A stretch of 61,203 bases of DNA from Acidobacteriota bacterium (GTDB lineage Bacteria > Acidobacteriota > Vicinamibacteria > Vicinamibacterales > UBA8438): contig JADFPE010000004.1 of assembly GCA_022562495.1 (NCBI GenBank), positions 1 through 61,203 of the forward strand, given 5' to 3'. The stretch's first letter is position 1; each line of letters opens with the position of its first letter. Positions 1 to 61,203 of the stretch are shown one piece after another. The notes beneath the pieces are model-generated. The model did not search any database. It worked only from the letters and a program-made list of their open reading frames with translations, and was not told the origin of the DNA. The translations under genes were made by a program, and so were the position numbers.

Positions 1-1
1 G

Positions 2-907
2 GTGCCCGGGTTTCGCATGCGCGCCCCGACACGGGTGGGACTGTGGCGGGCGGCGAACAACATGCCGGGCGGCTGGTTGCGCTGGCTGTTCGAGCAATAT
101 GAGCTGGGCCACGTCGAGATCTCGTCGCTCGACTTCGCCGGTGACCTGTCGGAGACGTACGACGTCATCGTGTTGCCTGCCGGCACGACCCGTACTCGGA
201 TCGTGTCCGGTCTCGATCCGGAGCAGCACGACGAGCGCTGGCGGTGGGCCTACGGTGTCGGCGACGAGGGATGGCGGCAGCTGGCACGGTGGGTGCGGGA
301 GGGCGGCACGCTCGTGGCGCTCGGCAGCGCAGTGAGCACGGCGCGCGAGCTGCTGGACCTGCCGATCGAGCCGGTGCTGCCGCAGCGCCGTGGCCGCGCA
401 TCGCCCCCGCCAGAGGGCAGCCCGCGCGACGCCGACGAGACCGCAGCACTACGCGAGACCTTCCAGAGCCCCGCGCAACTGCTGGTTGCGCTGCGTGACC
501 GGGTCGTCGAGCCGACGTCGCTCTTCTACTGTCCGGGCTCGCTGCTGAAGCAGGAGTTCAACCCGACTCACCCGGTCGCTTTCGGTATGCCGGAGCGCTG
601 GCCGGTGTTCTTCCGCTTCGACCAGGCCTACCGGCTGACACCGAGCTTCGAGATCACCGCCGAGACCGTGTCGCGGTACCCGGACGAGGCGGACCTGGTG
701 GCCAGCGGCTGGTTGCTGGGCGACGAGCTGCTGAGGAACCAGGCCAATGTGGTCGCGTTCCAGGTCGGCAAGGGCTCGGTCGTGACCCTGGGTAGCCAGA
801 TTGCGTTTCGCTCCCAGACCCGGGGCACCTTCAAGCTGCTGTTCAACGCCATCTTCCAGGGCCCGGCCGAGACCCTCAGCGCCGTGGAGCTGGCTCGCCT
901 GGACTAG
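2..907 (+). CDS. C-terminal part of a secreted M14-type zinc carboxypeptidase-like protein (GATase-like C-terminal region); 5' truncated by window edge
   Basis: Motifs GWLRWLFEQY, YDVIVLP, WVREGGTLVALG, LVASGWLLG and FRSQTRGTFKLLFNAIF are typical of the C-terminus of large acidobacterial M14 peptidases. The catalytic domain is outside the window. Confidence 0.7.
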   Translation: MPGFRMRAPTRVGLWRAANNMPGGWLRWLFEQYELGHVEISSLDFAGDLSETYDVIVLPAGTTRTRIVSGLDPEQHDERWRWAYGVGDEGWRQLARWVREGGTLVALGSAVSTARELLDLPIEPVLPQRRGRASPPPEGSPRDADETAALRETFQSPAQLLVALRDRVVEPTSLFYCPGSLLKQEFNPTHPVAFGMPERWPVFFRFDQAYRLTPSFEITAETVSRYPDEADLVASGWLLGDELLRNQANVVAFQVGKGSVVTLGSQIAFRSQTRGTFKLLFNAIFQGPAETLSAVELARLD

Positions 908-923
908 GACGGACACTCACAAA

Positions 924-984
924 AGTCAGGAGGCGGGAGGCAGGTGGTAGCGGCCTGTCCCGCCGAAACCTTGGCGAAGGCGGA
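924..984 (+). repeat. Composite intergenic repeat: (CAGGAGG)-like heptamers plus CCGCCGAA-CCTTGGCGAAGGCGG REP-like palindrome
   Basis: An inverted copy lies at 49131-49200. Related palindromes occur at about 34555-34580 and 36476-36500. Confidence 0.7.
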
Positions 985-1018
985 ACGCCTTCGCCGGTGT
1001 TTTCTGGGTTCCACGACG

Positions 1019-2830
1019 ATGCCACGCGGGTCCACCCCCCACACCATCTACCAACGTCTGCTGGACGAGCGACGCCGTGAGGAGACGGCGCTCACGCGGC
1101 GCGCCGATCAGGTGAGCACGGCGCGGCTGGTCACCTTCGCTGTCGGCGCGGCGCTCGCCTGGGGTGCCATATTCGTTGGCAGGATGTCCAGCTGGTGGCT
1201 GATCCTGCCGGTGGGTGTGTTCATCGGGCTGGTCGTGCTGCACGACCGGGTGCTGCTCACCCGCGACCGGGTCACCCGCGCGGTGACGTGGTACGAGCAT
1301 GGGATCGCGCGGCTCGAGGACCGCTGGACCGGGATCGGCGCCCGGGGAGACCGGTTCGCCGACGGGGACCACCTCTTCGCCCAGGATCTGGACCTGTTCG
1401 GCGAGGGCTCGCTGTTCCAGCTGCTGAGCACGGCGCAGACACGAGCGGGCGAAGACACCCTCGCGAGCTGGCTCCGGGAGCCTGCCGACCGCGCCGACGT
1501 CACGAGACGGCAGGAGGCCGTGCGCGACCTTCGACCGCGGCTGGCGCTGCGCGAGCGCCTGGCTACCGCCGGCGCCGAGGTGCGCGCCGCCGTGCACCCG
1601 ACCGCGCTGCGCGACTGGGCGACCGCCCCGCCCGTGCTGCGCGGTGTCTGGCCGCGGGTCGTGGCGCTCGCGCTCAGCGGACTGACCGTGGCGGCGATCA
1701 TCGCGTGGGGCACCGGCACGACCGCCCCGCTGCCGATGCTGCTCGCGCTCACCGCCAGCGCGATCTTCGAACGTGGATTCCACCGGCGCACCGAGCGTGT
1801 CACGCACGGCGCCGCCGAACCGGGACGCGAGCTGACGGTCCTTGGGGGTGTCTGCCGCGTGCTTCGAGAGGACACCTACACGTCCGCACGGTTGTCGGCG
1901 CTGCGCGACGCGCTCACGACCCATGACGGCGAGGTGTCGCAGGTCGCGCGCAGACTGCAGCACCTGGTCGAGCTGCACGACTGGCAACACAACCTCATCT
2001 TCAGGCCGTTCGCCTGGCTTATGTTCTGGGAGCTGCATTGCGCCTTCGCGGTCGAGTCCTGGCGGGCGCGATACGGCGCATCGGTGCCGGACTGGCTCCG
2101 GTCCGTCGGCGAATTCGAGGCGCTGTCGGCGCTTGGCACGTACGCCTACGAGCACCCGGCCGATGTGTATCCGGAGCTGGTCGACGTCGACGGACCACCG
2201 GTCTACGAGGCCGAAGCGCTGGCGCATCCATTGATTCCGACGGCGGTGAGTGTCGCCAACGACGTGACCCTGGGCGCCGACCCGCAGGTGCTGATCGTCA
2301 GCGGCTCGAACATGTCGGGCAAGACCACCCTGCTGCGGAGCGTCGGCGTCAGTACGGTCATGGCGCTGATGGGCGGCCCAGTACGGGCCCGTCGTCTGCG
2401 ACTGTCTCCGGTCGCGGTCGGCGCCACGCTGCGGATCGAGGAATCGCTGCAGGCGGGACGGTCCCGGTTCTACGCCGAGGTGCTCCGTCTGGGACAGATC
2501 GTCGAGATGGCGCGCGCCGGGCCAATGCTGTTCCTGCTCGACGAGCTGTTCCACGGCACCAACTCCCACGACCGCGCCGAGGGCGCACGCGGTCTGCTCC
2601 GGTCGCTGCTCTCACTCGGGGCGGTCGGGCTGGTGACGACGCACGACCTCGCGCTGGCCGAGACCGCGGCCCGGATGGCGCCGGCGGCGCTGAACGTCCA
2701 CTTCGACGACACGCTGGTCGAGGGTGAGATGCGGTTCGACTACCGGGTGAAACCGGGGCCAGTCACCCGGAGCAACGCATTGGCGATCATGCGCGCCGTC
2801 GGCCTGGACATCGAGCCGAAGGAGAGCTGA
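1019..2830 (+). CDS. Membrane-anchored MutS-family ATPase (MutS domain V only)
   Basis: Walker A GSNMSGKTT, SRFYAEV, Walker B LFLLDELFHGTNS and TTHDL, with N-terminal hydrophobic helices. Start moved to ATG 1019 because the ORF start at 944 lies in a repeat. Confidence 0.88.
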   Translation: MPRGSTPHTIYQRLLDERRREETALTRRADQVSTARLVTFAVGAALAWGAIFVGRMSSWWLILPVGVFIGLVVLHDRVLLTRDRVTRAVTWYEHGIARLEDRWTGIGARGDRFADGDHLFAQDLDLFGEGSLFQLLSTAQTRAGEDTLASWLREPADRADVTRRQEAVRDLRPRLALRERLATAGAEVRAAVHPTALRDWATAPPVLRGVWPRVVALALSGLTVAAIIAWGTGTTAPLPMLLALTASAIFERGFHRRTERVTHGAAEPGRELTVLGGVCRVLREDTYTSARLSALRDALTTHDGEVSQVARRLQHLVELHDWQHNLIFRPFAWLMFWELHCAFAVESWRARYGASVPDWLRSVGEFEALSALGTYAYEHPADVYPELVDVDGPPVYEAEALAHPLIPTAVSVANDVTLGADPQVLIVSGSNMSGKTTLLRSVGVSTVMALMGGPVRARRLRLSPVAVGATLRIEESLQAGRSRFYAEVLRLGQIVEMARAGPMLFLLDELFHGTNSHDRAEGARGLLRSLLSLGAVGLVTTHDLALAETAARMAPAALNVHFDDTLVEGEMRFDYRVKPGPVTRSNALAIMRAVGLDIEPKES

Positions 2831-2831
2831 C

Positions 2832-2907
2832 CCTTCGACAGCGGCACGGCGGGCTTTGCTCAGGGCAGGCCTTCGACGACGGCACGGTGGGATTCGCTCA
2901 GGGCCGG
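2832..2907 (+). repeat. Two tandem 38-bp REP-like units (CCTTCGAC...GCTCAGGGC.GG)
   Basis: 2832-2869 and 2870-2907 align with few mismatches, directly after the MutS-like stop. Confidence 0.75.
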
Positions 2908-3074
2908 CGTGGGCCGGCGTTATACTCCGACCTGGAGACTGGTGCCCGTGGCCCTCAACCTAGCAGCCCTCTGCCCCCAGGGGGAGGGGAGACACTGGAG
3001 CGCCTGAAGTCCGACGTCTGCAGCCTGAAGCCCCAGAGCAGACGAGGTTGCTTGCCACCTGCCAGCCAAGAACG

Positions 3075-4007
3075 ATGCGAGACACTCACGGCGTTCGCCA
3101 GGGTTGGATCGGCTGCGCGGCGACGCTGCTGGCGGTGGCGGGCGTCACCCTCCACGCGGCGGCGCTCCCGGCGCAGGAACCGGCGACCGTCGACGACGTG
3201 ATCGCCCGGGCGGCCGCGTATGTCGAGTCCTTCGTCGAGCAGCTCTCGACCGTCGTGATGGAGGAGGACTACCGGCAGACCTACTTCGCGGATCGTCGCG
3301 CCAACGCGGCGCATACCCGGCTCGTCTCGGAGTTTCTGCTCGTGCGGCTGCTGGGGGTCGGCGAGTGGGTGGCCTTCCGCGACGTCTTCGAGGTCAACGG
3401 CCGGCAGATCCGGGACCGTCAGGACCGGCTGGCCACGCTCTTTCTCGGCGACACGACCACGGTCCTCGCCCAGGCACAACGCATTGCGCAGGAAAGCTCC
3501 CGATACAACCTGGGGACGACCGTGCGCACCTTCAACGTCCCCACCTACGCGCTGTTCTTTCTGCACCCCTCCAACACGAGCCGGTTTCGCTTCGAAAAGG
3601 CAGATGAGGGCTGCGCCGACGAGGACACCGCGTGGGACATTCGCTTCGAGGAAATCGAGTACCCGACGCTGACCCATGGCTTCGAGAACATCAGCCTGCC
3701 CACCCGCGGCCGCTTCTGTCTCGACCCGGTGTCCGGTCGGGTCATCGAGACGGAGTTCGAGCTCCATCATCCGTCGGCCGCCGGTGGACGACTGGCCACC
3801 GACGTGAAGGTCAGGGTCAGGTTTGCCCTCGAGCCCAGGTTGAACCTGTGGGTCCCGGTCGAGATGCGCGAGACGTACTCGGAGCGCGGCGGTGGAAGAA
3901 CCAACAGCACGGCCAAGTACCGGAACTACCGGCAGTTCAGTGTGACGGTGATCGAGAACAGTGACGCCGGGACCGACCCGCCGGCCGAGCCTGATAGGCC
4001 GGATTGA
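3075..4007 (+). CDS. Secreted hypothetical protein (acidobacterial family)
   Basis: Signal peptide, then EEDYRQ, RLVSEFLLV, FRDVFEVNG, WVPVEMRETY and AKYRNYRQF; normal codon bias. Confidence 0.75.
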   Translation: MRDTHGVRQGWIGCAATLLAVAGVTLHAAALPAQEPATVDDVIARAAAYVESFVEQLSTVVMEEDYRQTYFADRRANAAHTRLVSEFLLVRLLGVGEWVAFRDVFEVNGRQIRDRQDRLATLFLGDTTTVLAQAQRIAQESSRYNLGTTVRTFNVPTYALFFLHPSNTSRFRFEKADEGCADEDTAWDIRFEEIEYPTLTHGFENISLPTRGRFCLDPVSGRVIETEFELHHPSAAGGRLATDVKVRVRFALEPRLNLWVPVEMRETYSERGGGRTNSTAKYRNYRQFSVTVIENSDAGTDPPAEPDRPD

Positions 4008-4174
4008 CCATCACCGCACATCACGAACGGGAGAGACCGCCCCGTCGTCGTCCGGGGTGGGCCGAGTCAGGCGACTCAGGCCAGGCGATCGTGCGATCCG
4101 AGTCGTTCGTTACCGCCAGTTGCGTGCGCCGGGATACGCGCCCGGCACGTCGATCCGCCCAGAGAACGACGGCC

Positions 4175-4680
4175 GGCGGCGAGGGCTACCCGTATCGCGG
4201 CCAGACGGTCTTCGAATCGCTGTTCGGTGGCGAAGAGGTGGTCGTCATCATGGAACGGGACGATGACGTCCCCCTGGTCCAGTACGACTTCCTGCTGCTT
4301 GCAACGTCGCAGACCTCGACGCTGCAAACGGAATTGGCCGCGGCGGGTCAGCGAGGGTTCGAGCTCGCGGGTCTCACCGTCGGATCGACGGCGTTCGGGG
4401 GTGACATCGAACCGTCCGAGGCAGAGGAGGTGTTCGCCCTGGGTCCGCTCGTCCGACGGACCAAGCGGGGTGTCCTCGGCGAACTCGAAGAGCGGCCCGT
4501 CGAGTTCAGCTTGACGGAAGACTTGCGAGAACAGATTCTGAGCGGCGGCAGATCCCGTCGCCTACAGAACATCTCGATCAAGCTTGATCCGGTGCACATT
4601 CAGGCCATGCGCAAGATTGCGGTCATGAAGTCGACGCCGTATCAGACACGCATCCGACAGTGGCTGGCCGAGCGGATCGA
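4175..4680 (+). pseudogene. In-frame mosaic of gene relics: repeat-protein fragment, BrnT-like toxin fragment and CopG/BrnA-like antitoxin fragment
   Basis: Three segments: YRGQTVFESLFGGEEVVVIMER...LLATSQTSTLQTEL; IEPSEAEEVFALGPLVRRTKRG; LQNISIKLDP...PYQTRIRQWLAERI. No plausible start codon. Confidence 0.55.
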
Positions 4681-5278
4681 TCACGATCACTGCGGGCGCA
4701 TACTGGTCTCCGTCGACCGACGCCAGGAACACGCCGTCGGAGCGGTCCGGGCGATTCAGCAGGTCGCTCACGATTCGGAGATGAAGATTAATTTGGATCC
4801 GCTCTCGTTGCAGCTCCAGGTAGTCCTCGTACACCTCGGTGGCGCGCGCGTCGGGAGCCCCCGCGACCACCGGCGCGTGCGCCAGCATCTCCTCACCCGT
4901 CTGGTCGGTAAACAAGAGCAGCAGACGATCGAACCGATCCGTCAGTGTCTCGAGCCGCTCGTCGCCCGTCACCAACCGCAGATGACGCCGCTCCGCGTCG
5001 GTCGCCGGCTCGAGTCGGTACTCCCCTTCGCCCAGAAACACGGCACCGAACGTCTCGCCGTCGAACGGCGCCAGCAGGTGCAGGACCCCCGAGCGAAGGT
5101 CGATTCGATAGGCGTCTCGCACCAGCGTCAACCCGTTGACCGGGATGGTGCGTCCGTCCGGACGGGCGGCGCGGACCGCGTCGTACTCCGGCACCGTCTG
5201 GGCGCTCACTGGCACCGCAACCAGCGTCAGACTACAAACGGCAACCAGGCCGCACGGGAATCTTGTAGTGATGTGCAC
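4665..5278 (-). pseudogene. Truncated N-terminus of a large secreted protein (probably M1/gluzincin-type peptidase family)
   Basis: Signal peptide and LTLVRDA...GAVFLGEGEYRLEP...ERRHL...LLLFTD. After VIDPLG the frame runs into the antisense of the antitoxin relic and stops at 4562. Confidence 0.55.
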
Positions 5279-5332
5279 ACCTCACCCCCATCCCGTCTAT
5301 TCTATGCCCAGCGCAGATGTGCCCCGCGGCGG

Positions 5333-6697
5333 TCAACCGGCGGTGGCCGTGTCGACCGCCGTCTCGAAGATCTCGACCGCCTGGTCGATCTGCCCGCGGC
5401 TGATGACGAGCGGCGGACTGAACCGGATGGCGCTCTCGCCGCAGCCGAGCAGCAGCACACCGCGGTGGAACGCCTGCTCGATCACCGTGTTGCGCACCGC
5501 CGGGTCCGGCCGGCGAGTCTCGCGATCGGTCACGAAGTCGACAGCGGTCATCAGACCGAGCCCGCGGAGATCGCCGATCGCCGGCCGGCGCTCCATCACG
5601 GTCCGCAGCCGGGTCTGCAGGTGCGCGCCCATCTCGGCCGCGTGTGTCACCAGACCGCCGTCGAGCAGGTCGAGCGTCGCCAGCGCCGCGGCACAGCTGA
5701 CCGGATTCCCGCCGAAGGTGGACGCGTGAGCGCCTGGGTCCCAGTGCATCAGCTCGGCCCGCGCCACGAGCGCGCCGAGCGGCAGCCCCGACGCGATCCC
5801 CTTGGCCACGGTGATCATGTCCGGCTCGACCCCGGCGTGCTCGACCGCGAACATCTTCCCGGTCCGCCCCATGCCGCTCTGCACCTCGTCGCACACCAGC
5901 AGGATGCCGTGCGTGTCGCAGATGCGCCGCAGCCCCTGCAGGAAGCTTGGTGGCGCCACCACGTAGCCGCCTTCCCCCTGCACCGGCTCGACGAAGATGG
6001 CGGCCACCTCTGTGGGCGACACCCCGCGTTGCAGCAGGACCTCCTCGATCTGCTCGAGCGAGCGCCCGCAACAGTCAGCGCCCGCGGGGACCTGGTCGCG
6101 CCGGTCACAGCGATAGCAGTACGGGTACTCGACGTGGGTCACCTCCGGCACCAGCGGCAGGAACCCGCGTCGCTGGACCGGTTTGCTCGCCGTCAGTGAC
6201 AGGGCGCCCAGCGTGCGCCCGTGGAACGCGCCGTAGAAGGCGATGACGTGCGGCCGGCCGGTGTGATGCCGCGCGAGTTTGAATGCCGCCTCGATCGCCT
6301 CGGCGCCCGAGTTGCCGAACGCGACACGACACGGCCCAGACATCGGGGCGATCGCCGCGAGGCGCTCGGCCACCGCCACCTCTTCTTCGTAGTAGAAGTC
6401 GGTGCCCGACATGTGCAGATACCGGTCGACCTGCCGGTGGATCGCCTCCACGACATGCGGGTGCCGGTGCCCGGTCGAGCAGACGGCGATGCCGGCGTTC
6501 AGGTCGAGGAACCGGTTGCCGTCAGGATCGTCGACCACCACGCCGAGCCCCCGGTCGATGACGAACGGGTAGTCCCGGGTGTAGGACGGACTGAGCACCG
6601 CATGGTCCCGCTCGATGATCGCCGCGGCCCGCGGTCCGGGCAGCGCGGTCACGATCCGCGGCGCGTCAGGTTGGTCGGGAATGAGCTGGAACGGCAT
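5333..6697 (-). CDS. Class III PLP aminotransferase (acetylornithine / 4-aminobutyrate type)
   Basis: NSGAEAIEAA, FHGRTLG, EPVQGEGG, DEVQSGMGRTG, TVAKGIASG (PLP lysine) and STFGGNP. Confidence 0.93.
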   Translation of the reverse strand: MPFQLIPDQPDAPRIVTALPGPRAAAIIERDHAVLSPSYTRDYPFVIDRGLGVVVDDPDGNRFLDLNAGIAVCSTGHRHPHVVEAIHRQVDRYLHMSGTDFYYEEEVAVAERLAAIAPMSGPCRVAFGNSGAEAIEAAFKLARHHTGRPHVIAFYGAFHGRTLGALSLTASKPVQRRGFLPLVPEVTHVEYPYCYRCDRRDQVPAGADCCGRSLEQIEEVLLQRGVSPTEVAAIFVEPVQGEGGYVVAPPSFLQGLRRICDTHGILLVCDEVQSGMGRTGKMFAVEHAGVEPDMITVAKGIASGLPLGALVARAELMHWDPGAHASTFGGNPVSCAAALATLDLLDGGLVTHAAEMGAHLQTRLRTVMERRPAIGDLRGLGLMTAVDFVTDRETRRPDPAVRNTVIEQAFHRGVLLLGCGESAIRFSPPLVISRGQIDQAVEIFETAVDTATAG

Positions 6698-6723
6698 GTC
6701 GGCTGTGCACCCGCCTCCCTGAA

Positions 6724-6828
6724 CAGAAGTCAGAAGTCAGAAGGTAGAAGTCAGAATGAAAGCTGTGGTGAAGTTCAGAACGCCAGTGAACCCTCCGGCG
6801 TTCTCCTGTCTCCCGTCTCCTGCCTCCT
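6724..6828. repeat. Heptamer arrays (CAGAAGT)n and (TCTCCTG)n flanking a GAACCCTCCGGC core
   Basis: Direct reading; same family as 34651, 40587, 44830 and 56822. Confidence 0.7.
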
Positions 6829-7013
6829 CACGAGCTTTCCGTGTCCCTCTGCGCCTTCTTCAACGCCGCTTCATTCATCGCTCCATTGTCACCTGCCCAG
6901 CCGGGATCCGTGCCGGCATTTCTGAATGCGCCGCTCCGGTTCCTGCTGACATCCGCCTGCTTGTGTCCCCATCCCTCTGTCGTACGATGACCGGACACGC
7001 TCGGAGGACACCC

Positions 7014-7230
7014 ATGCCAGTCTCAGCATCCCGGATCGCGCCCGGGCGGTCCCGGCAGCCGCATGTCTGGCTGGGGGCCGCGTTCGTCGGCGGCGCCCGC
7101 GTCATCACCCAGCTCCCGGCGACCGCGCGGGGCGGACGGCCGCTCGTGCTGCAAGACTACGACCGCATCGAGCGCGTGGGAGACGGCGCACTGTCACCCG
7201 ACCGCCAGTTCCTCATGTTCCGGCGGCAGG
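7014..7230 (+). pseudogene. Remnant 5' end of an S9/TolB-propeller-type secreted peptidase
   Basis: GGAGG RBS at 7003, degenerate signal peptide, and RPLVLQDYDRIERVGDGALSPDRQFLMF, which resembles the first propeller blade. Homology is lost after that. Confidence 0.4.
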
Positions 7231-7415
7231 CCGGGCTGACTCTGGTCATCGAGGCGAGGGAGGCGGGGAGCATCCCGGCGGGCGCGGCGCGCCGGCGGGG
7301 GAAGGCCACGCAGTCGGAGGCGAAGCGAGCGGCACCCGCACTCGTCGGTCGCCGGGCACCGAACAGCGGGTCCGACCCTGAGGGATCAGGGAGGCGCCGA
7401 ACTGCGCGACCTGAA

Positions 7416-8201
7416 TCACACGGCCGATATCAGGACCACGACACCGGCGACCAGCAGCACTGCCCCGCCAAGCCGGCCAACCAGCTCGCCACGGGGCAGG
7501 ACCTTCTCCGCGAGCACGAAGAGGCTGATGCCGGCGACCCAGAGCAGGTTCATCACCCCGGCGACGAACAACAACGCCATCAGGATCCAGCAGCAGCCGA
7601 CGCAGTACAGGCCGTGCTCGAGCCCCATGCGCATCGCGCCGGCCCGACCCTCACGCCAGTGTCCCATGATGAACCCCAGCGGCGACCGGCAGTGGATCAG
7701 ACAGGCCTGCTTGAGCGGAGTGAACTGAAAGATCCCCGCAGTCAGCAGCAGCAGACCGCCCAGCAGCGGGCTGACGCTGACCATGCCGGGTGAGAGCAGC
7801 GCCGCCGCGTGCAGCCCCCATTGGGCGACGGTGGCGACGGCGCTGAACGCCGTCCAGACCAGCAGATACCCGGTCAGAAAGAGACCGGTCGGCACCAGCG
7901 GGTCATCACGCTCGCGACGCTTCCGGTTTGCGGCCGCCATCATCAGAATGAGCGGCGAGGCCGACGGCACCATCATCGCCACCATCATGACGGCCCACAT
8001 GACGAACAGCAGCGCGAGGTCGACCACCCCCCACGTCTGCATCCGTGGCATGGCCATGTCGGCGCTCATGTCGATGCCGGACATGCTGCGAGCCAGATAC
8101 AGCAGGTAGACCCAGCCGAGCACCGCCACCCCGACGAGGCCGGCGGTGACGATCGCCCGGTCTCGTCGCAGGACGGTCTCGAGGGTGGTTACCGGCTCCA
8201 C
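7416..8201 (-). CDS. DUF2182 predicted metal-binding integral membrane protein
   Basis: MWAVMMVAMMVPS, FQFTPLKQACLIHCRSP and GLYCVGCCWILMALLFVAGVMNLLW. GTG start at 8201 is inferred. Confidence 0.9.
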   Translation of the reverse strand: MEPVTTLETVLRRDRAIVTAGLVGVAVLGWVYLLYLARSMSGIDMSADMAMPRMQTWGVVDLALLFVMWAVMMVAMMVPSASPLILMMAAANRKRRERDDPLVPTGLFLTGYLLVWTAFSAVATVAQWGLHAAALLSPGMVSVSPLLGGLLLLTAGIFQFTPLKQACLIHCRSPLGFIMGHWREGRAGAMRMGLEHGLYCVGCCWILMALLFVAGVMNLLWVAGISLFVLAEKVLPRGELVGRLGGAVLLVAGVVVLISAV

Positions 8202-8256
8202 CTGGGTGAACCCGATCGATCCGGGGCCGGACGACCCGGGCGCGGCGAACGCGCGC

Positions 8257-8871
8257 TCAGGCGTTGGACCAGTCGAAGTCGTAGAGGATCCAGTTGGAGT
8301 TCTCCGAGGCGACCGAAACGCCGGCGGCCGAGACACTGAACGTGCCCACGCCGCACTGGCCTCTGGTCCAGATGAAGCCCGTGGGCAGATGCACCTCCGC
8401 GAGGTGCTCCTTGCCGGTGACCGGGTTCGTGAAGGTGTCACCGCGACCTTCGCCGATCCCGTCGATACGGAAGGTGCTCTTCGGACCACTGCCCTCGATG
8501 GTGATCCGCGCCTTCTCCAGTCCGACCACCTCGAACGTCGGCCCCAGCAGCTCCCATGGCATCCCGCCGAGCTGACCGGTGAAGATCTGGCCGAGCACCC
8601 CGGCCTGTGCGTCCGTCGTCGACGGGTCGACCACGAAGGCGCACTTGCCCCCGCCCTCATGAATCGCCTTGGGCCAGTCGATGATGGCGGCGCACGTCAC
8701 CCCGGACAGATCGACGTCGCCACAGGAACCGCTGTCGATCTTAAACCCGACGAGGGCACGACAGCTGCCGTCTTTCGAGTTGGGAAATCCGCCGAAGTTG
8801 CAGCCGCAGCCGAAGTCGCAGTTGCAATATTCATAACCCTGGCCCTGCATGGCCCACCGTGTCGCTGTCAT
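8257..8871 (-). CDS. DUF1326 domain protein
   Basis: EYCNCDFGCGC...GSC, G-VDLSG and IDWPKAIHEGGG; adjacent to DUF2182 as usual for the family. Confidence 0.88.
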   Translation of the reverse strand: MTATRWAMQGQGYEYCNCDFGCGCNFGGFPNSKDGSCRALVGFKIDSGSCGDVDLSGVTCAAIIDWPKAIHEGGGKCAFVVDPSTTDAQAGVLGQIFTGQLGGMPWELLGPTFEVVGLEKARITIEGSGPKSTFRIDGIGEGRGDTFTNPVTGKEHLAEVHLPTGFIWTRGQCGVGTFSVSAAGVSVASENSNWILYDFDWSNA

Positions 8872-9057
8872 CTGGACTCTCCTGAAACGTATCTCCCCGG
8901 TCCGCGACCGTGTCGCGGCCCTCCACACCGGACGTGATGCTAGCACCAAAACGCATGTCACCGTCAGCCCACTGTCGCCCTCGGGCCGAGGCCACGAACC
9001 GCGTCGGCCGGCCCGTTGCTCGTCTGCTAGGATGGAGACCTTTCGGACAAGAACCGG

Positions 9058-9522
9058 ATGAATGGAGGATGGAAAATGGTAGGCGTGACAAGTCTGATGC
9101 TCGTGCTCTCGATGGCGGCGGCCCAGGCGGTTCCTCCGGGCACCTACGCCAGCGGCGACGACCTCGAGAAGGCGCTGAAGGACCAGCCGGCGGCGCCGAG
9201 GGTCGTCGCCCGTATCGAGAGCACCGACCTGACGCGGGTGAACCTGATTCACCGCACCGTGCCGCAGAACGCCATCGTGCACGCCACCGGATGGGAGGTG
9301 CATCATATCGTCGATGGCAGCGGGACGATCGTGACCGGCGGTACGCTGGTCCGGTCGGTCGACGGCAGCGGCGCAAGGGTGGCCACGATCGCGGAGGGCG
9401 AGAGCCGCACGGTCAGCAGAGGCGACGTGATCGTGATCCCCGCCGGCACACCGCACTGGTACTCCCACATAGCCGGCTCGGTGACGTATCTGGAGATCCG
9501 GTACGATCCCGGAACCAACTAG
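9058..9522 (+). CDS. Secreted cupin-domain protein
   Basis: Signal peptide, HATGWEVHHIVDGSGTIVTGG and GDVIVIPAGTPHWYS. Start may be ATG 9076. Confidence 0.85.
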   Translation: MNGGWKMVGVTSLMLVLSMAAAQAVPPGTYASGDDLEKALKDQPAAPRVVARIESTDLTRVNLIHRTVPQNAIVHATGWEVHHIVDGSGTIVTGGTLVRSVDGSGARVATIAEGESRTVSRGDVIVIPAGTPHWYSHIAGSVTYLEIRYDPGTN

Positions 9523-9556
9523 GGAACCTCTATCGTGGTCGCGGCGTCTTACGCGC

Positions 9557-9562
9557 TATAAT
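9557..9562 (+). promoter_or_regulatory. Sigma70-type -10 box (TATAAT)
   Basis: Perfect hexamer in GC-rich intergenic DNA upstream of 9631; GGAGG RBS before the ATG. Confidence 0.5.
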
Positions 9563-9630
9563 TTGGGGTCACCCAACCGGTACAGGTCCGGCCGCACCTT
9601 TCCGCGGCTGTTCGAGATGGAGGTCACTCA

Positions 9631-22781: not shown

Positions 22782-22958
22782 CCCGCGGTGAAAGCCCAGC
22801 TCCATGCGACCGGCGTTGCATCCCGGCTGCCTGCGTTGCTCCTTGGTCACATACTGCCGGTATCTTCCCTCGTCACGCCTTGCCGGGGCCCGGCGCGGCG
22901 TCGATCTCGACGACCCTCGGTGCCACGCTGGGCTTTCACCACGGGCTATTGCCACTAG
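22782..22958. mobile_element. Degenerate copy of the about 165-bp CTAG-ended MITE
   Basis: GGTGAAAGCCC...GGCTTTCACCACGGGCT ends; internal similarity to 49211-49376 and 60765-60930. Confidence 0.75.
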
Positions 22959-24196
22959 GGCCGTGGATGGCCGATGCGATACAGGTGATCGTGGGTGCGG
23001 ATGAACAGCGAGCCGTTGGCGACCGCCATCGAGGCGAGGATGACGCCGTCGAGCCGGTTGATCGCGAGCTCGCGATACTCGGTGCCGGGCGCGACGACGG
23101 TAGTCACCCCTTCCTCGCTCTGGAAGTAGATACGTCCGTCGGCGAACACCGGTGACGCGGAGAAGTTGCCACCCAGACGTTCCCGCCAGTGCGTCTCGCC
23201 GGTCCGGGCGTCGAGACAGGTCGCCACGCCCAGATCGCTGACGATGTAGAGCTCGTCCCCGACCAGCAGCGGTGACGACGTCAACGGCACGCCCCGCCGC
23301 AGCGTCCAGGCGGTGTGGGTGGCGGTCACGTCGCCGTGGCCGTCGGCAAGCACGGCGAGCAGTGACGGCACCTGGAACCCGGTCGCGACATAGACCATCC
23401 CGTGACCAAAGACCGGCGCCGGCACATTGGAGAAGCCGTCGCCGTAGGAGACCTCCCAGATCTCCTCCCCCGACTCCGGGTCGTACGCGGTGGCCCGAAA
23501 CGCGCCGATGCTGAAGAGCTGGTCACGGTCTCCGACCCGGATGACCAGGGGTGTCGAGTAGGCCTGCGAGATCGGCTGGCGACGCGGGGTGCGCCACCGC
23601 TCCTCGCCGGTCGCGGCATCGAGCGCCACGACAAAGGCGGTGTCGTAGCCGTCGACACTGAGGATCAGCCGGTCACGATACAGCACCGGCGACCCGCCGT
23701 TGCCGTGCTGGGTCACATACGGGAAACGGGTGATCCAGACGACCTCGCCGGCGGTGGTCAACGCAGCCGTGCCGTCGGCGCCGAAGTGAACATACACGCG
23801 GTCGCTCTCGACATCGATGACCGGCGTCGGCGACGCGAGACTGTTCTTGGGGTTCGGAGAGGCAGTCTGGTCGATCCTGATCACCTCGGTGTCGAGCAGC
23901 TCCCGGCCGGTCTCGACATCATACGCGAGGAGCCGCAACGAGCCGGCGCCGTCGTCGGTGGCAGTCGTCAGCCAGATACGCCCATCCGCCACCACCGGTG
24001 ACGACCAGCCGCGACCCGGGACCTGGGTTTTCCAGACGACGTTGGTCGATTCGCTCCACTCGAGCGGCAGCCCGCGTTCGGACGAGTGCCCCTGCCCGGT
24101 CGGGCCACGAAACGCCGGCCAGTCCTGAGCGTGCACCGCCAGACCGGTCAGCGTCACCACCGCAAGCACGACCGCCAGTCGTTGCATTGATGTCAT
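22955..24196 (-). CDS. Secreted PQQ-binding-like beta-propeller protein (BamB-like)
   Basis: DWPAFRGPTGQG, LPLEWSE...NVVWKT, GWSSPVV, ASPTPV and FSASPVFADG. Confidence 0.9.
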   Translation of the reverse strand: MTSMQRLAVVLAVVTLTGLAVHAQDWPAFRGPTGQGHSSERGLPLEWSESTNVVWKTQVPGRGWSSPVVADGRIWLTTATDDGAGSLRLLAYDVETGRELLDTEVIRIDQTASPNPKNSLASPTPVIDVESDRVYVHFGADGTAALTTAGEVVWITRFPYVTQHGNGGSPVLYRDRLILSVDGYDTAFVVALDAATGEERWRTPRRQPISQAYSTPLVIRVGDRDQLFSIGAFRATAYDPESGEEIWEVSYGDGFSNVPAPVFGHGMVYVATGFQVPSLLAVLADGHGDVTATHTAWTLRRGVPLTSSPLLVGDELYIVSDLGVATCLDARTGETHWRERLGGNFSASPVFADGRIYFQSEEGVTTVVAPGTEYRELAINRLDGVILASMAVANGSLFIRTHDHLYRIGHPRP

Positions 24197-24203
24197 TCTA
24201 ATC

Positions 24204-24228
24204 GAACCTTTCCTGGCGTCCTGCGTTC
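24204..24228 (+). promoter_or_regulatory. Putative ECF-sigma autoregulatory promoter GAAC-N16-CGTTC
   Basis: AAC-N16-CGT spacing typical of ECF promoters, about 55 bp upstream of the ECF gene. Confidence 0.55.
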
Positions 24229-24279
24229 TTCTACTACAGAGGGAAGACGGTGGCAGACCACCGGGTCCACGCACGGTAG

Positions 24280-24858
24280 ATGGCAGCTGATGTCGCGGCA
24301 CTCGTCGAACGGTGTCGCCAGGGAGACGACCTGGCGTGGGAGCGGCTCGTCCGGAGCTGCCAGGGACGGGTCTACGCGCTGGCGTATCACTACCTCGGCG
24401 GCGTCGAGCAGGCCCGCGATCTGACACAAGAGGTGTTCGTGCGTGTCTATCAGCAGCTCGGGACCTACAAGGGTGACGGATTCATGGCGTGGCTGCTGCG
24501 CATCACCCGCAATCTGTGCATCGACCAGATGCGCCGTCAGCGGGCCCGTCCCCCGGCCGAGGACCTGGTGGCCGAGGACAACGAGTGGGCACTGCCGGAC
24601 ACGGCGCCGGATCCGGAGCAGTCGTGGCTGCGGGACGGCAAGAAACGGTTGGTCTACGACGCGCTCCGGCGCCTGAATGGACCGAGCCGGGAAATGATTC
24701 TGCTCAAGGAGATCCAGGGGCTCCAGCTCAAGGAGATCGCCGAGATGCTGGGGGTGCCGATCGGCACGGTCAAGTCGCGTTCGAACCGCGCCCGCGTCGA
24801 GCTCGCACGGCAGGTGATCGCGATCGACCCGTCCTATGCCAACCAGGCGGAATCGTAG
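24280..24858 (+). CDS. ECF RNA polymerase sigma factor
   Basis: ARDLTQEVFVRVY, WLLRITRNLCID and EIAEMLGVPIGTVKSR. Confidence 0.95.
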   Translation: MAADVAALVERCRQGDDLAWERLVRSCQGRVYALAYHYLGGVEQARDLTQEVFVRVYQQLGTYKGDGFMAWLLRITRNLCIDQMRRQRARPPAEDLVAEDNEWALPDTAPDPEQSWLRDGKKRLVYDALRRLNGPSREMILLKEIQGLQLKEIAEMLGVPIGTVKSRSNRARVELARQVIAIDPSYANQAES

Positions 24859-24868
24859 GGATGACGTG

Positions 24869-25819
24869 ATGGAGTGCACGCAGTTCAGCGACCGGCTCGA
24901 GGCGTTGCTCGACGGCACGCTGCCGGCCGGGGAGCAGACACGGGCAGAGGCGCACGCCGCCGCGTGCCCCCGGTGCCGCGAGCTCTACACGCTGATGCGC
25001 GGGGAGCTCGAGCGCCCGGTCGAGACACCCGGGGGTCTGACCGAGTCGATTCTGGCGCGCACCAGCGGACGAGCCTGCCCACGCGCCCAGACGCTGCTGG
25101 GCGACCATGTCGACGGCACCCTCGGAGGGCTGGACCGCGAGCTGGTCGACGCCCATCTGCAGCGGTGTGACGAGTGTGCCGCACTTGCGCGCGTGCTCAA
25201 CCGTCTCGGCGAGGATTTGCCGGTGTTCGCCGAGCTGCGCCCCGATGCGGCGCTCGTCGACGACGTGCTGGCCCGGACTGTGCGCCCGGCCCGGTGGTCA
25301 GCCGTGTGGAACCGGATGCAGGATACGGCCCGCCAATGCTTCGCGCGGCCCCGGATTGCCTGGGAGGCCGGCTACGTGACGGCGATGGTCGTCTGGCTGG
25401 TGTTCGGCGCCTCGTGGTCGCCGCTGCGGGCAGCGCCGGTGCAGGCGCTGGCCCTCATGCAGCAGCGCGCGATCGACACGCGGGCGGCGGGCGCCAGCGC
25501 GATGACGGCGGTCAACCGACGCGTCGCCGCAGTGCGCCAGCGGACCATCGAGGTGACGGTGATCGGGGCCGACCGCGTCACCAGCGGGTTCTTCGCCGGT
25601 CTCTCCGACCGATATCGACACGCCGCCGAGCTGGCGCCCGATCTGGACCGGCACTGGCGGCAGTTCGCGGCGGCGGTGCTGGACCGCGACCTCTTCAGCG
25701 GCGTCGACGCACTGCGTTCACTGAGCCGGGATGCCGGAGCCATGTTGAACCGGCTGCTGTTCTCCCCGGTGACGACACCGGATTCCGGGTCAGTACCCGA
25801 GCAAAGGAGCACACCATGA
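24869..25819 (+). CDS. Membrane anti-sigma factor with two zf-HC2 (ZAS) motifs
   Basis: C...HAAACPRC and C...HLQRCDEC, then a TM segment; directly after the ECF gene. Confidence 0.85.
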   Translation: MECTQFSDRLEALLDGTLPAGEQTRAEAHAAACPRCRELYTLMRGELERPVETPGGLTESILARTSGRACPRAQTLLGDHVDGTLGGLDRELVDAHLQRCDECAALARVLNRLGEDLPVFAELRPDAALVDDVLARTVRPARWSAVWNRMQDTARQCFARPRIAWEAGYVTAMVVWLVFGASWSPLRAAPVQALALMQQRAIDTRAAGASAMTAVNRRVAAVRQRTIEVTVIGADRVTSGFFAGLSDRYRHAAELAPDLDRHWRQFAAAVLDRDLFSGVDALRSLSRDAGAMLNRLLFSPVTTPDSGSVPEQRSTP

Positions 25820-26505
25820 ACGGTTCCCAGGAACATCCCGACGTCCCGATGCAACCGCAGACACCACCCGCGGCACCCCCTCCTCCGCCGACGCAGGCCG
25901 CGCCGCCGCTGCCAGTCGCGAGCCCCGCGGTTTCCGGCGCCGCTGCCGGCCGGGTGCAGGGGCTGCAACACAAGACCCCCTTCATCGCGTGTGCGTTGTC
26001 GCTCATGCCCGGTGTCGGCCAGATCTACGTCGGGTACTACAAGCTCGGCTTCATCCACAACATCGTGTTCGCCTCCACAATCATGCTCCTCACGACCCGC
26101 CTCCCCGACCCGATGTATCCTCTGCTGGGCATCTTCCTGGCCTTTTTCTTCATCTACAACGTCGTCGACGCGGGCCGGCGGGCCATCTATTACAACCTCG
26201 CCCTCGACGGTGTGGAGGGTATCGAGCTGCCCAGCATGAATCTCTCGGTACCGAGCTTCGGCGGCTCGTTCGCCGGCGGTCTGACGCTGATGGGGGTCGG
26301 GGTCGTCCTCTTGTCGAACACCAGGTTCGGTGTCTCCCTCGACTGGATCGAGGAGTGGTGGCCCGCGGCCCCGATCCTGCTCGGCGCCTACCTGCTGGGG
26401 AAGGCGATCCAGGACCGCAGGAGCGGAGCGCCGTCCGCGGCGGGCACGGCCGACGGGGGGCCGCCTACCGACAGCCACGATTTCGACTCCTCCTCCCTCG
26501 TCTGA
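25816..26505 (+). CDS. Membrane protein (TM2-like plus LiaF/DUF5668-like segments)
   Basis: AGGAG RBS, ATGA overlap, KTPFIACALSLMPGVGQIYVG and WWPAAPILLG. Confidence 0.8.
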   Translation: MNGSQEHPDVPMQPQTPPAAPPPPPTQAAPPLPVASPAVSGAAAGRVQGLQHKTPFIACALSLMPGVGQIYVGYYKLGFIHNIVFASTIMLLTTRLPDPMYPLLGIFLAFFFIYNVVDAGRRAIYYNLALDGVEGIELPSMNLSVPSFGGSFAGGLTLMGVGVVLLSNTRFGVSLDWIEEWWPAAPILLGAYLLGKAIQDRRSGAPSAAGTADGGPPTDSHDFDSSSLV

Positions 26506-26528
26506 CCGGCGGCCCTGCGGGTCGCGGC

Positions 26529-26556
26529 ACATGACGTACACTGTTGTACGTCGTGT
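26529..26556. promoter_or_regulatory. Palindrome ACATGACGTACA-ctgt-TGTACGTCGTGT (terminator-like hairpin or operator)
   Basis: 12-bp arms with one mismatch, between the ECF operon and hupE. Confidence 0.45.
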
Positions 26557-26562
26557 CTGCCA

Positions 26563-26659
26563 CTAGACTTCTTGAACAACGTGTATCGTGACAATTGAGT
26601 CAAGTTTTGATCCTGTTTTTTTCGCTCTCACCACGACGGCCTCCGTTCAAGGAGTCTAG
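26563..26659. mobile_element. 97-bp MITE-like element with CTAG ends
   Basis: CTAGACTTCTTGAAC ... GTTCAAGGAGTCTAG (14/15 inverted match) around an AT-rich interior. Confidence 0.65.
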
Positions 26660-26678
26660 GCCCCCGCGTAGCCGGGAT

Positions 26679-27434
26679 GTGAGAAAAGCTCGGCTAGCGA
26701 GGCGGAGCCGACCGGGTCGGGACGGTCTGAGGCGGAGCCTCGCTAGACGGTGTCTGCTCGTCCTCGCCCTGGCCGGGGTCGCGGTCATGCTCACCGGGGC
26801 ACCTGCCCACGCCCATCCGATGGACGGCAGCAACGCCGGGTTCGTCCAGTCGGTCGACGGACCGGCGCCTGGGCCGTTCCTGTATCTGGGCGCGAAACAC
26901 ATGGTCACCGGCTACGACCATCTGCTCTTTCTGGTCGGGGTCATCTTCTTCCTCTACCGGTTGAAGGACGTCGTCCTCTACGTCAGCCTGTTCACGCTGG
27001 GACACAGCCTGACGTTGCTGGCTGGCGTGCTCGGCGGTGTCAGCGTGAACGCCTACGTCATCGACGCCATCATCGGGCTGTCGGTCGTCTACAAGGGGTT
27101 CGAGAACATCAACGGCTTCGAGCGGGTGTTCAAGGTCAGACCCAACACGAAGGTCGCGGTCCTGCTGTTCGGGCTGTTCCACGGGCTCGGGCTGGCGACC
27201 AAGCTGCAGGAGTTCATGGTGTCGGAGAACGGGATGGTGACCAACATCCTGAGTTTCAACGTCGGGGTCGAGATTGGCCAGCTTCTCGCGCTGACGGGGG
27301 TTGTCGCGCTGCTGACCGTCTGGCGCACACGCCCCAGCTTCCTCTCATACGCTTTCGGAGCGAATGCCGCACTGATGGTCGGTGGCTTCCTCCTCGCCGG
27401 CGTCCAGATGGTCGGGTTCGTGCTGTTCTCCTGA
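26679..27434 (+). CDS. HupE/UreJ-family membrane protein (putative Ni/Co uptake)
   Basis: AHAH after the signal peptide, LGAKHMVTGYDHLLF, FTLGHSLTL, FGLFHGLG and FNVGVEIGQ. Start uncertain (26679-26787). Confidence 0.88.
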   Translation: MRKARLARRSRPGRDGLRRSLARRCLLVLALAGVAVMLTGAPAHAHPMDGSNAGFVQSVDGPAPGPFLYLGAKHMVTGYDHLLFLVGVIFFLYRLKDVVLYVSLFTLGHSLTLLAGVLGGVSVNAYVIDAIIGLSVVYKGFENINGFERVFKVRPNTKVAVLLFGLFHGLGLATKLQEFMVSENGMVTNILSFNVGVEIGQLLALTGVVALLTVWRTRPSFLSYAFGANAALMVGGFLLAGVQMVGFVLFS

Positions 27435-27437
27435 CAC

Positions 27438-28016
27438 ATGTCCGAGCTGCCCACGCTCCCCTCCCGCCGGAAGGTGCTCGTCGCGACCGGCGTCGCGCTG
27501 CTGACCGCCGCGGCGCTCCTGTTCGGCGCGATCCTGCCGGCCGAGTACGGGATCGACCCACTGGGCACCGGCAGACTGCTCGGGCTGCTCGCGCTGGGAC
27601 AGGCCCAGCCGTTCGCCACCGAGACCGGCGAGTATCGGGTCGACCGTGCCGAGCTCAAGCTATACCCGGCCGAGTGGGTGGAGTACTTCTACCGTCTCGA
27701 CGAGGGCAGCAGCATGGTGTTCACCTGGGACGCGACCGGCCCGGTGACCTACAACTTCCACGCCTCACCCGACGGCGCGCCGGCCGGCTACGCCGAAAGC
27801 TTCGACGCGCAGGAGAAAGCCCAGGGACACGGCACCTATACGGCACCGTTCTCCGGCATCCACGGGTGGTACTGGGAGAACGTCGGCACCGAGGAGATCA
27901 CGCTCACCCTGACGACGGCCGGGTTCTACACCAGCGTCGAGGAGGGACGCGCCCGCGTCGCCGGGTACAAGGACCTCACCGACATCCGCGGCAACAAGGT
28001 ACCGAGTGTCCCGTAG
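27438..28016 (+). CDS. Membrane-anchored partner of HupE/UreJ (hypothetical)
   Basis: LPAEYGIDPLGTG, YNFH and APFSGIHGWYWEN. Confidence 0.8.
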   Translation: MSELPTLPSRRKVLVATGVALLTAAALLFGAILPAEYGIDPLGTGRLLGLLALGQAQPFATETGEYRVDRAELKLYPAEWVEYFYRLDEGSSMVFTWDATGPVTYNFHASPDGAPAGYAESFDAQEKAQGHGTYTAPFSGIHGWYWENVGTEEITLTLTTAGFYTSVEEGRARVAGYKDLTDIRGNKVPSVP

Positions 28017-28167
28017 CGCGCAGGCTGCCGTACTCGTCAGGCTGCTCTGTCTTCAGATTTCTGGCATCGGACTGCAGACGCTCGCTTGGTGAACGGACAG
28101 CACCAGGCAGGTTGCCCTTTCGTCATAGCTGTAGACCAACGACCCACCTTCTGGGGGCGCTCTCCCT

Positions 28168-30630
28168 ATGGACACGCTGCTGCAGGACCTGAAATACGCG
28201 ATCCGCTCACTCCGCCGCAGCCCCGGCTTCACGCTGGCCGCCGTGGCCGCCCTGACGATGGGGATCGGCGCCACCACCGCCATCTTCTCGATCGTCAACA
28301 CGGTGCTGCTGACACCGGCGCCGTTTCCCGAACCGGACCGGATCGTGCTGTTCCAGCTCGCCTCTCCGCAGGGCACGAACCCGGCCGGGTCCCCGGCGAA
28401 ATTCGCTCACTGGGCCCGGCAGACCGATGTAGTCCAGGATGTCGCCGCTTTCAGGAACGGTCTCGTCAACTACACCGGTGGCGACCTGCCCGAACAGCTC
28501 CGGTGGGCGCAGGTGTCGGTCGACTATTTCCGGCTCTTCGGCACGCCGATCGTCCAGGGACGCGTCTTCGCGCCTGAAGAAGATCTGCCCAATGGGCAGC
28601 AGGTGGCGCTCATCAGCGAGCAACTGTGGGAACGGCGTTTCGACCGGGACCCCTCGGTCGTGGGCCGCACTGTCTCGTTGAGCGGCGAACCCTACGTCGT
28701 GGTCGGTGTGGTGGGTGACAGCTTCAACTTCCGGGATTTCGGTCCGGCCCCCGACGTCTGGACGCCGTTTCAGCTGGACCCGAACACGGACTCCCAGGGC
28801 CACTTCTTCCGGGTGGCGGGACGGTTGAAGCCAGGGGTCGCGCTCGCCCAAGCGCAGACCGCCCTGGAGCACTCCACCGAGGCGTATCGGCAGCGATTCC
28901 CAGACGTCCTCGGCGAGGACGGTCTGTTCGGCGTCGTGCCGGTCCGGGACATGCTGGTCCGCAACGTGCGCTCGTTGCTGTGGGTGCTGATGGGCGCAGT
29001 CGGCATCGTGCTGCTGATCGCGTGCTCCAACGTCGCCAACCTGCTGCTCGTGCGTGCCACCGGCCGGAAACAGGAGATCGCCATCCGGACCGCCATCGGC
29101 GCCGGACGGGGACGCATCATCCGGCAGCTCTTGACCGAGAGCGTCCTGCCCTCAGTGGCGGGTGGCGCGCTGGGGCTCGCGCTCGGCGTCACCGGTATCC
29201 GGGCGCTGTTGTCGGTGAACACGGCCGGGTTGCCCCGGATCGGTACCGACGGTGCCCTGGTCGGCGTCGACTGGCGTGTGCTGGTCTTCGCGTTTGTCGT
29301 CTCCTTCGGCACCGGTGTGCTGTTCGGGCTGATCCCCGCGCTGCAAGGCTCGCGCGCCGACCTGAGTGGCACGCTCAAGGAGAGCGGCGGCCGGACCGGG
29401 ACCGGGTTCCGTCAGAACAAGACCCGCGCCGTGCTGGTGGTCAGCGAGGTCGCACTGGCGCTGATCCTGCTGGTGGGCTCGGCGCTGCTGATCCGCAGCT
29501 CGCTGGCGCTGAACGCGGTGGATCCCGGCTTTGACGCCACCAACGTGCTGACGATGAGGATGTCGCTGACCGGACCCCGCTTCGCGACCGCCGCGGGGGT
29601 CGAGCAGCTGCTCCGTGAGGGGCTCGACCGCGTCCGCGCGCTGCCGGGTGTCGAGCACGCCGCCGCCACCTGCTGTGTGCCGTTGCAAGGTGGGTTCGGT
29701 CTGCCGTTCGTCATCGCCGGGCGACCACTCGACGACGGACCGTTCCACGGTGGCGGCGGCTGGACGACGGTGTCGGACGGGTTCTTCGAGGTGTTCCGGA
29801 TCCCGACGCGCCGCGGTCGAGTCTTCACCGAGCGTGACGGCAGCGGGGCACCACCGGTCGTTGTGATCAACGAGACGATGGCTAGCCAGTTCTGGCCCGA
29901 CGGCGACCCGCTGGCCGACCGGATCACGATCGGCCGCGGCCTCATGCCGGCATTCGCCGACGAGCCGGAGCGGCAGATCATTGGCGTCGTGGCCGACATC
30001 CGCGACGGCGGACTCAACACCGACCCGTCCCCCCGGATGTACGTGCCGCAAGCGCAGCTGGCGGACGCCGCGAATGCGATGAACCTCGAGCTGGCGCCGA
30101 TGGGCTGGATCGTCCGGACGCAGACGAGCCCGCAGGCGCTCAGCTCCGCGATACAGGAGGAGCTGCAGCTGGCGAGCGGCCTGCCAGTGTCGGATGTGAG
30201 GACCATGGACGAGGTGGTGTCACGATCCACCTCTCGACAGCGTTTCAACATGTTGCTGATGACAGTGTTCGGTGCGGCGGCGCTGCTGCTGGCGGCGATC
30301 GGGATCTACGGCCTGATGGCGTATTCGGTCGAGCAGCGCACACAGGAGATCGGCATCCGCCTGGCGCTGGGCGCCGAGACCGGTCAGATCTGGACGATGG
30401 TGGTGCTGCAGGGGATGCGGCTGGTCATGGCCGGGGTCGTCATCGGCCTCGCATCCGCCTCGGGGCTGACACGGTTCATCGCGAGCTTCCTTTTCGAGGT
30501 CGAGGCGTGGGACCCGGCGGCGTTCATCACGGTCCCGGTGGTGCTCACCGCCGTGGCGATGGTGGCGGTGATGGTGCCGGCGCATCGCGCCAGCCGGGTC
30601 GACCCGATGGCGGCACTCCGCAACGAATAG
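28168..30630 (+). CDS. ADOP-type duplicated MacB/FtsX ABC permease
   Basis: MDTLLQDLKYAIRSL, LLIACSNVANLLL, RQLLTES, QRTQEIGIRLALGA and RVDPMAALRNE. Confidence 0.95.
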   Translation: MDTLLQDLKYAIRSLRRSPGFTLAAVAALTMGIGATTAIFSIVNTVLLTPAPFPEPDRIVLFQLASPQGTNPAGSPAKFAHWARQTDVVQDVAAFRNGLVNYTGGDLPEQLRWAQVSVDYFRLFGTPIVQGRVFAPEEDLPNGQQVALISEQLWERRFDRDPSVVGRTVSLSGEPYVVVGVVGDSFNFRDFGPAPDVWTPFQLDPNTDSQGHFFRVAGRLKPGVALAQAQTALEHSTEAYRQRFPDVLGEDGLFGVVPVRDMLVRNVRSLLWVLMGAVGIVLLIACSNVANLLLVRATGRKQEIAIRTAIGAGRGRIIRQLLTESVLPSVAGGALGLALGVTGIRALLSVNTAGLPRIGTDGALVGVDWRVLVFAFVVSFGTGVLFGLIPALQGSRADLSGTLKESGGRTGTGFRQNKTRAVLVVSEVALALILLVGSALLIRSSLALNAVDPGFDATNVLTMRMSLTGPRFATAAGVEQLLREGLDRVRALPGVEHAAATCCVPLQGGFGLPFVIAGRPLDDGPFHGGGGWTTVSDGFFEVFRIPTRRGRVFTERDGSGAPPVVVINETMASQFWPDGDPLADRITIGRGLMPAFADEPERQIIGVVADIRDGGLNTDPSPRMYVPQAQLADAANAMNLELAPMGWIVRTQTSPQALSSAIQEELQLASGLPVSDVRTMDEVVSRSTSRQRFNMLLMTVFGAAALLLAAIGIYGLMAYSVEQRTQEIGIRLALGAETGQIWTMVVLQGMRLVMAGVVIGLASASGLTRFIASFLFEVEAWDPAAFITVPVVLTAVAMVAVMVPAHRASRVDPMAALRNE

Positions 30631-30710
30631 CGGGCCGGTGCGCCACCGCACCGTTCCAGGTCGACAGCCGGACGTCTGACGCCTCACGCCCAGTGAGGTG
30701 CGCCGCGCCG

Positions 30711-32372
30711 CTACATGCCGGCCCGCTGCTGCTCGCGGATCGCGCGGAACTCACTGGTCGCGCTCCACTCCGGCCACTCGTCGGTGGCGGCCAGCCGCGC
30801 GCCCATGTGATACAGGAAGGTCAGATCGTCGAGCGCGCCGGACAGATCCCAGTCCGGTTTCACCTCGTCCGAGACCGCGTGGTAGTCGTTGGCGGTGTAC
30901 TCTTCCCGCTTCTCGATCCCGTAGCCGGGCGGCTTGTCCAGGTAGTCGACCCCAGGGTCGGCATAGAAGGCGGGAATTCCCGCTCTGGCAAACGAGAAAT
31001 GGTCCGACCGGTAGTAGAACCCCTTCTCCGGTTCCGGGTCCGGGTTGAGCACGCGCCCGAGCCGGTCGGCGATCTCGCCGGCCACGTCATCGAGCTGAGA
31101 CTGCCCCATGCCGACGACCGTCAGATCGGCGGTGCGACCCCACTGGTTCAGCACATCCATGTTCAATGCCGCCACGGTCTGCGCCGCGGGGTAGAGCGGG
31201 TGCTCGCCGTAGTAGCGTGAGCCGAGCAGCCCCTGTTCCTCGGCGGTCACGGCCAGGAAGAGCACTGACCGACGCGGGGGCTCCCCCTCGGTGAAGGCGC
31301 GCGCCAGCTCGATCAGCCCGGCGGTGCCGGTCGCGTTGTCGGCGGCGCCGTTGTAGATCTGGTCACCGGTCAAACTCTCGTCCTTGCCGAGGTGGTCCCA
31401 GTGCGCCATGTAGATGACCACCTCATCCGGGGCGCCGACACCCGGCAGCCTCGCCACGACGTTCTGCGAATCGATCGTGCGCAGGGTGTTGCGTACCTGC
31501 GTGCGCCCGGTCACACCCAGCGCCACCGGCTGAAAATCGGCGTGCGCCGCCTTGGCCTTCTCGGTCTCGAAGTCGAGCCCGGCCATCTCGAACAGCGACG
31601 CCGCGGCGTCCCGCTGAATCCAGCCCTCGATTGCCGCGCGCCCCATGTTGCGGTCGTCCGACACCAGGTCGAACGACTCGCCATACGGGCTGCTCCCCAC
31701 CACCTCCCAGGGATAGCCGGCGGGACCGGGCTCGTGAATCACGAGCGACCCGGCTGCACCCTTCTCGGCCGCGATCTCGTGCTTGTAGGTCCAGCGCCCG
31801 TAGTAGGTCATCGCCGGCCCGCCGAACAGGTCCTCGCTCGGTGGGTCGTTGACGAGAAAAAGCAGGATCTTGCCGGTGACGTCCACGTCCTTGAAGTCGT
31901 TCCAGTCGTACTCGGGCGCCACCGCGCCATACCCGACGAACACGAACTCGGCGTCCACGTCGACCCGCTCCACGACCCGCTTCGTGTAGGCCACGTAATC
32001 GGCCCCCGGCTCGAGCGTCCGGATGTCGTCTCCGCGGCTCACGGTCAGCGTGTCGCCGGCGGCCGGGGTGATGCCGACCAGCGGCACGTTCTGTACCCAG
32101 GTGCCGTCCGGGTTCCCCGGCGCGAGCCCGAGCGCGCTGAACTGCTCTCTCAGATAGTCGATGGTGCGGGTCTCGCCATCCGACCCCGGCGCGCGCCCCT
32201 CGAATTCGTCCGACGCCAGCCGCTCGATCTCCGCCAGCAGCGTGTCGGCACTGATCCCGGCCGCGACGGCCGGCGCGGCGTCGATGTGCGGGACATCGGC
32301 CGGGGCGTCCGGGGCGCCCTGACAGCCGACGAGCGCGAGCACACCGCACACCATGACGAACTTATGCACCAT
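30711..32372 (-). CDS. M28 family peptidase with PA domain (lipoprotein)
   Basis: LVGC lipobox, ASDEFEGRAPG, AHWDHLG, GAADNATG, AEEQGLLGS, RSDHFSF and YHAVSDE. Confidence 0.93.
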   Translation of the reverse strand: MVHKFVMVCGVLALVGCQGAPDAPADVPHIDAAPAVAAGISADTLLAEIERLASDEFEGRAPGSDGETRTIDYLREQFSALGLAPGNPDGTWVQNVPLVGITPAAGDTLTVSRGDDIRTLEPGADYVAYTKRVVERVDVDAEFVFVGYGAVAPEYDWNDFKDVDVTGKILLFLVNDPPSEDLFGGPAMTYYGRWTYKHEIAAEKGAAGSLVIHEPGPAGYPWEVVGSSPYGESFDLVSDDRNMGRAAIEGWIQRDAAASLFEMAGLDFETEKAKAAHADFQPVALGVTGRTQVRNTLRTIDSQNVVARLPGVGAPDEVVIYMAHWDHLGKDESLTGDQIYNGAADNATGTAGLIELARAFTEGEPPRRSVLFLAVTAEEQGLLGSRYYGEHPLYPAAQTVAALNMDVLNQWGRTADLTVVGMGQSQLDDVAGEIADRLGRVLNPDPEPEKGFYYRSDHFSFARAGIPAFYADPGVDYLDKPPGYGIEKREEYTANDYHAVSDEVKPDWDLSGALDDLTFLYHMGARLAATDEWPEWSATSEFRAIREQQRAGM

Positions 32373-32376
32373 GACC

Positions 32377-34443
32377 TCACCCCACCTGCCAGAGCAAGAA
32401 GCTGACCGTGTCGACCATCTCCTCGATCTGCTGGGACACCGGTTGGCCGCCGGAGTGCCCGGCGTCGGTGTGATACCGGAGCAGGATCGGCGTCGCGTCG
32501 CCATGCGTCGCCTGCATCAGCGCCGCCATCTTCCGCGCATGCAGCGGCGCGACGCGGGTGTCGCCGTCACCCGTGATATAGAGCGTCGCCGGATACCGCG
32601 CCGTCTCGTCGACGTTGTGATACGGCGAGTAGGCGAGCATGTAGGCGAGCTGCTCCGGGTCCTCGCTCGACCCGTACTCGGGCACCCAGAAGCCCGCCAC
32701 CAGGAACTGGTGATACCGCACCATATCCAGCAACGGGTAGGTGCACACGACGGCCCCGAACAGATCGGGCCGCTGGTTCGAGACGACGCCCACGAGGAGC
32801 CCGCCGTTGCTGCCGCCGCGGATCGCGAGATGCTCGGGGCTCGTATAGCCTTCGGCGATCAGGTGCTCTGCGGCTGCGATGAAGTCGTCGAACACATGCT
32901 GCTTGCGCTCGAGCATCCCGTCGCGATGCCACTCCTCGCCGAACTCGCCGCCGCCCCGCATGTTCGCCTCGGCGAACACGCCGCCGCTTTCCAGCCACAC
33001 GGCCGCCAGCGACGAGAACGCCGGTGTCCGGCTCAGGTTGAACCCACCATAGCCGGTCAGCAGCGTCGGGTTGGTGCCGTCGAGCACGACATCGGCGCGA
33101 TGGGTGATGAACATCGGCACCCGGGTGCCGTCCTTCGAAGCGAACCACGTCTGGGTCACCTCGTACCGGCCGGTGTCGATCGGCACCTCGACCTGCGCCC
33201 AGACGGTCCGCTCGCCGCTCTCGAGGTCGTAGCGGTAGATGGTGTTTGGTCGATGATAGGACTGGAAGGTGAAGAACGCCTCGTTGCTCGTCCAGCGCCC
33301 GGCACCGCCACCGACCGACCCGAGCGTCTCGAACGAGATGTCGCGCACGTACGTGCCCGATAGCTCGTAGATCGCCACATGCGGCTGGACATCCTGCAGA
33401 TACGACACCGCCAGCCGTCCGCCGAGCCCGCGCGCCTCCTGGATGACCACGTCGTCGCGCTCGGGGATGATCTCGCGCCAGTGGTCGACCGCGGGGTTGG
33501 CCAAATCCGCCACCATCACCCGTTTGTTCGGCGCGTCGAGGTTCGTCGTGATCACCAACTGGTCGCCGGCGAACTCGGCCCAGGACTCGGAGACCCCGTC
33601 CTTGATGACGGTGGTGAACGGCGCCGCCGTGGTCAGATCCTTCAGGTGGATCTCGGTCGGCCCGGACGAGCCCTCAATCACATGGACCAGCAGCCAGCGG
33701 CCGTCATCGGACAACAGCGAGACCGGAATATGATGCAGCAGGTAGCCGTCGCCGAAGAGCTGGATGTCGGCGCTCGCATCGGTTCCGAGCGCATGGAACA
33801 TCACCCGCGGGGTCACGTCTCCATACCGCTCGTAGTAGAACCCGGTCTTGTCCGGGGTCAGGTTGACCTGCCCATACCGCGCCGCCGGCAGCCTGTCGTC
33901 GAGGTCCGTGCCGGTGTCGACGTCGCGCAGGTGAATCGACACCTCGTCGACCCCACCGTCCCGCACCGCGTAGACCACGAGTCGGCCGTCGCGCGAGATG
34001 TCGAGGTAGCTGACGCTGGTGGTGTGGTCCGGGCTCATCGGATGCGGGTCGATCAGGACCCGGTCCTCGCCGTCGATCCCCTCCCGGACATACAGCACCG
34101 ACAGGTCCGCATCGGCGCGCCGCCGGCTGGAGAAATACCGTCCACCCCGCTCGTTCGGCAGACCGATGGCTTCGACCTTCAGCACGGAGGCCACCAGTGT
34201 CTCCAGCTCGTCGCGACGCGGGAGCGGCTGCAGCAGCGTGTCCGTGTAGGCGTTCTGCGTCTCGATCCAGGCACGGGTCTCCGGTGCCTCCTGGTCCTCG
34301 AGCCAGCGATACGGATCCCGGATCTCGACGCCATGTAGCGTCTCGACGACCTCGCGTCTCTCGGTCGGTGGCGGCGACACGGTCACTCCTGGTTTCTCGA
34401 CGGCACAGCCCGACAGCAGCCCGACCGCTGTCGCGATCCCCAC
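32377..34443 (-). CDS. Prolyl oligopeptidase (S9A)
   Basis: DPYRWLED, GYGGFN, GGSNGG, DTRV and GHSGG; LSGC lipobox. True start uncertain; the frame is open to 34665 through repeats. Confidence 0.93.
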   Translation of the reverse strand: MGIATAVGLLSGCAVEKPGVTVSPPPTERREVVETLHGVEIRDPYRWLEDQEAPETRAWIETQNAYTDTLLQPLPRRDELETLVASVLKVEAIGLPNERGGRYFSSRRRADADLSVLYVREGIDGEDRVLIDPHPMSPDHTTSVSYLDISRDGRLVVYAVRDGGVDEVSIHLRDVDTGTDLDDRLPAARYGQVNLTPDKTGFYYERYGDVTPRVMFHALGTDASADIQLFGDGYLLHHIPVSLLSDDGRWLLVHVIEGSSGPTEIHLKDLTTAAPFTTVIKDGVSESWAEFAGDQLVITTNLDAPNKRVMVADLANPAVDHWREIIPERDDVVIQEARGLGGRLAVSYLQDVQPHVAIYELSGTYVRDISFETLGSVGGGAGRWTSNEAFFTFQSYHRPNTIYRYDLESGERTVWAQVEVPIDTGRYEVTQTWFASKDGTRVPMFITHRADVVLDGTNPTLLTGYGGFNLSRTPAFSSLAAVWLESGGVFAEANMRGGGEFGEEWHRDGMLERKQHVFDDFIAAAEHLIAEGYTSPEHLAIRGGSNGGLLVGVVSNQRPDLFGAVVCTYPLLDMVRYHQFLVAGFWVPEYGSSEDPEQLAYMLAYSPYHNVDETARYPATLYITGDGDTRVAPLHARKMAALMQATHGDATPILLRYHTDAGHSGGQPVSQQIEEMVDTVSFLLWQVG

Positions 34444-34493
34444 GCCGGCCAGCCGGCGTCTTATCCCGGAGTGCCCGTGGGTTGTCGCTGTGG

Positions 34494-34588
34494 CGCAGGC
34501 CTGTCCGCCTCCGTTCGCTGCCGCTCGAGGTATCAGCGAACTACGGCAAGATCTCGCCGTCGCCCTGGCGAAGGCGGACAGGCCTGCG
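34494..34588. repeat. REP-like inverted repeat, 17-bp perfect arms
   Basis: CGCAGGCCTGTCCGCCT (34494-34510) and its reverse complement (34572-34588). Confidence 0.75.
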
Positions 34589-34650
34589 AGGCAAGGCTGA
34601 AGCCGTGCCCCACGGATGTCACACACGTGCGCTCCGGGTCTGAAGAAAGT

Positions 34651-34702
34651 GGGCGAAGCCATCAACGTCCTCCTGTCTCCTGACTCCTGTCTCCTGCCTC
34701 CT
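34651..34702 (+). repeat. GGCGAAGCC plus (YCTCCTG)n composite repeat
   Basis: Family member overlapping the esterase 3' end. Confidence 0.7.
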
Positions 34703-35375
34703 CACCGAGCACCCGGGCAAGCCACCGGCCGATCTCCTGCACCTCCTCGGGACAGATCTGGTGCGCCATCGGGTACTCGTGCCACTCGACATGATAGCCG
34801 GCCGCGCGCAGCAGCTCGGCACTGCCGTGCCCGATCCGGTACGGCACGACGTCATCGTGCTGGCCGTGCGCCTGCAGGATCTCGACCCGATGGTTGACCT
34901 CGCTCGCCTCGGCCGACAGGGACTCGTGCAACGGAAGATACCCCGACAAGGCCAGGATGCCGGCCAGCGGCGCCGCGTGGCGCAGCCCGGTGAACAGCGC
35001 CATCGCCGCGCCTTGGGAAAAACCGGCCAGCACGATCCGTGACGACGGCACGCCGCGGTCGACCTCGCGTGCGATGAGATCTGCGATGGCCGTCGCGGAC
35101 CGGCGGATACCGGTCTCGTCCTGTCCACGCGCGTCGAGACTGACGATGTCGTACCAGGCGCGCGTCCGCATCCCCATGTTCAGCGTGACCGGAATGACCG
35201 GGGCATGCGGAAACACGTAGCGGATGGCCAGATCCGGTGAGACGCCGAGCTGCGGCGGCAACGAAGCGAAGTCGTGCCCGTCGGCGCCGAGCCCATGCAT
35301 CCAGATCACGGACGCGTGCGCCGGCCGATCCGGTTCCTGTTCAACGGTCTCGAGCAGTGGTGTCGTGGTCGTCAC
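34662..35375 (-). CDS. Phospholipase/carboxylesterase (alpha/beta hydrolase)
   Basis: HGLGADGHD, RAWYDI, GFSQG, HGQHDDVVP and YPMAH. Confidence 0.93.
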   Translation of the reverse strand: MTTTTPLLETVEQEPDRPAHASVIWMHGLGADGHDFASLPPQLGVSPDLAIRYVFPHAPVIPVTLNMGMRTRAWYDIVSLDARGQDETGIRRSATAIADLIAREVDRGVPSSRIVLAGFSQGAAMALFTGLRHAAPLAGILALSGYLPLHESLSAEASEVNHRVEILQAHGQHDDVVPYRIGHGSAELLRAAGYHVEWHEYPMAHQICPEEVQEIGRWLARVLGEEAGDRSQETGGR

Positions 35376-35481
35376 GGTAGGAAGCTGCGTCAGGCAACGG
35401 TGATCGTGGTCGGCGGCGGGAACGACACCCAGGCAACCGCGGTCGCCGCCCTCCAGCGTCTCCTGCCTCCTGACTCCTCCG

Positions 35482-36327
35482 TCAATGCGTCATCGCGTGC
35501 AGGAGGACGTTGATCCCGACGGCGTAGGAGGTCACCGAGAAGCGATAGAAGAACTCGTAGTCCTCTCCTTCACGCTCCCACCCGTCGGCGATGTCGGTGT
35601 TGTGGGTCATCAGCACCATGAGCCGGCCGTGCTCGTCATAGATACCCCGCACATGGACCTCTTCGCTCAGAGCGCCACGCTCGGACGTGGTCGTCCCGCC
35701 CACACGCCGAAAGTGCTGGATCGACGGGACCTGGGGCACCTCCTCGACATCGAACATCCCATGGTGGATCGGGTCCGACATCGGGATGTCGACGATCGGG
35801 TACTGACCGGGCGGCAACACCTTGCCGATCTCACCCACCCACTGCTCCCACGCGAACGGTCCCCAGAAGTCGTCGACCCACAGGAACCCGCCCTTGCGCA
35901 AGTAGGCGCCCAGCCCGTCCCGCTCCTCTGGACTGAACCAGACGGTGCCGACATCCGACATGAACAGGAACGGATAGGTGAAGAGCTGCGGGTCCGTCAA
36001 CCGGACGACGATATGATCCGGCTTGTTGTTGCGGTCGAGCCCGACCGGCGTGCGGGTCAGCTCCGACAGCCTGATCGTGAAGTTGATGTCGGCGTCCGGA
36101 TAGTCGGTGTGCCACCCCTGGCCGCCCCGCTCACGATGCGTGCTCTGATAGAGCCCGCGCGTGAACGTGAAGAGACGATGGGTCGGCTCGCCGTCCGGGA
36201 ACCTGGGTGGCATACGTGACCACCCCCAGCGCTGCGCGGAGGCCGCCGTCGCACCGACAAGGAGCACCGCCACGAGCGCCCACCCGAGAATCCGCCTGAC
36301 CACATGCGCCCAGGTCTGTCGTGTCAC
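35482..36327 (-). CDS. DUF4159 domain protein (secreted)
   Basis: WHTDYPDAD, YLRKGGFLWVDDFWG, HNTDIADGWE and GINVLLHAMTH. Confidence 0.9.
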   Translation of the reverse strand: MTRQTWAHVVRRILGWALVAVLLVGATAASAQRWGWSRMPPRFPDGEPTHRLFTFTRGLYQSTHRERGGQGWHTDYPDADINFTIRLSELTRTPVGLDRNNKPDHIVVRLTDPQLFTYPFLFMSDVGTVWFSPEERDGLGAYLRKGGFLWVDDFWGPFAWEQWVGEIGKVLPPGQYPIVDIPMSDPIHHGMFDVEEVPQVPSIQHFRRVGGTTTSERGALSEEVHVRGIYDEHGRLMVLMTHNTDIADGWEREGEDYEFFYRFSVTSYAVGINVLLHAMTH

Positions 36328-36354
36328 GCCGCCGGGGTCGCCTTCATAAAGACA

Positions 36355-36379
36355 AACGCGGCGGGCACCCCGCCGCGTT
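36355..36379 (-). terminator. Intrinsic terminator-like hairpin
   Basis: 11-bp stem AACGCGGCGGG/CCCGCCGCGTT followed on the minus strand by a T-rich tract. Confidence 0.6.
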
Positions 36380-36527
36380 CGTTCACCCGATACGTACGAG
36401 CCAAAACCCTCGAGTCAGACAGGGCGACGCCCTCCCGCTTTCTCCTGACTGCCCGCCTCCATTCGCGCCGCTGCTCGCCGTAGCCTTGGCGAAGGCGGCC
36501 TGACGTCTGCCTACCCGAGCACTCGCT

Positions 36528-39500
36528 CTACTGCTGTTCCGCCAGCGCCTTGAAGTATTCCTCGATCAGATCGCGGAACCCGGAGGGCACCTCCTCGCTC
36601 CCGGCCAGGAACAGGTCGTCGCTGTCGCCGTCGACCTCGCGCCGCAGCCGATACTCGAACCGCTTCAGCCCTTCGAGCACGAAGGTCTGCAGCCGCGCGA
36701 TCTCCTCCACATCCTGATACACGCGAGGGTCGTCGAGCGCCTGCATCGCCTGGATGATCTCGCTGAGGTCGCCTATGTCGCCGAGGTTCTCGGCGCGCAG
36801 GAGCCGCTGCAACTCTTGCGCCTCCATCCCGCGCTCCCGGAACTCGCGCTGCCACTGCCGGATGTCCCGCGGGTCGAACACGCCGGGTCGGCGGTTGCCC
36901 GGGCCACCCCCACCGAACGGGCCGCCAAAGATGTCACCCCCGCGTCCATCCGCAAACTGACCGCCCTGCTGACCGCCACCCTGCTGGCCTTGCTGCCCCT
37001 GTTGCCCCTGCTGGCCCTCTTGGCCCTGCTGATTGGCCGCCTGCTCGCCGCCCTGCTGGATCCGCTGCTCGAGGGACTCGAGCGAGCGCATCAGGTCCCG
37101 GGTGCGATCCAGCGCCTGCTCGCGCCCCGTGCCGCGAGAATTGCCCACCGCCTCGGCGGCCTCGGCCAGCTGACGCTGGAGGTCGCCGATGTCGCCGCCG
37201 ATCACCTCCTCGAACTCGCGGGCATACTCCGGCGAACGGGCCCGAATGAGGCCACGCGAATACCGGATCTTCTCCTTGAGCTTGCTCTCGCGGATGCCGT
37301 TGGCCGCTTCCTGTACCGCGCGCGACGCGTCACGCTCGTCGCGACGGAATTCGGCCGCCGTCGAGTCGAGCCCCCGCTCGAGATCGGCCACCTGCGCCTC
37401 CATCCGGTCCTTCCGCTCTATCAACCGTCGGATGCGCTCGACCCGCTCCGGGTCCGTCAGGTCGCCCAACCCGACGACCTGGTCGGCGATGTCCGCCTCT
37501 TCCGCGGCCAGATCGGCCGCCCGCCGCTGCGCATCCTCGATGTCACGCGCCAGGCGGCCGCTCTGCTCGCTCTGCAGCTGACGTTGCACCTCACGCAGCT
37601 GGTCGAGCGCCGCGCCGGCCTCGGCGAAGCCCTGGTTGTCGGCGTTGGCGGCCGCCCGCAGCATCGCGTCGGCCACCGCCTGCAGACGCCGTGCCGCCTG
37701 CATCATATCGGGCGACCCAAGCTCCCGCGCCAGCCGCTCGAGCCGTCGCGCCGCCTCTTCGGCCTCTTCGGCCAGCGCGCGCTGCGCCGCGCCGCCGCCG
37801 GCCTGCGCGGTCTGCCCGCCACGGGCCCGGCGCCGCTGCCGCTCGGCCTCCTGCTCCTGCCGGCGCGCCAGCTCCTTGAGCCGCTCCATCAGCTCGTCGA
37901 TCTGGTTGTCGGAGGTCTGCTGCTGTCCGCGCTGTACTATCTCGTACTGGTTCTGGAGCTTGTCGAGCTCGAGCTCGAACAGGTCGGCCAGATCCTCGGC
38001 CGCGCTCTGTCCGCCGCCCCCGCCGCCGCCGCCGCCGCCCTGTTGGACGAGCACTTCGTCGTACGCCTCCTCGGCGCGTTGCAGCTGCTGCAGCGCTCGT
38101 TGTTCCGCCGGCAGCGCCGCATCGACGTCCTGCTCCTGCAAGGCACTCTCGGCCGCTGCCATCTCGGTCGCGGCACGCGGGAGCACCGCGAGAATCGACC
38201 GGAACGCCGGGTCGGCCGGCATCACCCGGCTGTTCATCCGGCGCAACAGCGTCTCGACCTGTTCACGCAGCCGGCCCTGCGCCAGTGTCAGGAACACGAG
38301 GTTGTCGCGATAGTCCTCGTCGCTGAAGGTGTCGCGGTCGCGGATGACGTTGAAGGTCGCCGAGACGATTTGCCGCTGCGCCTCGGACAGCGCCCGGGCA
38401 GCGCCGCCACCACCACCGCCCCCGCCGCCACCCTGTGACTGGGCGGCGCGGAAGTCACGACGGAACCTGCGGATCTGGATGAAGTAGAGGTCGCTCTTGA
38501 CGACCCGGTTGACGCCTGCCTGGTTGTCCCCGGCGCTGCCGTAGTAGGAGACGAAGTCGCCCGGCTCGAGCTCGAACTCCTCGAGGAAGAACGTGTGCCC
38601 CGCCGAGATCTCCTTCAACCCGCCCGTCTCCGAGTTGAACAGGTTGATGGTCGTCTCCGGCCCGCCGTTGACTGCGTAGGTCAGCGTGAGCGACCGGACG
38701 CCGAAGTCGTCGTCGGCCCGCGCCTCGAGGAACACCTCCTCGATGGCGCTTGCCGTGGTGTCGCGCCCCGGCTTGACGAACATGACCGACGGCGGCTGGT
38801 CGGTCAGCACATCGACGGTGTACCGTGGCGACGCGTTCACCAGCTCGCCACTCGGGCCTTCCAGCTCGATCTGGTAGAACCCGTCCTCCTCGACCGTGAA
38901 GCTGGCCGTGAACGCGCCGTCGTCACGACGGATCAGGTCGGTCGCGGTCGTCTCGTCGAACACCAGCCGGCCGGCCGGCGTGCGCATCGTCGGGAACACG
39001 CGCAACCGCACCTCGGTGCCGCGCAGGACCGCGATGTCGCCGCCGTCCTGAATCAGGCGTGGCTCGAGACCGGTGTAGGCGGGGAAGTGATACTCGAACT
39101 CGAGGTGGTCGACATACGGCAGGTCGATGACGTCGAGAGTGAACGTCTCCGACTGGACGCCGACCGACTCGACGAAGTAGGTCGTCTCTTCACGCACGTC
39201 GAAGAGAAGCGTCTCGAACGCGCCGGGGGCCGCCGCCGCCCCTTCCTGGGGAATCATCGGCACCCGCTCGAACGGCGCGCTCGGGCTCGTGCGCATGAAC
39301 AAGTTGACGTCGCTCGAGTCGAACCCGATCAGCTGCGCGGTGATGGTCGGGTCAGACCCCCGGGCGATCGTGTCGTCACCCGGCAACACGTTGATGTGAT
39401 ACGGGCTGGCCGCCGCGAGACTGCCGGTCGGGGCCAGCAGCGCGGACGCTCCGTCACGCAGATACGACGGTCCGAAGATGAACGCAAGGAGCGCCATGGC

Positions 39501-40016
39501 CGTCACGCCGACCAAGTAGCCGGACGAGCGCCGGATCTTTTCGCGCTCCACTGCCGCCCCCCAGTCGAGCTCGCGGCAATGCTCCACGGCGTCCTGGATA
39601 AGCCGGTGGACGAGCGCCGGTGAATAGTCGGGACTGTCGGTCCGCTCCCCCCGCTTGGTTTCCTCGAGCGCGCTCAGCACCGCAGCCTGCAGCGACGGGT
39701 CGTGCTCCTCGAGATAGAGCGCCACCCGCTCGTCCGGAATCGCGCGCGCGAGCGGCCGGACCAGGAACCAGTACACCAGCCCGCCCAGCGTCAGATAGGT
39801 CAGGACCCGGAAGGCGATGACCGACCCCGCGGAGAACTTGAAGAACTCGAGGCCATACGCGGAGATGAGGAACGCCGCGACACCGGCCGCCGCCACGACC
39901 GCGGTCCCCCGTAGCGCCACGCGCAGCCGCCAGCGGTTGCGCACGCGCCGGATCACGTCAAATAGGTCGTCGCGACTGCCCGATGACCAGGGGGTTCTCC
40001 GCATGGTTGGCCTCAC
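36528..40016 (-). CDS. Large membrane-anchored DUF4175-like coiled-coil protein
   Basis: N-terminal TMs, beta-rich middle (YPAYTG-like motif, ADDDFGV), long Q/E/R coiled coils, poly-G and QQG tracts, and C-terminal VPSGFRDLIEEYFKAL. Confidence 0.85.
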   Translation of the reverse strand: MRPTMRRTPWSSGSRDDLFDVIRRVRNRWRLRVALRGTAVVAAAGVAAFLISAYGLEFFKFSAGSVIAFRVLTYLTLGGLVYWFLVRPLARAIPDERVALYLEEHDPSLQAAVLSALEETKRGERTDSPDYSPALVHRLIQDAVEHCRELDWGAAVEREKIRRSSGYLVGVTAMALLAFIFGPSYLRDGASALLAPTGSLAAASPYHINVLPGDDTIARGSDPTITAQLIGFDSSDVNLFMRTSPSAPFERVPMIPQEGAAAAPGAFETLLFDVREETTYFVESVGVQSETFTLDVIDLPYVDHLEFEYHFPAYTGLEPRLIQDGGDIAVLRGTEVRLRVFPTMRTPAGRLVFDETTATDLIRRDDGAFTASFTVEEDGFYQIELEGPSGELVNASPRYTVDVLTDQPPSVMFVKPGRDTTASAIEEVFLEARADDDFGVRSLTLTYAVNGGPETTINLFNSETGGLKEISAGHTFFLEEFELEPGDFVSYYGSAGDNQAGVNRVVKSDLYFIQIRRFRRDFRAAQSQGGGGGGGGGGAARALSEAQRQIVSATFNVIRDRDTFSDEDYRDNLVFLTLAQGRLREQVETLLRRMNSRVMPADPAFRSILAVLPRAATEMAAAESALQEQDVDAALPAEQRALQQLQRAEEAYDEVLVQQGGGGGGGGGGQSAAEDLADLFELELDKLQNQYEIVQRGQQQTSDNQIDELMERLKELARRQEQEAERQRRRARGGQTAQAGGGAAQRALAEEAEEAARRLERLARELGSPDMMQAARRLQAVADAMLRAAANADNQGFAEAGAALDQLREVQRQLQSEQSGRLARDIEDAQRRAADLAAEEADIADQVVGLGDLTDPERVERIRRLIERKDRMEAQVADLERGLDSTAAEFRRDERDASRAVQEAANGIRESKLKEKIRYSRGLIRARSPEYAREFEEVIGGDIGDLQRQLAEAAEAVGNSRGTGREQALDRTRDLMRSLESLEQRIQQGGEQAANQQGQEGQQGQQGQQGQQGGGQQGGQFADGRGGDIFGGPFGGGGPGNRRPGVFDPRDIRQWQREFRERGMEAQELQRLLRAENLGDIGDLSEIIQAMQALDDPRVYQDVEEIARLQTFVLEGLKRFEYRLRREVDGDSDDLFLAGSEEVPSGFRDLIEEYFKALAEQQ

Positions 40017-40079
40017 TTTGGCTGGGATGATCCGATCTTATCCCATTCTTGCGCTGTCGGCTGCAGGCCTCGGCCCGCA

Positions 40080-40554
40080 GGCAGTGGTCAAGTTTGGGCT
40101 CTTAGTCGAAAACAGCGAACAGCGTCGCGCCCGTCACAAACGCGCCCACCAAGAACGCGCCTCCGATTTTCGCGATCCTGGCTCGACCGCTCAGCAAGCT
40201 GCGCCCCACGCACAGAAGCGCCACCGCAGGGGCGGCGTAGCACGCCAACACGAGCGGCAGGACCCAGAGGGGTGTATTCGACTGCCCGAGCCGGTCCCAA
40301 TCTCGCAAGACAGAGCGAGAGACCCAGACAGGCAGAACGCCGCATACCAGCGAGACAACGATGGCGAGCCAGCCATAGGCCCGGCGTTCTGCGACGCTGG
40401 TCCACCAGCGCCATGGCGCTACGGGTCCCAGTCGAGGTGCATCATTGGCAACGATTTTTTGTTCCATGAGACTGTCCCGTCACGATCACGTATATCTGGC
40501 GTACTGCTCAAAGCATCCGAATCAGCCGCCGTCGCCTGACACTTGACCACTACC
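40080..40554. mobile_element. 475-bp non-autonomous mobile insertion cassette (IS1-like ends) with passenger gene
   Basis: IR GGCAGTGGTCAAGT (40080-40093) / ACTTGACCACTACC (40541-40554), 13/14 match. The 8-bp direct repeat GGCCCGCA lies at 40072-40079 and 40555-40562. No transposase. Confidence 0.8.
40102..40467 (-). CDS. Small 3-TM hypothetical membrane protein (cassette passenger)
   Basis: 121-aa ORF with three hydrophobic segments and lower GC; fills the cassette. Confidence 0.6.
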   Translation of the reverse strand: MEQKIVANDAPRLGPVAPWRWWTSVAERRAYGWLAIVVSLVCGVLPVWVSRSVLRDWDRLGQSNTPLWVLPLVLACYAAPAVALLCVGRSLLSGRARIAKIGGAFLVGAFVTGATLFAVFD

Positions 40555-40586
40555 GGCCCGCAGGCTTCAGGACGGCTGAATTCCTG

Positions 40587-40637
40587 GAAGTCGGCGAAGC
40601 CCTCCGGCCCCTCCTGTCTCCTGTCTCCTGCCTCCTG
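40587..40637 (+). repeat. GAAGTCGGCGAAGCCCTCCGGC plus (TCTCCTG)n composite repeat
   Basis: Family member immediately after the BatA/VWA stop. Confidence 0.75.
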
Positions 40638-40640
40638 CGT

Positions 40641-42710
40641 TCACTCATCCGCGTCGAGCTCGGTCCGCGACAGCCGGTTCGAGACGACGGTCTCGCTGGC
40701 CAGGAACCCGAGCGCGCCGATCAGCAGATACCACCACAATGTCTGACGCCGCTCGAGGTCCGCCGGTTGGAGCTCGCGCTCCGTCGTCACCGACCGGTCG
40801 CCCGGGACACGCCCGGTGGCGGCGGCGACCAGCTCCTGCGGGTCGACACGTTCGAGATTCGACTCGGCCAGATCGACGTTGACCGCGACCACCACCGGTG
40901 CGCTGTCGGGGGCGTCGGTGTCGCGAATCTCATAGAACCCCTGTTCGGCCAGCTCGATGAACCCGGCCCGCCCGTCGCTGCCGACGGTCAGCCGGTCCTC
41001 GGACGGGTCACGCACCACGAGATTCCCGCCGACAAGGTCGAGGTCCGCCGCGCCGGGATACTGCGCCAGGTCGAGGACCTGCCCCGCCGTCAGATAGGGC
41101 GTGGGCGGGGTGTAGGCTGCCAGATACTCCACCACCTTCTGCACGAACGGCAGATAGATCCCCTTGCGTGCGAAGTCGTTCCAGAAAGTGTCGATCGTCG
41201 AGGTCCAGATCAAGACCCGGCCCTCGCCGACGAGATGCTCCGCCATCGCCGCCGCGCCGTTGTCGAACCGGGCAAGCACCGCCGTCTCGGGCCGCGTGTC
41301 GAGCGGCCGATACCGGTAGAATCGCGGCGCCGTCAGATCGCCGCTGCGCGGCGTGCTGAACACTTCGAACACCGGGTGACTGAAGTCGACGAACCCCAGG
41401 GCGCCGCCGCGACCGTCCCGATCGGCTGGCTCGTCGAACGTGCCGGGCAGCAGATCGAGGTCGTCCCCCGGCCAGCGAACCCGTTCGCCAAGCACGACCC
41501 AGAGTCCGCCGCCCGACTCGACGAACCGCGTGATCGCGGCGCCGATCTGGCCACTGGGCAGCCCGACGTCGTTCAGCACCACCACCCTGGCCGTCGCCAC
41601 GTCGGCGGCGGTCACCTGGTCCACCGAACGGACCGTGACGCTGAACGAGGGGCTCGTCCCGATCGCCAGCGCGCTGCGCAGATACAGATTCGCGTCGGCG
41701 GCACCCGCGCTGCCGACGACCAGCACCGGCACGACATCGCCCGGGGCCACCGTGAAGTGGAAGACGTTGTCGTGCGGCAACGCATCCGCCTCGGCACGCA
41801 CCGAGACCGGCATGGCCGTGTCTTCCAGGGTGAACGGCGCGAACGTCACGGTGGCCGAGCTGTTGGCCTCGACCGTCACCGGCAACGACTCGAGCTCCCG
41901 ACCGTTCAGCTCGAGCGACACCCGCAGGTTCTCGACCGTCTCGTTACCGCGGTTCGCCAGCCGCGCGGTGACGATGGCGCGCTCACGGCCCGAGAAGAAG
42001 TCGCGTTGCACCGAGGCCCCGGCGACGAGCATATTGGCCGTCTCGTCCTCGTCCGCCACCGATATCGCGGTCAGAACGGTCCCCGGGGGCAGCAACGTGT
42101 TCGCGGCGCTGTCGACACCGATCCGTTGAAAATCGGTGATCAGAAACGCCTCGAGCCGTGGCTGATCCGAGTCCTCGAAAATGCCCTGCGCGAGCTGCAA
42201 CGCCGGGCCGTATCGCGTGGTGCCGGCGCCAAGCTCCGTTTGGTCGATCGTCGCGAGCAGGCTGGCCCGGTTCCTCGTCGACCGCGCCCCCGACTGTGCG
42301 CCGCTGTCGAAGAAAATAATCGTGGCCTGGTCGTCGGGCGCCAGATCGCGCACCACGTCCCGGGCGGCATCACGCGCGCGCTCCCACCGGTTGCCGTAGC
42401 CCATGCTGTAGGACCGGTCGACCAGGATCACGACTTCTCGCGAGCCACCCGTCACCGCCACCAGCACGGCCGACCGGAAGAAGGGTCGCGCGAAGGCAGC
42501 GATGAGCAGTGCCAGGGCGGCGCACCGCAGCAGCAACAGGAGCCAGTGGCGGACCCGCTGCCGGCGCAGCGAATGAAACGGGATCTTGCGCACGAACATC
42601 AGCGAGGGGAACTCGATGACCTCGGTGCGCTGGCGCTGGATCATGTGGATCAGGATCGGCACGCCGAGTGCCACGAGCGCCGCGAAGAACAGCGGGGTCA
42701 GAAAGGACAT
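40641..42710 (-). CDS. BatA N-terminal double-TM plus VWA domain protein
   Basis: MSFLTPLF...PILIHM...EFPSLMF, MIDAS DRSYSM, ITDFQ and a C-terminal TM. Confidence 0.9.
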   Translation of the reverse strand: MSFLTPLFFAALVALGVPILIHMIQRQRTEVIEFPSLMFVRKIPFHSLRRQRVRHWLLLLLRCAALALLIAAFARPFFRSAVLVAVTGGSREVVILVDRSYSMGYGNRWERARDAARDVVRDLAPDDQATIIFFDSGAQSGARSTRNRASLLATIDQTELGAGTTRYGPALQLAQGIFEDSDQPRLEAFLITDFQRIGVDSAANTLLPPGTVLTAISVADEDETANMLVAGASVQRDFFSGRERAIVTARLANRGNETVENLRVSLELNGRELESLPVTVEANSSATVTFAPFTLEDTAMPVSVRAEADALPHDNVFHFTVAPGDVVPVLVVGSAGAADANLYLRSALAIGTSPSFSVTVRSVDQVTAADVATARVVVLNDVGLPSGQIGAAITRFVESGGGLWVVLGERVRWPGDDLDLLPGTFDEPADRDGRGGALGFVDFSHPVFEVFSTPRSGDLTAPRFYRYRPLDTRPETAVLARFDNGAAAMAEHLVGEGRVLIWTSTIDTFWNDFARKGIYLPFVQKVVEYLAAYTPPTPYLTAGQVLDLAQYPGAADLDLVGGNLVVRDPSEDRLTVGSDGRAGFIELAEQGFYEIRDTDAPDSAPVVVAVNVDLAESNLERVDPQELVAAATGRVPGDRSVTTERELQPADLERRQTLWWYLLIGALGFLASETVVSNRLSRTELDADE

Positions 42711-43624
42711 CAGCGCGCTTTCGTCAGCTTATGACGCATGGTCAGATACTTGAACAACGCGTGGTCCAGCGGCACCGAGGTATTCAGAAACGCGTAGTCG
42801 ATCCGGTTCTGGCTACAGAGCTCGGTGAGCGCCTGGATGTGGTCCTGCACCAGCTGCCGATACTGCTCACGGAGCTTGTCGGGCACCACCGGGATCTTCC
42901 GCCCGGTTTCGAGATCCTGAAAGCTGGTCGAGTCGTCGTACGGAAAATCGACCTCTGCGGGGTCGAGCACGTGAAACATGATCACGTCGCTCCCGGCGAA
43001 CCGCAGCGGTTTCACCGCATCGAGAATCTTCTCCGGCTCGTCGTAGAAGTCGGAGATGATCGCCAGGATGCTCCGCCGCTTGAAGAACTCGGTGGCCTTG
43101 TGGAGCGGCGGCCCCAGCGCCCCCGGACGCCCCGGGTCCATCTGGTCGAGCGTGTGCATCGTCACGTCGAAGTGCTTCGCCGACGGCGGCACGCGCTCGA
43201 CGATGTCGTCGTCGAAGGTCACGATCCCCACCCGGTCTCGCTGCTTGGTACTGATGTAGCAGAGACAGGCGGCGAGAAAGCGCCCGTAGTCGAGCTTGGT
43301 GACACCCCGGCTGCCGAAGCTCATCGACTTCGACACGTCGAAGAGCACCGAGAAATTCGTGTTGGTGTCCGCCTCGAACTGCTTGACGTAGAACCGGTCC
43401 GTCCGCGCGTACAGCCGCCAGTCGACGCGCCGAATGTCGTCGCCCGGCATGTAGGCGCGGTGCTCGGCGAAATCGATCGACACCCCGAGATAGGGCGCCT
43501 TGTGCAGCCCGGTGATGAACCCCTCGACGACCCACCGCGCGACCAGCTCCAGGTTGCCGATGCGAGCCAGTATCTGCGGGTCGATGAAACGCGCGCCGTG
43601 CGAGGGGGTCGCGACCGTGGTCAT
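42710..43624 (-). CDS. DUF58 domain protein
   Basis: DFAEHRAYMPGDDIRRVDWR, DVSKSM and IISDF. Confidence 0.95.
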   Translation of the reverse strand: MTTVATPSHGARFIDPQILARIGNLELVARWVVEGFITGLHKAPYLGVSIDFAEHRAYMPGDDIRRVDWRLYARTDRFYVKQFEADTNTNFSVLFDVSKSMSFGSRGVTKLDYGRFLAACLCYISTKQRDRVGIVTFDDDIVERVPPSAKHFDVTMHTLDQMDPGRPGALGPPLHKATEFFKRRSILAIISDFYDEPEKILDAVKPLRFAGSDVIMFHVLDPAEVDFPYDDSTSFQDLETGRKIPVVPDKLREQYRQLVQDHIQALTELCSQNRIDYAFLNTSVPLDHALFKYLTMRHKLTKAR

Positions 43625-43635
43625 GGCCTCGGTGG

Positions 43636-44673
<1,038 letters not shown>

Positions 44674-44829
44674 GGTTCCGCTCTCCTTACCGGTAGCCAG
44701 CGCCCTGCAGGGCCGCTGTCGTCTTCGTCTGTTCCAGGCCGGCCCCAGCGGGTCGGTCCGTCCGCGGGTCTGAAGACCCGCGGCTACCTATCATCTAGGT
44801 GTCAACGCATACAGTCGCGCACTGAACCT

Positions 44830-44888
44830 GAAGCTGGCGAAGCCCTCCGGCTTCATTCTGACTCCTGCCTCCTGACTTCTGACTCCTG
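44830..44888 (+). repeat. GAAGCTGGCGAAGCCCTCCGGC plus heptamer composite repeat
   Basis: Family member; a REP-like CGCGGGTCTGAAGACCCGCG hairpin also lies at about 44763-44782. Confidence 0.75.
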
Positions 44889-44900
44889 TAGGGCGCACGT

Positions 44901-45677
44901 CTAGTGTGTCAGCGCATACATGATGTAGTTCACGCCCAGCTTGTACGCCTCGTTCGTCAGATCGATCGTCAGCCAGCCCATGCCGTCGAACTCCCAGTAC
45001 TCGCCGATGTCGTTGTTGTAGTTCGCCACCGACAGCAACCGCCCGTTCGGGTCGTTGTCCTCGAACAAGCCGTAGAAGATCGGGATGGCTGGGGCGTACA
45101 TCGGTTCGAACTCCAACGAGTCGATGTCGAAGAACGAGTGATAGACCGGATGCGTGGCGTCGAGCTCGATCCAGCGGAGGTCCGGGAATACCTTCCGCAT
45201 CTGCGCTTCCAGATTGAACCAGTGCTCGTCGTGGAAGTCGTCGAAGATCAGAAATCCGCCCTTGCGCAGATAGTTGCGCAACCCGACCGTCTCCGCGTCC
45301 GACAGCGTCCAGTAGCCCGGCTCGGACATGTAGGCGAACGGGTGCATGAACAGATCCGGGTCGTCGAGCATCAGGATGGCACCACCGTCCCTCCCCATGT
45401 AGGGGTCGATGAGGGTGATGTCCTCGAGAATCCGCATCAGGTTCCGCTCGGCCGTCGGGTAGTCATGGGCCCAGGGCAGATCCGGCCGATACGCGAAGCC
45501 GCCCCCGACATACCCGAAGGCATACCGGATCCGCGCGAAGACGAACCGGCCGTCGTAGACCTCCGGCCCGGACACCGGGTCGGTGTCGGCGCGGCCCCCG
45601 ACCGCCGCCGCCGCGCCACTTGCCAGCAGCACCGCGACCGCCAGGGCCGACACGCGCCGTCTCACACCGCATGTCAT
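44901..45677 (-). CDS. DUF4159 domain protein (secreted)
   Basis: WAHDYPTAE, YLRKGGFLIFDDF, NNDIGEYWE and GVNYIMYALTH. Confidence 0.9.
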   Translation of the reverse strand: MTCGVRRRVSALAVAVLLASGAAAAVGGRADTDPVSGPEVYDGRFVFARIRYAFGYVGGGFAYRPDLPWAHDYPTAERNLMRILEDITLIDPYMGRDGGAILMLDDPDLFMHPFAYMSEPGYWTLSDAETVGLRNYLRKGGFLIFDDFHDEHWFNLEAQMRKVFPDLRWIELDATHPVYHSFFDIDSLEFEPMYAPAIPIFYGLFEDNDPNGRLLSVANYNNDIGEYWEFDGMGWLTIDLTNEAYKLGVNYIMYALTH

Positions 45678-45683
45678 CGGGTC

Positions 45684-46715
45684 TCAGCGCGGCGGCTCGG
45701 CCGCCTCCCCTTCCTCCATCGCGCGGATCTCGCGGCTCTTGAGCGCCATCTCCACGAGCAGCGTTTCCATCTCGGCCTGGTACCGGGTCTCGTCCGTCCC
45801 GCCCCGGGTCGCCTGAAGCGCCTCGACCTGCTCCTGGATCTCGAGCCGCTCCTGATAGAGCGTGCGCAACGCCGGGTCGTCTGGCAGGCCGGCGATTCCG
45901 GTGCCGTCGCCGGCGCTGATGAACATGGTCCGCGCAAGCGCCCCATCGGTCGCCGTCACGAGTGGGTCCGGTTCCCGCGTCCCTTCCCCGTCGCCGTTGT
46001 CGTCGAGCAGCGCGTGCTCGGTCTGCAGCCGCCCGTCCGACTCGTAGACGCGCGCCACCTGCGCCACCGCATACTCGAACGCCTCGAGCACCGACACCCG
46101 TCCGTCCTTGTTCTGGTCGGAGTCCTCCTCGCCGTCGGCGAACGCTTCGACGAAGTAGCCGCCGAACACCGTCGCGTTCCACTGCCCGCCGCTGCGGGTC
46201 GCCGTCACCACCGTGCGGCCCTCGCCGGAGAGCACCTCGATGAACCCGCCGCTGGCGGTCGCCGTGTTCACGAACGCCACCTGCTGCGACCGCAACGGCT
46301 CGAGCAGCCGTGCGTAATCCTGGGCAGTCAGGTCACGCCCCGGCAGGTTGAAGCGGGACTCGCCGCTGCTGTAGGTGCCGTGGCCGATCAACAGCACGAG
46401 GACGTAATCGTTGGGGCGGGCTCGTTCGGCGATGGTGGCGAACGCCCGCTCGACGTTCTCCCGAGTCGAGCGATCATCGACCCGTGCCGGATCCACGTCG
46501 GTCTTCTCGGCCAGGTAGATCACGTTCTCGGCCGGCAGCTCGTAGCGGTCGGTCGCCGCATCGATGAGCGTCGTCGCCCACCGGTGGAACTCCTCCGCGT
46601 AGGCCGGGTCGCCGCTGAGCCCGGTGATGACCAGGATATGAGTCTGCTGCGCCACCACCGGGGCGGCCAGCAGCACCAGCAGAACAGCGAGCCACGGCAC
46701 GCCACGACGGCTCAT
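45684..46715 (-). CDS. Secreted caspase/haemoglobinase-fold (C13/C14-like) hypothetical protein
   Basis: Signal peptide, VLLIGHG, VVTATRS and DQNKDGRVSVLEAF; ATGA overlap with the upstream gene. Confidence 0.7.
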   Translation of the reverse strand: MSRRGVPWLAVLLVLLAAPVVAQQTHILVITGLSGDPAYAEEFHRWATTLIDAATDRYELPAENVIYLAEKTDVDPARVDDRSTRENVERAFATIAERARPNDYVLVLLIGHGTYSSGESRFNLPGRDLTAQDYARLLEPLRSQQVAFVNTATASGGFIEVLSGEGRTVVTATRSGGQWNATVFGGYFVEAFADGEEDSDQNKDGRVSVLEAFEYAVAQVARVYESDGRLQTEHALLDDNGDGEGTREPDPLVTATDGALARTMFISAGDGTGIAGLPDDPALRTLYQERLEIQEQVEALQATRGGTDETRYQAEMETLLVEMALKSREIRAMEEGEAAEPPR

Positions 46716-48997
46716 GCCAGACCCCGCGCGCGCCGATACCCCCATTCGCCGAGCACCAGCACGAACAAGAGCAACAACAGCGCCGGCATGTCCCACAGAT
46801 CCCGCTCCTCGATCACCGTCACGCCGCCACCAACCGTCTGGATGTCGTCGACCAGCGAGTCCACCGTGTCGGTGGTGTAGAACCGGCCACCGGTTTCCTC
46901 GGCGACCCGCTCGAGCAGCGGCGCCCGCATCGTCGAGTCGTAGTATTCGGAGTCGCTCGGCGTGACCCGGAAGTAGGCGGTGTCGGTGCCCAGCAGCTCG
47001 CCGTCGGTCGTCGCCTCGATCCGCACCTCGTAGAGCCCCTCCTTGCGGGGCGTGAAGCTGGCGGCGTACTCGCCGTCCCGGTCGGCGGTCCAGTCCATCG
47101 GCACTTCGCTCAGCTCCCCGTCCGGGTCGGTGATCCAGGCCGACACCTGGCTGGTGTTGATCTCTTCGTAGCTGGCGTCGTTGACCTCGGCCTCGAGCGT
47201 CACCGTCTCGTCGAGCTCCACGCGGTCTTTGGGCACCTCCGCCACCACCTGGTCGGGTACGCCGTCGACCAGCCAGCGCAGCAACCGCCGCCACAGGATC
47301 TCGTGGGTCTGGTCGTCGACCGGAATGTCGGCGTGCATCTGCCACATCCAGGAGTCCTGGGCCAGGAAGGCGAGCGACTTGCCGGCGCCATAGCGCTGGA
47401 ACGCCAACACCACCAGCGACTCGTCGTCGCTCGTCAGCAACGTGGTCGCGCCCGGCTTCACCTCGCGGATGGCGTTCACCAGGGTGATCGCCGGCAGCTC
47501 GAGCCACCGCGCGCTCGAGGCCTCCTCGGTGTCGGCGATCTGGGTGGACGGATGGGTCGCGCCCGCTCGCGTCGGTCGCACGACGGTCTCGATGAAGAAA
47601 CTGGACTCGCCGTCGGCGGCGCTCTCGTCGAGCACCACCGGCAGCACGTCGGCCACCGGGGTCCCGGCGTAGCCGCCCTCGGCATACGTGCGATGACTGC
47701 CGAGCATGATGAGACCGCCGCCGCGCTCGCTGACGAAGTCGGAGATCATCCGCAGCTGGTCGGGGGTGAAGTAGTTCGCCTCGATGCCACCCAGGATGAT
47801 GGCGCGAAAGCGGAACAGCTCCTCGCGCGTGCGGGGGAACCCGCCCAGCAGGGCCTCGCCGTCTTCGTCGTCCTCGACCAACCGCATGAACTTGTTCTCG
47901 GCGGTCCGCTGCAACACGGCGAGCTGCAGATTCTGGTCGTCGGCCACCGCCCGTCGAATGAACTTCACCTCCCAGCGGGGCTCACCCTCGAAGTAGAGGA
48001 TCTTCTCGCGCGTGTCCTCCACGACGATCAGGACATGGCGCACGTTGTTCTGCGTGACCATTTCGTCCGGTTCCGGCGCAATCCGGAAGCTGAAGAGGCG
48101 TGGGCCGGCATCCGAGGCGCTGAACCGCACCCGCACGGTGGTCGGCTCGCCGTCGGCCGGCAAGATCACCTCCTGGTCGGCCACGATCCGTCCCTCGTCC
48201 TCCACCTGCAGGGTGACGGTCTTCCCACGATACCCGGTCTGCGCCACTACCACGTCGACCACCAGCGCGGCCCCCTTGAGCACCGACCGGGGCGTCTCGA
48301 CGCGGCTCAACTGGATGTCACGGGAGTACTCCTCGCGCCCGAGCCCGACGGTGAAGACCGGCACGCCGGCCGCCTGCAGCGGCAACAACGCGTCCCCCAG
48401 CGGGTCGTCGGCGTTGTCGGCCCCGTCGGTGACCACCACGAGCCCCGACAGCGGGACCCCGGCCAGCTCCTCGTGGGCGCGGGTGAGCGCCTGCCCCAGG
48501 TGCGTCTGGGTGCCGCTGTAGGTGAGGTCGCTCACCGCCTCGATCCGGTCGGTCGTGGACGAGAAGCTGAAGAACCGCAAGGCGAACTTGTCGGCGAGCG
48601 CGGCCAGCAACGGGCTCTCGGGGCCGCCGAACTGCTGGGTCACGAAGTCGGCGCGGGTCTCGCCGTCACGGTCGGCGATCTGCATGCTGCGCGAGTCGTC
48701 GATCAGCACGCCGAGGAAGTTCTGCTGCGGCACGACCAGCGACAGCACCAGCACCGGGCGGAACAGACACAGCAGCAAGAGGGCCAGAATCGTGAAGCGG
48801 ATGCCGGTCAGCACCGCGCGGTCGAGGGGACGGCTGTTGGCGCGGACACGCTGGTAGGTGCGGAAGGTGACGACCCCGACCACCACGATCGCCATGCCCG
48901 CCAGATACGTCGCGACCGTGGGCCGGAACGCGAGATCGCCTTCCTCGAAGACGAGCGGCCGGTACTTGAAGAGAAACTCGAACAGCGAATCGAACAT
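46712..48997 (-). CDS. Membrane protein with VWA and glutamine-amidotransferase-like domains
   Basis: IDDSRSM (MIDAS), VVTDGADN, EGEPRWE, FVSERGGGLIMLG and terminal TM EWGYRRARGLA. Confidence 0.88.
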   Translation of the reverse strand: MFDSLFEFLFKYRPLVFEEGDLAFRPTVATYLAGMAIVVVGVVTFRTYQRVRANSRPLDRAVLTGIRFTILALLLLCLFRPVLVLSLVVPQQNFLGVLIDDSRSMQIADRDGETRADFVTQQFGGPESPLLAALADKFALRFFSFSSTTDRIEAVSDLTYSGTQTHLGQALTRAHEELAGVPLSGLVVVTDGADNADDPLGDALLPLQAAGVPVFTVGLGREEYSRDIQLSRVETPRSVLKGAALVVDVVVAQTGYRGKTVTLQVEDEGRIVADQEVILPADGEPTTVRVRFSASDAGPRLFSFRIAPEPDEMVTQNNVRHVLIVVEDTREKILYFEGEPRWEVKFIRRAVADDQNLQLAVLQRTAENKFMRLVEDDEDGEALLGGFPRTREELFRFRAIILGGIEANYFTPDQLRMISDFVSERGGGLIMLGSHRTYAEGGYAGTPVADVLPVVLDESAADGESSFFIETVVRPTRAGATHPSTQIADTEEASSARWLELPAITLVNAIREVKPGATTLLTSDDESLVVLAFQRYGAGKSLAFLAQDSWMWQMHADIPVDDQTHEILWRRLLRWLVDGVPDQVVAEVPKDRVELDETVTLEAEVNDASYEEINTSQVSAWITDPDGELSEVPMDWTADRDGEYAASFTPRKEGLYEVRIEATTDGELLGTDTAYFRVTPSDSEYYDSTMRAPLLERVAEETGGRFYTTDTVDSLVDDIQTVGGGVTVIEERDLWDMPALLLLLFVLVLGEWGYRRARGLA

Positions 48998-49130
48998 AGT
49001 GAAAGACACGACCGGGCCGACAGCGACGCGAGCCAACTGGCCAGCTCACGATCACCTCGGCCCGACTCCCGGATCCAAAGGGGGCTCACGGCCCCAGGGT
49101 CACAGTGGCTGATACAGTTGGCGACGCCCG

Positions 49131-49200
49131 TCCGCCTGCGCCAAGGCTTCGGCGGACCAGCCAGTTTCTCCTGCCTCCTACCCCCTGCCTCCCGCCTCCT
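49131..49200 (-). repeat. Inverted copy of the 924-984 composite repeat
   Basis: TCCGCCTGCGCCAAGGCTTCGGCGG followed by (CTCCTGC)-like units. Confidence 0.7.
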
Positions 49201-49210
49201 TGGGCATGCT

Positions 49211-49376
49211 CTAGCAGCCCGTGGTGAAAGTCCCGCTGCATTCGGCCGGCGCTGCATCCGCCCTGCCTGCGTTGTTTCTCGGTCGAATACTGCCGGTATG
49301 CTCCCTCGTCTCGCCTTGCCAGACCGGCGCATCGCCACCCTCGGTGCGACGCGCGACTTTCACCACGGACTGCTAG
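49211..49376. mobile_element. 166-bp MITE with CTAG ends
   Basis: CTAGCAGCCCGTGGTGAAAGTC ... GACTTTCACCACGGACTGCTAG (21/22 inverted match). Confidence 0.88.
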
Positions 49377-50233
49377 TGACTCATCGCGTAGACGATGATA
49401 TTGACGGTGATCTCGATCGCGTAGGTCGAGTATTTCAACGGGTAGTAGGGGTGCTCGGCCCACTCCCAGGCGTCACCGATGTCGGTGTTCCAGTTGATGA
49501 TGACCATCAACCGGCCGTCCTCATCGAAGATGCCGCGCACGTGCGGCACGACGCCGTCCCGCTCCCAGGTCCGTCCGCCCCGTTCGGCCCACTGCGCGTT
49601 GCCGAGGTTCGGGACCTGGATGATTTCCTCGATGTTATAGACGGTGTTGAAGACCGGATGGTCGAGAGACAACTCGACAATCTGATACTCGGGCAACACC
49701 CGCTTGATCTCAGCCTCGAAGTTCGCCCACTCCCAGGTACCCCAGAAGTCGTCGATCATCAGGAACCCGCCGGCCAGCAGATAGTCGCGGAGCCCCTTGA
49801 CCTCCGCCTCCGTCATGTACATGTGCCCGACCTCGAGCGCATAGAGAAACGGGAACCTACGCAGGTCGGGGTCGTCGAGCCGGACCGCGTTTTCCCGTTC
49901 GTAGGCGTCGAGGAGGTCGATCAGCCGGCCGATGATGGTCAGGAACTGCCGGTCGGCTTTCGGGTAGTCGGTCGCCCAGGAGCCCCAGCCCCGGCGGTAG
50001 CCGCCGCCGCTGTAAATGGCGCGGGTGAAGAAGAACTCGCGGGCGTCGGCGCTCGGGTTCTTGAGCGTCGGCCTGAAGTCCTCCCGGCGGAGGATCAGCT
50101 GGCGCGGGGCGGAGGTCTCGACCGTGATCCGCTGGGCCGGCGCCGCTCGCTCGGCCGCCCACAACGCTCCCCATCCGACGCCGAGGAGCGTCGTCGCGAT
50201 CACACCCGCGCGCACGAAAAACCGTGGCCGCAA
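49373..50233 (-). CDS. DUF4159 domain protein (secreted)
   Basis: WATDYPKAD, YLLAGGFLMIDDFWG, NTDIGDAWE and NIIVYAMSH. Confidence 0.9.
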   Translation of the reverse strand: MRPRFFVRAGVIATTLLGVGWGALWAAERAAPAQRITVETSAPRQLILRREDFRPTLKNPSADAREFFFTRAIYSGGGYRRGWGSWATDYPKADRQFLTIIGRLIDLLDAYERENAVRLDDPDLRRFPFLYALEVGHMYMTEAEVKGLRDYLLAGGFLMIDDFWGTWEWANFEAEIKRVLPEYQIVELSLDHPVFNTVYNIEEIIQVPNLGNAQWAERGGRTWERDGVVPHVRGIFDEDGRLMVIINWNTDIGDAWEWAEHPYYPLKYSTYAIEITVNIIVYAMSH

Positions 50234-50397
50234 GCAACTGCTCCAGGGGAAATGGCCGGTCAGGAGCCGGTCGTGTCGGCGCGCCCCGCAAGGCGGGCAA
50301 GGTCAACTGGGCGCGCTCGTGGAAGCACGGCAACCCCTGACCCTGAGGGCAGCATAGCACAAGCCGAACGCCTGCAACGACCTGACGCACTCCCCCC

Positions 50398-50820
50398 TCA
50401 TCTGGGGGTCCCGGTCGTCTGAGGGTCGTCTTCGTGACAGCGCGAACCGGCCCGTATCGCCGCGATCAGACGCCACAGGTCGTCGTCGGGAAACTGTCCG
50501 CCGAAGCTCTGCATCCGGGTATTCGGCACCCCGTCACTGATGACCCGGAACAGGTCGGCGTCGGTGTCGCCATGCCACCACTCGCAGTCGAACAGATCGG
50601 GCGCATCGGTGCTCTCGCCCTCCTCGAGCGAGTGGCAGTAGCCGGCGCAGACCGACTCGAGCAGCTCCCGCCCCTCCTCGATCGCCGCCACGTCCCCCGC
50701 GAACCGGTTCTGGGCCGGCTGGCTGGCCCGCAAGAAGCTGCTCGCAGCGACGACGAGCAGCAGCACGAACAGTAGACATCTCCCAGGGCTGACATCGTAG
50801 CGTTTGAAGAACGTGTTCAT
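50398..50820 (-). CDS. Periplasmic c-type cytochrome, probable acceptor for the PQQ dehydrogenase
   Basis: Signal/TM segment, CAGYCH haem motif, APDL, ISDGVPNTRM (axial Met) and DDLWRLIA. Confidence 0.8.
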   Translation of the reverse strand: MNTFFKRYDVSPGRCLLFVLLLVVAASSFLRASQPAQNRFAGDVAAIEEGRELLESVCAGYCHSLEEGESTDAPDLFDCEWWHGDTDADLFRVISDGVPNTRMQSFGGQFPDDDLWRLIAAIRAGSRCHEDDPQTTGTPR

Positions 50821-50929
50821 GACACGCGGAGATGTCTGCCCCTGCGTAGCGGGACTGTAAAAAACGCGTCTGCTGGCAAGGCTGCCCCGTCTTCGCATGT
50901 CGGTGTGACGCGCAGCTTCGGTAGCAGCC

Positions 50930-52681
50930 TCACGATTCCTCCAGCTTGAACACCAGCAAGGAGCTGCCGAGCGGCACCGACGGCGGGTTCCCGCTGGCCT
51001 GCTGGACCACTCCGCCGCCGCCCGAGCCGACCGCCAGATAGACCGTGCCGTCGAGCTCGTAGGCGATCGGATGGCTCCGGATGCCGGACCCGGTCTGGAC
51101 CCGCCACACCTCCTCGCCGGTCCGGGCATCGAAACCGAGGATCTCGCCGCTCGCGTTGCCGGTGATGACCAACCCGCCGGCGGTGCTCAGCACCCCCGCC
51201 ATCATCGGGTAGGGGTCGCGATACTGCCAGCGGATCTCCCCGGTTGCCAGGTCGATGGCGCTGAGGTGTCCGTAGGCGTTGCCGTCGTTCCGGTCCACCT
51301 GCACCGGCGACCCGCCGAAGAACGGGATACCGGGGCGGAAGACCGCGGGCCGCTTGCGAAACATCATGCAGCTCTCGATGACCGGCACGAATGCCAGCCC
51401 CAGATCCGGGTTGACCGCGCCGGCGTAGGCGGCGTTGTTGCCACCGGCCAGACCGGGGCACACCCGCACCTCGGGGTTCTCGGCCGGCATCATCGCCGGG
51501 TCGACCGTCGACCGGCCATCGGCGCCGACCGTGCCCCAGTTCACCTGGTCCGCATACTGCGTGGCCCGCAGGAATCGGCCGTCACGCCGGTCCAGGAGAT
51601 ACAGATAGCCGTTGCGGTTCGCCTGCGCCAGCGCCGGCACCTGCTGGCCATCGATCTCGACGTCAACGAGCCAGATCTCCGAGTTGCCGTCGTAGTCCCA
51701 GACATCGTGCTGCGTGAACTGGAAGTGCCACTTGCGCGCGCCGGTGGACGGGTCGACTGCGATGACCGAATCGCTGTAGAGGTTGTCCCCCAGGCGGTCG
51801 TCGCCGTTCCAGTCCGGGCTCGGGTTCCCGGTGGTCCAGAACAGGGTGTCGGTGTCGGGGTCGTAGCTCCCGGTCGACCACGTGGCCGCGCCACCGTGGA
51901 GATACGACTCGGCGGCCCAGGTCTCGACGCCCGGCTCTCCCGCCGCCGGCACGGTGTAGTGCCGCCAGCGCCGGTCGCCGGTCGCCACGTCGTAGCCATC
52001 GAAGTACCCACGCACCCCGTACTCGCCGCCCCCGACGCCGATTACTGCAATGTCGCCAACCACCAGCGGCGCCGAGGTGGCGCTGAAACCCTGGGTATAG
52101 TCATCGATCGTCGTCTCCCAGACGATCTCGCCGGTCTTGCGGTCGAGCGCGACCATCTTCGCGTCGAGCGTTGCCATCAGGACCACGTCGCCGGCGATCG
52201 CCACGCCCCGGTTGGCCGGGCCGCAGCAGATGCGCAGGTCGTCGGGCAGCGGATGGTCGTACCGCCAGTACAGCTCGCCGGTCTGTGCGTCGAGCGCCAG
52301 CAGCCGGTTGCGCGCCGACGTCAGATAGAGGATGCCGTCGTAGACGACCGGCGACGCCTCGAGCTGCCCTGGGACGCCGGTCTGTGCCATCCAGGCCAGT
52401 TTCAGGTCGCCGACCGAGGCCGGCGTGAGACGCTCGATCGGGCTGTGTCGCCAGCTGGCGTAGTTGCCGCCGTAGTGCAGCCACTCGGCGGGGTTGGTCG
52501 GCGCGTCCCGCAAGGCCTGATCGTCGACCGGGCCCTCGCCGCGCCCGATGTCGGCGTCAGTGGTCCAGTGGTTGCGGTTGCGCCGCTGCGCCTGGACCGA
52601 CCCGGCGGCGACGACCAGCAGCACGGCGACCGCCATCGCCGACGCAGGTGTCAGAAATCGTCGTAGAGGTCTCGTTGTCAT
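50930..52681 (-). CDS. PQQ-dependent alcohol dehydrogenase (methanol/ethanol family)
   Basis: Vicinal CCGPANRG, GGEYGVRG, TGNPSP, HDVWDYDG, NRNG and VCPG. Confidence 0.92.
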   Translation of the reverse strand: MTTRPLRRFLTPASAMAVAVLLVVAAGSVQAQRRNRNHWTTDADIGRGEGPVDDQALRDAPTNPAEWLHYGGNYASWRHSPIERLTPASVGDLKLAWMAQTGVPGQLEASPVVYDGILYLTSARNRLLALDAQTGELYWRYDHPLPDDLRICCGPANRGVAIAGDVVLMATLDAKMVALDRKTGEIVWETTIDDYTQGFSATSAPLVVGDIAVIGVGGGEYGVRGYFDGYDVATGDRRWRHYTVPAAGEPGVETWAAESYLHGGAATWSTGSYDPDTDTLFWTTGNPSPDWNGDDRLGDNLYSDSVIAVDPSTGARKWHFQFTQHDVWDYDGNSEIWLVDVEIDGQQVPALAQANRNGYLYLLDRRDGRFLRATQYADQVNWGTVGADGRSTVDPAMMPAENPEVRVCPGLAGGNNAAYAGAVNPDLGLAFVPVIESCMMFRKRPAVFRPGIPFFGGSPVQVDRNDGNAYGHLSAIDLATGEIRWQYRDPYPMMAGVLSTAGGLVITGNASGEILGFDARTGEEVWRVQTGSGIRSHPIAYELDGTVYLAVGSGGGGVVQQASGNPPSVPLGSSLLVFKLEES

Positions 52682-52835
52682 TGGGAGGATCTTACTGCAG
52701 TGAAGGTCGGCGAAGGTCTGCGACCGCCGGTCGGCTTTGGGCTGTGGGCTCTAGGCTTTGGGCGCTCTGGCACCGTCGTTGTCCCACTCGTCGTGACCAG
52801 CGCCTCTCGCCAATCAGCACGCTCGGCGCCTGTCC

Positions 52836-53222
52836 TCACTCTGCCGACAGCACGCTCAGGCCGGCGGGCTCGAAGCGGCTGAAATCGGCGGCGTTGCAGG
52901 TGGCGATGGTCGCATCCGTTTCGACCGCGGTTGCCGCGATCATGCAGTCGACCAGAGACCCACGCCGACGCGCACACTGGTTGAAGAGCGCAGCGGCCGT
53001 TCGAGCGTACCGGGCAAGAAACGGCACCGGCTCGCCGACCAGCCGCACGGCGACATCGAGCGTCGACTCTTCGACCGTCCCGCAACAGAACTCCGCCCGG
53101 CAGATCGCGCTCATCGACAGCTCTTTCCCATCCCGGATCAACGCGCGCAGGCGCCGGTCCTCGAGCCGGCGAACCGTGTCGACATCGAGGGCGTAGGTCC
53201 CCCGAATGGTCATGGTTGCCAT
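52836..53222 (-). pseudogene. Antitoxin::VapC in-frame deletion fusion
   Basis: MATMTIRGTYALDVDTVRRLE (RHH antitoxin start) is joined to DRRLR...EFCCG...LVDCMIAATA...TCNAADF, a PIN domain lacking the N-terminal DTN/DTS motif. Confidence 0.75.
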
Positions 53223-53236
53223 AAACATTTATGGCA
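53217..53236. promoter_or_regulatory. Operator-like palindrome TGCCATAAA-ca-TTTATGGCA overlapping the antitoxin start
   Basis: Perfect 9-bp arms, at the usual position for TA autoregulation. Confidence 0.6.
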
Positions 53237-53280
53237 CGGCCATAACACCCACTCGTTAATCGATGGGCGACGGGGTCGGC

Positions 53281-54456
53281 TCAGCGCTCCGGCGGCACCA
53301 GCCGCCCGTCGCGCACCCAGACGTCGTCGCCGACCGTCACGGTCGTGCCGGTGAAGAAGTTCCAGCGGACGTAGCCGCCGCCGACGTTGCCCCCCAGCTC
53401 CGAGTTGTCGCCCAGCGAGAGACGCACGACACCGGCGCCGTAGCCGTAGTAGGGAATCCAGGGGCTCCGCTCGGGGACCGCGAGCAGCGGGTTGAACCCG
53501 AGCGCGAACTCGCGGAACGCGCGGGCTTCCTCGGGCACGCCCGCCAGCTCCGCCTCGGCGGCCGCCTGCCCTGTCCTGGCAGTGACGCCGACCACGCGAC
53601 CGCGCTCGATCCGGATGGTCAGGCCATCGACGGGACGACCATCCCACTGGGAGAGGGGAAACACGATCGTGCCCTCGACGCTCTCTTCGATCGGGGCGAC
53701 CCGGATGGCGCCCGCCGGCAGCTCGATCTCCCGGTCGATCAGGATGACGCCACCCTCGGCGCGCGCCGCTGAGGCGTCGCCGTCCTGGAAGTTCACCGGC
53801 CGGTCTCCGATCCGGAACCGCAGGTCGGTGCCGAGGGGCGACGTCACCCGGATCTCCCGACCCCGCATCGCCGACGCGAACCGCCGCTGGGCCGCCGCGA
53901 GGGCCGCGTAGTCGGTCTCGAGCAACGCCCGCTGGTAGGTGGCGTCGATCACATGACGTGGCGGCAGCGGCTGACCCGGCAACGGGAAGGCGCTGCCGTT
54001 CTCGACCCAGTGGAAGTGCACGGTCCGGCCGTGCCCGGCTCGAAGCAGGTCCTGCAGCGCGGCATAGGCGGGATGCCCGGGTGTCGCGCCCGGCAGCATG
54101 ATCGCGACATCCACCTCGGCCAGCATCGACCGATAGGCCTCGCGCGAGGGCGCGGCGCCGGCCGTCAACACACCGGTGTCCCAGTGCTCGGGAAACGGTT
54201 CCTTCAACACGTCGATGACGCCGATGTCGACACCTCCCGCCCGCATCACGGCGTACCGCAGGTGGGGAATGAGGTCGTCGAACATCCCGGGGGCCGCGAC
54301 CAGCAACACGCGCTCGCCCGGCTCGAGCGCCAGCTGCGTGACGAGCCGGTCGGCCATCGCCGGCCAGTCGAGCGTCAGCTGGGGCTGCGCGGCGGCCAGC
54401 GTCGGGATGGCCAGCACGACGACGAGACCCGACACCGCGATCGCTTTGCGTGTCAT
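53281..54456 (-). CDS. Secreted M29/AmpS-like aminopeptidase-fold protein
   Basis: LEPGERVLLV, IRVTSPLGTDLRF, ELPAG, EFALGFNP and LGDNSELGG. Confidence 0.7.
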   Translation of the reverse strand: MTRKAIAVSGLVVVLAIPTLAAAQPQLTLDWPAMADRLVTQLALEPGERVLLVAAPGMFDDLIPHLRYAVMRAGGVDIGVIDVLKEPFPEHWDTGVLTAGAAPSREAYRSMLAEVDVAIMLPGATPGHPAYAALQDLLRAGHGRTVHFHWVENGSAFPLPGQPLPPRHVIDATYQRALLETDYAALAAAQRRFASAMRGREIRVTSPLGTDLRFRIGDRPVNFQDGDASAARAEGGVILIDREIELPAGAIRVAPIEESVEGTIVFPLSQWDGRPVDGLTIRIERGRVVGVTARTGQAAAEAELAGVPEEARAFREFALGFNPLLAVPERSPWIPYYGYGAGVVRLSLGDNSELGGNVGGGYVRWNFFTGTTVTVGDDVWVRDGRLVPPER

Positions 54457-54495
54457 TGCCGCTCCTCCACACGTTAGTTGTTCGGAATTCGCATC

Positions 54496-54557
54496 ATAGC
54501 AGTCCATGGGGAAAGTCCCGCTGCGACCAACGCGGGCCTTGCACCACGGACGGCTAG
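54496..54557. mobile_element. Internally deleted relic of the CTAG MITE
   Basis: ATAGCAGTCCATGGGGAAAGTCCCGCTGC ... CACCACGGACGGCTAG. Confidence 0.6.
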
Positions 54558-54655
54558 CGACACCCCTCCTCAAACCACCCGACGATCATTGCCTCCGCGT
54601 CGCTACGCGGGGGTGTCCACGTGAGGGAATACCCGATCTTCTATGATGGGTCGAG

Positions 54656-56725
54656 ATGCCGTTCCGCGACCGACCCCCCATGAGACCTGGTCTCGAACGC
54701 CGGTGGCTGCTGGTCATGGTGCTCGTCGCGCTGTGGGGATCCGCAGCGACCGCGCAAGCGCAGGCCACCGGTCCCTTCACGATGCCGGCCGTCAAGACGG
54801 CCTCGCCGCCCACCATCGACGGTGTGATCGACGTCGACGAGTGGCGGGAGGCGGCGCGTGTGGCCGACTTCATCCAGTATGAGCCGAACCGTGGAGAACC
54901 GGCCGAGCTCGAGACGGAGGTCCTGGTGCTCTACGACGATGCGCAGCTCTATGTCGCCTTCCGGGCGTACGACCCGGAGCCGCTGCTGGCGCAGATGACA
55001 CAGCGCGATGCGCAGCTCTGGAACGACGACTCGGTGCAGATCTACATCGACACGTTCCATGATGGCCGCTCCGGCTACTTCTTCATGACCAACGTGCTGG
55101 GCACCCAGCTCGACGGGCGGCTGGCCGAAGACGGGACCAGCAACGACCAGACCTGGGACGCGCCATGGGTCTCGGCAACCCAACTGACCGACTTCGGGTA
55201 CACCGTCGAGATATCCATCCCGTTCAACGCGCTGCAATACGCCGCCGGCGACGACACGACCTGGGGCATCAACTTCGCGCGCAGCCGCCGCCGGACACTG
55301 GAACGCAGCTACTGGTCCGGACCGGTCGACCACTGGGGCCGGATGTCGCAGGCCGGCGATCTCGTCGGTCTGGACGTGCCGCCGCCGGCGCGGCGGCACC
55401 AGGTGATTCCGTATGCGCTGTCCGAAGCGCAGGAGGGCCGCGCGCCGGAGGCGTCGTTCGGGCTCGATGTCCGCTACGCCCTCACCCCGCAGACCTCGGC
55501 GTACGCCACGCTGAACCCCGACTTCGCGACGATCGAGGCGGACCAGGAAGAGATCAACCTGACGCGGTTCGAGCTGAACCTGACCGAGAAGCGGCAGTTC
55601 TTTCTCGAAGGGCAGGAGCTGTTCAACCAGCGGATCCAGACGTTCTACTCGCGCCGCATCGGCGACATCTCGGGCGGCGCCAAGATACTGGGCAAGCAAG
55701 GGGCGTGGAGCTTCGCAGCGCTGTCCACCCAGGGCGACCTGCCGGGCTCGGGCGACGGGACGAGCTACACGGTGGCACGGGTGCGCCGTGATGTGGCGTC
55801 ACGTTCGAACATCGGCTTCCTGCTGGCCGACCGCTCGCACGACGGTCGCCACCAGGGGTCGGCCGAGATCGACGCGAACCTCTTCTTCACCGAGACCTTC
55901 GGGTTCACCGGGCAGTTCGTCAAGAGCTACGGCGAGTACGGACGCGGCACTGTCGCGTTCTTCGTCCGGCCGTCCTACGACTCGGCCACCGGCCACGCGC
56001 ACGTGCGTTACACGCATCTGGGCGACCGGTTCGCTGACAACGTCAACGTCATCGGCTTCATTCGCGATGATGACCGTCGTGAGCTGGACGGCGCGGTCGA
56101 GAAGACGTTCTGGGTACGGAGCGGCGCCATCGAACGTGTGAACTACGTGTCCGAGAACAACATCTACTGGGGACAGACGGCGGTGCTGCGCAGTTGGGTC
56201 ACCGACCAGTCGGTGAGCGTCGACTGGCGCAATCGCTGGACGACGGGGTTCAGCCACATCGAGGAGTTCAAGCGGTTCGAGAAGGACTTCCGGAACCGGC
56301 AGACGGAGCTGGAGCTCGGCTACAACACGCGGTCCTACGAGTCGGTGCGGGGTGGCTTCGCGTTCGGCCGGAACTTCGACGCCGACTTCCAGCTCTGGAC
56401 CGCCGCCGCGACCTACACGGTGACCGAGAAGCTCTCGGCCGAGTACGAGCTGCAGCGGCTGGAGCTCGACCCGGACCCGGAGAACGAGAGCACCTGGATC
56501 CACGTCATCCGCGCCAACCAGTTCTTCACCCCGGACCTGTTTCTGCGTGTCTTCTTCCAGACCAATTCGACGATCGACCGGCGGAACGTGCAGGCGGTCT
56601 TCGTCTACCGGTATCTGCCGCCGTTCGGCACACTGCAGATCGCCTACCAGCGCGGGACGGCGGAGTTCGGTGCACGGTCGAACCAGGGGCACACGGTGTT
56701 TGTCAAGCTGACGACCGTCTTATGA
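54656..56725 (+). CDS. CBM9-like plus DUF5916 outer-membrane-type protein
   Basis: PTIDGVIDVDEW, YDDAQLYVAF, IDTFHD, TLNPDFATIEAD, EKRQFFLEG and FYSRRIG. Confidence 0.88.
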   Translation: MPFRDRPPMRPGLERRWLLVMVLVALWGSAATAQAQATGPFTMPAVKTASPPTIDGVIDVDEWREAARVADFIQYEPNRGEPAELETEVLVLYDDAQLYVAFRAYDPEPLLAQMTQRDAQLWNDDSVQIYIDTFHDGRSGYFFMTNVLGTQLDGRLAEDGTSNDQTWDAPWVSATQLTDFGYTVEISIPFNALQYAAGDDTTWGINFARSRRRTLERSYWSGPVDHWGRMSQAGDLVGLDVPPPARRHQVIPYALSEAQEGRAPEASFGLDVRYALTPQTSAYATLNPDFATIEADQEEINLTRFELNLTEKRQFFLEGQELFNQRIQTFYSRRIGDISGGAKILGKQGAWSFAALSTQGDLPGSGDGTSYTVARVRRDVASRSNIGFLLADRSHDGRHQGSAEIDANLFFTETFGFTGQFVKSYGEYGRGTVAFFVRPSYDSATGHAHVRYTHLGDRFADNVNVIGFIRDDDRRELDGAVEKTFWVRSGAIERVNYVSENNIYWGQTAVLRSWVTDQSVSVDWRNRWTTGFSHIEEFKRFEKDFRNRQTELELGYNTRSYESVRGGFAFGRNFDADFQLWTAAATYTVTEKLSAEYELQRLELDPDPENESTWIHVIRANQFFTPDLFLRVFFQTNSTIDRRNVQAVFVYRYLPPFGTLQIAYQRGTAEFGARSNQGHTVFVKLTTVL

Positions 56726-56821
56726 CGGGCACCCTGACGGTCGGGATTAGGCGGCAGGAGGAAGAAGCCAAACGGGAAGCTACACGGCACCGGGTCAGCG
56801 CGGGCGCGTCCTGGTGAAGCC

Positions 56822-56872
56822 GAAGTTGGCGAAGCGATCCGGCTCTCTCCTGACTTCTGCCTTCTGACTCCT
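56822..56872 (+). repeat. GAAGTTGGCGAAGCGATCCGGC plus heptamer composite repeat
   Basis: Family member between convergent genes. Confidence 0.7.
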
Positions 56873-56884
56873 CAGAGCATTCGC

Positions 56885-57787
56885 TCACTCGACGAAGCGG
56901 ACCTCGAACATCTTCGGCCACCATTTGCCGGTGATGTAGAAGGTCTCGGCGGTCGGGTCGTAGGCAATACCGTTCAGCACCTCGGCGCCGGTCCGGTCTG
57001 CGCCCTGCAGCAGGCCGGTCGCGTCGATGTAGTCGGTCACCCGGCCGGTCTCGGGATCGATGCGAACCAGGAAGTCCTCCTCCCAGACGTTGGCGTAGAC
57101 CACCCCGTCGACACACTCCAGCTCGTTCAACCGATGCAGCGGCTGCCCGCGCAGACGCACGCGTTGTTCGCCGATCTGCTCGAACGTGTCCGGGTCGCGG
57201 AACGTGAGCAGGTCGCTGCCGTCGCTCATCACGAGCCGGTCGCCGTCATAGCAGAGCCCCCACCCCTCGCCAGAATACCGGAAGGTCTCCCCCAACTCGA
57301 ACGAGTCGCGGTCATAGGTAAAGGCGCGCTCAGCCGTCCAGGTGAGCATGATGAGGCGACGGTCGACAAGCGCCAGTCCCTCGCCGAAGTACTGCTCGGG
57401 CACGTCGATACGCTGCTCCACCCGGCCGGTCTGCGGGTCGAGCCGCCGGAGGGTGGACGCCCCATAGCGCCCGGTGCTCTCGAACAACTGGTCGTTCCAC
57501 CAGACGAGCCCCTGGATATACGCATCCCGTTCATGCGTGAGCTCGCGCAGCACGTCGACCCGGAGCGTCCGCACCACCCCCTGCGACTCGGCCACCACCG
57601 CAGCCGACGCCGCGCGTGCAGGAGATGCCTGCGAGGCGGGGGCGGAGCGCAGCGTCCAGAGACCGACGAGGACGGCAACAGCGAGCACCGCCACGGCCCA
57701 GACGCGCGGCGACCGACCCAGAGTGCTCCGCGACGCAGGTGTTGCGGTCCGTTGCTTGGTGCCCTTGGTCCGTCGCCTGCGCCCCAC
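56885..57787 (-). CDS. Glutaminyl-peptide cyclotransferase (beta-propeller QC)
   Basis: AYIQGL, ESTGRYG, YFGEGL, GEGWGL, MSDGS, LNELE, YANVW, VLNGIAY and TGKWWP. Confidence 0.93.
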   Translation of the reverse strand: MGRRRRTKGTKQRTATPASRSTLGRSPRVWAVAVLAVAVLVGLWTLRSAPASQASPARAASAAVVAESQGVVRTLRVDVLRELTHERDAYIQGLVWWNDQLFESTGRYGASTLRRLDPQTGRVEQRIDVPEQYFGEGLALVDRRLIMLTWTAERAFTYDRDSFELGETFRYSGEGWGLCYDGDRLVMSDGSDLLTFRDPDTFEQIGEQRVRLRGQPLHRLNELECVDGVVYANVWEEDFLVRIDPETGRVTDYIDATGLLQGADRTGAEVLNGIAYDPTAETFYITGKWWPKMFEVRFVE

Positions 57788-57869
57788 GGTCTTTCCAGCC
57801 TCTGACAGAGGAACCTCGATTATACGACGCCACCCTCCGCCTTCGCGTCGCTGTCGATCGACCTTCCGT

Positions 57870-57941
57870 CTCCTCCGACATGCCCGAGGCCAGGTAGTCG
57901 AGAACGTCGGAGACCGTGATGCGCAAGCCACAGATGCAAGG
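57870..57941 (-). pseudogene. DUF433 antitoxin fragment
   Basis: PCICGLRITVSDVLDYLASGMSEE matches the DUF433 core; both ends are missing. Confidence 0.7.
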
Positions 57942-58037
57942 CAGGATACGGTGCGCGACCCGAGAATCAAGCCGGAAAAAGTCGATACCTGGAGCCACCT
58001 GCGGCGCTTCTTTCTCGCCGAGACCGGACTTTCTCAA

Positions 58038-58076
58038 TTGACAGCGCGACATTACAATGGTATGCATGATGGTATG
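58038..58076 (+). promoter_or_regulatory. vapBC promoter/operator: TTGACA plus ATGGTATG direct repeats
   Basis: TTGACA at 58038; ATGGTATG at 58057-58064 and 58069-58076. Confidence 0.5.
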
Positions 58077-58343
58077 TCTAAGATGACTCATCGCACGACC
58101 TTCGCTCTGGATCATGAGACCGCGACCCGACTGAGGCGGCTGGCGGCCGCCTGGCAGGTTTCGCAGGCCGAGGTTGTCAGGAGGTCCGTGGCCATCGCCG
58201 AAGAGAGCGTGGGCGGGAGTGACAACGCGGCATCGCTACTGCAGACTCTGCATACATCAGGGAAGGGCCTCGTGCGCGAAAAGGCTCAGGGCTATCTGGC
58301 CACGCTCCGGTCGGACCGCCAGGACTGGCGGAGGAACGGGTGA
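58074..58343 (+). CDS. vapB: RHH/CopG-type antitoxin
   Basis: RTTFALDHETATRLRRLAAAWQVSQAEVVRRSV; GTGA overlap with the PIN gene. Confidence 0.82.
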   Translation: MSKMTHRTTFALDHETATRLRRLAAAWQVSQAEVVRRSVAIAEESVGGSDNAASLLQTLHTSGKGLVREKAQGYLATLRSDRQDWRRNG

Positions 58344-58711
58344 TCTGTCTCGACACGAATTATCTGATCATGGCGCTTGTGGCCGGCAGTCGCGAAGCCG
58401 AGCGATTGATCGACTGGGCGGAGTCCGGCAAGCGTCTGTATGTTCCGGCGATCGTGTGGTATGAATTCCTCTGTGGTCCGGTCGACGCACAACATGTGTC
58501 AACGATGCGGGCGGTCCTTCACGAAATCTTACCCTTCGATGACGCACAAGCTGAAGAGGCTGCACGGCTCTTCAACGCCACTGGCCGCCGGCGCACACTC
58601 CGGGTCGACGCCATGGTCGCCGCTGCCGCGACATCACGCGAATCGCCACTGGCCTCCCGCAACTCCGCCGACTTCGAAGTCTTCACGCCATTCGGGTTGC
58701 AGTTGACCTAA
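58340..58711 (+). CDS. vapC: PIN-domain toxin
   Basis: ICLDTNYL, WYEFLCG, VDAMVAAAA and SRNSADF. Confidence 0.9.
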   Translation: MICLDTNYLIMALVAGSREAERLIDWAESGKRLYVPAIVWYEFLCGPVDAQHVSTMRAVLHEILPFDDAQAEEAARLFNATGRRRTLRVDAMVAAAATSRESPLASRNSADFEVFTPFGLQLT

Positions 58712-58722
58712 CAAGAAGGTTC

Positions 58723-58888
58723 GGTGCTTGCGCCGTCCACTGTTGGTGGTGTGAGCGTATCCCCTTGCAAGGAATGCGGTTACGCCACATTCTGGACACA
58801 GCACAGGTCACAAGCGCTATATCGGCTGTAATTTAGTGCACCGTAACGTCTTAGCGTCACACGACCAACACTTAGTGGCGCAAGCACC
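58723..58888. repeat. 166-bp segment with imperfect 32-bp terminal inverted repeats
   Basis: GGTGCTTGCGCC-N6-TGTTGGTGGTGTGA versus TCACACGACCAACA-N6-GGCGCAAGCACC. Confidence 0.65.
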
Positions 58889-59023
58889 AGGCTGGTCATG
58901 ATGTAGCACCTGGTGGCACATGAGGTGCCGGCCACGGCTCGGCTCGTGCACCCAGCTACCGGCCGAATGGCGGTCGCCCGACACGGGGCGGGCACTATAA
59001 TGAGCGGCGACCGGGAGACGACC

Positions 59024-60505
59024 ATGAAGCAAAGACTCATCCTGCTGACCATCTTCGGCGCCTTGCTCGCGGGGTGCGCGGCGGAACCCGAGCCCGAGCC
59101 GATCACCATCACCAACGGCCAGGGTGAGATCGCGGGCGAGGTGACCACCGACAGCGTGATCCTGCACTCGCGGCTGACCACCGAGGCGGTCATCGTCGAC
59201 GGCGACGTCCCGGGGGCCCCGGGCGTGGCGCGGTTCGAGCTGGCGAGCTCGGAGAGCTTCGCCGATGCCATGGAGTCGCCGTGGCTCGAGGCCACGGCCG
59301 AGCGGGACTTCATCGTCCAGACGAAAATGGACGGGCTGAGAGCGGGCACGCGCTACTACTATCGCCTTCGGTACGGCCCGGGCCAGGACAACACCCGTGT
59401 CGGTCCGACCCGATCGTTCAGCACCCTGCCCGGCGCCGATGGTGCGACGGAGGTGACCTTCGTCGTCGTCACCGGCATGAACTACGCCCGGTTCTACGGA
59501 GACGGTCCGCGCGCCGGCTCGCCCGAGGACAAGCTGCTGGGCTACCCGGCGCTCGAGACGATTCTCGACAAGCGACCGGCGTTCTTCGTCGCCACCGGCG
59601 ACAGCGTCTACTATGACGTGCCATTCGGACGGTTCGAGCGCACGCAAGCCTTCATGCGACAGAAGTGGCACGAACAGCTGGTGCAACCGCGAATGATCGA
59701 TCTGTTCGCCGCGGTACCCACCTACTGGGAGAAGGACGACCACGACTACCGCTACAACGATACCGACAACACGGTCGACACCGAGCCCGATCCCTCCCCC
59801 GCGCTGGGGGCCGCGACGTTCCTGGAGCAGGTGCCGGTGGTCGACCCGAACGATCCGAACCCGCTCACCTACCGCACACATCGCGTGTCACGGGATCTGC
59901 AGATCTGGCTCACCGAGGGGCGCGACTACCGCAGCCCCAATATGATGCCGCAGGGACCGGACAAGACGCTGTGGGGCGCCGAGCAGCTCGCCTGGCTGCA
60001 GCGGACGCTGCTCGAGAGCGACGCCACCTTCAAGATCCTGATCTCGCCGACCCCGATGATCGGTCCGGACGACGCCAACCAGGCAGGCCGGCAGGCCGCG
60101 GGCCACGACCCCTTGAAGCGGGACAACCACTCGAATCCACAAGGTTTTCAGTTCGAGCGGGACACCTTCTTCGACTGGCTGGAGGAACACGACTTTCTCA
60201 ACAACGACTTCTACATCATCACCGGCGACCGGCACTGGCAATACCACTCGATCCACCCGCGCGGCTTCGAGGAGTTCTCGACCGGTGCGCTGGTCGACGC
60301 CAACGCCCGGCTGGGCCGGTACCCGGGCGACCCAGACTCGAACGACCCGGACGCGCTGATCGAGCAGCCGTTCACGTCGCCCGAACCGACCGGGGGCTTT
60401 CTGGAGGTCACCGTGACCCCCGGAGACGAGCCGGTCGCCGCCTTCCGATGGTTCGATGAACACGGCACGCTGACCTACGAGACGATTCGCACCGCCGGCA
60501 CCTAG
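59024..60505 (+). CDS. phoD: PhoD-family alkaline phosphatase (lipoprotein)
   Basis: LLAGC lipobox, GEVTTDSVIL, TGDSVYYD, DDHDY, GAEQLAWL and TGDRHW; TATAAT at 58996. Confidence 0.88.
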   Translation: MKQRLILLTIFGALLAGCAAEPEPEPITITNGQGEIAGEVTTDSVILHSRLTTEAVIVDGDVPGAPGVARFELASSESFADAMESPWLEATAERDFIVQTKMDGLRAGTRYYYRLRYGPGQDNTRVGPTRSFSTLPGADGATEVTFVVVTGMNYARFYGDGPRAGSPEDKLLGYPALETILDKRPAFFVATGDSVYYDVPFGRFERTQAFMRQKWHEQLVQPRMIDLFAAVPTYWEKDDHDYRYNDTDNTVDTEPDPSPALGAATFLEQVPVVDPNDPNPLTYRTHRVSRDLQIWLTEGRDYRSPNMMPQGPDKTLWGAEQLAWLQRTLLESDATFKILISPTPMIGPDDANQAGRQAAGHDPLKRDNHSNPQGFQFERDTFFDWLEEHDFLNNDFYIITGDRHWQYHSIHPRGFEEFSTGALVDANARLGRYPGDPDSNDPDALIEQPFTSPEPTGGFLEVTVTPGDEPVAAFRWFDEHGTLTYETIRTAGT

Positions 60506-60540
60506 AATATCGTCTGGTCGTTAGGCGTCAGACTCTCCCA

Positions 60541-60768
60541 ATGATCCTGATACAGATCATCGACCTCTACTCACTGATCGTGTTTGTCGCGATTGTCATG
60601 TCGTGGATGCAGCTGTCGCCCTCGAACCCGATCGCGCGGTTCGTCCACGCGCTCACCGAACCGGTGCTGGGCCCGCTCCGCCGCGCCCTGCCCTCGATGG
60701 GCGGTCTCGACTTCTCGCCGATGGTCCTGCTGATCGGGCTGCAAATGCTCAAAGGCTGGCTGTTCTAG
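60541..60768 (+). CDS. yggT: YggT-family membrane protein
   Basis: IVMSW, TEPVLGPLRRALP and GGLDFSP. Confidence 0.92.
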   Translation: MILIQIIDLYSLIVFVAIVMSWMQLSPSNPIARFVHALTEPVLGPLRRALPSMGGLDFSPMVLLIGLQMLKGWLF

Positions 60769-60930
60769 CAGTCCGTGGTGAAAGTCCTGCGTGGCACCGA
60801 GACCGGTGCTGCGCCCGATTGGCAAGACGCGCCGAGGGAGCATACAGGCAGTATTCGACCGAGAAGCAACGCAGCCAGGCGGGATGCAGCGCCGGTCGAA
60901 TGCAGCTGGACTTTCACCACGGGCTGCTAG
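60765..60930. mobile_element. 166-bp MITE with CTAG ends (opposite orientation to the 49211 copy)
   Basis: CTAGCAGTCCGTGGTGAAAGTCC ... GGACTTTCACCACGGGCTGCTAG. Confidence 0.88.
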
Positions 60931-61152
60931 ACCGGCTGGAAAGAACCGATAGCCGGCTTGGTGGCTTCAGGTTGCGGGCTGCGGGTGCGCGTCTGGAACG
61001 CAACCCTCACGACAGCCCTGAAGGGCCTTGCGACCACAGAAGCCCACAGATCACGGTGGCCCAGGGCCTTTACTCACGGCTGCCCGCCACAAGCCAGCAG
61101 CCCGTCCCTGCCGTCCCACCCCGATTCCGGTGATCGGCAATAATGGATCGCT

Positions 61153-61203
61153 ATGGCAGATGCGCAGCCGGCACCCGCTGTTGAACCAAAGCCCGCACCG
61201 GAA
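61153..61203 (+). CDS. Probable start of a gene running off the window
   Basis: ATG followed by an open frame MADAQPAPAVEPKPAPE. Confidence 0.4.
   Translation, partial: MADAQPAPAVEPKPAPE

Follow-up and report, generated by a model that had tools for sequence, protein, structure and literature searches.

A gene for a small membrane protein lies between two genes of a MoxR cluster in the genome of an acidobacterium of the order Vicinamibacterales, and the locus raises the question of whether that gene was brought there by a mobile element and, if so, by a transposase of which family. The window, meaning the whole stretch of DNA analysed here, comprises 61,203 nucleotides (contig JADFPE010000004.1 of assembly GCA_022562495.1) and belongs to a genome, G000, of 4.74 Mb in 339 contigs that is 89.7% complete. 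An initial annotation, made from the letters of the window, had proposed that a transposase-less cassette carrying one gene had been inserted at this point, and had linked it to the IS1 family. The explanation favoured here, with considerable confidence, is that positions 40080-40554 are a mobile insertion cassette (MIC), namely an element of MITE size that lacks a transposase and derives from a family of IS1-related DDE transposons common in Vicinamibacterales.

Anatomy and boundaries of the element

The ends, the target duplication and the open reading frame (ORF) of the element were read directly from the window sequence. The whole non-autonomous cassette, which is single-copy in G000, spans 475 bp (40080..40554, minus strand). 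Its left terminal inverted repeat (TIR), GGCAGTGGTCAAGTTTGG (40080..40097, plus strand), begins with a core, GGCAGTGGTCAAGT (40080-40093), the 14 nt of which pair with the right end, and nucleotides 15-17 of this TIR (TTG) agree with the family consensus described below. The right TIR, ACTTGACCACTACC (40541..40554, minus strand), was located by direct reading and by motif and repeat searches; its reverse complement, GGTAGTGGTCAAGT, is identical to the left core at 13 of 14 positions, and past these 14 nt the left end goes on with ...TTTGG and the right end with GTC. On either side lies an exact copy of the 8-bp target-site duplication GGCCCGCA (40072..40079 and 40555..40562), found by direct reading and by the repeat search and of the same length as in the family. 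The interior is occupied by the passenger gene P0001 (40102..40467, minus strand), which encodes 121 amino acids with three membrane helices and has its stop codon 8 nt from the left end, and by a leader of 73 nt (40468..40540, minus strand) that runs from the right end to the ATG. The leader was characterized by alignment with homologous cassettes and by a promoter scan, and the 16 nt preceding the ATG are partly conserved among those cassettes. The ends, the exact duplication, the length and the three-helix ORF had all been described in the initial annotation, and each was recovered at the same positions.

P0001 is the sole element-filling ORF of at least 100 amino acids, and a transposase-domain search found no such domain in it, in agreement with the earlier description of the element as transposase-less. 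The window-derived loci L001-L004 and L024 were likewise absent from the tblastn matches of the transposase of L109. The atypical composition that had been claimed for the ORF was also borne out, its third-position GC content (GC3) being 0.71 vs 0.79-0.93 in four neighbouring genes, and the GC content of the element being 0.62 vs 0.67 for the genome.

A repeat search of a 1.6-kb stretch around the element returned a direct repeat of 12 nt, CGGCCCGCAGGC (40071-40082 and 40554-40565), and a pair of inverted arms (40077-40093 and 40541-40557). Because the direct repeat extends to 12 nt, the junction is ambiguous by 1-3 nt on the window sequence alone; the 8-bp duplications of related elements favour the boundary given above, which is that of the initial annotation. 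Chance repeats of 10-13 nt are abundant in the same GC-rich 1.6-kb stretch, so that the repeats within the window are by themselves modest, suggestive evidence. With two mismatches at most allowed, the window contains the end motif four times vs 0.32 expected, a number reached in none of 100 shuffles.

The insertion site

The insert lies in an intergenic spacer within the MoxR cluster and in operon orientation, since the genes on both sides and the passenger are all on the minus strand. Domain searches identified the downstream flanking gene (36528..40016) as encoding a DUF4175 protein of 1162 amino acids and the upstream flanking gene (40641..42710) as encoding a protein of 689 amino acids with a BatA N-terminal domain and a VWA domain; further upstream lie genes for a DUF58 protein and a MoxR AAA_3 ATPase, and all the genes of the cluster are on the minus strand. 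The cassette occupies the degenerate left arm of a heptamer-array and hairpin repeat. The core of this repeat (40587..40637, plus strand) lies outside the cassette in the target neighbourhood and belongs to a dispersed repeat, and its right arm, (CTCCTGY)n, extends over about 40610-40640. A location inside a heptamer repeat between two genes of the MoxR cluster, as initially annotated, was thereby seen again.

The dispersed repeat, at 40563-40645 in the window, consists of three to six heptamers CTCCTGY preceded by a short GC hairpin, GGCGAAGCCCTCCGGC. It gave 78 BLAST matches on 53 contigs of G000, some copies having an inverted heptamer array on the opposite side, and metagenome-contig depth rose to as much as 90 over it (40602-40642). 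Separately, the BatA/DUF4175 junction of G013 (L120, G013:C1:3667300-3673400) holds an insert of 5.4 kb with genes for an MBOAT protein, a DUF459/GDSL protein with a peptidoglycan-binding domain, and a PIN protein; in the family, insertions seem to have landed in this spacer more than once.

Distribution among relatives and strains

Of 41 related genomes, 33 gave a match to a 1.5-kb query that spans the site, and the insert was not found at this locus in any of the 41 genomes searched except G000. In the four congeneric genomes, G001-G004, the flanking genes are 80-91% identical, the two flank matches are separated by 22 bp (G001), 34 bp (G002), 52 bp (G003) and 37 bp (G004), and nothing corresponding to the insert lies between them. 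G001 and G003 possess an uninterrupted, diverged heptamer-array and hairpin repeat at the site; in G002 and in G004, the closest relative, the whole heptamer repeat is also missing. No orthologous empty site with exactly one copy of GGCCCGCA was found in G001-G004, because the spacer itself has diverged. Of the empty-site comparison suggested in the initial annotation, the absence of the insert from four congeners with closely spaced flanks was therefore obtained, but the single-copy target sequence was not. In this comparison, the 475 bp are clearly lineage-specific.

The runs holding this stretch of the window are marine-sediment and subsurface metagenomes. The insertion is found at the identical site in two metagenome contigs, L032 and L033, which match 681 nt over both junctions at 97.8-97.9% identity, and contigs from runs X1, X14 and X15, which come from different studies, span the left junction and the element. 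One contig of run X17 joins position 40068 to 40593 with 23 other letters between; with a depth of 2 and 34 letters on the shorter side, at a likeness threshold of 90, it might conceivably come from a relative without the insert, and the gaps in the cover of X17 over parts of the element are not evidence of absence. Runs X3 and X4 bear a metatranscriptomic label but may be DNA, and runs X19 and X20 contain 0.04-0.05 of the words. The left end reads as the ...GACCACGT type in L032, L033 and X14, and X14 has a further substitution, A>C, at position 40549. Such substitutions in the ends between strains would be expected of an element that has ceased to be selected for mobility.

The passenger protein

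P0001 contains three hydrophobic stretches, and its confident AlphaFold model (mean pLDDT 79.5, from a 24-sequence alignment) places long helices at residues 25-55, 69-93 and 96-120. Twenty-four relatives, all unnamed and with 58-98% identity, were retrieved from a collection of 5.8 billion proteins, and a profile search of 1.84 billion representatives returned only 17 matches at E <= 0.001. The gene is present in six of the 41 related genomes and in four of 301 genomes sampled from the order, all four in one family, and in that sample the passenger is far rarer than the ends that enclose it. P0001 is a member of a tiny orphan family. The C-terminal half to two thirds of the protein is well conserved, including a QSNTP.W motif and a terminal TLFAVFD, and dN/dS against six homologues ranges from 0.24 to 0.63; P0001 is a real gene under moderate purifying constraint.

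A profile search of the passenger, which had been put forward in the initial annotation, was carried out and yielded no function, from either the domain libraries or a fold search. Pfam gave only a sub-threshold match to the PspC transmembrane family (E 0.0037; 17.4 bits vs a cut-off of 27), and NCBIfam, PADLOC and PHROGs gave no match. The nearest Atlas clusters are unnamed membrane proteins, and Foldseek against the PDB returned nothing at E <= 0.001, the best match being Mrp subunit G (E 0.49).

A scan of 39950-40700 detected no sigma-70-like promoter and one weak terminator-like site, which lies inside the ORF, and Rfam gave no match in 39900-40750 at E <= 1. Given the operon orientation and the lack of a recognisable promoter of its own, the passenger is probably transcribed by read-through from the MoxR operon.

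Homologues of the passenger in other contexts

Homologues of the passenger occur in at least ten different contexts, several of which retain ends of the same type at an equal spacing. One clear family end, CCCAAACTTGACCACTTCC, lies 27 nt past the stop codon in L034, L037 and L038; GGTAGTGGTCTAGTTTGG lies beside a passenger paralogue in L027 (from G003), and GGTAGTGGTCAATT lies upstream of the homologue in L039. Two degenerate ends each are present in L035 (about 470 bp) and in L041 and L042 (about 504 bp). The duplications of these other passenger cassettes are unclear, with agreement at 6 of 8 positions in L035 and none in L041, and no IS1-like transposase was found in the examined DNA of L025-L044. 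The recurrence of a compact unit of end, ORF and end in unrelated places is the main reason for regarding the short cassette itself as the transposing unit.

The closest genomic homologue, in G014 (L025/L031, G014:C1, about 5422463-5425762), is 64% identical over the whole protein and 72% identical over residues 22-121. Its neighbours are a tyrosine recombinase (Phage_integrase) on one side and an IS91-type transposase (Y2_Tnp with Zn_Tnp_IS91) on the other, and it has no IS1-type ends. The neighbouring tyrosine recombinase prompted consideration of an integron cassette, a reading that was rejected because it is a DDE transposase that leaves inverted ends with an 8-bp duplication, and because the G014 copy lacks such ends.

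Three further loci are recorded here as observations. In L036 (798-827), a passenger homologue has its ATG just 16 nt past a family end in 'downstream' orientation, CCCAAACTTGACCAGTACC, an arrangement that looks like a second element having entered the leader of the cassette or taken its place. In L027 (1845-1965; G003:C103, at a contig end), the paralogue has a perfect family end, and immediately before the paralogue stands the C-terminus of an IS3-type (rve_2) transposase, where the contig stops. The end in L121 (G003:C18) has no informative neighbour.

A family of elements with the same ends

The exact sequence GGYAGTGGTCWAGT is present in 58 of 301 genomes sampled from Vicinamibacterales, and both ends of the cassette agree with the 14-nt motif searched for. 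A control in which the pattern was read backwards gave about 74 matches vs about 130 for the real pattern (hand count); since this control is non-negligible, weight was placed on paired, duplication-flanked structures and not on motif counts. Convergent pairs of ends on one contig numbered 32 (hand count), of which 9 span at most 47 bp and 23 span 475 bp to 5.3 kb. Eighteen long inverted pairs of 0.5-5.3 kb from 15 genomes, together with one short pair and one lone end, were examined.

Exact target duplications lie outside the ends in 15 of the 18 long pairs, 14 of them of 8 bp and one, in L108, of 9 bp, and none was found in L102, L103 or L104. Although left unconstrained by the search, positions 15-16 of the ends are TT in 35 of 36 cases and position 17 is G in 27 of 36, and the ends found are therefore homologous, with a 17-nt consensus of GGYAGTGGTCWAGTTTG. 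A transposase gene is intact in 13 of the 18 elements, broken in three (in two pieces in L106, in three pieces in L115 and split by a nested IS in L114) and absent from two. The transposase-free pair, L105 (556 bp) and L116 (2427 bp, containing only a fusion of a DNA methylase and an Mrr-type nuclease), both have target duplications. Cargo varies from element to element and includes HTH_3 with Peptidase_M78, N6_N4 methylase with Mrr, HNH, PIN and P63C proteins, as well as several ORFs that fall in no family. The initial annotation had named as support for its proposal other copies of these ends, copies with different passengers, and full elements with a transposase, and all three kinds were recovered. 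These elements form a family of IS1-related, cargo-carrying transposons with autonomous, decayed and transposase-free members.

Conflict-type cargo was noted in L099, L103, L104, L112, L116, L101, L106 and L110 (from G040, G014, G016, G153, G201, G291 and G060), and some of the cargo-bearing elements hold nested IS of the IS1595, Mutator and DDE_Tnp_1 types. There are also elements of 31-32 bp that consist of ends only, at L072 1501-1532 (G062:C154) and L089 1501-1531 (G066:C2), with exact 8-bp duplications (GTGACTCG and CGATTCCG, respectively), and a short pair of 47 bp (L071/L117). Such end-only pairs may have arisen by deletion from inserted elements, or they may be minimal units capable of transposition.

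The decayed members bear on a first alternative, in which a full-length transposon with both transposase and passenger inserted at this site and later lost its transposase by internal deletion, with no movement in trans. Decay of a transposase in place is seen in L106, L115 and L114, and internal deletion after insertion is the easiest account of the TIR-only elements L072 and L089. The cassette itself, however, leaves no room for a transposase remnant, as all that it holds besides the ends is an ORF of 366 nt with 8 nt on one side and 73 nt on the other, and no transposase-bearing element was seen to contain the passenger. At least three unrelated contexts hold cassettes of about 470-504 bp with the same ORF, which would call for separate deletions that each stopped at identical boundaries. 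Internal deletion at this locus is therefore rather improbable.

Identity of the transposase and the source of mobility

The family transposase is a DDE protein encoded by a single ORF of about 275-321 amino acids, located at one end of the element and reading outward. In Pfam it matches DDE_Tnp_IS1 (PF03400) with 22-36 bits against a cut-off of 24.1, which most members pass, over model positions 84-127 only, and DDE_Tnp_IS240 more weakly. In NCBIfam the best match is the IS1 model (NF033558), with 59-68 bits and E of about 1e-18, which lies below the cut-off of 100, and the IS6 model (NF033587) comes second with 19-36 bits vs a cut-off of 125. At least 8000 database relatives exist, many of them named 'IS1 family transposase' by JGI. 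As the Pfam cut-off is narrowly passed and the NCBIfam cut-off is missed, 'IS1-related' is a safer label than 'IS1'. The link to IS1 drawn in the initial annotation from the resemblance of the ends was in this way strengthened in part, the ends, the 8-bp duplications and the best transposase match all agreeing with IS1, but full membership by the NCBIfam threshold was not reached.

These matches also bear on a second alternative, in which the cassette would be derived from an IS6/IS26 element and moved by a resident IS6-family transposase. As described in PMC7986276, IS6-family elements have ends of 15-20 bp with GG tips and with the motifs cTGTt and caaa, and generate 8-bp duplications. The cassette resembles them in its GG tips, short ends and 8-bp duplication, G000 contains ten matches to PF13610, and the true IS6 ends of G000 are similar to those of the cassette, such as GGACATTGTCAAGTTGGGCT at C229:15126. 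These resident ends nonetheless differ at 4 of the first 14 positions, and the cassette has GTGGT in place of cTGTt, a motif that is missing from its ends, and CAAG in place of caaa. Ends identical to those of the cassette enclose an IS1-like transposase, intact or broken, in 16 of the 18 elements and an IS6 transposase in none, and the transposases so enclosed are not IS6-like, scoring well below the IS6 cut-off and higher against IS1. Cross-mobilisation by IS6 is accordingly very unlikely. A candidate shared end, GGCAGTGGTGTCGG, which recurs in G000 about 70 nt upstream of the matches to the IS6 domain, was rejected because it lies inside the coding sequence of the IS6 transposase (peptide ...RQWCRTFG...). 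Finally, that chance repeats merely surround a lineage-specific native gene has next to no probability, since, common as 10-13-nt repeats are in this stretch, the same ends occur with duplications in many genomes and the insert is absent from four congeners.

Under the preferred reading, an IS1-related cassette, the mobiliser would be the transposase of an autonomous relative. PF03400 has no match in G000, and the sole trace there is a C-terminal relic of about 95 amino acids (C259:2429-2716, minus strand) that is 48-59% identical to the full proteins and has neither an N-terminal part nor recognisable ends nearby. An intact cognate transposase was not found in G000, at 89.7% completeness, or in the four congeners, which contain short fragments only. 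Metagenome-assembled genomes (MAGs) often lack repeated IS copies, so that the missing transposase in G000 is not proof of absence. The lack of an intact cognate transposase and the single copy of the cassette in G000 nonetheless count against the preferred reading. Mobilisation of the cassette in trans is inferred, and the presence of just a transposase relic in the assembly, together with the drift of the ends between strains, indicates that the present copy is probably immobile.

Discussion

The ends, the duplications, the transposases and varied cargo of related elements, and the absence of the insert from close relatives all support the interpretation of the initial annotation that the element is a mobile cassette carrying a gene. 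In the proposed course of events, an autonomous element with the same ends would supply the family transposase, which would bind both TIRs of about 17 nt. The spacer that separates the batA-VWA and DUF4175 genes would be cut with an 8-bp stagger and the cassette joined in; repair would duplicate GGCCCGCA, and one gene, for the 121-amino-acid, three-helix membrane protein, would thereby be delivered in the orientation of the MoxR operon.

MIC231 of Bacillus cereus is reportedly an example of a mobile insertion cassette. PMC3129680 defines MITEs, MICs and IS that carry passenger genes, and PMC3913671 concerns qnrD-bearing mic elements of Proteeae. The structural properties by which MICs are recognised were found in the cassette, which, like MIC231 and the qnrD mic elements, possesses TIRs of an IS family, no internal transposase, an unrelated passenger and a duplication of the parental length, here 8 bp; for both, a cognate transposase acting in trans is the presumed mobiliser. 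The cassette differs in that its parent is IS1-related and not of the IS231/IS4 type, in that its host is an uncultured marine-sediment acidobacterium, and in that its cargo is an orphan membrane protein and not a resistance or metabolic gene. Bacterial MITEs resemble the cassette as well: MITEAba12, according to PMC6382973, is a small non-autonomous element whose ends and duplication length match those of its parent IS and which is thought to be mobilised in trans by the parent's transposase. Such bacterial MITEs carry no gene, whereas the cassette is almost entirely one gene.

The relationship to IS1 can likewise be placed against known elements. The ends of an IS1-family ISAba3-like element, in the same source (PMC6382973), comprise 24 bp, GGTGGTGTTTCAAAAAGTATGCTG (GGTGGTG...), with 8-bp duplications. 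The cassette ends, GGCAGTG and GGTAGTG, begin with GG as do IS1-family ends, and the duplications, of 8 bp in the cassette and of 8 or 9 bp in 15 of the 18 family elements, have the 8-9 bp of IS1; the DDE transposase, best matched by PF03400 and NF033558, adds to the likeness. IS1-family ends read GGnnnTG in ISfinder's family table, and classical IS1 encodes a short InsA/InsB pair with a programmed frameshift. The family described here differs in its single ORF and in the size of its elements, which are 2-5 kb with cargo, and a single-ORF transposase with no InsA/InsB pair excludes classical IS1 but not the wider IS1 family. Siguier, Gagnevin and Chandler are said to have described in 2009 longer IS1-family members with passenger genes, termed 'transporter IS'. 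No literature was found on ISMhu11 or on the IS1 family in Vicinamibacter.

A broader reading, which is speculative and for the present doubtful, is that the IS1-related family would work in Acidobacteriota of sediment and soil as a modular shuttle for cargo, with one 17-nt end serving autonomous elements, gene-only cassettes and 31-bp end-only units and with cargo enriched in conflict genes; the orphan protein might then be a small conflict or exclusion effector kept through read-through of the MoxR operon.

The cassette is of a kind already known and adds no new mechanism. It provides a concrete case of one accessory gene arriving in the interior of a conserved operon of an uncultured acidobacterium, in a vehicle that goes unreported by gene callers and IS annotators. 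As the parent family is abundant and its cargo is varied and often defence-like, its 17-nt ends can be used in practice to search Vicinamibacterales genomes for cargo genes.
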